From contig NC_086108.1 in NCBI RefSeq assembly GCF_963921235.1, forward strand, positions 78,494,001-78,558,000: DNA of 64,000 bases, given 5' to 3'. The position numbers were made by a program, and so were the translations under genes. A model generated the notes under the pieces. That model did not search any database, was not told where the DNA came from, and saw nothing but the letters and a program-made list of their open reading frames with translations. Origin of the DNA: Mobula hypostoma. Its lineage: Eukaryota. How positions within the stretch are numbered: position 1 is the first letter of the stretch; each line of letters begins with the position of its first letter. Below are positions 1 to 64,000 of the stretch, piece after piece.

Positions 1-582
1 TGCTGTCAGTTTAATCTGTTAACACATTCATTGGTGCAATTTTGAAAGGAATCTTTCTTGTAATGAGCTGCAGTGAGATGGCAGTCCCTTGACCTGATGG
101 CTATCATCTTCCAGAGCTACTTCAGAAATATGCAATATAAAATGAATTTAAATAGCAGATTGAATGATAGCTGCCCTGATTCACAATCTAGGTTAGAAGG
201 TCACATAAGCATGTTGCTATAACAACAGCACTCAAGAACACATGGAATAGATTCATCAGTAAAAAGTTAGACTAAGCACATTAGACTAAGTTCACCCTCT
301 TGAATCAATGCTAGATCTGTGTGGTACATCCACCGAAAAGCTGCATGAGACCAATATTTTAAATCCCAATTTCTAAAGATCTCAGCAATCTTGTACTATA
401 AATCTGCGTATCACTACTCTGAAAATCCAAGTTTGTTGCCCTCCTTGCTAAAATTCCAAACCCTTTCTTCTAAGAAATGGCACCTTTCACACTAAATCTT
501 CAACAGCTTAAAAATGCACACACCGTGGTGTTCCTGAAATGACCTGGTCACTTGTATTCTCCCCTACATTCTCTGTTCTCTA

Positions 583-1377
583 TGTTACAAACCCACAGGT
601 TTCATTTGCTGTGGACTGTCACTTTAAGGGTGCCTAAATGAGGCAGGACTATGATGTTGTTCACCGACTGACTCGCGGCTTGTTTAACTTTAAAACAAAG
701 ACACAGACAGAGAGAGAGAGAAAGAAGATGACTGGCTGCTGAAACTTCAGCTGGTCACTGCGACGGTTTGAAACTCTTTTAAGCCCAAATATTGGGTTAA
801 ATACTGGCACACGGTGCACAATGAATGTGGGACTGTCACTTCGTATAATCCAAAGGAGTGGATTTTTCAGGATGTCCTGTGGAGACCACTTATGTGTTCA
901 CCCTTTCCTGGGTATGTTGTGTGGCAGCCACTTGAAGACAATATCCCTGTGACAGATCACTTTCGGTAATAATTCGTATGTGGATTTGGAACGACACGAT
1001 GGACAAGATCTACAGAGACTGTTATCTCGTTTTCCCATCGTGGAATCTGTGAAATACTTTTGTTTACCTGTGGAATTCGACGTAACCACCTTTTCTCTGT
1101 TTCACCCTGGATTACAAATATCTCTCCCCTATCATACATTTAGTGGATGAACTGAACTTTCCTACTTTACCATCTCAAGACCCTAAGCTTTATTTCCCCA
1201 AGCTCAACTTGGTTCGGGAGCTATATTACACACATAACACTGTTAACATTTGCTTATCTTGGTTAAGTTACGATATTATAAGTAGATACTAATAAGATAG
1301 TGGTTCTAACATTAAAACCCAACTCAGTGTACAATCTTTTGCTGCTGGTTATTTCTAAAATGTTACAGTTTGTAATA
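583..1377. mobile_element. Probable solo LTR
   Basis: Starts TGTTACAAAC (583-592) and ends GTTTGTAATA (1368-1377), a 9/10 terminal inverted match. Flanked by tcta/tctg (4-bp TSD with one mismatch). No coding capacity. Confidence 0.55.
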
Positions 1378-1831
1378 TCTGCTTTGTAGAAATTTACAAA
1401 ATGGACACTCCTTCTATCTCTTTAAGCTGCACATTTTTGGAAACTGCCCCTGGGAGACTCAGTCAGCTTCCTTCAGAGGCCAGCATGTGATGGCAGCAAA
1501 TTTTAGAAAACTTTACTTCCACTGACCTATTAACTTAGATACATAACCCAGTTGTACAATTATTTCCAGGGTTGTACTATATAATATGTACTTGAAGCTT
1601 TCAAAATCCTGGTACACATTTTTTAAAAAATGTTAAGCCAATGGCTGGCCAGCTCATACCTTTATAACTTATTTATTGAAAACATGTTGTCTCAGAAAGC
1701 ATCCGTTGCAAATACTTTGCATGTTCAAGGCCGTCATGAAAATTTGGTTATCATGTTGAGTACAAAGTGCTTAGTGATTATATTGCTACAAAGTTTACCA
1801 ATGATTTAGAAAACTAAATATAAAATCTAAT

Positions 1832-2418
1832 CTGGTCAAAGAACACTGAGGCTGTCTACAAGAAGGGTCAGAGCCGTCTCTATTTCCTGAGGAGACTGAG
1901 GTCCTTTAAAATCTGCCGGACGATGCTGAGGATGTTCTACGAGTCTGTGGTGGCCAGTGCTATCATGTTTGCTGTTGTGTGCTGGGGTAGCAGACACCAA
2001 CAGAATCAACAAAGTCATTCGTAAGGCCAGTGATGTTGTGGGGATGGAACTGGACTCTGATGGTGATGTCTGAAAAGGGGATGCTGTCCAAGTTGCATGC
2101 TATCTTGGACAATGTCTCCCATCCACTACATAATTACTGGTTGGGCACAGGAGTACATTTAGCCAGAGACTCATTCCACCAAGATGCAACACAGAGCATC
2201 ATAGAAAGTCATTCCTGCCTGTGGCCATCAAACTTTACAACTCCTCCCTTGGAGGGTCAGACACCCTGAGCCAATAGGCTGGTCCTAGACTTATTTCCTG
2301 GCACAATTTACATACTTACATATTACTATTTAACTATGGTTTTATTACTAATTATTTATGGTGCAACTGTAACAAAAACCAATTTCTCCCGGGATCAATA
2401 AGGTATGACTATGACTAT
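1832..2418 (+). mobile_element. Rex1/Babar-like LINE 3' fragment
   Basis: Translates WSKNTEAVYKKGQSRLYFLRRLRSFKICRTMLRMFYESVVASAIMFAVVCWG, the C-terminal region of Rex1/L2-group RTs. Ends with a short tatgac tandem tail. Confidence 0.75.
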
Positions 2419-3089
2419 AAACTGTTTTTTTTTAAAAAAAAGCAAGCACTTCAGTGTTCATATTATTGTGTATAATGTCAAACAAAATTATATGGACACA
2501 ACCTGTTTTCAGCTCCAGAAAACTTGGAAGAATATACTTTATTTATAAATACAATATCATAGCCTGTCCTTCCTTTTGTAATCCTTGTCACGCATTGCTT
2601 TTTCATGACCTATCTTTGAGCTACTTACAAACTTGGTATTTGGTAGTTGGCCACCCTCCATCTTGACAAAACACACTGACTCTGATCTTAAAATTCAATG
2701 TTTGTGATTGCTGTATGACTGCTAATGGTACATCACCCCATCATTTACATTTGTTTGAGTATTCCAATTTCAGTTCTGACTCCAGCAGGGAGACCATATG
2801 CCTCATGATCCATTAAACCCAAGTAAGTTTACTTGTATTAGTGTCTATGTAGGCTACTGTGCATTCTGCATAAAATTTCTACAACGGCTCCAATCCAATA
2901 ATGCATACACTGAATTTCCTGCATGTTTCTGTTGGCAAATACTTCCCCCAGATCTGGTTGTCACAGCTTGAAATACATTTTGGCAATTTGAACAGTGGTT
3001 TCTTGTTGTACAGCAGGAGTTGCTATTAGTTTATTATTGGCCCCCTCAGCTATACCTCTCTTAGTTTTCCTTAGGAGATAGTACAAAAT

Positions 3090-3431
3090 GTAACATGCTC
3101 TCCGGTCATCATCTTATTGGACCTAGGTCATAACTGTGTCTTTCCACTGTCTCTCTTGTTCATGTTGCAGCTGAATTCTTACCACATCATCTGGTTTAAG
3201 GAGCAACATTTCCTCAGCTGCCCAGTTGTAGTAAGAGTCTTGTCTTCTCTTTCTCTCTGTCTCAGCCTGCTTAACCCAGCTTGACGGTGTTGTTTTGATT
3301 TGGGTGGTGATTCACTGGTCTCTGAGTTGAACTGTAAGTGAACCCTGGGGCTGGTGTATTTGATTGCTCTTGCTTTAGATTTCTCAGAAGTGACATCACT
3401 GACTTCCTCGTCCTTTCCACTGAATTGTAGA
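3090..3431 (-). pseudogene. Ancient Gypsy integrase C-terminal remnant
   Basis: Minus-strand translation VERTRKSVMSLLR...NTPAPG..YSSTQR then QDSYYNWAAEEMLLLKPDDVVRIQ..W resembles Gypsy AERAVQT..RNTP..SPAQ..YYD...L.PGD.VRI. Stops and frameshifts are present. Confidence 0.55.
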
Positions 3432-3442
3432 TAGTGCAGATG

Positions 3443-3998
3443 TGTTCATCCATCGTCGGCGTCGATGAGGACCTTGACACCATTATGATGGTGTCCAGAC
3501 TAGCGCATGATTTGGATTTAAGTGAGGGAGAGTTTCACAGTGTCAGCCTCACTCTATCTTCCCAATTCCCATCTGAATCCAGTGGCACAACAGAGTTGAG
3601 ATAGCTGGAGATGGGACTAGGTGCAGTGGATGACCAGGATATCTTCTGTGCCTTCTCCTGCTCTACACATTCTACGATGCAGAGACTGCCTTCTTGACCG
3701 TTGGACCTTCCATTGATCTCGTGCACTCAATTCGCCGGAGTCTGTCTTCACATGCTGGGATAGACAACTCCCTATCTCACGGAGGGTTTGAGACCCGTCG
3801 GCTACCCTCACCTGATTTAGCCGGCTTGTCGAAGCCATTGCCCGGGGTGTGGCCGCTGTCATATGCAAACAGCTACAGGGAGCCACAGGTGAGAGCTGAG
3901 TGCCAGGTGGGGACCAAAGGTGGACAAACTGCCTTGAAAAGGATGCGACATGTTCCCCCACCAGAGGTGCTACCCCTCCTTGACACCCCAGACACCCC
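3443..3998 (-). mobile_element. Non-autonomous RTE-like retroelement, copy A
   Basis: Perfect 11-bp TSD tagtgcagatg (3432-3442 and 3999-4009). Reverse-complement homolog of 33082-33646 over its full length, with the same 5' end. Confidence 0.85.
3805..3998 (-). ncRNA. Predicted HDV-like self-cleaving ribozyme at 5' end of copy A
   Basis: RNA reads P1 GGGGUGU/ACACCCC, P2 CUCUCACCUGU/A(U)CAGGUGAGGG, P3 GGC/GCC, L3 starting UCC, GGGCAA, P4 UGGCUU-CGAC-AAGCCG, then G-C-UAA. The candidate catalytic C is at plus-strand position 3820. Confidence 0.65.
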
Positions 3999-4244
3999 TA
4001 GTGCAGATGAGTGAACTTTCAAAACACCTCTACAGCAAATTGGCAGGTATTGTCTGGAATATAATATTCAACAAACTGAGCTTATAATTTGAATCTGAGT
4101 TTATACAAACATTTGTATTTATATACTGTATTTGAATCTATTTTCAAGAAAATGTTATCATTAAGTATAAGAGTTTGCTATTAATCTAATCAGCACATCA
4201 TGTTCAAATATAACCTCCTTCCATTATCTTATGTAAATCTACAC

Positions 4245-4690
4245 ACTGGAGAGCGTGCAGAGGAAATTACTAGGATATTAGCATGGATGGAGAAGTTCAA
4301 CGACCAGCAGAGACATGATAAGCTGGATTTGTTTTCAATAGAGCAGAAAAGGCTGAGGGGAAAACAAACTGAGGTATTCAAAATTATGAGGGGAACCGAT
4401 AAGGTAGATAGTGAGAAATGTTTTTCTATTCCCCTAGCAGAGGGCACAGAATTAAATTAAGTATTAGAAGATTCAGGGAGGATTTGAGGATTTTTTTTTC
4501 TTGCCACCCAAAGGGTGACTAGAACCTAAACGTATACACCTCATTAGATGATGGGGTATGAATTCCCACAACTGGAGCATTTAGGAAGAGTTTTTAAAAT
4601 GCTATGTCATAGAGGGTAGTGCTGGGAAATAAGATTAGTATAGAAACCAATGCAGACAACATGGACTGAAGGATCTGATTCTATGGGCAC
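4245..4690 (+). mobile_element. Old CR1 3' fragment
   Basis: Translates LDLFSIEQKRLRGKQTEVFKIMRGTDKVD, the CR1 ORF2 C-terminus. Degenerate 3' tail. Confidence 0.7.
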
Positions 4691-4817
4691 ATTTCTGTGC
4701 GCCATCCTTCATTGCAGTCATTCCCAGCAGTACAATAATTCACAAGCTTTCTTTTGTCCTTCTCTCCTAGATGTACAGATTAATACAGAATTGCAGAGCC
4801 CTATCAGAGGTACTTAA

Positions 4818-6178
4818 ACAGTACTTCGCCACAGGTGAGGTGCCGGAAGATTGGAGGATAGCTAATGTGTACCATCGATTCAGAAAGGCCCCAGTAAGTA
4901 AGGAAATTATAGGTCAGTGAGCCTGATATTAGTATTGGGTAAGTTATTGGAAGGTACTATATTCTAAGGGACCAAATATATAAGCATTTGGGTGGATGGT
5001 GACTGATGAGAGATAGTCAACACGGCTTTGTGTGTGGTACAGTAGGTCGTGTCTAACCAGGAAAGTTGATGAAGGAAAGGCTGTGGATGTTGTCTACATC
5101 GACTTTCGCAAGGCCTTCGACAAGATCCCAAGTGGGAGGTTGGTTAACAAGATTCAGTCACTTGGCATTCAAGATGAGGTGGTAAATTAGCCAGTGACTA
5201 GCAGTGTGCCTCAGGAATCGGTGCTGGGTCTGTTGCACCAATAGCAACAATCTGGATGATGATGTAGTAAACTGAATCAGCAAATTTATGGATGACACCA
5301 AGATTGGGATCATAATGGACAGTGAGGAAGGCTTTCAAAGCTTGCAGCAGGATTTGGACTAGTTGGAAAAATGGGCTGAAAAATGGCAGATGGAATTGAA
5401 TGCAGACAAATGTGAGGTGTTGCACGTTGGGAGGACAAACTAGGGTAGGATTTACACGGTAAGCATTAGGGCACTGCACAGAGTGCAGAACAGAGGGATC
5501 TGGGAATACAGGTCCATAATTCCTTGAAGGTGGTGTCACAGTTCGAAAGGATCGGAAAGAAAGCTTTTGGCACATTGGCTTTCATAAATCAAAGTACTGA
5601 GTACGGGAGTTGGGATATTATATTGAAGTTGTATAAGATTTTGATGAGGCCTAATCTAGAGCATTGCATGCAGTTCTGGTCACTTACGTACAGGAAAGAT
5701 ATCAATATGATTGAAAGAACAGAGAAAATTTACAAGGATGTTGCTGGGATCTGAGGACTTGAGTTACAGGGAAAAGTTAATACATTCAGACTTTTTTCCC
5801 TAGAGTGTAGAATGAGGGGATATTTGATAGAGGTATACTAAATTATGAGGGGTATACATAGGGTAAATGCAAACATGCTTTTCCACTATGGTTGGTTGGG
5901 TGAGACTTGGACTAGAGCTCATGGTTTAAGGGTGAGATATTTAAGGGGACATGAGGGGAACGTCTTCACTCGGAGAGTGCTGGGGCTATGGAATAAGCTA
6001 TCAGCGAAAGTGGTCAATTCAGCATTTAAGAGAAAATTAGATAGGTACATAAATAGAAGGGTATAGGGAGGGAGTTAAGGTCCAGGAGCAGGTTGATCGG
6101 ACCAGGCAGAATAATAGTTTGGCATGGACTAGATAGACTGAAGGCCCTGTTTCTGTGCTATAGTGTTCTATGACTCTG
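4818..6178 (+). mobile_element. Degenerate CR1 LINE (RT region to 3' tail)
   Basis: Peptides GEVPEDWRIANV, VDVVYIDFRKAFDK, SKFMDDTKIG and LYKILMRPNLEHCMQFWS. Tail ttctatgactct. Many stops. Confidence 0.85.
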
Positions 6179-6179
6179 A

Positions 6180-7080
6180 CTTTATGAGATGTACTTATTC
6201 CCCACTGAATTTCTCTTCTGATAGATGTTGGTTCTACCGTTCTCTCAGCTCTTAAAAATTCTCCCTCAGAAGTGCTCAGTTCATCTGTGAGGAAGATGAA
6301 TTTCATACTACATACATAGTATGACAATAAATGTACTTTGAAACTTAGAATCTCTGGCAGGAAAGCGTGGGTCAAATCTGACTGCTTTTGTGCTTCATTG
6401 ATCATCATTTCAAAATGGCTACACAAATCCTACAGCTTTCCATCATGTGATGTTCTCTGCCATAACTTCATGGATAATCTTATTGTAGGCAGATTCTTAA
6501 GCGTAATCACAGTTTTACAATTCTGTGTATCTGTTGCCTGTTTTTTGTGCACAGAGGAATGAAAGACTATATGCATCTCCAAAGTATGTCTTACTATCTT
6601 GATGGTAAGCAGTCTGTAAATAATTTCAGTGTTAGTGCAGACTCAGTCGTGCAGTCTGGGGTTTGGTGAAGACTCCGCATTATAAATACTGCAAAAGGTT
6701 TGTCATCAGTGTAGTACTGGAACCTCTCAAACCCAAATCTAACTGTCTACTGTTCCTTTTCAAGGTGAGTGTAACTTATGACACTGGTGATGTTTACTGC
6801 AAGGTAATTTTTTTGAATCATCTGCTTTTGATATGAACACTTTATGGTCATGAGAGTTGCATAACTCTGTGGTAATTATTTCATTAGACTGCTTGTTTAT
6901 AGATAGCCATCCAACACTGTTCACTGTTTTTCCATGTCAGCTACTTTGGTGGTTTGCACAATTCACTGAAGTAGGAATCCAACATCACTGTTTACTGAAT
7001 TAGCAACCACATGACCCTAGAAGGAAATTTTGGTCGGTTTGAACTTTAGTTTCTATAGTATTGTGCAAGGTCTTTATGCA
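6180..7080 (-). pseudogene. Ancient Gypsy RNase H and integrase N-terminal remnant
   Basis: SYTHLEKEQ*TVRFGFERFQYYTDDKPF resembles YAQIEKELLAIVFG.ERF..Y..TDHKPL. TDELSTSEGEFLRAERTVEPTSIRREI..ISTSH resembles RDELS..DG....RIVIP.SLR...IH.SH. It continues at ~4700-4770 (HLG..K.ACELLY.W) and ~4010-4080. Confidence 0.65.
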
Positions 7081-7084
7081 CATA

Positions 7085-8767
7085 CAGAGCTGCTAGAAAG
7101 TTTGTGAACCCTGTAGAATTTTCTCTATTTCTGTAAAAATATGACCTAACATGTGACCAGGTCTTCATGTAAGTCCTAAAACTAGATGAAGAGAACCTAA
7201 TTAAATAAATAACACAAAAAATTATGCGTTTTCATTTACTTATTGAGAAAAATGATCCAATATTACTTGAATTTGTTGGAGAAAGTATGTGAACCTTTGC
7301 TTTCAGTAACTGGTGTGATCCCCTTGTACAGTAATAACTTCAATCAAATGTTTCTGGTAACTGTTGATCAGTCCTGCACATTGGCTTGGAGCCATTCCTC
7401 CTTACGAAACTACTTCAATTCTGGGATATTGATGGGCTTCCTTGTATGAGCTGCTTACTTCAGGCCCTTCCACAACATTTCTATAGGATTAAGATCAAGA
7501 CTTTAATCGGCCATTTTCTGCTTTTTAAACCGTTCTGTTGTTGATTAACTTCTCTCTTTCAAATCATTGTCTTGTTCCATTATCCATCTTCTATTAAGCT
7601 TCAGGTGACGGACTGCTACCCTGATATTCTCCTGTAAAATGTCTTGATACAATTCTGAATTCATTGTTCTCTCAATGATTGCAAGCTGTCTAGGCCCAGA
7701 GACAGCAAAGCAGCCCCAAACCATACACGAGGAATTCTGCAGATGCTGGAAATTCAAGCAACACACATCAAAGTTGCTGCTGAACGCAGCAGGCCAGGCA
7801 GCATCTATTGGAAGAGGTACAGTCGATGTTTCGGGCCAAGACCCTTCGTCAGGACTAATTGAAAGAAGAGCTAGTAAGAGATTTGAAAGGGGGAGGGGGA
7901 GATCCAAAATGATAGGAGAAGACAGGAGGGGGAGGAATGAAGCCAAGAGCTGGACAGGTGATTGGCAAAAGGGATATGAGAGGATCATGGGACAGGAGGC
8001 CCAGGGAGAAGTAAAAGGGGGAGGGGGGAACCCAGAGGATGGGCAAGGGGTAAAGTCAGAGGGACAGAGGGAGAAAAAGGAGAGAGAGAGAGAGAAAGGA
8101 TGTGTGTATATAAATAAATAACAGATGGGTACAAGGAGGAGGTGGGGCATTAGCGGAAGTTTGAGAAGTCCATGTTCATGCCATCAGGTTGGAGGCTACC
8201 CAGACAGAATATAAGGTGTTGTTCCTCCAACCTGAGTGTGGCTTCATCTTTAGAGTAGAGGAGGCCGTGGATAGACATATCAGAATGGGATGTGGAATTA
8301 AAATGTGTGGCCACTGGGAGATTCTGCTTTCTCTGTCCAGTTTCATGCATCTCTAACAATTGTTCTTCTAAGGTCCTCTGAAAGTTGTTTTGATTGAGGG
8401 ATGGTGTACATAAACAGATCTTTCTTGAGAGGAGCAGGCTCTGTCAGTAACCTGGCTTTGTGTGTCTTGTTTTATAGGGCAGGGCACTTTTACGAACCAC
8501 ACCTCCAACCTCATCTCATTGACTGGAACACCTGACTCCAAATAGCTTTTGTAGAAGGCATTGCCCCAGAGGTTCACATACTTCTTCCAAAGAATACATG
8601 TAATATTGGTTCATTTTTCTCAATAAATAAATGAGCAAGTATAATGTTTTCATTTAAATGGGTTCTCTTTGGTTTTAAGGCTTACATGAAGATCTGATCT
8701 CTTTTAAGGTCATTTATGCAGAAATAGAGAAAATTCTAATGATTCACAAACTTTCTTAACACCACTG
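7085..8767 (-). mobile_element. Tc1/mariner DNA transposon (IR/DR type), internally deleted
   Basis: Left end TA|CAGAGCTGCTAGAAAGTTTGTGAA; right end TTCACAAACTTTCTTAACACCACTG. Imperfect inverted repeats of ~200 bp with inner repeats. Transposase DDE fragment MVWGCFAVSGPRQLAIIERTMNSELYQDILQENI...QDND at ~7545-7724. Confidence 0.85.
7725..8335 (-). mobile_element. Penelope-like element 3' fragment inserted in Tc1
   Basis: GIY-YIG C-terminal peptide LPVATHFNSTSH..MSIHGLL...RLEEQHLIFCLGSLQPDGMNMDFSNFR*, then a pyrimidine-rich UTR and a pLTR with a hammerhead motif at ~7821-7856. Confidence 0.85.
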
Positions 8768-10349
8768 TGTGTGTGTCTTTAACTTGCATAGTACTATAGT
8801 AATTTTATGTATTGCACTATCCTGCTACCATGAAAAGAAGTTCATGATATATGTGAATGATAAAGGATTCTGATATGGGTCTGTATTGTTGACTGAGACT
8901 GAGAAGAGGGGCAGGGCGAGGGAAATCATAGCTAGGAAAAGGGGAAGTGAGAGGGGAGAAAGTGGGAAGAACCAAAGAGACAATCTGTAATGATCAAGAA
9001 GCCAATTGTTTGGAATCAATTGACCTTGTCAGATGTGCCATCCCCTGTTCCCGGCAGTCTTTCTCTACCACCTGTCCCACACCCCTCCTGCTGTTCTCCA
9101 TTCATCATCGCTCCCAACATCCTTTAGTCCCGGCAGATGACAAACTCACTCTCTGCTCTACGTTGATAAATACATGAACACGGGAAGCTGAAATGGTAGA
9201 TTTAAAAGTAGTGTGCATGAGTGCATGTGTGGTTATGTAAGAGATGAAACTTCATTTGGTGAGACGGAGCCACCAGTTGTGAAGGATGGTTATTGCAGGT
9301 TCGTGATGCCAGTGGGGGTGGGTATACTCGTTTTGAGGACTGCATTTTAGCATATGCATTTTGTGCACGCACATATGCGCCTTGGTGTAATAGTTGCAAG
9401 GGAATACATACTCAGGCATCATGAGTTCAGGCGCACAAAAGGGGAAGATTGCGGAATACAGACTCTGCTATTTTAAATATGAACTGTTTAACTAGTACCC
9501 ATCATTTATATTTTGTATAGTGTGGGAATTAGTGTGGAGATATTTCAGGGAGAAATTCTATCCAGATACATTTGTCAGGATGGCACCTTTTGAGGTCAGG
9601 CAACATCAGATCAAGAGCCCTGATGATCCGAGCTAGCCCGTGCCTCTGATTACGGCCATTCATAAGCCCTTCAGCCCAGAGAGAAACAAGCATTTTGTCA
9701 GTGTCGCCCTCATTTAAAGTTACATGTGGGAATTCAGAATTCTGGCGCAAGCGCAAGGAAATAGTTGGAATTTACCGGATCAGCCTAAAGATATACATAT
9801 GTTGGGAAAAATGAAATGTCTGAGGAATATGTGGGGCAGAATGGCCTAGAGGGTGTGGGGTGGTATGTAGGCAACCACCAGCAATGCAAGAAATGAAGAA
9901 AGACATCTCTCTTTTACAGGAGAAGTGTGGCAGCGACTGGGGAGGGAAGTGAGAGTAACTGGGGATTGATACTGACAGTGATTCAAAGAGCTGATGAGAC
10001 AGCCATGGATTATGAGCCTGAATATCAAGCCTATGAGGAGTATTCAGGGTTGGATAATCCAGTGTGGGATGACCCTGTCTTCCTAAAAATGATGAAGGAG
10101 GGCCTGAACTCAGCCCCCAGGAAGTTTTAGATTTAGGGATAGCAGTGGGATCAACATACTATGTGATAGTTTTGTGGGCCAGTGAGATAGACCAAAGAAA
10201 GTTTAAGAGAAATTGTAAAGTGGCTATAGTGGATGCAGCTGCTGTGATGTCACAGAGAGTCTGTTTGATGTGCCAGCAGCCAGGGCACGTAGCAAGGAAC
10301 TGCTGGAATAGACTTGGGATGGTAAAGGAGTTGATATGCTACAGCTCAA

Positions 10350-10467
10350 ACAAGAGAAAATCTGCAGATGCTGGAGTCCTGCCGAAGGGTTTTGGCCCGA
10401 AACGTCCACTGTGCTCCTTTCCATAGATGCTGCTTGGCCTGCTGAGTTCCTCCAGCATTTTGTGTGT
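10350..10467 (+). mobile_element. Penelope pLTR-derived short insertion in ERV gag
   Basis: Inverted tail (aaacaagagaaaatctgcagatgctgg) followed by a direct pLTR (agtcctgccgaaggg...cccgaaacgtcc...). It splits the CYS|GILGHGCSQC knuckle. Confidence 0.75.
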
Positions 10468-10620
10468 GGCATATTGGGACATGGTTGTAGTCAGTGTCCA
10501 AAAAAAAGGTTAAAGTAATGGCAGACATGCAATCTTGCATCCCACCAGCACCCAGTCTGACCAATCTGAGTGTCGATCAGGTCATTGAGCTGGTGAAGAT
10601 GGCTTCTAGGTCAGAAGAAG

Positions 10621-13600
10621 ATGTGGTGGAGGTCCTCACTGGCAGTGCTGGTGACTGGCGGATGTACAACAGCATTGTTAGGGGGCAGGAAATGTGATAT
10701 GTTAGTTGACACAGGGCCATCTGTATCGACAACTGACTTTTGCAGACAGGCTATTTATATTGAAGGCATAGGAGGGAAAACAGTGATAGCAGAAAAAAGC
10801 AAGTCGCAAACATTTGAAATGTTGGGGGGTGGGAATCAAATTAAAGCGGCTAGGTGTGAGGAGGTTAGTTCACAACAGAGGGATGGGAACCAGTGCAGAG
10901 AGACAGAGGGGTGTAAAGTGAGCGTAGAAGCAAAAAGTACAAAGGGGAAAAGTAAAAGTGGCAGGCCGACAAATCCAGGGCAAGCATTAAAAAGGGCTAA
11001 GAGAGTTGTAAAAGAGTGCCTGAAGGCTTTATGTGTCAATGCAAGGAGCATTCGTAATAAGGTGGATGAATTGAAAGTGCAGATTGTTATTAATGATTAT
11101 GATATAGTTGGGATCACAGAGACATGGCTCCAGGGTGACCAGGGATGGGAGCTCAACGTTCAGGGATATTCAATATTCAGGAGGGATAGACACGAAGGAA
11201 GGGGAGGTGGGGTGGCGTTGCTGGTTAAAAAAGAGATTAACGCAATAGAAAGGAAGGACATAAGCCGGGAAGATGTGGAATCGATATGGGTAGAGCTGCG
11301 TAACACTAAGGGGCAGAAGACGCTGGTGGGAGTTGTGTACAGGCCACCTAACAGTAGTAGTGAGGTCGGAGATGGTATTAAACAGGAAATTAGAAATGTG
11401 TGCAATAAAGGAACAGCAGTTATAATGGGTGACTTCAATCTACATGTAGACTGGGTGAACCAAATTGGTAAAGGTGCTGAGGAAGAGGATTTCTTGGAAT
11501 GTATGCGGGATGGTTTTTTGAACCAACATGTCGAGGAACCGACTAGAGAGCAGGCTATTCTGGACTGGGTTTTGAGCAATGAGGAAGGGTTAATTAGCGA
11601 TCTTGTCGTGAGAGGCCCCTTGGGTAAGAGTGACCATAATATGGTGGAATTCTTCATTAACATGGAGAGTGACGTAGTTAATTCAGAAACAAAGGTTCTG
11701 AACTTAAAGAGGGGTAACTTTGAAGGTATGAGACATGAATTAGCTAAGATAGACTGGCAAATGACACTTCAAGGATTGACGGTGGATATGCAATGGCAGG
11801 CATTTAAAGGTTGCATGGATGAACTACAACAATTGTTCATCCCAGTTTGGCAAAAGAATAAATCAAGGAAGGTAGTGCACCCGTGGCTGACAAGAGAAAT
11901 TAGGGATAGTATCAATTCCAAAGAAGTAGCATACAAATTAGCCAGAGAAAGTGGCTCACCTGAGGACTGGGAGAAATTCAGAGTTCAGCAGAGGAGGACA
12001 AAGGGCTTAATTAGGAAGGGGAAAAAAGATTATGAGAGAAAACTGGCAGAGAACATAAAAACGGACTGTAAAAGCTTTTATAGATATGTAAAAAGGAAAA
12101 GACTGATAAAGACAAATGTAGGTCCCCTGCAAACAGAAACAGGTGAATTGATTATGGGGAGCAAGGACATGGCAGACCAATTGAATAATTACTTTGGTTC
12201 TGTCTTCACTAAGGAGGACATAAATAATCTTCCAGAAATAGTAAGGGACAGAGGGTCCAGTGAGATGGAGGAACTGAGCGAAATACATGTTAGTAGGGAA
12301 GTGGTGTTAGGTAAATTGAAGGGATTGAAGGCAGATAAATCCCCAGGGCCAGATGGTCTGCATCCCAGAGTGCTTAAGGAAGTGGCCCAAGAAATAGTGG
12401 ATGCATTAGTGATAATTTTTCAAAACTCGTTAGATTCTGGACTAGTTCCTGAGGATTGGAGGGTGGCTAATGTAACCCCACTTTTTAAAAAAGGAGGGAG
12501 AGAGAAACCGGGGAATTATAGGCCGGTTAGCCTAACGTCGGTGGTGGGGAAACTGCTGGAGTCAGTTATCAAGGATGTGATAACAGCACATTTGGAAAGC
12601 GGTGAAATGATCGGACAAAGTCAGCATGGATTTGTGAAAGGAAAATCATGTCTGACGAATCTCATAGAATTTTTTGAGGATGTAACTAGTAGAGTGGATA
12701 GGGGAGAACCAGTGGATGTGGTATATTTGGATTTTCAAAAGGCTTTTGACAAGGTCCCACATAGGAGATTAGTGTGCAAACTTAAAGCACACGGTATTGG
12801 GGGTAAGGTATTGGTGTGGGTGGAGAATTGGTTAGCAGACAGGAAGCAAAGAGTGGGAATAAACGGGACCTTTTCAGAATGGCAGGCGGTGACTAGTGGG
12901 GTACCGCAAGGCTCAGTGCTGGGACCCCAGTTGTTTACAATATATATTAATGACTTGGATGAGGGAATTAAATGCAGCATCTCCAAGTTTGCGGATGACA
13001 CGAAGCTGGGTGGCAGTGTTAGCAGTGAGGAGGATGCTAAGAGGATGCAGGGTGACTTGGATAGGTTGGGTGAGTGGGCAAACTCATGGCAGATGCAATT
13101 TAATGTGGATAAATGTGAAGTTATCCACTTTGGTGGCAAAAATAGGAAAACAGATTATTATCTGAATGGTGGCCGATTAGGAAAAGGGGAGGTGCAACGA
13201 GACCTGGGTGTCATTATACACCAGTCATTGAAAGTGGGCATGCAGGTACAGCAGGCGGTGAAAAAGGCGAACGGTATGCTGGCATTTATAGCGAGAGGAT
13301 TCGAGTACAGGAGCAGGGAGGTACTACTGCAGTTGTACAAGGCCTTGGTGAGACCACACCTGGAGTATTGTGTGCAGTTTTGGTCCCCTAATCTGAGGAA
13401 AGACATCTTTGCCATAGAGGGAGTACAAAGAAGGTTCACCAGATTGATTCCTGGGATGGCAGGTCTTTCATATGAAGAAAGACTGGATGAACTGGGCTTG
13501 TACTCGTTGGAATTTAGAAGATTGAGGGGGGATCTGATTGAAACGTATAAGATCCTAAAGGGATTGGACAGGCTAGATGCAGGAAGATTGTTCCCGATGT

Positions 13601-13821
13601 TGGGGAGGTCTAGAACGAGGGGTCACAGTTTGAGGATAGAGGGGAAGCCTTTTAGGACCGAGGTTAGGAAAAACTTCTTCACACAGAGAGTGGTGAATCT
13701 GTGGAATTCTCTGCCACAGCAAACTGTTGAGGCCAGTTCATTAGCTATGTTTAAAAGGAAGTTAGATATGGCCCTTGTGGCTACAGGGGTCAGGGGGTAT
13801 GGAGGGAAGGCTGGGTTCTGA
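10621..13821 (+). CDS. 1066-aa ORF: ERV protease N-half fused in frame to intact CR1 ORF2 (APE endonuclease + RT)
   Basis: MLVDTG at the N-terminus, then endonuclease motifs NARS, TETW, VYRPP, GDFN, LDWV, SDH and RT motifs [25 protein letters not shown]. No stops. Expression is not shown. Confidence 0.75.
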   Translation: MWWRSSLAVLVTGGCTTALLGGRKCDMLVDTGPSVSTTDFCRQAIYIEGIGGKTVIAEKSKSQTFEMLGGGNQIKAARCEEVSSQQRDGNQCRETEGCKVSVEAKSTKGKSKSGRPTNPGQALKRAKRVVKECLKALCVNARSIRNKVDELKVQIVINDYDIVGITETWLQGDQGWELNVQGYSIFRRDRHEGRGGGVALLVKKEINAIERKDISREDVESIWVELRNTKGQKTLVGVVYRPPNSSSEVGDGIKQEIRNVCNKGTAVIMGDFNLHVDWVNQIGKGAEEEDFLECMRDGFLNQHVEEPTREQAILDWVLSNEEGLISDLVVRGPLGKSDHNMVEFFINMESDVVNSETKVLNLKRGNFEGMRHELAKIDWQMTLQGLTVDMQWQAFKGCMDELQQLFIPVWQKNKSRKVVHPWLTREIRDSINSKEVAYKLARESGSPEDWEKFRVQQRRTKGLIRKGKKDYERKLAENIKTDCKSFYRYVKRKRLIKTNVGPLQTETGELIMGSKDMADQLNNYFGSVFTKEDINNLPEIVRDRGSSEMEELSEIHVSREVVLGKLKGLKADKSPGPDGLHPRVLKEVAQEIVDALVIIFQNSLDSGLVPEDWRVANVTPLFKKGGREKPGNYRPVSLTSVVGKLLESVIKDVITAHLESGEMIGQSQHGFVKGKSCLTNLIEFFEDVTSRVDRGEPVDVVYLDFQKAFDKVPHRRLVCKLKAHGIGGKVLVWVENWLADRKQRVGINGTFSEWQAVTSGVPQGSVLGPQLFTIYINDLDEGIKCSISKFADDTKLGGSVSSEEDAKRMQGDLDRLGEWANSWQMQFNVDKCEVIHFGGKNRKTDYYLNGGRLGKGEVQRDLGVIIHQSLKVGMQVQQAVKKANGMLAFIARGFEYRSREVLLQLYKALVRPHLEYCVQFWSPNLRKDIFAIEGVQRRFTRLIPGMAGLSYEERLDELGLYSLEFRRLRGDLIETYKILKGLDRLDAGRLFPMLGRSRTRGHSLRIEGKPFRTEVRKNFFTQRVVNLWNSLPQQTVEASSLAMFKRKLDMALVATGVRGYGGKAGF

Positions 13822-13918
13822 GTTGGATGATCAGCCATGATCATAATAAATGGCGGTGCAGGCTCGAAGGGCCGAATGGCCTACTCCTGCACCTATTTTC
13901 TATGTTTCTATGTTTCTA
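10821..13918 (+). mobile_element. Young CR1 LINE, 5'-truncated at the ORF1/ORF2 boundary
   Basis: Complete ORF2 and a (tttctatg)n tail. Candidate TSD tgaaat at 10815-10820 and 13919-13924. ERV protease sequence resumes after the tail. Confidence 0.95.
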
Positions 13919-14711
13919 TGAAATCATCAGAGTGCAGCTTCTGGGTCTATCCAAATACTGAGGGCACGATCCTTGGAATAGACATAGTAAGGGAAGCAGG
14001 AGCTGTTATAGATTCAGGAAAGGGAGAAATAATATGGACAAGTCAGGGGCAGAGAACACATACTATCAATAGAGTACACACAACCTTGCCAGCATAGCCG
14101 CAGCTACCCTGATCGTCAGAGACTGGAACCAGGATGGTGTCTGTGGGTTATTTTGTCAACAGTTCCCACAGTTTGGGCTAGGAACAAGCAAGATTGTGGT
14201 CGAGTAAAGGTAAACCCTGTTAAAATAGAGGGGGTCATGTATAAACCCCTATAAGCTGTATCCTATAAAAACTGACACACTGACAGCTGTTCGCAAGTCA
14301 GTAACTATAGTTAGGGATACTGGAATGAATCCTGCAAGCACCACCCTAAAAGAAAGGGGAAGGCACACTTGTGACAAATGGAAATAGAACAGGGAGAAGA
14401 TATCAGTGTGAAGGAAACAACTCTCGCAGGGGAAGCAGAGGACATTTTTATTGATAGGTGTCTGAGTTACACAAACAGGAAGCCACAGACTGGGTGGACC
14501 ATGGTGAAGGAAACAGGTGAAGAATTAGCTTCAGGAGCAGTGCCAGGGGGTTGTTCAGCTCAGGTGACAGAACTAGTGGGTCTGATAGAAGGAGTGTGTG
14601 ACAGTAAAGGCAGACAAGCAAAGATACAGCTGGTGTGACTTCAGGGTGGTGAATGATTATCTGATGGCATGTGCACATCGAGGATTTGTAACGTCAACAG
14701 GGGCAGGTATG

Positions 14712-15148
14712 CAGCACGGGCACCTCATACAACAACCGCTGGAAGCAGTGGTGCTTGTGTTCAGCACGGGCACCACATACAACAACCGCTGGAAGCAGTG
14801 GTGCTTGTGTTCAGCACGGGCACCACATACAACAACCGCTGGAAGCAGTGGTGCTTGTGTTCAGCACGGGCACCTCATACAACAACCGCTGGAAGCAGTG
14901 GTGCTTGTGTTCAGCACGGGCACCTCATACAACAACCGCTGGAAGCAGTGGTGCTTGTTTTCAGCACGGGCACCTCATACAACAACCGCTGGAAGCAGTG
15001 GTGCTTGTGTTCAGCACGGGCACCACATACAACAACCGCTGGAAGCAGTGGTGCTTGTGTTCAGCACGGGCACCTCATACAACAACCGCTGGAAGCAGTG
15101 GTGCTTGTGTTCAGCACGGGCACCTCATACAACAACTGCTGGAAGCAG
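14712..15148 (+). repeat. 50-bp minisatellite, ~8.7 copies, inside ERV RNase H
   Basis: Unit cagcacgggcacctcatacaacaaccgctggaagcagtggtgcttgtgtt repeats at 14712, 14762 ... 15112 with only isolated substitutions. Confidence 0.95.
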
Positions 15149-17142
15149 GGAATCTGCCAGCAAAGGTGGCAGTAATTAAAGGAAAAGCTCACCAGAAAGG
15201 GGAGAGTAAGAACAGTAAGGAAATGAGTGGGCAGCCATCACTGCGAAGAAGGCTGCAGAGGAACAAGAGGCAATTGAAATTGCAAATATGCAGGAAGAAA
15301 CTGAAGCCGGTTAAGTAAAATTAAATGAAGAGGTGGAGACAGGAGAAGGAGAAATAGAAGAGAAAGGGAGCAAAGGAGGGACAAGATGGGAGCTGGACTC
15401 ACAGGGAGGAAGGAGTCGTGATGCTCCCACCATATACGAGGCAGATACTACTGAAGTTATATCATGGGGTGATGCATCAGGGAAGGCGGACCATGACCAT
15501 GAACATGACCCTCCAGCAGGACCCTCTTGGTGGCCAGGGATGGGCAAGAATGTTGAGAAATTCTGCCGCCGTTGAATCATTTGTGCCCGGCATAACTCTG
15601 GTAAGGGCAGAAAGCTACTATATTATTACGGACCACTTCTCCCGGTGGGTAGAGGCTTTCCCAACAAGAGACTGCACCACCAGCACCGCTGTACGGATCC
15701 TAGTTCAGGAAATCCTCCCAAGGTGGGGAACCGCAGTTCAGGTGGACTCGGATCAGGGAGCACATTTCACAGGGAAAGTGATGAAGGAAATGTGCCGACT
15801 GCCAGGGATTCAACAATGGTTCCACGTACCCTACCAGCCTCAGAGAAAGAAAAGATTAACTGAACAATGGAGAATGCCTTTGCAAAAGCTATAATTGAGA
15901 CAGGAAAGACATGGATGATGTAATTACTGTACTAGAAATCTGATGAGATCGTGAACAACCCCAAACCGCACGCTGGGTCTCATCCTCTACAAATTATTGA
16001 TGGGGCAAGCAATATGACTATCTTATGGGGTAATTACGGGTTGCAGTGAACCTGGGACTGACAGAGATAGAACAGCACAATTTGTAACCAACTTAAAGAG
16101 TTGAAGGTCCAAGCAAAACAACAGCAGTGTATTACTGAACAGAGGGAGCTGGAGAGAAAGGACATGGTCCTCCACAGCCGGGTGAGCGTGCTGCCTGAAA
16201 GGGCAAGGTTTGCTCTCAGATGGATAGGACCACAGATGGTACTTTTAACAAGTGACACATGTGTCTGTGTGCAGACTTGGTGACGCAGCCAGTGAAAACA
16301 CTGGACTCAGGTTAAACTGTACAACTCACCTTCTTGTTGCCCCCCCAAAAGACAGAGCAGAGGATCACGTGTACCCAGTAACCATGTAATTACAGAGAAT
16401 CTAAGAGATGAACACCAGACCTGACCACAGTTGATGGAAACAGACCCACAGGAAACATGCCGAGAGCATGACAGAAATCTGTGAATAGCATGCTGAAATG
16501 TAACAGTAACAGCATTTTGTAATGAAGGCTGGTTTCTGAAGGTAGATCATTAGTTGAATCACATGGAATAGAAATGATGTTGGGGAAAATAGATGGGGAG
16601 GGATTTAAGTTAAAGCAGAGACATTAGGTTCCACAACTTCACTGGCATGGCAGATTGAGAAAGATTGCACACGGCATCTGAAAGCAGTCACCCCCAGTTT
16701 GAATGGGGAGTGAATTCAAGTGAGCCGGGCCCTTTCAGTGGTTGGGCCAGCGATTGACTGGACAGTTTGGAAGTGGGTGCCAATGGGGAAAGGTCCTTTC
16801 AGTCATTCAAATGGAGACCTCCCCAACTCCTTCCTGTACATCAATGAGAGGGCCTGCAAGCCTGATGCACTTAGCTTGCTGGTGCCCCTGGAAAGAGAGA
16901 GCTTTTGCTACAAGAGGATGAAGGGGTGAAGACAAGGAATATGACTAAGCTGAAATTGGCCTGCAGAAGAAGAGCCAAAAGACATGAGAATGAGCTGCAG
17001 CTCGAAAGACTGTTGTTCAAGTTTCTGGAACAATCTCTCTGCTTAACATTTTGTAGGTAGTGATTAGGGGTGACAGGGTAGATATAGATACACATGAAGT
17101 AATTGGGGGTGGGGATAATGGAATTCTGAGGGAGGGCATTTC

Positions 17143-17571
17143 TGCTGCCCTATTTGAGTAGATCCTCCTTAAGGTTGGCTCTTACTGGTACAAATTTATT
17201 TTTGTCTTGGAGGGCCAAGAGTAGACAGTTAGAGCAATTTTTGGGTTTAGCACATCCAGCAAATAACTTCAGCCACCAATCTTCAAATCTGAATATAGAT
17301 TGTAGATTAATTTAAAAAGCAGTTCTGAATAATAGGTTCCTAAAAGCCTTGAATCACAGATCAGACAATGCTGATTAAAAGTCATTTAGACGTCTGTGGT
17401 GTGGGTGCACATATGGATGTCTAGGACATAAAATATTGGGTAGTTTTGGGCCAGTGAAACCTTTCCACTGAAAGCATTTCAATATGATGCCTGCTGTGTC
17501 TTGTTTCGACAAATAAAGAGGCTGCTTCATCTTTACCAGTACTTTTTTCCAGTGACTTTATTCCTGCAACA
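17143..17571 (+). repeat. Putative 3' LTR of the ERV
   Basis: Purine tract gagggaggg at ~17128-17136, AATAAA at 17512-17517, and end ...TGCAACA abutting unrelated Gypsy RT sequence. The start position is uncertain. Confidence 0.45.
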
Positions 17572-18215
17572 CCAATGTTAATCCCAGATGGCTTCCCCAG
17601 CCACTGATAACTCCCACAGGTACATCATGTGTCATTAGAAATGTGCTCCAACTGTCAAGCTCTATATCCCAAAATCATTACTTGGCACCCAGCATGCTGA
17701 TGATTGTTGATCTGCTCAGATCGAGCAGGAAACCTTCAATTGTCTTCATTAAATACTAGTCCCCCTTCAGTACCTGGTTCAAATTATTTGGAACCAAACA
17801 GATTCCTAGTTTCTCCACATACACCAAGTTTGGTACACTAATGATAGTGCCACTGCCATGATGATCTCTGCCTCTGTCAATCTTTCAAACACAACTTTCT
17901 TTTTCTCTTTGACAGTTATTGGAACACATCTTAGCACTCCTGTAACTCGTAGTGATATCTTCTCTTCAGCTTTTCAATTACTTCTAACACATCTGCAAAG
18001 TCATCTCACAGCTGCTTCTTGTTGAGCACAGATCTGACATCTGTAGAAGCCTGTACTCAGCAAGTTTTCCATATGTGCTATTATCTATTCCATTTCCAGG
18101 GTTGCACAGCTCCAGAAAACTGGCACAGAGCTCACTTCTTAAACAACAAACTCTTTTATACTTCTGCTATCATTTCTATTTTTCATTTTCAGCTTGCATT
18201 GTCTTTGGGAAGTAA
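17572..18215 (-). pseudogene. Ancient Gypsy protease C-terminus and RT N-terminal remnant
   Basis: Collinear Gypsy pol motifs: EFVV..., DFADVL, RCVPITVKEK..FERL, KLGICLVPNNLNQVLK..YLMKTIE, MLGAK**FWDIELD, GSYQWLGKPSGI. Confidence 0.75.
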
Positions 18216-18452
18216 CATTACATAGTTAAATATTTGTTTACACTTTATTTGACTCTTTAAGCTTACTTGCATATGTGATGCATGTTATATAGCACATAGA
18301 TAAGTTGATTGAAGAGACAAATCAAGAGTTAACAATATACAACCATATAACTGTTTTTTCCCCCAAGGACATTGTCTGACTGTGAGTGTAGCTTTCCCCT
18401 TTCTACTTACAAAGAACTGTATTGGTTTCTTGGCATTCACTACTCTATTTAT

Positions 18453-20529
18453 AAACAATAGACAATAGGTGCAGGAGTAGACCATTCAGCCCTTCGAGCC
18501 AGCACCGCCATTCACTGTGATCATGGCTGATCATCCACAATCGGTATCCAGTTCCTGCCTTATCCCCATAACCTTTGATTCCGCTATCTTTAAGAGCTCT
18601 ATCCATCTCTTTCTTGAAAGCATCCAGAGACTTGGCCTCCACAGCCTTCTGGAGCAGAGCATTCCATATATCCACCACTCTCTGGGTGAAAAAGTTTTTC
18701 CTCAAATCCGCTCTAAATGGCCTACCCCTTATTCTTAAACTGTGGCCCCTGGTTCTGGACTCACCCATCAGCGGCAACATGCTTCCTGCCTCCAGCGTGT
18801 CCAATCCCTTAATAATCTTATATGTTTCAATAAGATCCCCTCTCAGCCTTCTAAATTCCAGAGTACACAAGCCCAGTCGCTCCAATCTTTCGACATATAA
18901 CAGTCCCGCCATCCCGGGAATTAACCTTGTGATCCCACGCTACACTCCCTCAATAGCAAGAATGTCCTTCCTCAAATTTGGAGACAAAAACTGCACACAG
19001 TACTCCAGGTGTAGTCTCACCAGGCCCCTGTACAGCTGCAGAAGGACCTCTTTGCTCTTATACTCAATTTCCCTTGTTATGAAGGCCAGCATGCCATTAG
19101 CTTTCTTCACTGCCTGCTGTACTTGCATGCTTGCTTTCAGTGACTGATGTACAAGAACACCTAGATCTTGTTGTACTTCCCCTTTTCCTAACTTGACTCC
19201 ATTTAGATAATAATCTGCCTTCCTGTTCTTACCACCAAAGTGGATAACCTCACATTCATCCACATTAAACTGCATCTGCCATGCAACTGCCCACTCACCC
19301 AGCCTGTCCAAGTCACCCTGCATTCTCATAACATCCTCCTCATATTTCACACTGCCACCCAGCTTTGTGTCATCAGCAAATTTGCTAATGTTACTTTTAA
19401 TTCCCTCATCTAAATCATTAATATATATTGTAAACAGCTGTGGTCCCAGCACTGAACCCTGCGGTACCCCACTGGTCACTGCCTGCCATTCCAAAAGGGA
19501 CCCGTTAATCGCTACTCTTTGTTTTCTGTCAGCCAGCCAATTTTCAATCCATGTCAGTACTCTGCCCCCAATACCATGTGCCCTAATTTTGCCTACTAAT
19601 CTCCTCTGTGGGACTTTATCAAAGGCTTTCTGAAAGTCCAGGTACACTACATCCACTGGCTCTCCCTTGTCCATTTTCATAGTTACATCCTCAAAAAATT
19701 CCAGAAGATTAGTCAAGCACGATTTCCCCTTCGTAAATCCATGCTGACGCGGACCGATCCTGTTACTGCTATCCAGATGTGTTGTAATTTCATCTTTTAT
19801 AATTGACTCCAGCATCTTTCCCACCACTGACGTCAGGCTAACTGGTCTATAATTCCCCGTTTTCTCTCTTCCTCCCTTCTTGAAGAGAGGGACAACATTA
19901 GCCACCCTCCAATCCGCAGGAACTGATCCTGAATCTATAGAACATTGGAAAATGATTACCAATGCGTCCACAATTTCTAAAGCCACCTCCTTAAGTACCC
20001 TGGGATGCAGACCATCAGGTCCCAGGGACTTATCAGCCTTCAGACCCAACAGCCTATCCAACACCATTTCCTGCCTAATATAAATTTCCTTCAGTTCATC
20101 CATTACCCTAGGTTTTTTGGCCACTATTATATCTGGAAGATTGATTGTGTCTTCCCTAGTGAAGACAGATCCAAAGTACCTGTTCAGCTCGTCTGCTATT
20201 TCCTTGTTCCCCATAATAAATTCACCTGCTTCTGTCTTAAAGGGCCCAATTTTGCTCTTAACTATTTTTTTCCTTTTCACATACCTAAAGAAGCTTTTAC
20301 TATCCTCCTTTATATTCTTGGCTAGTTTACCTTCGTACCTCATTTTTTCTCCACATATTGCCTTTTTAGTTACCTTCTGTTGCTCTTTAAAAGTTTTCCA
20401 ATCCTCCGGCTTCCCACTCGTCTTTGCTATGTTATACTTCTTCTCTTTTATTTTTATACTGTCCATTACTTCCCTTGTCAGCCACGGCCTCCCCTTACTC
20501 CCCTTAGGATCTTTCTTCCTCTTTGGAAT
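18453..20529 (-). mobile_element. CR1 LINE (second subfamily), RT region to tail
   Basis: ORFs 18940-20541 and 18445-18912 give a CR1 RT with one break. Tail (ctattgt)n at ~18453. Confidence 0.95.
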
Positions 20530-22073
20530 GAAGTAGCCCAAGAAATAGTGGAAGCATTAGTGATAATTTTTCAAAACTCGTTAGATTCTGGACTAGTTCC
20601 TGAGGATTGGAGGGTGGCTAATGTAACCCCACTTTTTAAAAAAGGAGGGAGAGAGAAACCGGGCAACTATAAACCAGTTAGCCTAACGTTGGTGGTGGGG
20701 AAACTGCTGGAGTCAGTTATCAAAGATGTGATAACAGCACATTTGGAAAGCGGTGAAATCATCGGACAAAGTCAGCATGGATTTGTGAAAGGAAAATCAT
20801 GTCTGACGAATCTCATAGAATTTTTTGAGGATGTAACTAGTAGAGTGGATAGGGGAGAACCAGTGGATGTGGTATATTTGGATTTTCAAAAGGCTTTTGA
20901 CAAGGTCCCACACAGGAGATTAGTGTGCAAACGTAAAGCACATGGTATTGGAGGTAAGGTATTGATGTGGATAGAGAATTGGTTAGCAGACAGGAATCAA
21001 AGAGTGGGAATAAACGGGACCTTTTCAGAATGGCAGGCAATGACTAGTGGGGTACCGCAAGGCTCAGTGCTGGGACCCCAGTTCTTTACAATATATATTA
21101 ATGACTTGGATGAGGGAATTAAATGCAGCATCTCCAAGTTTGCGGATGACACGAAGCTGGGCGGCAGTGTTAGCTGTGAGGAGTATGCTAAGAGGATGCA
21201 GGGTGACTTGGATAGGTTGGGTGAGTGGGCAAATTCATGGCAGATGCAATTTAATGTGGATAAATGTGAAGTTATCCACTTTGGTGGCAAAAATAGGAAA
21301 ACAGATTATTATCTGAATGGTGGCCAATTGGGAAAAGGGGAGGTGCAACGAGACCTGGGTGTCATTATACACCAGTCATTGAAAGTGGGCATGCAGGTAC
21401 AGCAGGCAGTGAAAAAGGCGAATGGTATGCTGGCATTTATAGCGAGAGGATTCGAGTACAGGAGCAGGGAGGTACTACTGCAGTTGTACAAGGCCTTGGT
21501 GAGACCACACCTGGAGTATTGTGTGCAGTTTTGGTCCCCTAATCTGAGGAAAGACATCCTTGCCATAGAGGGAGTACAAAGAAGGTTCACCAGATTGATT
21601 CCTGGGATGGCAGGACTTTCATATGAAGAAAGACTGGATGAACTAGGCTTGTACTCGTTGGAATTTAGAAGATTGAGGGGGGATCTGATTGAAACGTATA
21701 AAATCTTAAAGGGATTGGACAGGCTAGATGCAGGAAGATTGTTCCCGATGTTGGGGAAGTCCAGAACGAGGGGTCACAGTTTGAGGATAAGGGGGAAGCC
21801 TTTTAGGACTGAGATTAGGAAAAACTTCTTCACACAGAGAGTGGTGAATCTGTGGAATTCTCTGCCACAGGAAACAGTTGAGGCCAGTTCATTGGCTATA
21901 TTTAAGAGGGAGTTAGATATGGCCCATGTGGCTACGGGGATCAGGGGGTATGGAGGGAAGGCTGGTGCAGGGTTCTGAGTTGGATGATCAGCCATGATCA
22001 TAATAAATGGCAGTGCAGGCTCGAAGGGCCGAATGGCCTACTCCTGCACCTATTTTCTATGTTTCTATGTTTC
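20530..22073 (+). mobile_element. Young CR1 LINE, 5'-truncated, joined head-to-head to the previous copy
   Basis: Nearly identical to ~12379-13918. Open RT frame ending at 21978. (tttctatg)n tail. Confidence 0.95.
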
Positions 22074-22144
22074 TTCCGCATTATTCCCAGAAACACTTGC
22101 CATTGCTGTTCCACTGTCATCCCTGCTAGGGTATTGTTCCATTG

Positions 22145-22820
22145 AAGCAGAGCTTTCTGCTCTGTTGATTCTGCTGTCTTTCTTAACTTTTCTTATTCTC
22201 ACTTTCCATTTATCTCCATCCTTATGTTTCCAGTTCGTCCCCTCCCCCCAACTACTTAGTTTAAACACACCCGTGTTGCAGAGGCAAACCTACCTGCCAG
22301 AATGCTGGTGCCCCGCTTATTAAGGTGCAACCCGTCCCTTTTGTACAATTCATCCTTACCTCGAAGCATACCCCAGTGGTCCAAGAATGTAAATCCTTGC
22401 TTCCTGCACCAGTTCCTCAGCCACACATTCAGATCCCCTATCTCCCTGTTCTTGCCCACTCCAGCACGAGGAACTGGAAGCAAACCGGAGATAACCACCC
22501 TGGAAGTCCTGCTTTTCAGCCTTCTTCCGAGTTCTCTGAAGTCACGCTGTAGAATGTCTTTCCTCTTCTTCCCCACGTCAATTGTGTCGACATGCACCAC
22601 CACTTCCGGATGTTCACCTTCACTCTTGAGGATTCCCTGCAATCGGTCCGTGACATCCTGGATCCCGGCACCAGGGAGGCAACACACCATCTTTAAATCT
22701 CACCTGTTGCCGCAGAAACCCCTTTCTGTACCTCTCACTATGGAGTCCCCGACTACCACAGCTCTGCCTGACGTCTGTCTCCTCGGCTTTGCTTCAGCGC
22801 CAATTGTTGACTCGCAGACC
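22145..22820 (-). mobile_element. CR1 ORF1 SGNH-esterase fragment plus start of ORF2 leader
   Basis: VVVGDSIVRG (GDS at 22742-22750), CLPGA, VVVHV.T.D and RDGLHLN lie in one frame ending at 22256. Confidence 0.85.
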
Positions 22821-22829
22821 TGACCTGTT

Positions 22830-23400
22830 CTGTTCTGATTTATGTGTGCCTGGATTCAATGTCATGAATTTGATCTCCATTGTTTGTCCCTCAGGTGTTG
22901 CTGTTAGCCTGTACAAATTATGAATTAGCCTTTTCCCTTTAATGTTTCTTTTCCTCTTCGTACTAACCTCTCTGTCAGCACTGGATGAAAAGTGATTCAT
23001 CTTTTTGTATTTGATACATTTGTCTGTACTTCTGTGGATATTTCTCTGTCAGCATAATTTTCACGTATTTCTTACTGTTGCTATTCTTTGGTTTGATTGT
23101 GCAGATAGAACAGTATTGTCTGCTTCTGAGCTCATCGGTTCCTGCATTGGTCAATTCTGAGATCCCACATGGATTTTTTTAGGCTTTGCCCGCCTAAGTG
23201 TGCTGCTCACAATGGGTAGCCTTTCAGTTCTGTATCTCAACTTTTGCATACAATTCATTCACAGATCAACCAGTACTTCAGACCTCTCAATCAAAGCCAG
23301 CAATTTCACTTCAGAAAACATACATGTAGACTTTCTCCCCATTCACTCAATATCTCCTGAAAACTCGAATTTATCAAGCATCTCATTGTACAGCAATTCT
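22830..23400 (-). pseudogene. Probable ancient Gypsy gag remnant
   Basis: KCIKYKKMNHFSS resembles the C..C.KxNHF..C knuckle. Position and orientation fit the pol remnants at lower coordinates. Confidence 0.4.
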
Positions 23401-24154
23401 CAAAGATTTTGAGAACCTCAGCTTGTTTGGAACAATACCCTACCTTGGTTCCAGTTGTAACAGCACCTTTTGTTTTGTTTTCCACTTTTAATTGTTAGCA
23501 CTTGCAGTGAAAAAGTTCTTTTCTATGATTTCCACTCCTTTGGCAGATTATCTAATTCAAAGTCCAGCTGTTCTGATGACCCTATCGGCTCTGTCCATCA
23601 ATAAGCTGGAGGATGGTTTAAACATGAAAGAAGAAAATCAAGAGTCCTGCGCTGGTAACTCAGGTGCATGTTTGCTATGTGATCTCTCAATGAATTATAT
23701 CACAAACCACCAGCACTCCTTTACAGCAGGTGTATCCATCTCCTTCCAGCCTCTCATAAAACCCTTTCTTTTATAGCAGCCTACAGTATGTACTATTTTC
23801 AAAGTCAATCATGGATTCCAAGTAAAACCAATCATTTTATAACATGCTTAGATTGATTTTTGATACTGTTGTCACCAATAGTTCATTCATTCTTTTCACA
23901 GAACATATCTTACCACATTGTATGGATACTCGATGAGCCATATTTTGAAGATACATCTGAGCTACCTAAAACTTATAACATGATCATCCCCATCTTGCAC
24001 GGAAGTGCTTATTGCTTGGAAATATGGCATTCTAATTGTGGTGCTTCTTCACTTACAGAAGGTTTAGATGAAGCACACTTTATTGATCAAACTGAGACAT
24101 TGAAAAAAAAGGTTTAAATCTGGATGAACTTGTCATCTGTAGAATCAGTTGGCA

Positions 24155-24560
24155 TTCAAAGTTCAGAGTTCAAAGTTCTTATTATCAAAGTATGTATGTC
24201 ACCAAATACCCCGGGACTAATTTTCTTGCAGGCAATCACAATAGAAGACAGAAAGACAATGGAATCAATGAAAAGTTATCACAAAGACTGACAAGCAACC
24301 AAAGTGAAAAAAAAAGAGAAACTGGCCATACAAAAAAAAAGCAGATGCACACATATATGCATGCTACTGAGAACATAAGTAGAGTCTTTGAAAGTGAGGC
24401 CTTAGTTTGTGTTCAGTGATCAATTCATTATTGTGGTGAGTGAAGGAGTTCCTATCAGTTCAGAAGCCTAATGGTTAAAGGGTAATAACTGTTCTGAAAC
24501 CTGTTAGTATGGGACCTAAAGCTCCTGTACCTCCTTTCCTATGGTAGCAGTGAGAAGCAT
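24155..24560 (-). mobile_element. Rex1/L2-group LINE 3' tail
   Basis: ttcaaag-repeat tail and 3' UTR, shared with the copy at 26320-26790. Confidence 0.5.
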
Positions 24561-25689
24561 TCATAAGAAAAGTCCTGATTATTAAATTTCAAGCGTAACA
24601 TTGACCAGCAAATGTTTCAAGTGAACCACCATGCTGAAACAAGATAAATTTCCCAGAAGCAGACAAGCTACTTTTCTCAGAAAATAAATGGAAAACATTT
24701 AATTTCATAGGTGGCACTACAATGTTAGGGTATATTCAGAAAGGCATGAGTTCCTAGCAAAAACTCAAGTTAATTATTCTGTTTCTCAGTATGACTTCAG
24801 GTGTAATAATTTGACTCAAATATTATGCAAATCACAGGCATCAACTTAATACAAAATGACAGAGTAAAGCTCTAGCAGTATGCTTATGCAGAGTAAAGTT
24901 CATGTTTACTCAATATTTCTTGGCTTAACATGTAACTCTATAAAGAATTGAAAAACACTGAATGATAGAAAGAAGCTCACAAATCACTTGAACAATTTGT
25001 TACAATCAGATAAATCAGAGATTATGTCTAAAATAATAAAGGAAGACCAGAATTGGATTCTGACTATTAAATAATCTATGATTAGTAAATCAAGTTAGAT
25101 TCCCACATTTGGCTTACAGATATTCAATAAAAACATGTAAGGAATTGAAATGGGAGAAGCTTCATGCCTCTGGTTATCTTCTTTCAGCTTTGATATGTGT
25201 GCCTGACACAGTACATCAAAGCCGTGCAACTTTTTATTATTCTGAAAGGCTGCCTTGGTTGGAATACTTGGGGGTTGAAATTCCCATTTAGATGGGAAGT
25301 GAATGTCGGAGGGAAGGTGGCTGGGTCCAGGTGAGGGAGCAGGTAGAGTGGTTGGTGGTGATAGAAGACTGGAGGCACAAAATAAGCAGGAGCAGGTCTG
25401 TTGATTTCACTGGAAAGAGAAATCAGATGGGATATGTTGCATGCAGCTGCACTACTACTGGGGGTATTCCTGCCAATCATGAATGTTCTCCATGTCATTT
25501 TCCCAGAACGCAGACCAATATGGATTATGTAGACATAACCCAGCAGGTTGTTGCAAACCATTCCAAAATGAGTGAGTTCCATTGGAGGCTAGGGGACTGG
25601 TAGTTGATGGAAATGTGGAGAGAATTGGCTACCGGAAAATAGTGGGGAATATCATTGCTCTGAGAGCCAGCATAGATTCAATAGGCCAA

Positions 25690-26084
25690 GCAACACACAC
25701 AAAAGTTGCTGGTGAACGCAGCAGGCCAGGCAGCATCTCTAGGAAGAGGTGCAGTCGACGTTTCAGGCCGAGACCCTTCCACACACACAAAAGTTGCTGG
25801 TGAACGCAGCAGGCCAGGCAGCATCTCTAGGAAGAGGTGCAGTCGACGTTTCAGGCCGAGACCCTTCCACACACACAAAAGTTGCTGGTGAACGCAGCAG
25901 GCCAGGCAGCATCTCTAGGAAGAGGTGCAGTCGACGTTTCAGGCCGAGACCAGGGTCTCGGCCTGAAACGTCGACTGCACCTCTTCCTAGAGATGCTGCC
26001 TGGCCTGCTGCGTTCACCAGCAACTTTTGTGTGTGTTGCTTGAATTTCCAGCATCTGCAGAATTCCTGTTGTTTGCGTTTTTAA
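25690..26084. mobile_element. Penelope pLTR-derived insertion: three tandem 88-bp inverted units plus one direct unit with tail
   Basis: 14-bp TSD attcaataggccaa (25676-25689 and 26085-26098). Hairpin centre at 25952-25953. Confidence 0.9.
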
Positions 26085-26319
26085 ATTCAATAGGCCAAAA
26101 TGGCCTCATTCTATGTCATAGGGAAATATATAAGCACTTCCATTTATGAAGTCAACTAGATCCTGCTTCTGTCTTAAAGCATAAATCAGGAATATTTCTG
26201 TATAAACTTAGTCATTTACCACATTAGAGCCATATTCTTTATTTGCTGTTGCTTTTCTTTCCCTGTCTCCACCAAACATTGTGCATTTCTGATGAAGGTG
26301 CAAGTTACGTTATGCTGGA

Positions 26320-26790
26320 ACGATTCAAAGATTCAAAGTATATTTATTAATAAAGCATGTATGCAGTATACAACCCTGAGATTTGTCTTCCTGCAGGCAA
26401 CCACGAAACAAAGAAACATCATGGAACCCGTTCAAAGAAAATAGTGCCCATTGTGCAAAAAGAAAATGGCGTCACACAAACGGCAAAAAACGAGCAATTA
26501 ACACACAGAGTATTACACATCAAACTGCAGAGTCCTTAAAACAGTCTAGGAATATTCACTTTATTCAATTCAGTTCAAATCAGCACTGTATCATTTGTTG
26601 AGTTCAGGCTGCAGAGCTAGTCTGCCCTAATCAAAGTCACACAAAATAACATTAGAAGAAGGAGGAACCAGCAGGAACACATATAACATGAACTACAGAG
26701 ACTCTAAAAATAGGTCCAATCCACAAACTGAGCTGATCAACTTTGCCCAAGTCCCAAGACTCTGGCACTGTCCTCCAGTAGCATTGAGCA
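26320..26790 (-). mobile_element. Rex1/L2-group LINE-related 3' fragment
   Basis: gattcaaa-repeat tail and a UTR homologous to 24155-24560 and to the 3' end of 31402-32197. Confidence 0.5.
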
Positions 26791-27074
26791 AGACATGAGC
26801 ATTTAATGGAACTGCTGGCATTTTATCCCAATTTAAATATTGCCCTGCTGTATTATCTTAAAATGATATTCTTCGATAATTTATATTTCAGACTGCTGGT
26901 TGTATTTCAGTGACTTTGTATTTGCCATGTGTACAATGACACATGTACTTCGATGTAGTCTTCTGTGCATGTTAACAAAGTTTGTGTTTTCTTATAAATT
27001 AGGATCTGAAAAGCAAATACATTTAACAAAAAATATGGAAACCAGGTTGTCAATAATAATGTGGGATAAACATT

Positions 27075-27205
27075 AAGTCTTGATGAAGTGACTCAGCCTA
27101 AAACGTCAACGGCTTATTGCCCTCCATAGATGCTGCCTGATTTGCTGTTCTTCAGCATTTTATGTGTATTGCTCAAGATTACCAGTACCTACAGAATCTT
27201 TTGTA
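27075..27205 (+). mobile_element. Degenerate Penelope pLTR
   Basis: gtcttgatgaag...aaacgtcaac...catagatgctgcctga...gcattttatgtg. Confidence 0.6.
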
Positions 27206-29495
27206 TTTAATCAATAATAATGATCTATGGAATTGTGATGAAATTAACTAATTATGGGCTAGAATATGCAGCCGTAGCCACTGCATCATTAATTAGGAAT
27301 GATCTGAGATTGCTTTGGAGCACTTTACTCAATTTGTTAGATTACAAAGATCCATCAGTTATTCTGTTTAATTAAAGCTGCTAGAAATTTGTGTGATTGA
27401 TTTATAGACAGTGCAAGCTAGCATGGAAGAAGATATTGATTCTGACATACATTATCCTAAGATTGTGGCTTAACAAATATTCTTTTCATATTTCCAAAAT
27501 TCTACATCCAACTCTGACAACAGGTGAGCAATATGAGTAATTACAACATTCAAATCGAGTCTAATAAATCCAGGGTTTCACTAAAGTCCAAATAACCAAT
27601 GCCCTGCAATAAATCATGGAAATTTTTTATATTCCTTTCTGTCAAATACAGTACACAATTTAGAAGTGTAACATTTTCACTTGAATGATTAAAGTGTTAG
27701 CAAACTCAACGCCCTTCAAAAAGGAATTTGCTGCTGCATTAGTACCCCCATCTTCTACCTTATCTCTACCACCAGTATACCATGCATCACCCATAAGATA
27801 TACTGCTGCAGATTACAAAGGCTGATTCAATGCTCTCTCTCAAAGCTATCATGTGAAGGACATCACTGGTGTAAATATTGGAATTACCCAGGCAATAGCA
27901 TTAAACTAGACAGACATCACAATTCAAGAAGGTACAAGAACATTCAAAAGACAGTTAGGAATGGGCTATGATGCCCACAAGTGCTACAGAAGAGTGTCCC
28001 AGATCAAACATCCATTCAAGGAAAGATCAGTTTATATATTTTGCTGGTGTCAGCTTCTAAGTGAAGTGACATTCATAAGATGGCATTGACCTCCTATAAG
28101 CAGCAGCATGGCATGTAAATTAAGTGGAACCTTTCACCTGTTATATGCTTTCAGAATAAATCACTGTCTTCACAAAATACAACTTCTATTTGGCCCAAAA
28201 GGTGACATAATTCCCTCAACATGATGCTCTCACTCGGTGTATGCTGCGCTTTGCAGAGGAAGAACAGAGAAAGAAAAGAAAATGCCTGTGAAAGGATGGG
28301 GATCAAGAGAAATTGAATATCTCAAATGGTTGTAGTGTTGGCAGACAGTAAGGTGATGAAGGTGTTTCAATCACAGATGATCTATCATCTGGAGGGGGTG
28401 TAAATAGATCACACATGAAACCCAAGGACCATTACTGTTGTACTATGTTATAACATTAATGTGTAGATAATTTCACTTGGTCTGCTTTGTGGACTATGAT
28501 TTGCAGAATCAATACAAGAAGTGTCTATGTCTGGAAACCCTTTACATCTCATACTGCCTCTGCTCCACAAAGAAATGAAGCTGCAGATGTTGAACATAGA
28601 CATCACCCTAATAACTACATGTGTCCTTCAGTTATGCTGCTCTTCAGACACTGTCTCATATCTCTGTCTGTATGGCTGTCTTCGCTGGTGCTGACAGGGT
28701 TTTGTAGCATAGGTCATAATGAGTCTCTGCACTGCTTTGCAAGTATTGCAGGACAACCCCCTCAATGATGCAGACAAATAAAACAGGAAATGCTTGAAAC
28801 ATTGAATGGTCAGGCAGCATTTGCTTTCTCTTTCCCAGTTTGGATGAAGGCCAGTGACCCTTTATTAGAAATGGGAAAGAGAAAACAAGTTAAATTTTAA
28901 CAGTTACACATTTAAAATCAAAAGCAACTTAAAACCAATTTGTTTTCTCTCTTTCCCATTCTGAATAGTCACCTCCGTCTGAGTGAGCATGTCAGGAGTC
29001 AAATACTGGAGAAAATACTCCCTGTTAGCTTGCACACTCTCTGGACTTTGGAAGGTGTTTGAGCAAGTTCTGAAGGTATCCTGCCAAGACCCTGATGGAA
29101 GCAGAGTGTCAATTTAAATAATAACACCAAAGTATTGCAATGCACTCCTATCCATACTGAAGTTGACCCACTATGGCATAGATTATATTGTTTAGGTTGG
29201 TAAGAAAATAAATGGGTGTTGTGTGGAATAATGTTAAGTTAGCTAATGTAAGGAATGCACAGAGGTGCCCAACTCAGTTTTGCATTAGGTGCCATCTGAA
29301 CTGGAAGCAAGCATGTTCTACAGCGGATTCACAGCACTAAAATGCAAAACAATTTAATTTCTTAATTTTAATTTCTATGTAATATAAAGAAGAATTGAAA
29401 GATCGGTTAAGTAAGCGCATTGAAAATTGATGAAGTCATGCACTTGTTTAAACAAATGAATACAGTACTCCTAATTACAATAGTAATAAATTCCA

Positions 29496-29817
29496 GCAAC
29501 ACACATCAAAGTTGCTGGTAAACGCAGCAGGCCAGGCAGCATCTGTAGGAAGAGGTGCAGTTGATGTTTCAGGCCGAGACCCTTCGTCAGGACTAACTGA
29601 AGGAAGAGTGAGTAAGGGATTTGAAAGTTGGAGGGGGAGGGGGAGATCCAAAATGATAGGAGAAGACAGGAGGGGTTAGTCCTGACGAAGGGTCTCGGCC
29701 TGAAACGTCGACTGCACCTCTTCCTACAGATGCTGCCTGGCCTGCTGCGTTCACCAGCAACTTTGATGTGTGTTGCTTGAATTTCCAGCATCTGCAGAAT
29801 TCCTGTTGTTTGAGTGA
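29496..29817. mobile_element. Penelope insertion with inverted plus direct pLTR
   Basis: 12-bp TSD taataaattcca (29484-29495 and 29818-29829). The minus arm 29496-29675 is complementary to the plus arm starting at 29676. Confidence 0.9.
29678..29713 (+). ncRNA. Minimal type I hammerhead ribozyme motif
   Basis: AGUC CUGACGA AGGGUCUCGGCCU GAAAC GUC GACU. Stem I is AGUC/GACU, the CUGANGA and GAAA core is conserved, and a palindromic ACGU replaces stem III. Predicted cleavage after C29709. Confidence 0.7.
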
Positions 29818-31224
29818 TAATAAATTCCAAATGCATTATAACAATGCACATTTTTATTGCTCAGTTAATGTATGAGAATTATAAGACAATATGTTATAAC
29901 TGAGTCACTTGTGGAACATTAATATAGGCAACTAAACGCTTAGTCAAAGAAGTGGTTTTGAAGAAGGAGAAGAGGAAGTGTGAGATTAGAAATTCTAGAG
30001 CTGTACCAGGGTAGATTTATCAAAATGTTGAAAGCATTAGTAAGAAAAAAAAGATTTCATGAAGTTGCAAAACAAGCAGTTAAGTTTAATTTGGTATTGA
30101 AAACAGGATGCAAAATTTTAGATCAAAGTTTGCTGATTGTCATCATTTGTTTCTCGTTTCATTTACTTACTCACCTAATGGCGTATTCTCTGGATTCGAA
30201 ACTGCGGTATTCCTTATCATACCTAAATTTCGCCCAATGTATTTTACAAGAATGAATATTTGCATTGATTTACTACATTTTACACACAGAAAATTATCAA
30301 GCATCTTTGATATTATTTACAGATTTTCCTGATTTATTTAATTCTTTATGAATCTCCAACTTTCTGTCAATGTTAGTGACTTTTCTGTGAGGCTGAGATT
30401 ATAAACATACAAATTTAGACATTAGTAAACTTATTGATAGGGATAACTTTCCTTCTCAACTGTGGCACATTTGTCACATCACAATAAATCATGGAAAGAG
30501 AAGCAGAATGTGCTTTTCTCTGTAAATCATCATTTAAACGTTAATGTAATGGGAATTAGAAAAATTCACCTATCATTGTCCAAAGAAGTTTCTATACTAC
30601 CAGTACAAAGTTTCTGGTGAAAGATCAAATTCCCAGATTAATCAGTTTGAGATGTAAAATAACAAAGTATAATCAATTTCACAAAATTAGGTATTACATC
30701 TGAAAGCAAAACGTTTGATGGAATTCCACAGAGAAATTACAGTTAAATTTTACATCATCCTGGACAATTCTCAAAAGGCATAAGACTTATTCTTTTTCCT
30801 ATTTCATATAATTTGAGGAAGAGATTACATTTAATCATAGACACGTTATACTATACACTTCCTGCTGGTCCAGGAGTTGTCACATAATGTAAAACAGCTG
30901 CATCTAAGAGAGATGTTAAACAGACAAATAGTTATCCCATGACACATCTGTCATTCCTCCTCCACTGCAGTTGATAATATATCTGTTTTTCACAGGTGCT
31001 GATAATAAAATGGAAGGGGACGATGAAACGAATATGAACCCAATGGCTTGACTGCCCTGCTGTGTCATAATATATGTAAGAAATCTCTTCCTGACCTTTT
31101 GCAATTGTAATGAAAGGTCATTCACCGAAACAACTTCTTTCCGTGCTGCTGTTACTAGAGCTATTGGATATCAATGAGTAAAACTGAGTTGTTCCAGAAA
31201 TCTTTTTTTATTATTGAGATACAG

Positions 31225-32272
31225 CTTGGAAAAGGCCCTTCCAGCCACGCCACCCAGCAATCCCCTGATTTAATCCTAACCTAATCATAGGATAGTTTAC
31301 AATGACTAACCGGTACGTCTTCGGACTGTGGGAGGAAACCGGAGCACCCAGAGGAAACCCACGCAGTCAAGGGGAGAACATACAAATTCTTTACAGACAG
31401 AAGGTGGCGGCGGAGCGGAGTGATGATGACGTTAAATGGCAACTCCTTTGCTTGCATCTTCGGAAACAGCTCTATTTCCATCTTTAGTATCTTTATTTTT
31501 CCCTTTCAGGGTTCTTTTGAAGACCCTGACCTGGAGTTACACATTGACTACGGTTCTTTGCAGGAATGAGACCCACTCTTGGGGTTTCAGGACTCGCCAT
31601 TGCTCAGCATGCCAAGGGCTCAGCCTAAGTATTTGGCTCAGCTTTGGAAGCCTAGGATCTCCGGCCTCTGGAGACGGCAGATAGAGGGTCAGTGTAATGA
31701 CAGGAGACCCGTGTAAGGTCGGGGGAGTCAGAATATCTGCGGCTGTGTGCCCAGAGGATCGTGATCTTTGGGCACAGAGCCCGAAAAAAGTGACGTGGCA
31801 GACTTTTAACATCGTAAACCAGCGAATTGTTTATGTCTCCCCACTCGCTAGGAAAATGGAGACAGCTTTTTCCCTTATTGGGGAGAGAGAGATGTCAAAT
31901 GCTGGGTGAAATGAGAAGTCTTTGGGGCAAGTCTATGTCTTTGCTGTTGCTTTGCTCATGCTTGAGTGCTTGGTAACGGGTGCTAAAGCGCTTTTATTTT
32001 GCTGGTGGGGGAGGGGGATTCTTGCTTGCTGCCACTTACACGTGGGAAGGGGGAGCTGGGGGGAACTTTTGAGGTTCTAACATTTGACTGTCATTCATTC
32101 TTTGGGGCACTCCTCTGTTTTTGTGGATGGTTGTGAAGAAAAAGCATTTCAGGATGTATATTGTATACATTTCTCTGACATTAAATTGTACCTTTGACAG
32201 CGATGGGAATTGAACCTGGGTCACCTGTATTGTAAAGTGTTGTGCTAGCCACTACGCTACTGTGCTGCCCCA
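31225..32272 (-). mobile_element. tRNA-derived V-SINE (HE1-like), split by an insertion
   Basis: Conserved domain tgtgggaggaaaccggagcacccagaggaaacccac at ~31327-31362. tRNA-like head at ~32198-32272. Confidence 0.7.
31402..32197 (+). mobile_element. Non-coding LINE-tailed element inserted in the SINE
   Basis: Interrupts the SINE with a possible gacag duplication. Ends attaaa..ctttga like the Rex1/L2-group tails elsewhere in the window. Confidence 0.55.
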
Positions 32273-32454
32273 TGGTAAATTCAGCTTTAATTTTCTAAAC
32301 AAACCACCCTTTACCAAGTCAACTTGCCACGAACCATTAAAAATATTAGCTTGTTTTGAATTATCTTTCAACATTCAATGGAACTGATATATCTGAAAAT
32401 ATACTTCATTTTATAATAGTTCTCAGCAATCATTGTCATGGAATAAGTAGGGTA

Positions 32455-32970
32455 AAGTGGCGATGCAGAAGCTGGGCATTCTGGACGAAATGACTTACTT
32501 ACTAAACCACAAAGCTTTATCAGCTCCAGCAATACTCAAGAAATGCAAGATCATCTCGGACAAAACAGCCCACTTGGCTGGTATCCATTCACTAACTTAA
32601 ATATCCATTCTCCCAACAATGGTGGTCTAAGTCTACACTGAAATCCAACTATAAAATGGATTGTGGTTACCGGTCAGGGTTACTTCTGCAACGATAAATC
32701 TTGTCCTCTATCTCACAGCAGGATGGGGGCCAGGCGCTTGGAGAAACAGCACCAAATCACATACTATGCGACAAAAAATTATATTGCTATTCATCATCGT
32801 CACTGGGTGGAAATCTTGCAACTCCCTACTCAAGTAACTGTGGGAGGACTTCACTGGAAGGATCGAAATGGTGCAAGAAGTTAGCTCACAGATAGCTTCT
32901 CAGGTGAAATTAGGAATGGGCAACGGCTGCTGGCCTTGCCACCCATGCCCAGATACTTCCAATAAATGTT
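32455..32970 (+). mobile_element. Old CR1-clade 3' fragment
   Basis: Degenerate tail ttaggaatgggcaa..gctggccttgcc..atgccca. Confidence 0.45.
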
Positions 32971-33081
32971 TGAAGAAGATATTTTGAAATTAATTGTTAA
33001 CAGTTATGTCATTGCATACAGTCATATCTTTACTTAAGATCTTTCAAATGGACTGGGGTTGCTTGTAATTGTACATTAATT

Positions 33082-33274
33082 GGGGTGTCTGGGGTGTCAG
33101 GGAGGGGTAGCACCTCTGGTGGGGGAACATGTCGCATCCTTTCAGGGCGGTTAGTCCACCTTTGGTCCCCACCTGGCACTCAGCTCTCACCTGTGGCTCC
33201 CCGTAGCTGTTTGCATGCGACAGCGGCCACACCCTGGGCAACGGCTTCGACAAGCCGGCTAAACCAGGTGAGGG
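33082..33274 (+). ncRNA. Predicted HDV-like ribozyme at 5' end of copy B
   Basis: P1 33082-88 (or 33091-97) pairs with 33229-35 (G1·U). P2 33184-94/33263-74. P3 33195-97/33226-28. L3 UCC pairs with GG 33236-37 (P1.1). P4 33242-57. Candidate catalytic C33259 in GCUAA. The motif CUGGGCAAC matches genomic HDV. Confidence 0.7.
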
Positions 33275-33646
33275 TAGCCGACGGGTCTCAAACCCTCGGT
33301 GTGATAGGGAGTTGTCTATCCCAGCATGTGAAGACAGACTCCAGTGGATTGAGCGGACGAGACCAATGGAAGGTCCAATGGTCAAGAAGGCAGTCTCTGC
33401 AAGCGTCGTGGAACGTGTAGAGCAGGACAAGACACAGAAGACGTCCTGGTCATCCACTGCGCCTAGTCCCATCTCCAGCCATCTGGACTCTGTCTTGCCA
33501 CTGGATCCAGACGGGAATTGGGAAGAGAGAGTGAGGCTGACGCTGCGCAACTCTCCCTCACTTAAATCCAAATCGCACGCTAATCTCGACCCCATCATAA
33601 TGGTGTCAATGTCCTCATCGACGTCAACGATGGACGAACAACAACA
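33082..33646 (+). mobile_element. Non-autonomous RTE-like retroelement, copy B
   Basis: (ACA)n tail and TSD acattaa (33073-33079 and 33647-33653). Homologous to 3443-3998. Confidence 0.85.
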
Positions 33647-34039
33647 ACATTAACAATCACTGATCTTTTTTTTCCCACAAGAAACTAGAACTAGAACAAT
33701 AACTGTGTTATAAATACTTACTGATTCAAATTTCCTTCACTCTGTCATCCAAGTTACAGTCAGAACTTCAAGTTGGTAACCAATTGAATACAAACTAATT
33801 AATGTGAAAAATTTAAATTGTTTACTCAAGTTCAAAATACTCTGCATGCAATGTTCTGTTTTGTTTGAATGTTTTATTTCAGCACTGCCACTTTTCCCTT
33901 GTGACTCAGCATTACTTTTATGTGAACTTTATGCTTTGTTTATATTACCCAAATAAATTAAACTGAGCTGTTTATAAAGCCAGAGGACAAGGTGTATACT
34001 TCGTCTGTATACCACATTCAAATCTTGGGCACCCAATTC

Positions 34040-34245
34040 AACAGAGTGAAAGTGAGAGTGTGTATGAGAGAGAGTGAGATGACTGAGTGTGAGAGAAGGT
34101 ATGAGAGTGAAAGGGAGAGAGAGAGTGAGAGTGAGAGACGGAGAAGAAAGAGGGAGGGCTGGAGAGGGAGAAAGTAGGAGAGTACGAGGGGGTACAGGAA
34201 GGAGGGAGAGAGAGAGTGAGAGAGGGAGAGGGAGAAGGAGAGGGA
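34040..34245 (+). repeat. GA-rich low-complexity tract
   Basis: Degenerate (GA)n/(GAGT)n sequence. Confidence 0.85.
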
Positions 34246-35314
34246 TATCACAACCACCCACTCCCACCAAAACACAACCCTCACTGCTCTCAAATCTTAA
34301 TTCACTGAATGGCAAATGCATATCCTGGACTTCTCCAGAACTAAATAATTCCGTATTGGATAGATTACTTAATAAATTATTGATTCAACTAGATGTTTTC
34401 TTAACCCTGTGAAATGCAGTTTAATACATTCAAAAAAATTCTGTTTACTTAGCTGATATAAAAAGATTACTTTGAATTGAAAGTGAGTGCAGTTTAATGG
34501 AGCAAAAATAACTACAGATCAGGATGGCACTGCTACTTTCTGTTTTTAGCACTCTCTCCTTGGTCATCAACAGCAGAACGCATATTCAGCACCAACCATA
34601 TCGATCAATAAATTTGAATTACTGATGAATCACAAGATTAGCTGCAGGCATCTATGTGGAGTGTGGTTGCCTCTTTGATTCTCTCCTTGCAAGAAGATTC
34701 CACAGAATATGAACCAGAAGTTTGTGGCCTTGAAATTCCTTCCTATGGATTTGAGCTCAAAAAGGTTGCTATTGGCACTCCAGTGCGGTTCTGAAAGAGC
34801 ACTAGACCAGCTTCTGAATATTAGATAGATGTTCCGTTTGCTTCCCTAAGGTGCACAGAAAACATTGCATGGCATTATAACTAAGGCTGGGCAATATTTA
34901 TAATGCATCAGCATTAGTACAGCAGATGAGATTGGTAATTTTAATTTTAAAAGTACATATTTGGCTGCAAATTGCATTGGATGCCATGAAAAGGACTTTA
35001 CAGGGCAAGTTATTTTTTTTCAATTTGGAGATAGAAAGGCAATTGTAGAGACACCTAATTTCAAATATTACAGTGCACAGCAAGATGAAGGTCAATACTC
35101 CCACCTGCACTAGCAGTGAGTATGCTGTATCGAATTTTTCTCCTGTCAGCTATTTCTCTAGAACGTTCAATTGAAATGAGAATTAGCAGCTTAATCTTAT
35201 ATTCCCCTGTGAACTTGCTTCCAACTCATACCTAACTGACATCCCAATTAATTCTGAACATCTGCAGGCAGAATAAGGATCAATTGTTATTCCTAATCAG
35301 AGCCTTCAGGGTAG

Positions 35315-35590
35315 TACCAAATTTTAACAAAGACGAAGGTCTTGCTCGAAGTAAGAACTGGAATTTGATTGTAAACAAGGTGGGATAGCGGACACCTGAT
35401 TGGATGAAGACTAACCAATCATGAGGGATGGACAACAGGGGTATAAATACCACCGGACTAGACATACCCAGGCATCATCCCTGATGAAATAAGGCAGAGT
35501 CTGTCATTGAAAAGTCAGTTAAATCAATACCTGTACACGGCTGGAAGTCCGAGAAGAGTTTATTCATCATATATGCCAGGAAAGAACTAG
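35315..35590 (+). mobile_element. Second Penelope-like family 3' end with degenerate hammerhead
   Basis: Peptide NFNKDEGLARSKNW resembles a GIY-YIG C-terminus. ctgatga at 35481-87, stem ggcag/ctgtc, gaaa at 35509-12. Confidence 0.55.
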
Positions 35591-36124
35591 ATCCTTTTTT
35601 TTGGTACCAAGTACCTCAAATTCATACGTTGTGAACTCACAGAAATCCAACATAAACAGCAGAAGAAGTACAGCTCTTTCCAAACTGCTCGTTTTCACTA
35701 GAGTATTCCTCCCCATTCCCCCACCCCTCTGCCGCAGATGCTGCATGACATGCTGTGTTCCTCCAGCAGATTATATGTTGACCCACCTGTCTTTCCCATC
35801 AGGCACCGGTTGCCCCATCTGCGGACCATAAATTAGCATCATCAGCCACTTCAGAACCCACAGAACTGGACCCAAAGCATGTCACTCAGTCCCAGGAACC
35901 CACCTTAGATTTCTGATTACTATGTGTGGCACTTTAAACATAATTTGTAAGTCACTTAGCTCTTAATTTAGCTCATGAATTAAATAACTAAAGACAACCA
36001 CCATGCTCAGTGATCGATATTATTTAAACAGATTATGTGGTCAACACTGTTATTTGTGACACCATGACATTTTCAATCAGCTACCCTGGTTTCCTCTGAC
36101 TATGTTTCAAGAAAGATTTATTTA

Positions 36125-36382
36125 CTTATTTATTGGGCTACAGAGCAGAATAGGCCCTTTGAGCAATGCTGCCCAACAACTACCAATTTAACCCTAGCCC
36201 AATCACAGGACAGTTTACAATGACCAATTAACCTATCAATCATTATGTCTTTGGACTGAGGGAGGAAACCAGAGTACCCGGAGGAAACCCACATGGTCAC
36301 AGGGAAAATGTACGAAGTCCTTACAAGCAGCGGTATGCTGGTACTGTAAAGTGTTGTGCTAACCACCATGCTACTGTGCCAC
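36125..36382 (-). mobile_element. V-SINE (HE1-like)
   Basis: gggaggaaaccagagtacccggaggaaacccac domain and a tRNA-like head. Confidence 0.7.
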
Positions 36383-37119
36383 CTTGTTGATTGTCTCAGG
36401 AATATTTTGGGATGATGGAAGAAGCTTTATAAATATACATTTTTTTTTACTACACAAGATTGAGAGCAAAGATTTTTCTCCCAATAAGTAATAGGTGTGG
36501 GGCAAAAAATAAATCACAAGTCTGCAATTTCTTTCTATTTATTTATCAAATTCTGTAAATCCAGAGATTTTGCTTGTTTTCCTTTAATGATTTCATTTTA
36601 ATAACTTTATAACATTCAATATTAGAAATTTACAAGAAACCCTTATGTTATATGGTAGAAAAAAAATGAGCAGTGGTTCTGAAAGCTGCAAAGAATATTC
36701 AGCACTGAAAGAGTTAAAATAGCTGTGACTCATAATGACCTTGCAGGCACATTTTCTTGTAATGTAAGGTCTCACTGGCAACTAAAGGAATCTGCCCCAA
36801 AATTTGTGGCAATATTACTTCAGTGAGCCAGATTCAAATACAGCAAGGATTTTTTTTGTTAGAGGAAGCCACCTTCAAAGCAGTCAAGGATATTGTTAAC
36901 AGTACTAAAGAGATTGTACAGAGCTTCATTTTACACTTGATTTCACACAAATAAAAGAGGTTTAAAAGAATAAATCGTCCCAGATCAGTACAACCTGGTC
37001 TTGTCTAGTTTACATCTCTCAATTCCAGAAGGCAGCATTTCAGCAATCTTTTTAAGTAAGAGGACCTTTTTTCTTCCCTCTCACTTCCACATGCTTTGTT
37101 AGTTATCTTAATTTTATCT

Positions 37120-37125
37120 TTTATT
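37120..37125 (-). promoter_or_regulatory. Candidate proximal polyadenylation signal (AATAAA)
   Basis: tttatt on the plus strand, 120 nt past the stop codon. The true 3' end may be further downstream. Confidence 0.25.
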
Positions 37126-37244
37126 CGCCATAATTCTTTGGAGAAACAGAAAGAGAAAGACAGAGAATAACAGACAGAAAGACTGCCTATAATGAAGCAC
37201 GGAATACCAGGAAAACTGTCTTTGTCTCAGAACAGCGTGACCTG

Positions 37245-37395
37245 CTATCCCCTTGAAATCCGAGGCGGCGGAGTGCCAATGTCCACTGTGATGTTTGTGT
37301 ACATCGGGTACTTGGTTATATTCACCAATTTGTATCTTAAGGAGTTGATGCCATCTTGCTTCATCGTTAACTTTGTGTTCTGGATTTTTGTAAAT
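37245..37395 (-). CDS. B4GALT2: Beta-1,4-galactosyltransferase 2, last coding exon
   Basis: Acceptor ctttctcttccAG. Translates (R)FTKIQNTKLTMKQDGINSLRYKLVNITKYPMYTNITVDIGTPPPRISRG*, matching the recalled human B4GALT2 C-terminus RFTKIQNTKLTMKRDG...TNITVDIG.PP...RG. Phase matches the 55080-55184 exon. Confidence 0.93.
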
Positions 37396-39369
37396 CTGGA
37401 AGAGAAAGTATTACACATTTCAATATAAAGTCAAACCAAAAATGCAGGCAGAACAGCTCCCTTTAATGTTCTCTTTCATGGTGACTTTCTGGCATGCAAT
37501 TAAACAGGAAACCTGTCAAGCTCTTAAAAACCAATGCCTGATTCTGATTCTGATTTATTTGAAAACTTGGGCCAATGTTATTACTGTGTGGAAACATCCA
37601 CCTATACTGAAATTAATTGATGCCTCCCTAGGAATCATATCTAGATCCAGATAAGTAATGATTAAGTCACTTTAAGGAAAAGTTACAGTGGGAAGTAATT
37701 TATTTATCATTGACTGCTCAAAGTAACAAACCCTAATGTCCTGTTCAATGTAAAACTAAGCCATTTTCTAGAAGCCTGAAGCCCATGTGTCAGGGTGGGA
37801 AGACATTACAAGCAGGCAATGTGTTGAAATAGGTCATCTGCAGAAATCTGCGAGGGGTTCATTTTTTGGTACAACCCTGAAGCAAACTCAATGGGATTAC
37901 TTTTGACTTTTCAGCAACCAAATAGGAGATTGTTCTAGTGAATATTTTATCATCGCTGCACGGTGAATTTGAAGCAATGGCCTAATTCACGTTCAAGCTG
38001 CAAGTGCTGGGCACCAATTAAGACCATGGGACTCTTCCCTCACTATCTCCCATTACACCCAATCCTGCCTAACCACTGGTACATGACTTGTGGTAGTGAC
38101 CTGAATCATCCCAAGGAATTCCATGTTTGTCTCACTCAATGGGATCCACCACAGAATTGGTTGGAATGTGAAGAGTACACATATCCTGACAACCAAATAT
38201 AATGATAATTTTAAAAAGATAACCAGATGAATACATGAAGAGGAAGAACCTGCACAGCTAGGAGGAAAGATCAGGAGTTGGAATATTTAGTAGTCTAAAT
38301 GCCCCTTTCTGTGTCACATCCTCAACCTGACACACAAACACAAGGCAGATGCAACCACTGCATCACCGTCTCAGCCTTCCCAGTTGCCTTTTAATGATTC
38401 ACCTGTGGACCAGTGGGCCAAAGTTCAAAACCTCTTTGTTGATAAGCCACCTTGGAATGGACAGCAATGTGCTTGTTTGGCCAATCTCAACTAATTGATG
38501 TCTGATTGTCACAATGAGACATGGATTAGGGCACCCGTGTTTGGCTGCAGGAAATATTTCTGGATATACAAAGCATTCAGGCCTAGCGATTGCTGGATCT
38601 TGATTCTCTGTCATTGTACCAAATGGCTGTAAAACTATCTTTAAACCTGTGGAAACACATCTTAATTCAAAGGCATTTCTTAAATATGACTTCATAGAAA
38701 TTGATATCCCAAAGAGCAATAAATCAAAATGAGAATTTTCAAAGTAAGACCATTTCCTGGTTTGGTGCATTTATTGTCCATCAAAGAAATACTTGGTTAG
38801 GGTCAGGGTCAGGGTCAAGGTCAAGGTCAAATTAGCAATGCAAGAAACCGAGAGATGCTTCTTTTTGAAAATAATGAAGACTATAAACTAACAATGTTTC
38901 TCTGGAAGGTGCAAAATGAGTGACAATGCATCTAATTAACTAACCAGCAGAAGTATGAAATTTGAGAAGGATAAAGAACAAAATTCTGAGGTGAAAGGAA
39001 GCCTTCAAAAGGGGGGGGGGGGAACAATAGGTTCATTGAGGAGTAAGTATTACATAAAACAATGAAAATTTATATTATGATGAGGTAAAATACTAACTTT
39101 TCCAAATTATATTTAATAATGTGTTGCAGAAGTGGTACCACCGGATTATAAATGAAATTTAGAGAACTCTAGCTAACTGTACAAAACTAAAACAAAAGAA
39201 CCATACAAAAAGTGGAAACTGGAAATTTGGCTCTGGAGAATGAAAATATGGAAAAGATTCTAAGTAAATATATTACAAGTTAAGGTGGAGGAAACAAGAT
39301 AGACATATGAGAGAAAAAAATGATAGATACTTAGAAAACACAATATTTATAGGAAAAAAACTATAAAAC

Positions 39370-39585
39370 CATGGTGCATCTGTGGAATTCATTGCCACAA
39401 GCAGCTGTGGAGGCCAAATCATTGGGGATATATAATTCTTGATAAGTCAGGGCATGAGTGAATACATGGAGAAGGCAGGAGATTGGGGCAGAGAAGGAAT
39501 TGGATCAGCCATGATGAAATGGCGGTGCAGACCTGATGGGCCAAATGGCCCAATTCTGCTCCTACAACATAAGGTCTTATAGTCT
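39370..39585 (+). mobile_element. CR1 3' tail
   Basis: gtgcatctgtggaattcattgccaca...gatcagccatgatgaaatggcgg...gggccaaatggcc. Confidence 0.75.
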
Positions 39586-41441
39586 AAAAGTTTTATAGAT
39601 GAATTATAGATCAGTGGGATTATCTAAAATACACCAAATAAAACCTAATGGCACGTTGTAAACATTGGAGGAAAATATGAAAAGGAATCTCAATGAAATG
39701 ACGCTAAAAGTTATCAAAGAGGCACCTCAGGTCAAATAAATAATTCCTTGATTGCGTAATTAAGCTCATAAAAAGGCCAATAATATGTGATTTTTTAATA
39801 TATACTACGTATATATACAAGCAGTAAAAATTCACCAGCTTGCCAATGAAAATAGAAGTTAACGTTACGTAAGGGGGCTTGACAATCCAAGCTCTTTTCT
39901 TTGCACAGAGAAGGTCCAGGATATTTAACAAATAGGGAATGATTAATCCAACTCATATAATAACAGAAGAAAACAGCAGCTAACCCCACCATTCAATGAT
40001 CATAGCTGATCTGCTTCAGGTCTCTTCTTTTCTATATCGGTTCCCCATAACCCTCAATTCCCTGATCTTTCAAAAAGTTATCTACTTCCTCTTTAAATAC
40101 CTTCAGTGATCTCACTTCCACAGCTCTCTGGGGCAGGGAATTCTTGTTTTCTTAATTCACAGGATGTGGGTGTCACTGGCAGTGGTAGTATTCATTGTCC
40201 AACCCCATTTGCCCTTGAATTGAGGAGGAAATTAAGATTAGGATCTGGAATCACATTTAATAAGACTGCATAAGGGTGGCAAATCCCCCTCTTTGAATGG
40301 CCATTAGTAAATAAGTTGATTTTTTTTGACTATAATCAACTGTTTACCATTTCAAGTAACATTGCTTTTAATCCATTGAGTATATTTAAATTTCATAAAT
40401 AGAATAAAGGGATTTGATCTTATTTCCCAGGATCAATCGTCCAGACTCCTGCAAGCCAGGCCAGTAGTTTAGCCACCGTGCTACAATTATGCTGTAGAAT
40501 CACAAGGGATGAGGAATCATTTTGCACAAATTATTACAGCATGCCACAGTTAAGTCTGCAAGTGACGAACTACTGTTCTCCAAAGATGAATCCATAAACT
40601 GGATTCACAAATACAGTTCACTGAAGTAAATTAGTTTGTGGTTGCTTTAGAAATGGCTACAATAATAAATAAAATAAATCCTTTTACCCTGGAAATTATT
40701 TACACACTTCCAAAAATGAGATTATTCCTAAATAAATAATCGGATTTGCATTTTTTCTATAATTACATCCACTGTGGCATTAATTTTGCCTTTTTTTTTT
40801 AGTTGTGGGCATCATAGTGAGGTATCACGGTTTCCTTTAATGATAAATTACAATCATTTGCCAGGAAATAACAGGATTGGATGTAGTACAGATGTTGCAA
40901 TGGAGAGTGGCAGTGTGAATGATCACTGAGGAAATAGGGGATAAATGTTAGAGATCAAATTGCTGCAAATAACTAAAAGAATTTAGGCACCTTTTCCCTG
41001 GATCAAACAATTGTAGCACTATTTCTATTTCACTGCCAGGAAACCACAGACATGTACCTTTATCATTCAGCATCCTGTTTAATATTAAAAGAGACAGGTG
41101 AGTGATTGCAAACATTTATTCCTCACTTCCTTTTGAGTGAACTCAATGCAGTCGGTCTCCCAACTGCCTACATGTTGATTCAGGATGTCCAATCATGACA
41201 AGGAATTTGATTGTGGAGGCTCCCTTAGGAAATTCCAGTGGAAGCTCCACCATTTGACGGTTTTTGGATAACAGATCTTAGATAAAGTACGAGATCTGGC
41301 CACAGCCTTCTGTTTAATCACCAGAGCCCAAGTCAATAGCTTGGAAGTATTACAAAATTCAATAAAAACAATCAAGACCTAAAGTTTCCTGAAGACATTC
41401 CTGAAAAAGAGCAGCTGATTACATGTCTGGGTGTGCAAAGG

Positions 41442-44020
41442 CCATAAGACCATAAGATATAGGAGCAGAATTTGGCCATTTGACCCATTGAGTTTGCTCT
41501 GCCATTTCATCATGGCCGATTCATTTTTTCTCTTGCCTTCGTTCCCTAAATAATCAGGAATCTATCAACCTCTGTCCTAAACATATCCAATGACTCGGCC
41601 TCCACAGCTGCCTATGGCAATGAATTCCACAGATTCACCACCCTCTGGCTAAAGAAGTTCGTCGTCTCTGTTGTTAATAAACATCCTTCTATTCTGGGGC
41701 TGTGCCCACCACAAGAAAATATCCTCTCCACGTTCACTCTAGGCCTTTCAACATTCAATAGGTTTCAATGAGATGCCCTTCATTCTCTGAATTCCAGTGA
41801 ATATTAGCCCCAGAGCCATCAAATGTTCCTCATATGACAAGCCTGTCAATCACAGAATTATTTTCATGAACCTCCTTTGATCCCTCTCCAATGTCAGCAC
41901 ATCCTTTCTTAGATAAGGGGCCCAAAACCGCTCACAATACTCCAAGTAAAGCCTTGAGAGAGCCCGATAAAGCTTCAACATTACATCCTTGTTTATAAAT
42001 TCTAGCCCTCTCAAAATCACATTTGCCTTCCTCACCACCAACTTAACCTGCAAATTAACCCTTAAGTATCCTGCACAAGGATTCCCAAGTTCCTTCGTAC
42101 CTTGGATTTTTGAATTTTCTCACTATTTTGAAAATAGTCTACACTTTTATTTCTTCTACCAAAGTGCATGCCCATACACTTCCGACACTGTATTCCATCC
42201 AGCACTTCTTAGCCCATTCCTTTAATGTCTAAGTCTTTCAGTATCCCCTCTGCTTCAACACTACCAGCCCCTCCAACAACCTTCATATCATTGGCAAACT
42301 TGGCCAGGGCCATCAATTCCATTATTTAAAACATTGACATATAATGTAAAGAAAGTGGTCCCAACATAGACCCTTGTGGAACACCACTAGTCATGGGCCG
42401 CCAAGCAGAAAAGGCTCCCTTTATTCCCACTCTTTACCTCCTGCCAGTCAGCCAATACATCCATGCTATCTTTCCTGTAATACCGTGGGCTCTTAACTTG
42501 TTATGCAGACATAACACCCTGCCAAAATCCTTCTGAAAATCCAAGTACACAACATCCATTGATTCTCCTTTGTCTATTCTGCTTGTTATTTCTTCAATGA
42601 ATTCCAACAGATTTATCAAGCAAGATTAAGGAAACCACACTGACATCGGCCGATTTTATCATGTCCCTCAAAGTACCCTGAAACCACATCCTTAACAATC
42701 GACTCCAACATCTTCCCAACCACTGAGGTCACACTAATTGGTGTATAGTTTCCTTTCTTCTGCCTCTCTCCCTTTTTAAAGAGTAGAGTGACAGTTGCAA
42801 TTTTCCAGTCTTCTGGAACCATGCCAAGATCCATTGATTCTTGAAAGATCACTTGTACTGCCTCCACAATATCTTTAGCCACCTCTCAGAATCCCCAGTT
42901 TGTAGACCATCTGGTACAGATGACTTATCCACCCTCAGACCTTTCAGTTTCTCAAGCATCTTCTCCCTTCAAATGGCAACTACTCACTTTTGCTCACTGA
43001 CACTCTCAAACTTCCGGCATACTGCTAGTGTCTTCCACAGTGAAGACAGATGCAAAATACTTATTCAGTTCATCCATCATTTCCTTGTCCCCCATTACCA
43101 CCTCTCTAGCGTCATTTTCCAGCAGTCCAATCTCTACTGTTGGCTCTCTTTTACACTTTATGTATCTCAAGAAACTTTTGGTATCCCCTTTTATGTTATT
43201 GGCTAGCTTACCTTCATATTCCATCTTTTCCTTCTTTATAATTTAATTACCTTCTGTTAGTTTTTAAAAGCTTCCCAATCCTCTACCTTCCCATTCATTT
43301 TTGTTCTATTATATACCCCCTTTTTGGCTTTTATGTTGGCATTGACTTCTCTTGTCAGCTATGGTTCTGTCATCCTGCCTTTTGAATACCTCTTCTTCCT
43401 TGGAATGTCTCTATCTTGCACCTTCCGAATTGCTCCCAGAAACTTCAGCCATTGCTGCTCTGCCGTCATCACTCTAGTGGTTCCTTCCAATCAATTTTGG
43501 CCAGCTCCTATCTCACACATCTGTAATCCTCTTTACTCCGCTGCAATACTGATACATCTGACTTTAGCTTCTTCTTCTCAAATTGCATGGTGGTGAATTC
43601 TATCATAGTGTAATCAGTGCTCCCCTAACGATTCTTTTACCTTAAGCTCTCTAATCAATTCTGGTTCATTGCACAACACCCAGTACGGAATAGCTGATCC
43701 CCTAGTGGGCTCTACCACGAGCTGCTGTAAAAAGCCACCTTGTATGCATTCTACAAATTTACCCTCTTGGGATCCAGCAACAACTTGATTTTCCAATCTA
43801 CCTGCATATGGAAATCATAAGTTGCCCTTTCGACATGCATTTTCTATCTCCTTTTGTAATTTGTAGACCACATCTTTGCTACCGTTCGGAGGTCTGTAAA
43901 TCACTCCCATCTAGGTCTTTTTACCCTTACAGTTTCTTAGCTCCACCCACAAGTACTCTACACCTGATCTTATGTCACCTCTTTCTAATGATTTGATTTC
44001 ATTTTTTACCAACAGAGCCA
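41442..44020 (-). mobile_element. Older CR1 LINE (endonuclease to tail), fragmented
   Basis: Several ORF pieces ([38 protein letters not shown]) and a ccataaga tandem tail at 41442. Confidence 0.9.
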
Positions 44021-44941
44021 TCCCACTTAGAAACTGGAAAGATTTGTGCCAAATTGAAGCTTAGGCCAGTTTACAATTTCTTTTTTGAAATAATACTAGA
44101 AACCCATTCTTGGGGAAAATAAATCCATATATGGGCTATGTACAATCCAAAAATATGGTATTTTATGTTATGAAAGAAATTAAAGTTCTTCAGGAGGAAG
44201 CCTTAATGTTTCATGACAGAACAACTTCTACTATTTTCCTGGGTCTCAACCCTGCTCTCTGCACGTCAGTTGAGCTCCTCTACCCCAATCACTCCAACTC
44301 CAATCCCAACTTCCAATCCCACCCCACCAGCTTCGTATCTCCATACACCATTTCCTTAACCCGACATTAAGCTCCACACGTCACTATCTCCACTCTTCCA
44401 CTAGCCCCAGCTATGGGTCCAATTGCCCCCTACACCCAGTGAACAAGGATCACATCTATATTTGTGGGTAATAACTTTAAACTTATTAAATACAAGTTTC
44501 CATTCTTTCCTCTTCTTTGAATCAAATCAAAACCTAAACTTTGGAATATCAGCAGAATCCAACCGCAGATAATTTCCACTGACATTCTGAAAGACGCCTC
44601 TACAAATATCCATTGATGAGAATCAAACACTATGTTTGAGTCTGGCCTTCCGCTGAATCCATTTTTTGATGTTTTAAAAGTGAAGCACTTTAAAAAAACA
44701 TACAAGATGGGTTAAGGTTAGTGATGGCAGAGGCCTCTTCTAATTGCTTATTTGTAATGTGTTTGGTTCTCATAAACCCCTGTATTCTCCAAGTGACTGA
44801 CTGACCTTCTTATCGTCAATCAGGTCATTCCTCTGGATGAGGATAGACTTTATGAGAAGAAGCAATATTTTACCAATTTACACAGTGGTCATTAAACAGC
44901 TAGGGTAAGGAATATCATAATCTCAAAAAAAAAATCTAAAT

Positions 44942-46029
44942 CAGGGGTCCCCAACCTTTTTTGCATTGCGGACCGGTTTAATATTGACAATATTCTTGCG
45001 GACCAGCCAACCCGGGGGGCACCAGTGCGCATGCGTAACTTGCGCATGTGTGTACCTCCCGATTTTTTTCTACAAGTCCTTTTTGGCGATTCTGTACGGG
45101 GGGGGGGGTTGTTAATCATGACCGAAATATAGGTGATGTGGCAAATACACTCAATTTCGTTTCTAAAAAGTTTTATCTAACGAATTTAATATTAAACACA
45201 CAGCGCATATTTTCCTCGCTTGAATATAGTGATATCAATTACCAGGGGATCTTGAAGTAAGTGTTGAACAAACTTTCAGTAGAAGTGGTAGAGACAGGTT
45301 CGATATTACCATTTAAAGAAAAATTGGATAGGTATATGGACCGGAAAGGAATGGAGTGTTATGGGCTGAGTGCAGGTTGGTGGGACTAGGTGAGAGTAGC
45401 GTTCGGCACGGACTAGAAGGGCAGAGGTGGCCCGTCTCCGTCCGTAATTGTTATATGGTTATATAAGTAAGTCAATAGCATAACATTTTAAGTAACGTTT
45501 GGATATTAAACACACAGCACATATTTTCCCTGTATGAACATATAAAATCATTGCAACACACCAATATCGCTGAATCAGTGGGAGCCCTGGGCTTGTTTCC
45601 CTGCAACAAGATGGTCCTATCGAGGGGTGATGGGAGACAGCGATACTCGAAGGGGGTTCCTTATGTCCAGTCTATTCCGCAATTTAGTTTTCTGCATTCA
45701 TTGCAGAGATACGTTGGAAATGGAAGCAACGTTTTCACTGCTTTCGTGGCTATCTCAGGATATTGAGCCTTGACTTTGATCCAGAATACTGGCAGAGATG
45801 TTACGTCAAACATACTTTTCAGCCCGCCGTCATTTGCAAGCCCGAGGAGTTGATCTCCTTCCCACGCTGACATGGATGACGCGCAGGTAATGACCTCGCA
45901 TGTGTTCGAGCTCAACAGTGGGTGTGACAAGGAATGAGGAAAAGTGCAGCTGACTCCTATCGCCAAATCATATTATTTCCTTGCAGCCCGGTAGCACATG
46001 CTTTGCGGCCCGGTGGTTGGGGACCGCTG
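44942..46029 (-). mobile_element. hAT (Charlie-like) non-autonomous DNA transposon
   Basis: TIRs CAGGGGTCCCCAACC and GGTTGGGGACCGCTG. Perfect 8-bp TSD atctaaat (44934-41 and 46030-37). hAT dimerisation peptide SLPVFWIKVKAQYPEIATKAVKTLLPFPTYLC. Confidence 0.92.
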
Positions 46030-47786
46030 ATCTAAATTAGCACTTTATAGGAACACATACCAGCCATCTTGTAAAGTTTTAAAGTGTTTGAGGCCAATTA
46101 GAATTGATGTAAGAAAGCCCGGCTGGGGCATGCAGGATCTCTTATTGTGTAATGTACCTCCAGTAGCCCTGCCGATGATAAGGGTGCACAAGAAATCAGG
46201 TTTATTTGTGCATTAGTTGGACAACTGGGGTCTATTCAGAGAACAGGAGAAGGCAAGGCTGGACCATAGCTGGAGCTGGTGGAGGAGTGGGTTAGTGACA
46301 TGCAATCAAGCCAGGATCCATTGTGGGTGTAGAGGTGATGGTGGATTGTGGAGTGGAGATTTGGATTGGCTTGGGTCTGCTGGCAGTGGGAGTGAGAGGG
46401 TAAGTCAGCGGAAGGTACAGGAGCTTGTCATATTGACATAGAGTACATAGAAAAGGAGTGAGATCCAATGAAAAGTGTTAAAGCAGGACCAACAGGCCAA
46501 AAGATCAATGCATCAGAGTTTCAAACAATGCAATAGTTAACAAAAGTAAGGAAAGTTCCTTTTATTAACCAAGTCCTGAACTAACAGCAGTTTCCAACTC
46601 TCTAGTTAGGACCTGATTGTGTCATCTCATTGTCTGGACCTGGGAAACATCCTGAACTGGCAAAAAGCAATAGAAATCCAATAGTACCAATGACAGAAAA
46701 TTAAGTTCAATATTTCCTTTTAAAAAAAACCAAAATATCCTGTATTTCCTAAATTGCAACTTACTTTAATTAAATAAAATATTATTTATAAGAGAGGTTT
46801 CATTTCAAAACTTCGGTGAATTCATAAAAAAAAAAAAAAAAAAAACTAGTAAATGTTAAAGACCCAGCTTGCTTCTGACTGACCAGATGCTAGGCAGACA
46901 CACTAGGGAATGTGTTGTGCAGGAATGAATGAGTCATGATCCATTAATGGATGTGATGGAAGATTAAAGATGAGATCTTCAAACAAACCTTTCCCTCAGC
47001 CAATAATTTTAACCCCCTACCTACTCCTCTACCAGGGGCTAACAAAATGAAAAGGTTGTCACGCAGGAACATTAAAGGTCAGGATACATTTTTGTTGTTA
47101 GGATTCTAAACGATCACTTACTGTCCTTAATTTTATACTTTCTCTCCCTCATCACTCATATGAACGACAAGCAAATATAATTTGAAGGTTTGCCAGGTAT
47201 TATGGCCCTAATGGAAATCAAACTCTCAAATCCACTGCTTCCGTCCCCTAGATTTCTTTGACTAAAATCCCAGTTATTTTCCACCTCTTGTCGTCTTGTT
47301 CTTATCAGGCATTCCTTTATAGATTCCAGCTTCCTGTTCCTTTACAATTTTCCACTTAAGTTCTGATCCAAACTGCTGAGCTCCAGTTATAGAGATGGAA
47401 GTGATTAGCAAAGAAACACGCAGACGTCTAGAAATGAAAGGACAGAAGTACCAGCCTACTCACAGTAAGATTATAGCTGTTTAAATCTAAACATGAACTA
47501 CAGAGTCACTGAGTACTACAGGTAAATGATACTTCCATCGTCTACTCGTAAGTAAGACAAAAGATTCTCCAGAATGTCTCTCTCCAAATCAGGAAATGGA
47601 TGGGAAAATACAAATTTGTGGCTGCTCTTCAGAATATGCTGAATATATTGCATGATTTTCTGTGAAACTGAAGAAATTGTTGGACTATTCGCTGTAACTT
47701 ACCAACAATAAAATACTGTTAACCATTAAGGCTGACAGAGAGAATAAATTTGTGCAGATGCAAATATTCCCTAACTTTCCAACGTA

Positions 47787-49037
47787 CAGTGGCATGCAAA
47801 AGTTTGGGCACCCATAGACCATAAGACCATAAGACAAAGGAGCAGAAGCCGGCCATTCAGCCCATCGAGTCTGCTCCGCCATTTTATCATGAGCTGATTC
47901 ATTCTCCCATTTAGTCCCACTCCCCCGCATTCTCACCATAACCCTTGATGCCCTGGCTACTCAGATACCTATCAATCTCTGCCTTAAATACACCCAACAA
48001 CTTGACCTCCACTGTCGCCCATGGCAACAAATTCCAGAGATTCACCACCCTCTGGCTAAAAAAATTTCTTTGCATCTCTGCATCTCTGTTCTGAATGGGC
48101 GCCCTTCAATCCCTCAGTCATGTCCTCTAGTACTAGACTCCCCTATCATAGGAAACAACTTTGCCACATCCACTCTGTCCATGCCTTTCAACATTCAAAA
48201 TGTTTCTATGAGGTCCCCCCGTTATTCTTCTAAACTCCAAGGAATACAGTCCAAGAGCGGTCAAACGTTCCTCATATGATAACCCTCTCATTCCCGGAAT
48301 CATTCTAATGAATCTTCTCTGAACCCTCTCCAACGTCAGCACATCCTTTCTTAAATAAGGAGCCCAAAACTGCACACAGTACTCCAAGTGAGGTCTTACC
48401 AGTGCCTTATAGAGCCTCAACATCACAACCCTGCTCCTATACTCTATTCCTCGAGAAATGAATGCCAACATTGCATTCACCTCCTTCACCACCGACTCAT
48501 CCTGGAGGTTAACCTTAAGGGTATCCTGCATGAAGACTCCCAAGTCCCGTTGCATCTCAGAACTTTGAATTTTCTCCCCATTTAAATAATAGTCTGCCCG
48601 TTTATTTCTTCTGCCAAAGTGCATAACCATACACTTTCCAAGATTGTATTTCATTTGCCACTTCTTTGCCCATTCTCCCAATCTATCCAAGACTCCCTGC
48701 AGACTCCTTGTTTCCTCAGCACTACTGGCCCCTCCACCTATCTTTGAAGGGCTCTTAGCTGGCTACAAAAAGTGCTTACAAACCGTGAAACTGCAAGGGG
48801 GGTGTTACTAAGTACTGCCATGCAGGGTGCCCAAACTTTTGCTTTGGGCCATTTTCCTTTTTTGTTATTTTGAAACTGTAAAAGATGGAAATAAAAAAGT
48901 TTTCTTGCTTAAAACATTAAAGAAATGTGTCATCTTTAACTTCATGCCTTTTGGAAATCAGTCCATCTTTTACTTGCTTAGCTATTCACAGTAACAGAAA
49001 TTTTGAGCAGGGGCGCCCAAACTTTTGCATGCCACTG
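47787..49037. mobile_element. Tc1/mariner element with TA TSD
   Basis: Left end TA|CAGTGGCATGCAAAAGTTTGGGCACCC; right end GGGCGCCCAAACTTTTGCATGCCACTG|TA. Inner repeat at ~48824-48842. Confidence 0.9.
47814..48745 (-). mobile_element. CR1 3' fragment inside Tc1
   Basis: ORF 48133-48690 is a CR1 RT C-terminus. The ccataaga tail abuts the left TIR. Confidence 0.9.
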
Positions 49038-51599
49038 TATGTTTTTATTTTGTGGAAAAAAAAGGTTTCATGGTGTGATAACTTGGCATTGTAAGAAGCA
49101 TCTTTTCTTTTTCACTAACAACTTTTCAATGTAGGCAATACTTTTAGTTGCTCCAAGGAGACTTGGAGCATAACCCTGACTCAGTACCGTGGTAGAGCAG
49201 CAGATGACGCTGTTGTGTTGTAACTGAAAGAGGCTTTGTTTACCATCTTCCTGACACTGCTTTCTACATGAGAAATAGATTTGTCCAAAAAGTCACAACT
49301 TTTCTTAACATTTAAAAAATACATTAAAAGCAGGTATGTTTCACCAGCCTCTGTCAAATTAATTACAATGTAAATACATTGGAAATAACTTCTAGCCCTA
49401 TGATTCCAAAGATAGACAAGAGACCAGGGAATAGAGTTGGGGGAAGGGGAGGGGTATTGGAATAGTTATTAATTGGAAAAAAATGGGGAGAAAATCAGTT
49501 CATCCTGCTGCAATCCTACTCCTCCCAGTACTACAGTTTACACTTGGCTTAATAATTTGCCGATGTTTGTCCCTAAATGGACTGAGATTGGCAGTGATGT
49601 AGATTAGTTGCTTCCACTGTGGGTTTACTTGAGCATGGGGAATGCAGCAGCTGAAGACAGGCCAAGGGCCCAGATCGACCAAGCGCATACTTTTGCGTAC
49701 TGCTGAGAGATCAGGACAAGCAGGAATGCCTCTCACATTCTCATCCTGTCAATCACACCTCCTGATGCCCACCTGTGATCTACCCCTGACTCTCAAAACA
49801 TTCAGTCGAGATGAAGTGTCTTGACCCAAAACATTTCCCTCTGCATATACTGCCTGGCCGACTGACTTCCTACAGCAGTTTGTAGTTTGCTCCTGATTCC
49901 AGCATCTGCAGTTTCTTATCTCAAACCATGATTCCTGACCATATTTAACTCCTTGCTGCCTTTGTGTTGTGAATCCCCAACTCCATAAATTCTAGTAGTC
50001 ATATGCACTGCAAATTCCTGATCTCACTTTCCCTGTCAGCTATGTTTCGAAACTCACTGACCTACCTCCCATCAATGCCACAGTCGTTTTGATTGCCAGG
50101 ACAGTCTCCATAGGCCCAGATTGTCTTACATCCCATAGTTTCCCACCTGGCGACCATTCTTCAATCCAGTCAAATGCCCCCCTTAAGAAGGAGAACACCA
50201 TCCCAAGTTAATTATAAGACTTCATGTAACAGAGGGCCTCTGGAGTAAGTTATCGCTCCTTCACAGGAAGAGCAGGGCAAACTAACTCTAGCAGTGAACT
50301 CAAGAAGTTTGCTGACTTTTCTTGGTTTTCTAAGGGTAACATACTGTACATCCCACTTCCTTTCATCATGGCAATACAGAGGACTAAATATTTATTTTCT
50401 TTAGGGTGGATGTGCATTACTAGCATTTGCTCCAGATTTTCCATCAAGTGCTCACTGGAGATCAAAAATCTTCCATCAGAATACAGTGAAAACTCCACAT
50501 GACGTAGGGATGATGGAAGGGAAAAAAATCCAAGTGGAACATTCTTACATTAATATTACAAGAGTACTTACATCAGTGATTCTCAGATCAGCTTACATGC
50601 ATACCCATTGAGCAGTGAAATGTGAAACTCCCGTGTAAATTAGGTACAATCTACATGGAGACATGCAAAAGTGGAGCCATTGCACATCTGCCAATAGGTT
50701 GCCCCTACTGTATTCTGCCGGGTGTTGTAACATTCACTGTTCAAGGAGGTTTCTAGCTGGGGAGAGCACATGTAAAGTGGAGCGTCCTAGTTAAAAGACT
50801 AACAGAAACAATAACAGAAATCACTGGTGACATTAAGCAGATGTTGTAGGTTCAGATTCTTGCTGAAAACTGTCTGATTTGCATTTCTTTGATGTACAAT
50901 GACTGACTTGTTGAGTGTCTTCAGCACCTTCTGTTATGAATTTACAGAAACTGCAGCATCGTTCTTAAACTAACAGTGCTTGGCTCTCTCACTTAACCGT
51001 CAGCGTGTTTGACTGCAGGTCTGAAGAATCGATTTGGACCACGACTGCCTGCTGCAGCAGCAGCTGGATTGCCATTCCAAGCAACGTACAAGAGCCGGTT
51101 CTCAGGCTGAGAAGATCACACTTTCACTGAGTTTGTTAAGCAAGCCTGACTGAGTCAGACAGCTGGATGTTAATGTCAGCAAATATACCAGAGATATCAT
51201 TTGTACCACATGGATGGAGGTGGCATTGGCCTTGAATCTCAAGTTACCCTCTGGACCTCACACCGGTAATGCAAACAGTTCTATGAACTGCTCAGGGTAG
51301 GGAAAGGAACACACAAGCTGTTCTCACTTTATTTCCTCATTCTCCCTTGGCAACTGCACACTTTAAAGCAACAGCTGCAACTAACTATTCCCAGTATATT
51401 CTGTTATATGGGGCATTAATGTCTGCACTTTCTCAATGGCTATCTAATTTGCAACCACAACCTTACAGCTCTTGGGAGCACTTAGACAAAAGCTTCTTTC
51501 TTTTAGATTTTCCTTTTTAAGTTTTCAGCTTTGTTGATATTGATCTATGTGAGATGGGGTGTTTAATAATACTGTTAATTTAGAATTACCCTAGTACCA

Positions 51600-51840
51600 C
51601 AAGAAGGTAAAGGTGTAGACGATTGTAAACTCAGCCAGCTCCATCGTGGACACCAGCTGCCCCACTACTGAGGATATCTTCAAAAGACAATGGCCTGAAA
51701 AAGGCCACCTCAATCATTGAGGACCCCGCCACCCAGGATATGCCCTCTTCTCATTACTACTGAAGACACATAATCAACATTTTAGAAATAGCTAAATTAT
51801 AGTACATATGTTAGTGATAATATACTTGATTCTGATCCTG
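51600..51840 (+). mobile_element. Rex1/L2-group 3' fragment
   Basis: ...IIEDP.HPGYALFSL-like peptide and a gattct tail. Confidence 0.55.
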
Positions 51841-53413
51841 GAAGAATATGTTCAGGACAAGCCTAAATCCAGAAGAAAGTAGACTGACAATTTCCAGGTG
51901 ACCCATAGTTTTGACAACACAATAATATTCCTTAATACATCAGTTATTAAAAAATACCCTTCTCCTATCCTGCTATTTTCAGAAAGATTTATTCAATTCC
52001 GGATGCCCACCTCTGCTCTATCCTTCTCCACAGAATAGTAAATTAAAAAGAACAGGTATGGTTTGGGGAATGAGGTGAGATGGATTTGGAAGGGTTACGT
52101 TACCAATTTTAATTTTTTTTAAATGTTGAAGGGGAGTTGATGGGCATGTGTGAGAAAGAAAATGCAGATGAAGTTTGGGGAAATGGGGACAACAGAATTT
52201 ACTCCACCAGGAATGAGTGTGGGTGCAATGGACCAAATGACTTCCTTTTATGCTGTATTTAGTAATTAATTACAGGCTTTACCACCATTTAAGTGGAGAT
52301 ATTTATTTGCATTTCTAAACACTGGCCTGAAAACTTTGATGCATTGCATCATTTTCTCAAGCATCAGAAAATCAAATTTCCTTCCAGGGTGAAATGTAAT
52401 TACCCAGGTGTGACACCTTGAAAGAAAATGTCTTTTCACCACTTCTCCCTTTAAATAGAAGGTAGCAAACGTTAGAATGGAAAATGTGGGCAAGTGGAAA
52501 AGTAACAGCACTCTGATCTGGAGGCCCAAATTATTGACCTTGAGCCATGAGATCAAATCCCTTCAGAGGAACAGTGGAAATCAAATATAGAGTTAAATAA
52601 ATCTGGAATTTAAAAAAAAACGAACTTTAGAAATGGCAACAGTGAAACTATGAGGTTGCTATAAAAATTAATCTGGCTCATTAAGTTGTGTCAGAGATGG
52701 AGATTTGCCATCATTGCCCATTTTAGGCTACATATGATGCCAGACCCACCAGTTCAAGCTGAGTACTTTGAGTTGGTCAACTTTAGCATACCTTCCCTTT
52801 AAATCTTTATAGTGCTCCCTCTTTATCTTCTTTCTTGATCTTAGATTTGTCAGCTTTTAAATGTATGGCTTTGTGATGCATTAGGACTTCATTTCTTATA
52901 TACTCGGAAGTGACAGAGATGATGGAGCAGAGCGCTCTAATGTCAGCCTGAGGTGTTTGGAAGAGCAGCACTCCATTTGCCCATTAGAGTGTAAATCTCA
53001 TCGTAGTGTACTCATTTCAGAAAATAGCTTCATCTCTCAATTAGCCTTTCAAGACACCTTTTCCATCCATGATCTGATTTGAATCTGTGCCCAGATAATG
53101 AAGAATTCATTCCAATACCTGCTGCAACATTTGAGTTGATAGAGATTACTACAATCACCGGTACTGCACAAAAACTTATCTGTCAATGCACAGAGGCATG
53201 GCCTAGATCACAATCCCTTACAGCCATGCACAGTTCAATAAATCCCTTGCCAAGAACTCCCCAACTAAGTGAAGAATATGAAAAAAGACAGTTCTGATCT
53301 GAAGATGCTGAGTTCCACTCTTTATATTGATTGTTTAAAATCACCCTCACTTGTAATGATTGGCGAGCCACCCGTATGGCCTTCATTTACAAGAAAGGAT
53401 TACACTTGTCCAA

Positions 53414-53580
53414 GGCAACACATACAAAACGCTGGAGGAACTCAGCAGGTCAGGCAGCATCTATGGAAACAAGTAAACAGTTGAAGTTTCGGCCGAGACC
53501 CTTCTTCAGGATTCAGGTCTCTTTACTCTTTTCCATTGCTGCTGCATGAACTGCTGAGTTCCTCCAACATTTTGTGTGTG
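53414..53580. mobile_element. Penelope pLTR inverted pair, degenerate
   Basis: caaaacgctggaggaactcagcag pairs with ctgctgagttcctccaacattttg. Confidence 0.7.
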
Positions 53581-54111
53581 TAGATTAGGACTTCCTCATA
53601 CTTGTCCACGGCCCAGGTGTGCAAGTCATCTCCATTCTCAGTGGTGGGATGCTACGTTACTGATCCAAATGGTAAGTGGTCCTAGTGGCTTTGCCTACAG
53701 GTAAAATCAGCAGGAAATGGCTGCAGGGTCAGAAATGTTTCTCACAGTTACAAGTTTTTAAATCTTTCAAACTCAGTTCTACTGACAGGGCCTCAATGAT
53801 AATCTTTAATGCTGTGTATGTTGGATGGGGGGGGTGAACTTGCACATTCTGCCTGTATGATTTATTTAGACATGCAGCATGGAACAGGCCCTGCTGACCC
53901 AATGAGCCACACCCCCCAGCAGCCCATGGTACGAGACAACTTACAGTGACCAATCAACCCACTAAATGGACTTTTCTGTGGTTTTTGGGTTGATAGAGAT
54001 TAGAACCATACAATCACTGGCACTGCACGAAAACTTGCCTGCAAAGCACAAAGGAGCAGTGTAAGTCACAATGCCTTTCTGTCTTGCACTGCTCAGTAAA
54101 TCCCTTGTTAC

Positions 54112-54252
54112 AGTCTTTGGACTGTGGGAGGAAACCCGAGCACCCGGAGGAAACCCACATGGTCCAAAGGGAGAAATTACAAACTCCAGAATTGAACTCT
54201 GAAATGCTCCGAGCTGTAATAGCATCACGCTAACTGCTACACCACTGTGGCG
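54112..54252 (-). mobile_element. V-SINE fragment
   Basis: tgtgggaggaaacccgagcacccggaggaaacccac. The remaining 3' part lies at ~53860-53960. Confidence 0.65.
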
Positions 54253-55079
54253 GTCCCGTGTAACCGTGAGAGTTTCCACAGATTTCGTCCCGCATCACAA
54301 AGAAGCTGGGAGACTAAATGACCATTATAGATTTCCTCTAACGTTATGTGGTAGAATCTGTGTGAACTGCTCAGACTGTGAGGAAATAGAATGGGATTAA
54401 GTGAAGGAAGGGTTAAATGGATTCTTGATGGTCAGTATGTTATCAGTGGGCCGAAAGGTCTGTTTCCATTCTATACGACTCTATGACAACTGATCACCTA
54501 TATTTTTGTTCTCACCCATCAGCTGGCTGCCTCACCTTGTCCAGCTGGGTGAGCAGGGGCACTCATGCAAACTTTGCTAAAATAGCACTAAGATCAAAGG
54601 ACACTGATGTTCCCACAATCGTTTAAACCCAGGTTCACAGTTTGGTAATGTGTACAGTCTGCTCTGAGCAGTGGGAAAAAAAGCTATTTTTTCCCAGTAA
54701 GTTCCTATGGATGAGAATGATAATGAGAATACAGAAAACACAGTCCAAAAAGTTACACTTGTTACCTACCCACCCTATATTTCACTTACTTGTTCACATC
54801 TGCTGAATTGCAGTCTGAGTAATACAGAGACGTCTGCAGTATTATGCCAAGGAAGGGTATACTTGGCACAGTGCGAGTTTCTCCTTTCTCCTCCATTCTG
54901 TGCCACGTCACACTATCATGAATACAATCTTATTGAAGATTGCTGAAGGTTTGTCTTTTCTGAATCTCAGTCACTCAGAGCCACTGACAGACCAAAATGC
55001 TCACCCCACTGGACCAGCAGCTCGGTGTAATGAATCTTTACAGGAGTGGGTATACTGTAAATGTCTATTTCAAAATTAC

Positions 55080-55184
55080 CTCTGGGGGTTGGGTTCATTG
55101 TGCTTGTCACGTTCATGCTTTATCATTCGGTATTTTCCAATCCTGGAGTCTGGTCGGGATACTTTCATACCTTTCAGTGTTATT
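55080..55184 (-). CDS. B4GALT2: Beta-1,4-galactosyltransferase 2, penultimate coding exon (105 bp)
   Basis: tttcAG|A ATA ... CAG AG|GTAATT. Translates (R)ITLKGMKVSRPDSRIGKYRMIKHERDKHNEPNPQ(R), containing the metal-binding MIxH region of GT7 enzymes. Confidence 0.95.
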
Positions 55185-55454
55185 CTGAAAAATAAGAACA
55201 GGTTGCAAAAAGCATCACAAAAGTGTAATTGGAATAACAAACAAAAATAACGCATGTAACAAATACAGCCCAAAGAATGATCTTAAGATAACCTCCAGGT
55301 ATGTAACACCAAATTTCTTCAATACTCTGCAGCACTGATGCAAAAATCATTAACTCCTTGGTGTAATGGTCAGAATACAGCAATGCTAATGAATCCAGTG
55401 TCACTGTGCAATGGTCAAAATTTACGGTCCACTACATTTATCCCTATGTCTCCA

Positions 55455-56150
55455 TAAACACTCGAAAATTTCTACAGTTGTACTGTGGAGGGCATTCTAA
55501 CTGGCTGCATCGCTGTCTGGGGTGGGGGGGGGGAGCTACTGCACAGGATTAAAGTAAATTGCAGGAAGTTGTAAACTCAGTCAGCTTCATCATGAACACA
55601 GCCTCCATAGCATCCGGGACATCTTCAAGGAGCAATGCCTCAAAAAAGTGGCTTCCGTCGTTAAGGATCCTCATCACCCAGATCATGCCTTGATCTCATT
55701 GCTACCATCAGAAAGGATGTACAGAAGCCTGAAGACACACACTCAGCGATTCAGGAACAGCTTCTTCCCCTCCGCCATCCAATTCCTAAATGGACATTAC
55801 ACTACCTCACAACTTTTTAAATTACCATTTTTTGGCACTGCTTATTCAATTTGACTATTTAATATACATACACTTACTGTAAATCACACCATGAAGTTCA
55901 AGAACAGTTATTACCCTAAACCATCAAGCTCCTAAATCATTATGGATAACTTCATTCACCATTATGCTATTTATTTGCAATTTGTCCTCTTTTGCACATT
56001 GGTTGTTAGTCCTTGTCTATTTATGCATAGTTTCATAAAATTCTATTGTATTTCCTTTTTCCTGTAAGTGCCTGAAAGAAAATGAATCTCAAGGTATTAT
56101 TATGGTAAGGTATATGTACTTGGATTATAAATTTATTTTGAAACTTGAAG
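55455..56150 (+). mobile_element. Rex1/L2-group LINE 3' fragments
   Basis: FYSCTVEGILTGCIAVWG ... VKDPHHPDHALISLLPSERMYRSLKTHTQRFRNSFFPSAI. Confidence 0.75.
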
Positions 56151-57450
56151 CTTAAGCTTTACAATATGTCAAAGCTGTCAGACTTTGCATGTTTCTGAAT
56201 ACAGCTTCTAACGGTTTCTGAGAGATTAAAAATCCATTAAACAATTTTAACCACTAAACAATTATAATAATTTTGACAAATTAATTATCTTTCTTACACT
56301 TGCAATCAAATCCAAAAACTGTAAATTACCTCAAATTCACCTTCCTTATAGTTGAATGAGCTAACTTTCCCTGCAGTAGGTCTGAGCAAATGTATGTTCT
56401 GTCGAGAGACTCTGAATTGTACCTGCCGGGGAATTACCCGAGTTTACAGTCCAGATTTAGAGACTGTATACACTGGTGTGCAGAACTAAGCCAGAACATT
56501 TGGTACAAAGGTGTTTGAATGGAAGCAGTCCCAAACTTCCTGACAATCCCAGAGACAACTCAATATCAAACTACAAACATATCCCTGCAAGTTCTCCTAC
56601 AATGTATGCCAAAAACCACCAAAGAACTCAAAGCATTAACTAATGTTAATGAAACAATTTCATACACAGCAGGACTATAATTTCATGGTTTAGATGATAG
56701 TTATAATTGGACTCAATTGTCCTGTATGACCTTTGTCCTCATTTTGTTATTGTAAACAACACTTGCCTTCTGAAATGCTCTTTATTTTCCTACCTGCATT
56801 ATCATTTTGTCAAAGCTTCCCTGGATTGTGGTCTCTTCACATGACCAGAATTATCCCTTATGTACCTGTACACAAGGAACGTGTTCTTCTGAAATTGGGC
56901 TGATCTTCATCTAGAACTATCGGTAGTCTCTGTTCATTTCCTGCACACACTCCAGCTCTCCAAAATTTCAGCCAATGCTTTTGATCTCTGATTTCAAAAT
57001 CTCACTAGGAATGCACTCCAATTCAGTGGCTAGGCATCCCTGACTGCACAGTCACCTGTGGTTTTCCCTCCCCAATGTGAGATGACTTCTTGCACTAAAA
57101 GTATACGTTGCTGGAACTGCCTCCAGCACATTTATGTCACACTCAGCAAGAATCCAGATGTGATCCACTTGCAGCTGCACAGGTTCAGTATAATTTGATG
57201 GGAGTTACAAATTCTCCTGATATAGGCAATCTGCTTTACTCTTTTGATTGCAGTCACATCATCTTACTATGTTACCTGAATCAACTAAAAATTCATGCCA
57301 CTTTCAAAATCAAAGCAAACAGCATTCCTTATTGCTGAACTCATCCTGGGAGCTTTCCCCATAAAATAAATACAGATTATACGTTTAGTTTGTATTAAAC
57401 AGCACAAAGAATGTTTTTTCCCAGAACGTTATCAAGACAAGAAGATTGTA

Positions 57451-58094
57451 CAGGTTGAGCACCCCTTATCTGAAATGCTTTGGGCTGGAAGTGTTTCAGA
57501 TTTCAGAATTGCCATCATTTCCAACTCTAAATTTATGTGTTACTGGTAAGCAATCTTTGCCTTATACTTGTTCATCACACTTATGTACTGATGCAGCTGT
57601 TCAATGTGTTAGATTTTCATCAGTGAGGATCTTGGCAAACTCATCAATGAATTTCTTTGCTGCTTCGTGATCAGCAGATGCTTTATCAACATAAATTGTT
57701 AAAGTGCAATGCCGTGCTTTTTTAAAAATTTCTCCAACCACCCTGCGGAATAGTCACAATTATCTAGAATTTCAGTTCGTCGAGATAGATCTTTGTTTGC
57801 TGAACAATCAGCATACCGTTAAGCAGCACGTGACTCTGATGCTGACAAATCCACTCTTTCAGCACACGATCAGGATTTTCATTTTTTGCTTAATGCAGAG
57901 TTTTTGTATTTTCCATTAACTTCCCTTCCTTACATTTGCGAGGTCATTTCTCAGAATAGTGTGTAGTGTGTAGAGATCTGTGCATCACCAATGTAACCTT
58001 CCCAGCACCTTGTGGAATTTTGCATTTGTGACGTCGTGTCATTGCCGAAAAAATATTTTGGATTTTGGAATCTCGGATAAGGGGTTCTGCACCT
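57451..58094 (-). mobile_element. Tigger/pogo-like DNA transposon remnant
   Basis: Left end TA|CAGGTTGAGCACCCCTTATC with a degenerate right TIR GATAAGGGGTTCTGCACCT. CENP-B-type peptides DRVLKEWI, YSAGWLEKF and KASADHEAAKKFIDEF. Confidence 0.7.
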
Positions 58095-58896
58095 TCTCTG
58101 TGGTTTTTACTCCTTTAACATGGTTAGTGTTTCCAGTTATTTTGTTCAAGAACGAAAACAAATGCAAAAGAAAGACACACACATAAAATAACCGATATTC
58201 TATATGTTGCTTGTGAGGTTTCGGAGTTGTTGTTGGAGTATTCTAGGAGTATCTGCAGTGAATTTTGTAGAAGGTACAGATTACAGTGCTGGAGTGGAGA
58301 GAAAGTACACTTAGAGCTAAATGAATGCCAGTCAGGCAAACTGCCTCATCCTTGATGACATTGGGAATCTTACGAGTTATTGGAGCTGCACACATCCAAA
58401 TGAGTGATGAGTATCCCATCGCACTCTTGACTTTGCTTTGTAGATCCTACAAAGACCCTGGGAAGTCAGGGGCTGAATCTTCTATCACAGGAAGCCCAGC
58501 CACTGACTTGCTACAGTGGCATACTGTTTATGTGGCTGGTCGATTTAAGCTTTGGGTTATTGGCAATCCCACCCGCGGATGTCTCAGAACCAGTAAGTAG
58601 CAATGAATGTCAAGGGTGGTTGGTTAGAAGCTGTCTTGCTGGAGGTGGTCGTCATTGGTCATATCTGTGTGGCATTCACATTCCTTGCTGATTTCTTGGC
58701 CCAGTCCTGAATGTTGCCTGGGTCTTCCTGCATGCAGATGTAGATTGCTTTGATCTTTGAGAAAATCTCCTGGACCTCATGGTCCCCACTTTGGCCATCA
58801 CCTCCTTAGCTCCTACATGTACCTCAGAAAAAATAGCAGCAGGAATTGGAAGGCACCGTACAAACATACTTCGAACATACAAATTAGGAGCAAATA

Positions 58897-58994
58897 GTCC
58901 TGACGAAGGGTCTCGGCCTGAAACGTCGACTGCGCCTCTTCCTATAGATGCTGCCTGGCCTGCTGCGTTCACCAGCAACTTTGATGTATGTTGC
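58897..58994 (+). mobile_element. 98-bp Penelope pLTR monomer beginning at a hammerhead motif
   Basis: 11-bp TSD aggagcaaata (58886-96 and 58995-59005). Hammerhead motif at 58896-58931. Confidence 0.85.
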
Positions 58995-59005
58995 AGGAGC
59001 AAATA

Positions 59006-59995
59006 TAGTCACTTTGGCCCATGATCTGCCCTATCATGTCACAAGATCATAGCTGATTTAATCTTCAATTTCACATTCTTGATTACTTGTAGTAACCTTT
59101 AATCTGCTGCCTTTCAAATGTCTACCTTCCACTGTGTAAAAAGTAAATAATCAAAGATTCTGCTTCTACTGCTCCTTGAGGTCTAAGGATTTGGTACTCT
59201 CTGAGAGAGAGAAAAAAATCAGCTAATTTGTTTTAAATGGGAAAACCCTTCAAACAGTAGAGAGTTTAAAATTTTCCTACAATGAGAAATTTTCTCTCGA
59301 CATCCACTTTGTCAAGAACCCTCAGGATCATTCATGTTTTAGTCAAGTCCTCTGTCACACTTTAAGCTCCAGCAAATACAAGCCCAACTAACCAACCATT
59401 TCTCATAAGGCAACCAATTTTAAGTATTAGTTAAGTAAACTTTCACTAAACTGCTTCCAATGCACTAGCATCCTTCCATAAATAAGGAAACCAATATTGT
59501 ATACACTGCTCCAGGTTTGGTCTCATCAGTACCCAATACAACTGAAGCACAACCTCCTTACCTCTGTATTGTATTCCCTATATAACATGCAATAATATTG
59601 TTAATTTTCCTAATTACCTGCCATACTTGCATATTAGCATTAACATACTTATGTTGCAGTTATAAGATTGTGGTGAAGCAGCACATTAAGTATTCTGTAC
59701 ACTTTTGGTAACCTTATTAAAGTAAAGATGTCATCAAGCTGGAAAAAAGGCAAAGAAGATTTATGAGAATGTTGCCTGAATTATAAGGAGAGGGTGAGCA
59801 GGCTCGGAACTACTTTTCTTGTAATGTAAGAGACTGAGAGGTGACCTTATACTGTATATGCTTATAAAATCATGAAGGACAGATAGGGTAAATACCAGGA
59901 AAAGGGAACCAAAAACTGGAAAGCATTGCTTTTATAGAAGAGGACAAAGATTTAAAAGGAACCTGAGAAGGAACGCCATCATGCAGAAGGTGGTA
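59006..59995. mobile_element. Two old CR1 3' fragments in opposite orientation
   Basis: Minus fragment ~59006-59640 and plus fragment ~59645-59995 (LQL*DCGEAAH.., KRLRGDL). Heavily decayed. Confidence 0.55.
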
Positions 59996-61323
59996 TGTAA
60001 GGTACAGTCTCTGGAAAATAAAATTGAAGTCCTCAGAGCAAGACTGCATGCTTGAAGGACATCAGAGACTCTTGTGTACTTCACAGAGACACGGCTCACT
60101 AGTAGTCTGGACACAACGCTCCAGCCCGAAGGCTTCACCATCTACCCTGTTGTCTGGACAGCAGCATCAGATAAGGGCAAAGAGACTCCTAGATTGACGG
60201 ACAGATATAAGGAAAATGGAGAGTTATAGGTAGGGTAGGAGGGAAGGATCAGATTGATCATTAAGTTGATATAGATCAGCACAGCATTGTAAGTTGACGA
60301 ACTCGTACTCTATCATACTTGTTCTATGTCCTACGTAAAACAGACAATGACACTTTGCTCCATTATATTCTATTTGCTGGCTTGGTGAAGGCATAACATA
60401 GAATGAGGCATCCATAGCATTGGCACCACCATCCCTGAGAATAAAAGCAAAAACATTAGCAGCTGCACTTGAGCAATAGTTTGTGTCAAACCTCAACCTA
60501 GTGCAGCACTTCTCCTCACTGGCACAGCTCATACATTCTAAAGCAAGCTGAAACATACTGTCAGTTTTTTCACACTGTAAAAATAGACCAAATAGTTAAA
60601 TTGTACTTCACACAAAAAGTGCTGAACACAAACAATCTTCAAAGTTATGATACCCCGCACTTGATTCACAGAAGATTTAAGAATTAGAACTTGAATATCA
60701 CATCTACATTGATGGATTAACAATATAGTCACCCATGACGCTGAGACAGGAAAATACACAAAAGTCAATCAGAGATACTGATGCTGTTTTAAACTTATAA
60801 AATAAGGTTTCAAACTCAGTTTGAGAAATATCCAACATAACATGCAATGTCCCAAAAAATATTCCTGAGAATAGCATTAAAGCAGGTTACTTCCTGAAGC
60901 TCTTAATTCTGTTATATAGAAATGTTATAAAACTATCAGAATGGGAATAAATACCAATTGAGATAATCACTCTAAAATTTGGAAATAATTATCTTGATCT
61001 GAAGAACATCAGTGACAGTGAAGAAATTAGCAAGAAAACTTCTTCCTGTGGAAAAGCAACCATTAACCATTCTATCATCTTACTGAAACACAGAACAATG
61101 AATGCAGATGGCAGCATCCTTCTGAAAAGTTGATCAATAATTGTCTTGCTGCTCATAAGATGTAATTCAATCTCCGTAAATACACTAGAATTTTTCCTAC
61201 TTAGTTCAATATATTGGCATACTTGCATACAACAATTGAACGCACTCTTTAAAGTTCTAATATCCCCATTCAGCTGACACTATTCACAGAGCACAAGGAA
61301 ATCATTGTTCTTTAACATTAAAT

Positions 61324-61972
61324 GAGATTAGATTAGATTCAACTTTATTATCATTGTGCTGAGTACAGATACAAAGCCAATGAAATGCATTTAGCATCTA
61401 ACCAGAAATGCAAAGAATAGTGTTATTCACAAAATAACTGCGAATAAAAAGTGCTGCAGCACACAAATATAAAAGTACTGAGACAGTACAATATGGGTGC
61501 AATATTGCTTAGCGCTGTGATGTGAGGTTCAGCAGGGTCACAGCCTCAGTGAAGAAGCTCTTCCTGTGCCTGCTGGTGTGGGAGCAGAGGCTCCTGTAGC
61601 GCCGACTACTGGATGGGAGGAGAGTAAAAAGTAGATGGTTAGGGTGAGATGCATCTTTGATAATGCTTTTCACCCTGCCCAGGCGTTTATGGTAGATGTT
61701 CTCCTTGGTGGGCAATTGGGTGCCGATAAGCCGCTGGGCAGTTTTCACCACACGCTGGAGTGCTTTGCGGTCCGATACGGGACAATGGCCATACCACACT
61801 GAGATGCTGTTGGTGAGTATGCTCTCAATGGTACAGTGGTAAAAGTCCATCAGTATCCTGGGACACTTTCTTGATGCTCCACAGGATATAAAGGTGCTGT
61901 TGTGCCTTTTTGATCAGGATGGAGAAGTTCAGGGACCAGGTGAGATCCTCAGAAATGTGGACACCAAGGAAT
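61324..61972 (-). mobile_element. Rex1/Babar-like LINE 3' fragment
   Basis: FYHCTIESILTNSISVWYG...ALQRVVKTAQRLIG...IIKDASHPNHLLFTLLPS. Tail (tctaa)n. Confidence 0.85.
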
Positions 61973-62029
61973 CTGCATCAATGGATTAAATATGTCATTA
62001 AATGTAGTAGAAACAGTAAAAAGCTCAAG

Positions 62030-62611
62030 ACACAGTTTGAGAGGAATCCAACACTGCTTTGGTGATTGAGTAGGGCTTGAATGCTATCACCGCTTATAAA
62101 GTTACATCATGCGATATGGGAGATAGCAGGGCTTCGATTCCAGATGAGCTCAATGCCTTCTATGCTCACTTTGAACGTCAGGACATGGAGGAATCACTGT
62201 GAGCACCCACATCTCCTGATGATTCTATGACTTCAGTCCTCGAAGACAATGTGTGGGCTGCCTTCAGGAGGGAGAACCCACAGAAAGCTTCCGGACCAGA
62301 CAGGGTTCCTGGCCAAGTACTGAAGGCCTGTGCTGAAGAAGTGGCTGAAGTCCTCAGAGATCTTTACCCTCTCGCTTCGACAGTGTGTGGTACTCACCAG
62401 CTTCAAGCAGGCTTCAATCGTACCAGTGCTCAAGAAGAGCACAGCCCCTGCCTCAATGACTATCATCCAGTTGTATGGACATTCACAGTGTTTTGAGAGG
62501 TTGGTGATGAAACATATCAGTTCCCCCGAGAGGCGAGTTGGATCTGCAACTTGCCTACTGGAGCAACAGATCACAGCAGAAACCATCTCACTGGCTCTTC
62601 ACTCAACCCTG
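62030..62611 (+). mobile_element. Rex1/L2-group RT middle fragment
   Basis: KASGPDRVPGQVLKACAEE...FKQASIVPVLKK...CFERLV. Interrupted by CR1 at 62612. Confidence 0.8.
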
Positions 62612-64000
62612 GAACATAGAAACATAGAAAATAGGTGCAGGAGTAGGCCATTCGGCCCTTCGAGCCTGCACCGCCATTTATTATGATCATGGCTGATCAT
62701 CCAACTCAGAACCCCGCCCCAGCCTTCCCTCCATACCCCCTGACCCCTGTAGCCACAAGGGCCATATCCAACTCCCTCTTAAACATAGCCAATGAACTGG
62801 CCTCAACAGTTTCCTGTGGCAGAGAATTCCACAGATTCACCACTCTCTGTGTGAAGAAGTTTTTCCTAATCTCGGTCCTAAAAGGCTTCCCCTCAATCCT
62901 CAAACTGTGACCCCTCGTTCTGAAATTCCCCAACATCGGGAACAATCTTCCTGCATCTAGCCTGTCCAATCCCTTTAGGATCTTATACGTTTCAATGAGA
63001 TTCCCCCCTCAATCTTCTAAATTCCAACGAGTACAAGCCCAGTTCATCCAGTCTTTCTTCATATGAAAGTCCTGCCATCCCAGGAATCAATCTGGTGAAC
63101 CTTCTTTGTACTCCCTCTATGGCAAAGATGTCTTTCCTCAGATTAGGGGACCAAAACTGCACACAATACTCCAGGTGTGGTCTCACCAGGGCCTTGTACA
63201 ACTGCAGTAGTACCTCCCTGCTCCTGTACTCGAATCCTCTCGCTATAAATGCCAGCATACCATTCGCTTTTTTCACCGCCTGCTGTACCTGCATGCCCAC
63301 TTTCAATGACTGGTGTATAATGACACCCAGGTCTCGTTGCACCTCTCCTTTTCCTAATCGGCCACCATTCAGATAATAATCTGTTTTCCTATTTTTGCCA
63401 CCAAAGTGGATAACTTCACATTTATCCACATTAAATTGCATCTGCCATGAGTTTGCCCACTCACCCAACCTATCCAAGTCACCCTGCATCCTCCTCACTG
63501 CTAACACTGCCACCCAGCTTCGTGTCATCCGCAAACTTGGAGATGCTGCATTTAATTCCCTCATCCAAGTCATTAATATATATTGTAAACAACTGGGGTC
63601 CCAGCACTGAGCCTTGCGGTACCCCACTAGTCACCGCCTGCCATTCTGAAAAGGTCCCGGTTATTCCCACTCTTTGCTTCCTGTCTGCTAACCAATTCTC
63701 TACCCACACCAATACCTTACCCCCAATACCGTGTGCTTTAAGTTTGCACACTAATCTCCTGTGTGGGACCTTGTCAAAAGCCTTTTGAAAATCCAAATAT
63801 ACCACATCCACTGGTTCTCCCCTATCCACTCTACTAGTTACATCCTCAAAAAATTCTATGAGGTTCGTCAGACATGATTTTCCTTTCACAAATCCATGCT
63901 GACTTTGTCCGATCATTTCACCGCTTTCCAAATGTGCTGTTATCACATCCTTGATAACTGACTCCAGCAGTTTCCCCACCACCGACGTTAGGCTAACCGG
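62612..64000 (-). mobile_element. Young CR1 LINE (runs off the window)
   Basis: Nearly identical to 12521-13918 in reverse complement, with two small frameshifts. (tttctatg)n tail at 62612. Confidence 0.95.

Follow-up and report, generated by a model that had tools for sequence, protein, structure and literature searches.

A short RTE-derived element with a predicted HDV-like ribozyme head and a deletion junction in a putative helix between the two ends of its parent LINE

Introduction

Bipartite non-autonomous elements of the RTE clade have been described, including RTE-N2_Lch, WALLSI3, RTESINE1/2, and Bov-A, and, according to the part of that survey cited here, the reason why only a few LINE clades yield bipartite derivatives is not known (Kojima 2018, PMC5786205). 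HDV-like ribozymes are located at the 5′ ends of R2, RTE, Ingi/L1Tc, R4, R1, and LOA retrotransposons (as summarized in passages of PMC5786205 and PMC6765202). Short, internally deleted elements with a 5′ HDV-like ribozyme for which cleavage was demonstrated are R2 SIDEs and NARTc/SIDER, according to the cited parts of PMC3414825 and PMC4035085, respectively. Ribozyme-headed, internally deleted LINEs are already known and the class of the element described here is ordinary. For biotechnology, RTE-based gene-writing templates, as outlined in parts of PMC13708176, place the cargo between cognate UTRs.

In this study, we analyzed such an element in a stretch of 64 kb (the window) from a genome of 3.48 Gb in 200 contigs. 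Judged by sequence comparison, what is new is that the deletion junction lies in the loop of a predicted 5′UTR:3′UTR helix, in which junctions from a second local family and from marsupial WALLSI SINEs are likewise located.

Results

The element and its boundaries

An initial annotation had reported two TSD-flanked copies of about 560 bp with a common 5′ end. Both were recovered, at 33082-33646 (plus strand) and 3998-3443 (minus strand), with TSDs of 7 bp and 11 bp and 90.7% identity to each other; the window, which is rich in LINE fragments, holds no others. The features of the locus are as follows:

33082..33646 (+): whole element, by sequence comparison a bipartite non-autonomous RTE of 565 bp
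33073..33079 (+): left TSD, 7 bp, read from the sequence
33080-33081 (+): two extra T between the left TSD and G1, probably non-templated
33647..33653 (+): right TSD, 7 bp, read from the sequence
3443..3998 (−): second copy with an 11-bp TSD (4009-3999/3442-3432) and the 5′ end of the first copy
33275..33596 (+): remainder of the RTE 5′ UTR; 93.6% to parent copy L396 over bases 48-515 and 74% to RTE-A, with a block common with RTE-1_PSi and RTE-3_AMi
33585..33610 (+): putative junction helix with a 5′ arm from the LINE 5′ UTR (33585-33595), a 3′ arm from the LINE 3′ UTR (33600-33610), and the junction in the loop
33611..33646 (+): RTE 3′ terminal stem-loop (33611-33635) followed by an (AAC)n tail; 86.7% to the parent 3′ tip and 84% to the RTE-A tip

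The only frame overlapping 33082-33646 is a minus-strand stop-to-stop frame, so that the element has no real ORF, as had been noted. The annotated absence of a tRNA head was likewise borne out: ARAGORN with default settings gave no tRNA, neither a B box nor a T-run terminator of Pol III was present, and these checks together with Rfam revealed no tRNA, 5S, or 7SL head with A and B boxes. At a lowered threshold, ARAGORN reported one anticodon-less match over the P4/P2 hairpins. An Rfam scan of the element gave no HDV-family match at the gathering score or up to E 10, and a plain MFE fold, a model outside of which pseudoknots fall, gave no signal (z-score −0.58).

Elsewhere in the window there are LINE copies at 10597-13821 (+), 18445-21978, and 62613-64000, which we take to be CR1-type and one of which has a stop-free frame of 1,074 aa. 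A tandem array with a 50-nt period (14650-15199) adjoins a fragment at 15358-15894 that is presumably integrase-like, judging by its motif. The members of a short repeat family (25682-26078, 29488-29815) have near-perfect inverted arms 2-174 nt apart.

Copy number and 5′ ends

Exact matches to a 27-nt core put the family size at no fewer than 1,120 genomic copies, i.e., at least that number (reversed control 0), and a first look gave 4,215 candidates genome-wide. Copies diverge by 2.8-3.8% from their own majority sequence. Half or more of the sampled words of the element were present in 17 public runs from five organisms; runs with small word shares contained fragments only.

The predicted pile-up of 5′ ends at G1 was found in two samples, with upstream DNA differing from copy to copy. 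By the core, 40 copies were chosen from the first 44 places in the list of matches; one of them is a parent LINE and four belong to the sister family. In this set, the start was at positions 1-3 in 27, at 6 in one, at 9-10 in five, and further in for seven. Among 29 other copies chosen by their 3′ end, it was at 1-4 in 21, at 9 in one, and further in for seven. Copies of the parent LINE start at positions 1-3 in 15 of 30 cases. The exception with respect to upstream DNA is L391, in which additional repeats of the 9-nt unit of the head are present. In one DNA run, which may be from the source sample, 47 and 49 contigs (96) had loose, unrelated ends at 33081 and 33082 (agreement 0.37-0.38); being contigs, these data are blind to RNA ends, strand, and level. 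The family has a fixed 5′ end, which a promoter would likewise produce. With many copies, TSDs, a microsatellite tail, and no coding capacity, it has the properties of a bipartite non-autonomous RTE.

L325, L391, and L085 comprise a tandem pair of elements spaced by about 575 bp and copies whose 5′ junction contains additional 9-nt head units.

Origin from an RTE LINE

Bases 1-515 of the element correspond to the 5′ UTR, and the last 45 or so to the 3′ tip, of an RTE LINE in the same genome. This is the autonomous partner sharing both ends that the initial annotation had called for. Its copy L396, which surfaced among the core-selected copies, is 93.6% identical to the element over bases 48-515 and 86.7% over bases 518-562, and an RTE ORF separates the two blocks. 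The majority sequences of the parent (30 loci, L396-L426) and of the short element show 4 differences in 515 positions. Mean divergence is 5.1% for the parent, 3.2% for the short element, and 2.2% for RTE-A, whose sample is biased towards young copies.

RTE-A is a young relative with a single EN+RT ORF; its copy L155 has an open frame of 1,129 aa with endonuclease and RT domains. The similarity of RTE-A to the element is 74% over bases 231-509 and 84% over the terminal 32 bases, and its protein is 54-69% identical to that of the parent. Blocks of the UTR and the 3′ tip also match Repbase RTE-1_PSi, RTE-3_AMi, RTE-2_CPB, and RTE-1_NV (compared by eye in part of the supplement of PMC5786205). 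By its sequence, the parent belongs to the RTE clade. Since the 5′ UTR and the 3′ tip match both the parent and the Repbase RTEs, we regard the element as a bipartite non-autonomous RTE. Of the initial description as a SINE-like element, the flanking TSDs hold, while it is not an independent SINE: it is a non-autonomous RTE derivative that arose by internal deletion, and its predicted ribozyme head comes from the LINE instead of having been added to a SINE.

Other candidates were rejected. RTE-A and RTE-B are only 72-74% alike to the element and were discarded as parent. For Vingi/Ingi, an RT motif was present at 117 places, and none of 30 loci shares sequence with the element; the families at L095-L124 are presumably Vingi-like, and the one family with its 3′ end read ends in (ATG)n. 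DUF6451-type RTEs had element ends beside the match in 0 of 30 loci, and a chance neighbor in one of these loci (L060) led to RTE-A.

Related RTE families in the genome

A sister family (L427-L456; also L368, L373, L376, L384) has the 515-nt 5′ part of the element and the parent 3′ tip, separated by a 145-nt stretch from a tRNA-like SINE in which A and B boxes are present. This structure was present in 22 of 30 loci, the other eight being the free SINE with another tail. The second RTE LINE, family C (L204-L225, L457-L459), has a canonical HDV head and a 460-nt bipartite derivative ending in (AAG)n. Several other ribozyme-headed short families (L306-L322) of about 500-560 nt have different RTE-type 3′ tips. 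In RTE-B (L326-L355), the head repeats the 9-nt P1 unit exactly, with 5′ ends at both repeats and a C·A mismatch at P1 pair 7.

The heads of RTE-A vary. Many copies (e.g., L166:238-900, L175, L188:265-500) begin with a GC-rich head that reads as an intronless coding piece of glyoxalase fold (Glyoxalase_4, E 2.7e-11), which we assume to resemble methylmalonyl-CoA epimerase; others have a tandem-repeat head or an HDV head. From the sequences, RTE-A appears to have traded the ribozyme for a captured host mRNA front. HDV-headed copies L196-L200 have in common an upstream tandem repeat, rich in pyrimidines, in place of the initial G bases of P1; they may stem from a fusion that was propagated although its ribozyme is broken.

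The HDV-like fold

Bases 1-193 fit an HDV fold with the following parts:

33082..33088 (+): P1 5′ strand, predicted cleavage just 5′ of G33082; 5′ ends at 1-3 in 27/40 copies, G-C to A-U double change in relatives
33089..33183 (+): long J1/2 stem-loop by constrained folding, including a second GGGGUGU (33091-33097) as a possible minor alternative P1 strand; 5/40 copies start at 9-10
33184..33194 (+): P2 5′ strand; C-G, U-A, and G-C exchange among families
33195..33204 (+): P3 5′ strand (33195-33197) and canonical L3 with U33198, P1.1 CC (33199-33200), and G33203; invariant in alignment A2
33205..33225 (+): 21-nt insert in L3, non-canonical, with a 5-6 bp hairpin; 98.5% of cells paired, loop variable at 5-9 nt, one double-change pair
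33226..33237 (+): P3 3′ strand, P1 3′ strand (33229-33235), and P1.1 GG (33236-33237)
33242..33257 (+): P4 hairpin; double changes at 4/6 pairs
33258..33274 (+): J4/2 with predicted catalytic C33259 (C in 15/15 A2 rows) and P2 3′ strand (33263-33274)

All HDV elements claimed at the outset (P1, P2, P3, P1.1, P4, G-C-UAA, and C33259) are present in canonical order in both copies, and P2 has in addition a bulged base at 33264 that had been overlooked. P2, a 3-bp P3, a 2-bp P1.1, and P4 would form a nested double pseudoknot. A relaxed HDV descriptor, written after viewing the element so that its match to the element is not independent, hit these two copies only in the window and nothing in 384 kb of shuffled window. 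GGGGUGU occurs twice, at 33082 and 33091; we prefer 33082 as G1 on account of homology, folding energy (about 10 kcal/mol), and 5′ ends. In the alignment, G33082 is homologous to G1 and the second GGGGUGU falls in the J1/2 stem.

Alignment A2 comprises 15 hand-picked related heads, whose relatedness inflates the shuffle test: across 35 pairs, 92.1% were paired with 15 double changes, a result reached in 0 of 500 shuffles, and slid controls gave 37-47%. By helix, pairing was 88% for P2, 100% for P3, 100% for P1.1, and 90% for P4. P1 has 7 bp starting at G1, with a G-C to A-U double change in 2 of the 13 A2 rows with letters. P3 and P1.1 are invariant and thus show conservation only, no covariation; a G-C to A-U exchange in P3 was seen in one metagenome RTE. 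Between the element, RTE-A, and family C, one P2 pair is C-G, U-A, or G-C, and P4 is altered on both sides; the family C head has P1 position 6 changed on both strands. U33198 and G33203, the U·G pair in L3, are invariant in A2, as is C33259, which is C in 55 of 56 copies covering the position (one gap). The expected conservation of the pairings and of the catalytic C was thus observed, with double changes in P1, P2, and P4. Within the family, every core pair is kept in only 14 of 37 copies, an uncompensated G6A in P1 occurs in 12 of 65 and marks a subfamily by co-segregating sites, and a competing downstream hairpin of 5-6 bp can cover C33259. Of the usual features of HDV-like ribozymes, the short L3 and a match to an Rfam HDV-type model were not found. 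Overall, the HDV-like fold of this predicted ribozyme is well supported and of unusual build.

Canonical heads with a 7-nt L3 that are homologous to that of the element are present on family C and on a minority of RTE-A copies (HDV core in 2 of 30 in one sample and 8 in a further set). Most RTE-A copies with an intact N-terminus have other, ribozyme-free 5′ heads or are truncated, and the ribozyme is therefore not obligatory for the spread of an RTE. On metagenome RTE loci, many of which are short of upstream DNA, the relaxed descriptor found a head in 3 of 80 and none on the reverse strands.

The L3 hairpin

L3 of known HDV-like ribozymes has 7-8 nt. The canonical fold claimed for the element holds for helix order and C33259 but not for L3, which has 28 nt: the 7 nt of the canonical loop are followed by a hairpin insert of 21 nt that the initial annotation had missed. 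The insert sits 3′ of the conserved U·G pair, which keeps its canonical spacing. The G in L3 is needed for cleavage in R2 (PMC3774820), and the residue after it was reported as bulged and least conserved (PMC3386971); given the cited parts of these papers and the spacing kept, the insertion site is plausible.

Heads of RTE-A and family C and all three metagenome heads are devoid of the insert. It is present on two autonomous RTE families, the parent and RTE-B, and on several short families. A long-L3 pattern gave 2,813 genomic matches (control 0). Most of 20 variants fetched were from other lineages with 67-80% identity, a 5-6 bp stem, and a loop of 5-9 nt; a few worn copies fold poorly. No report of an L3 insertion in HDV-like ribozymes was found in titles and abstract openings, a search that the original descriptor papers fall outside.

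A putative helix between the two LINE ends at the deletion junction

In the majority sequence, 11 Watson-Crick pairs would close a loop of 4 nt that contains the junction of the two LINE parts; three private changes weaken the helix in the present copy. RTE-A has different yet complementary arms at homologous places, with about five double changes (by eye). For an anchored test, the 5′ arm was set on a conserved UTR motif and partners were swapped among 14 of 23 full-length RTEs, leaving out eight without the 5′ anchor and one with a short 3′ end. With offsets chosen after viewing the data, pairing energy was −18.8 kcal/mol with the own 3′ end versus −12.8 kcal/mol with others, a difference reached in 0 of 200,000 permutations. 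When the test was restricted to the 11 metagenome elements, the count was 1 of 200,000, and six shifted windows were null (p 0.39-0.99). By this measure, the helix arms are partner-specific across the 14 RTEs, although RTE-A, L240, and L287 rank their own partner only mid-table. Earlier anchored runs with stem-loop filters, which kept 5 and 8 of 23 elements, gave p 0.016 and 7 of 200,000. An unanchored scan for 40-nt duplexes gave no signal (better than all shuffles in 0 of 22), and an unanchored ungapped scan, in which some windows were mis-set, was weak (Fisher p 0.04).

Derivatives of family C, which were held out, join 392-396 nt of the 5′ end to 52-64 nt of the 3′ end through at least two junctions, all of them between arms of about 15 bp. 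The 145-nt foreign cargo of the sister family sits between the same arms as the junction of the element. RTE-1_PSi and RTE-3_AMi each have arms of 9 bp with a single double change. The junctions of the marsupial SINEs WALLSI1, 1A, and 2 fall between these arms (both by eye). A literature search gave no report of a UTR-UTR helix of RTEs, which is limited evidence of novelty.

Discussion

Taken together, we consider it probable (about 0.68) that the element, in which an internal deletion has joined ~515 bases from the start of an RTE LINE to ~45 from its end, has a 5′ end set by self-cleavage of an HDV-like ribozyme with an additional hairpin in L3, and that it is copied in trans by the RTE protein. 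Copies would be transcribed within longer Pol II transcripts, and C33259 would cut the RNA 5′ of G33082. The RTE protein would bind the 3′ stem-loop and use a nick to prime reverse transcription; at the 5′ junction, a few bases would be added without a template. Mobilization in trans is suggested by the common 3′ stem-loop and the overlapping ages. In the parent RNA, a 5′ UTR strand may pair with the one immediately preceding the 3′ stem-loop, so that the ORF is looped out; either the reverse transcriptase would skip the loop or selection would keep both arms, and the junction would become fixed in the helix loop. Such a helix may explain why mini-elements arise.

As any fixed RNA start yields a pile-up of 5′ ends, the fold might instead be an inheritance that the L3 hairpin disabled or repurposed, with an internal Pol II promoter at the G run setting the 5′ end. 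The amplification of the uncompensated G6A subfamily and the spread of RTE-A with ribozyme-free heads would agree with this. We nevertheless judge it unlikely, because the equivalents of U20, G25, and C75 (in the commonly used HDV residue numbering), P3, and P1.1 are invariant across hairpin lineages that are only 67-80% identical, P4 has double changes, the hairpin is carried by two autonomous LINE families, and RTE-B has 5′ ends at both exact repeats of the P1 strand (by eye). The head could also be dual, an internal promoter as DNA and an active ribozyme as RNA, like Pr77 of L1Tc, in which case host read-through would not be needed. The described parts of L1Tc/NARTc provide a precedent (PMC4035085), and contigs of three possibly-RNA runs weakly point the same way by covering the element and not the flanks of this locus; however, if transcription began at +1, a ribozyme that cuts at this position would serve no purpose, and this option appears very unlikely to us. 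We retain self-cleavage of a longer transcript as the likely source of the 5′ end.

For the helix, the complementarity may be real without being the cause of the deletion, both arms being needed in cis or reflecting shared history. Skipping and selection predict identical junctions, and the mid-table ranks of RTE-A, L240, and L287 fit a non-causal role. Partner-specific pairing at divergent sequences cannot stem from the shared history of one strand, though, and at least two different junctions in family C as well as many in the sister family lie in the loop. A non-causal helix thus seems the less probable option, yet one to be taken seriously. The broadest version of our preferred reading is that RTE RNAs loop via a covarying 5′UTR:3′UTR helix that sets the break points of bipartite mini-elements and RTE-derived SINE bodies, which would account for their origin from this clade, and that a large RTE lineage carries an active HDV subtype with an L3 hairpin missed by standard descriptors; this we put forward tentatively, at somewhat under even odds.

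The end-to-end helix makes testable the question, raised in the cited part of Kojima 2018 (PMC5786205), why few LINE clades yield bipartite derivatives. It also bears on gene-writing templates as described in parts of PMC13708176; the sister family already has a 145-nt cargo between the arms. If the ribozyme is active, the L3 hairpin widens the HDV fold at its core, and many genomic ribozymes would have been missed, as the 2,813 long-L3 matches indicate.

Like RTE-N2_Lch, WALLSI3, RTESINE1/2, and Bov-A, the element consists of an RTE 5′ part and a 3′ tip, without an ORF or a small-RNA head. It differs in that a full predicted ribozyme head is resolved here, and end-to-end pairing is not mentioned in the cited part of PMC5786205. 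With retrotransposon HDV-like ribozymes it shares the helix order, G1, the U·G in L3, a two-pair P1.1, the catalytic C in J4/2, a long J1/2, and the 5′ location, whereas a 28-nt L3 that includes a conserved hairpin, the missing Rfam match, and an activity that is predicted set it apart. In being short, non-coding, high-copy, and equipped with a LINE-derived tail, the element resembles tRNA-, 5S-, and 7SL-headed SINEs, but neither a Pol III head nor a B box or terminator was found in it, and it is wholly LINE-derived. Like R2 SIDEs and NARTc/SIDER, it is short and internally deleted and has kept a 5′ HDV-like ribozyme, here a predicted one. It comes, however, from another LINE clade, and it is dispersed, flanked by TSDs, and ends in an (AAC)n tail, in contrast to R2 SIDEs, which the cited parts of the literature describe as rDNA-specific.
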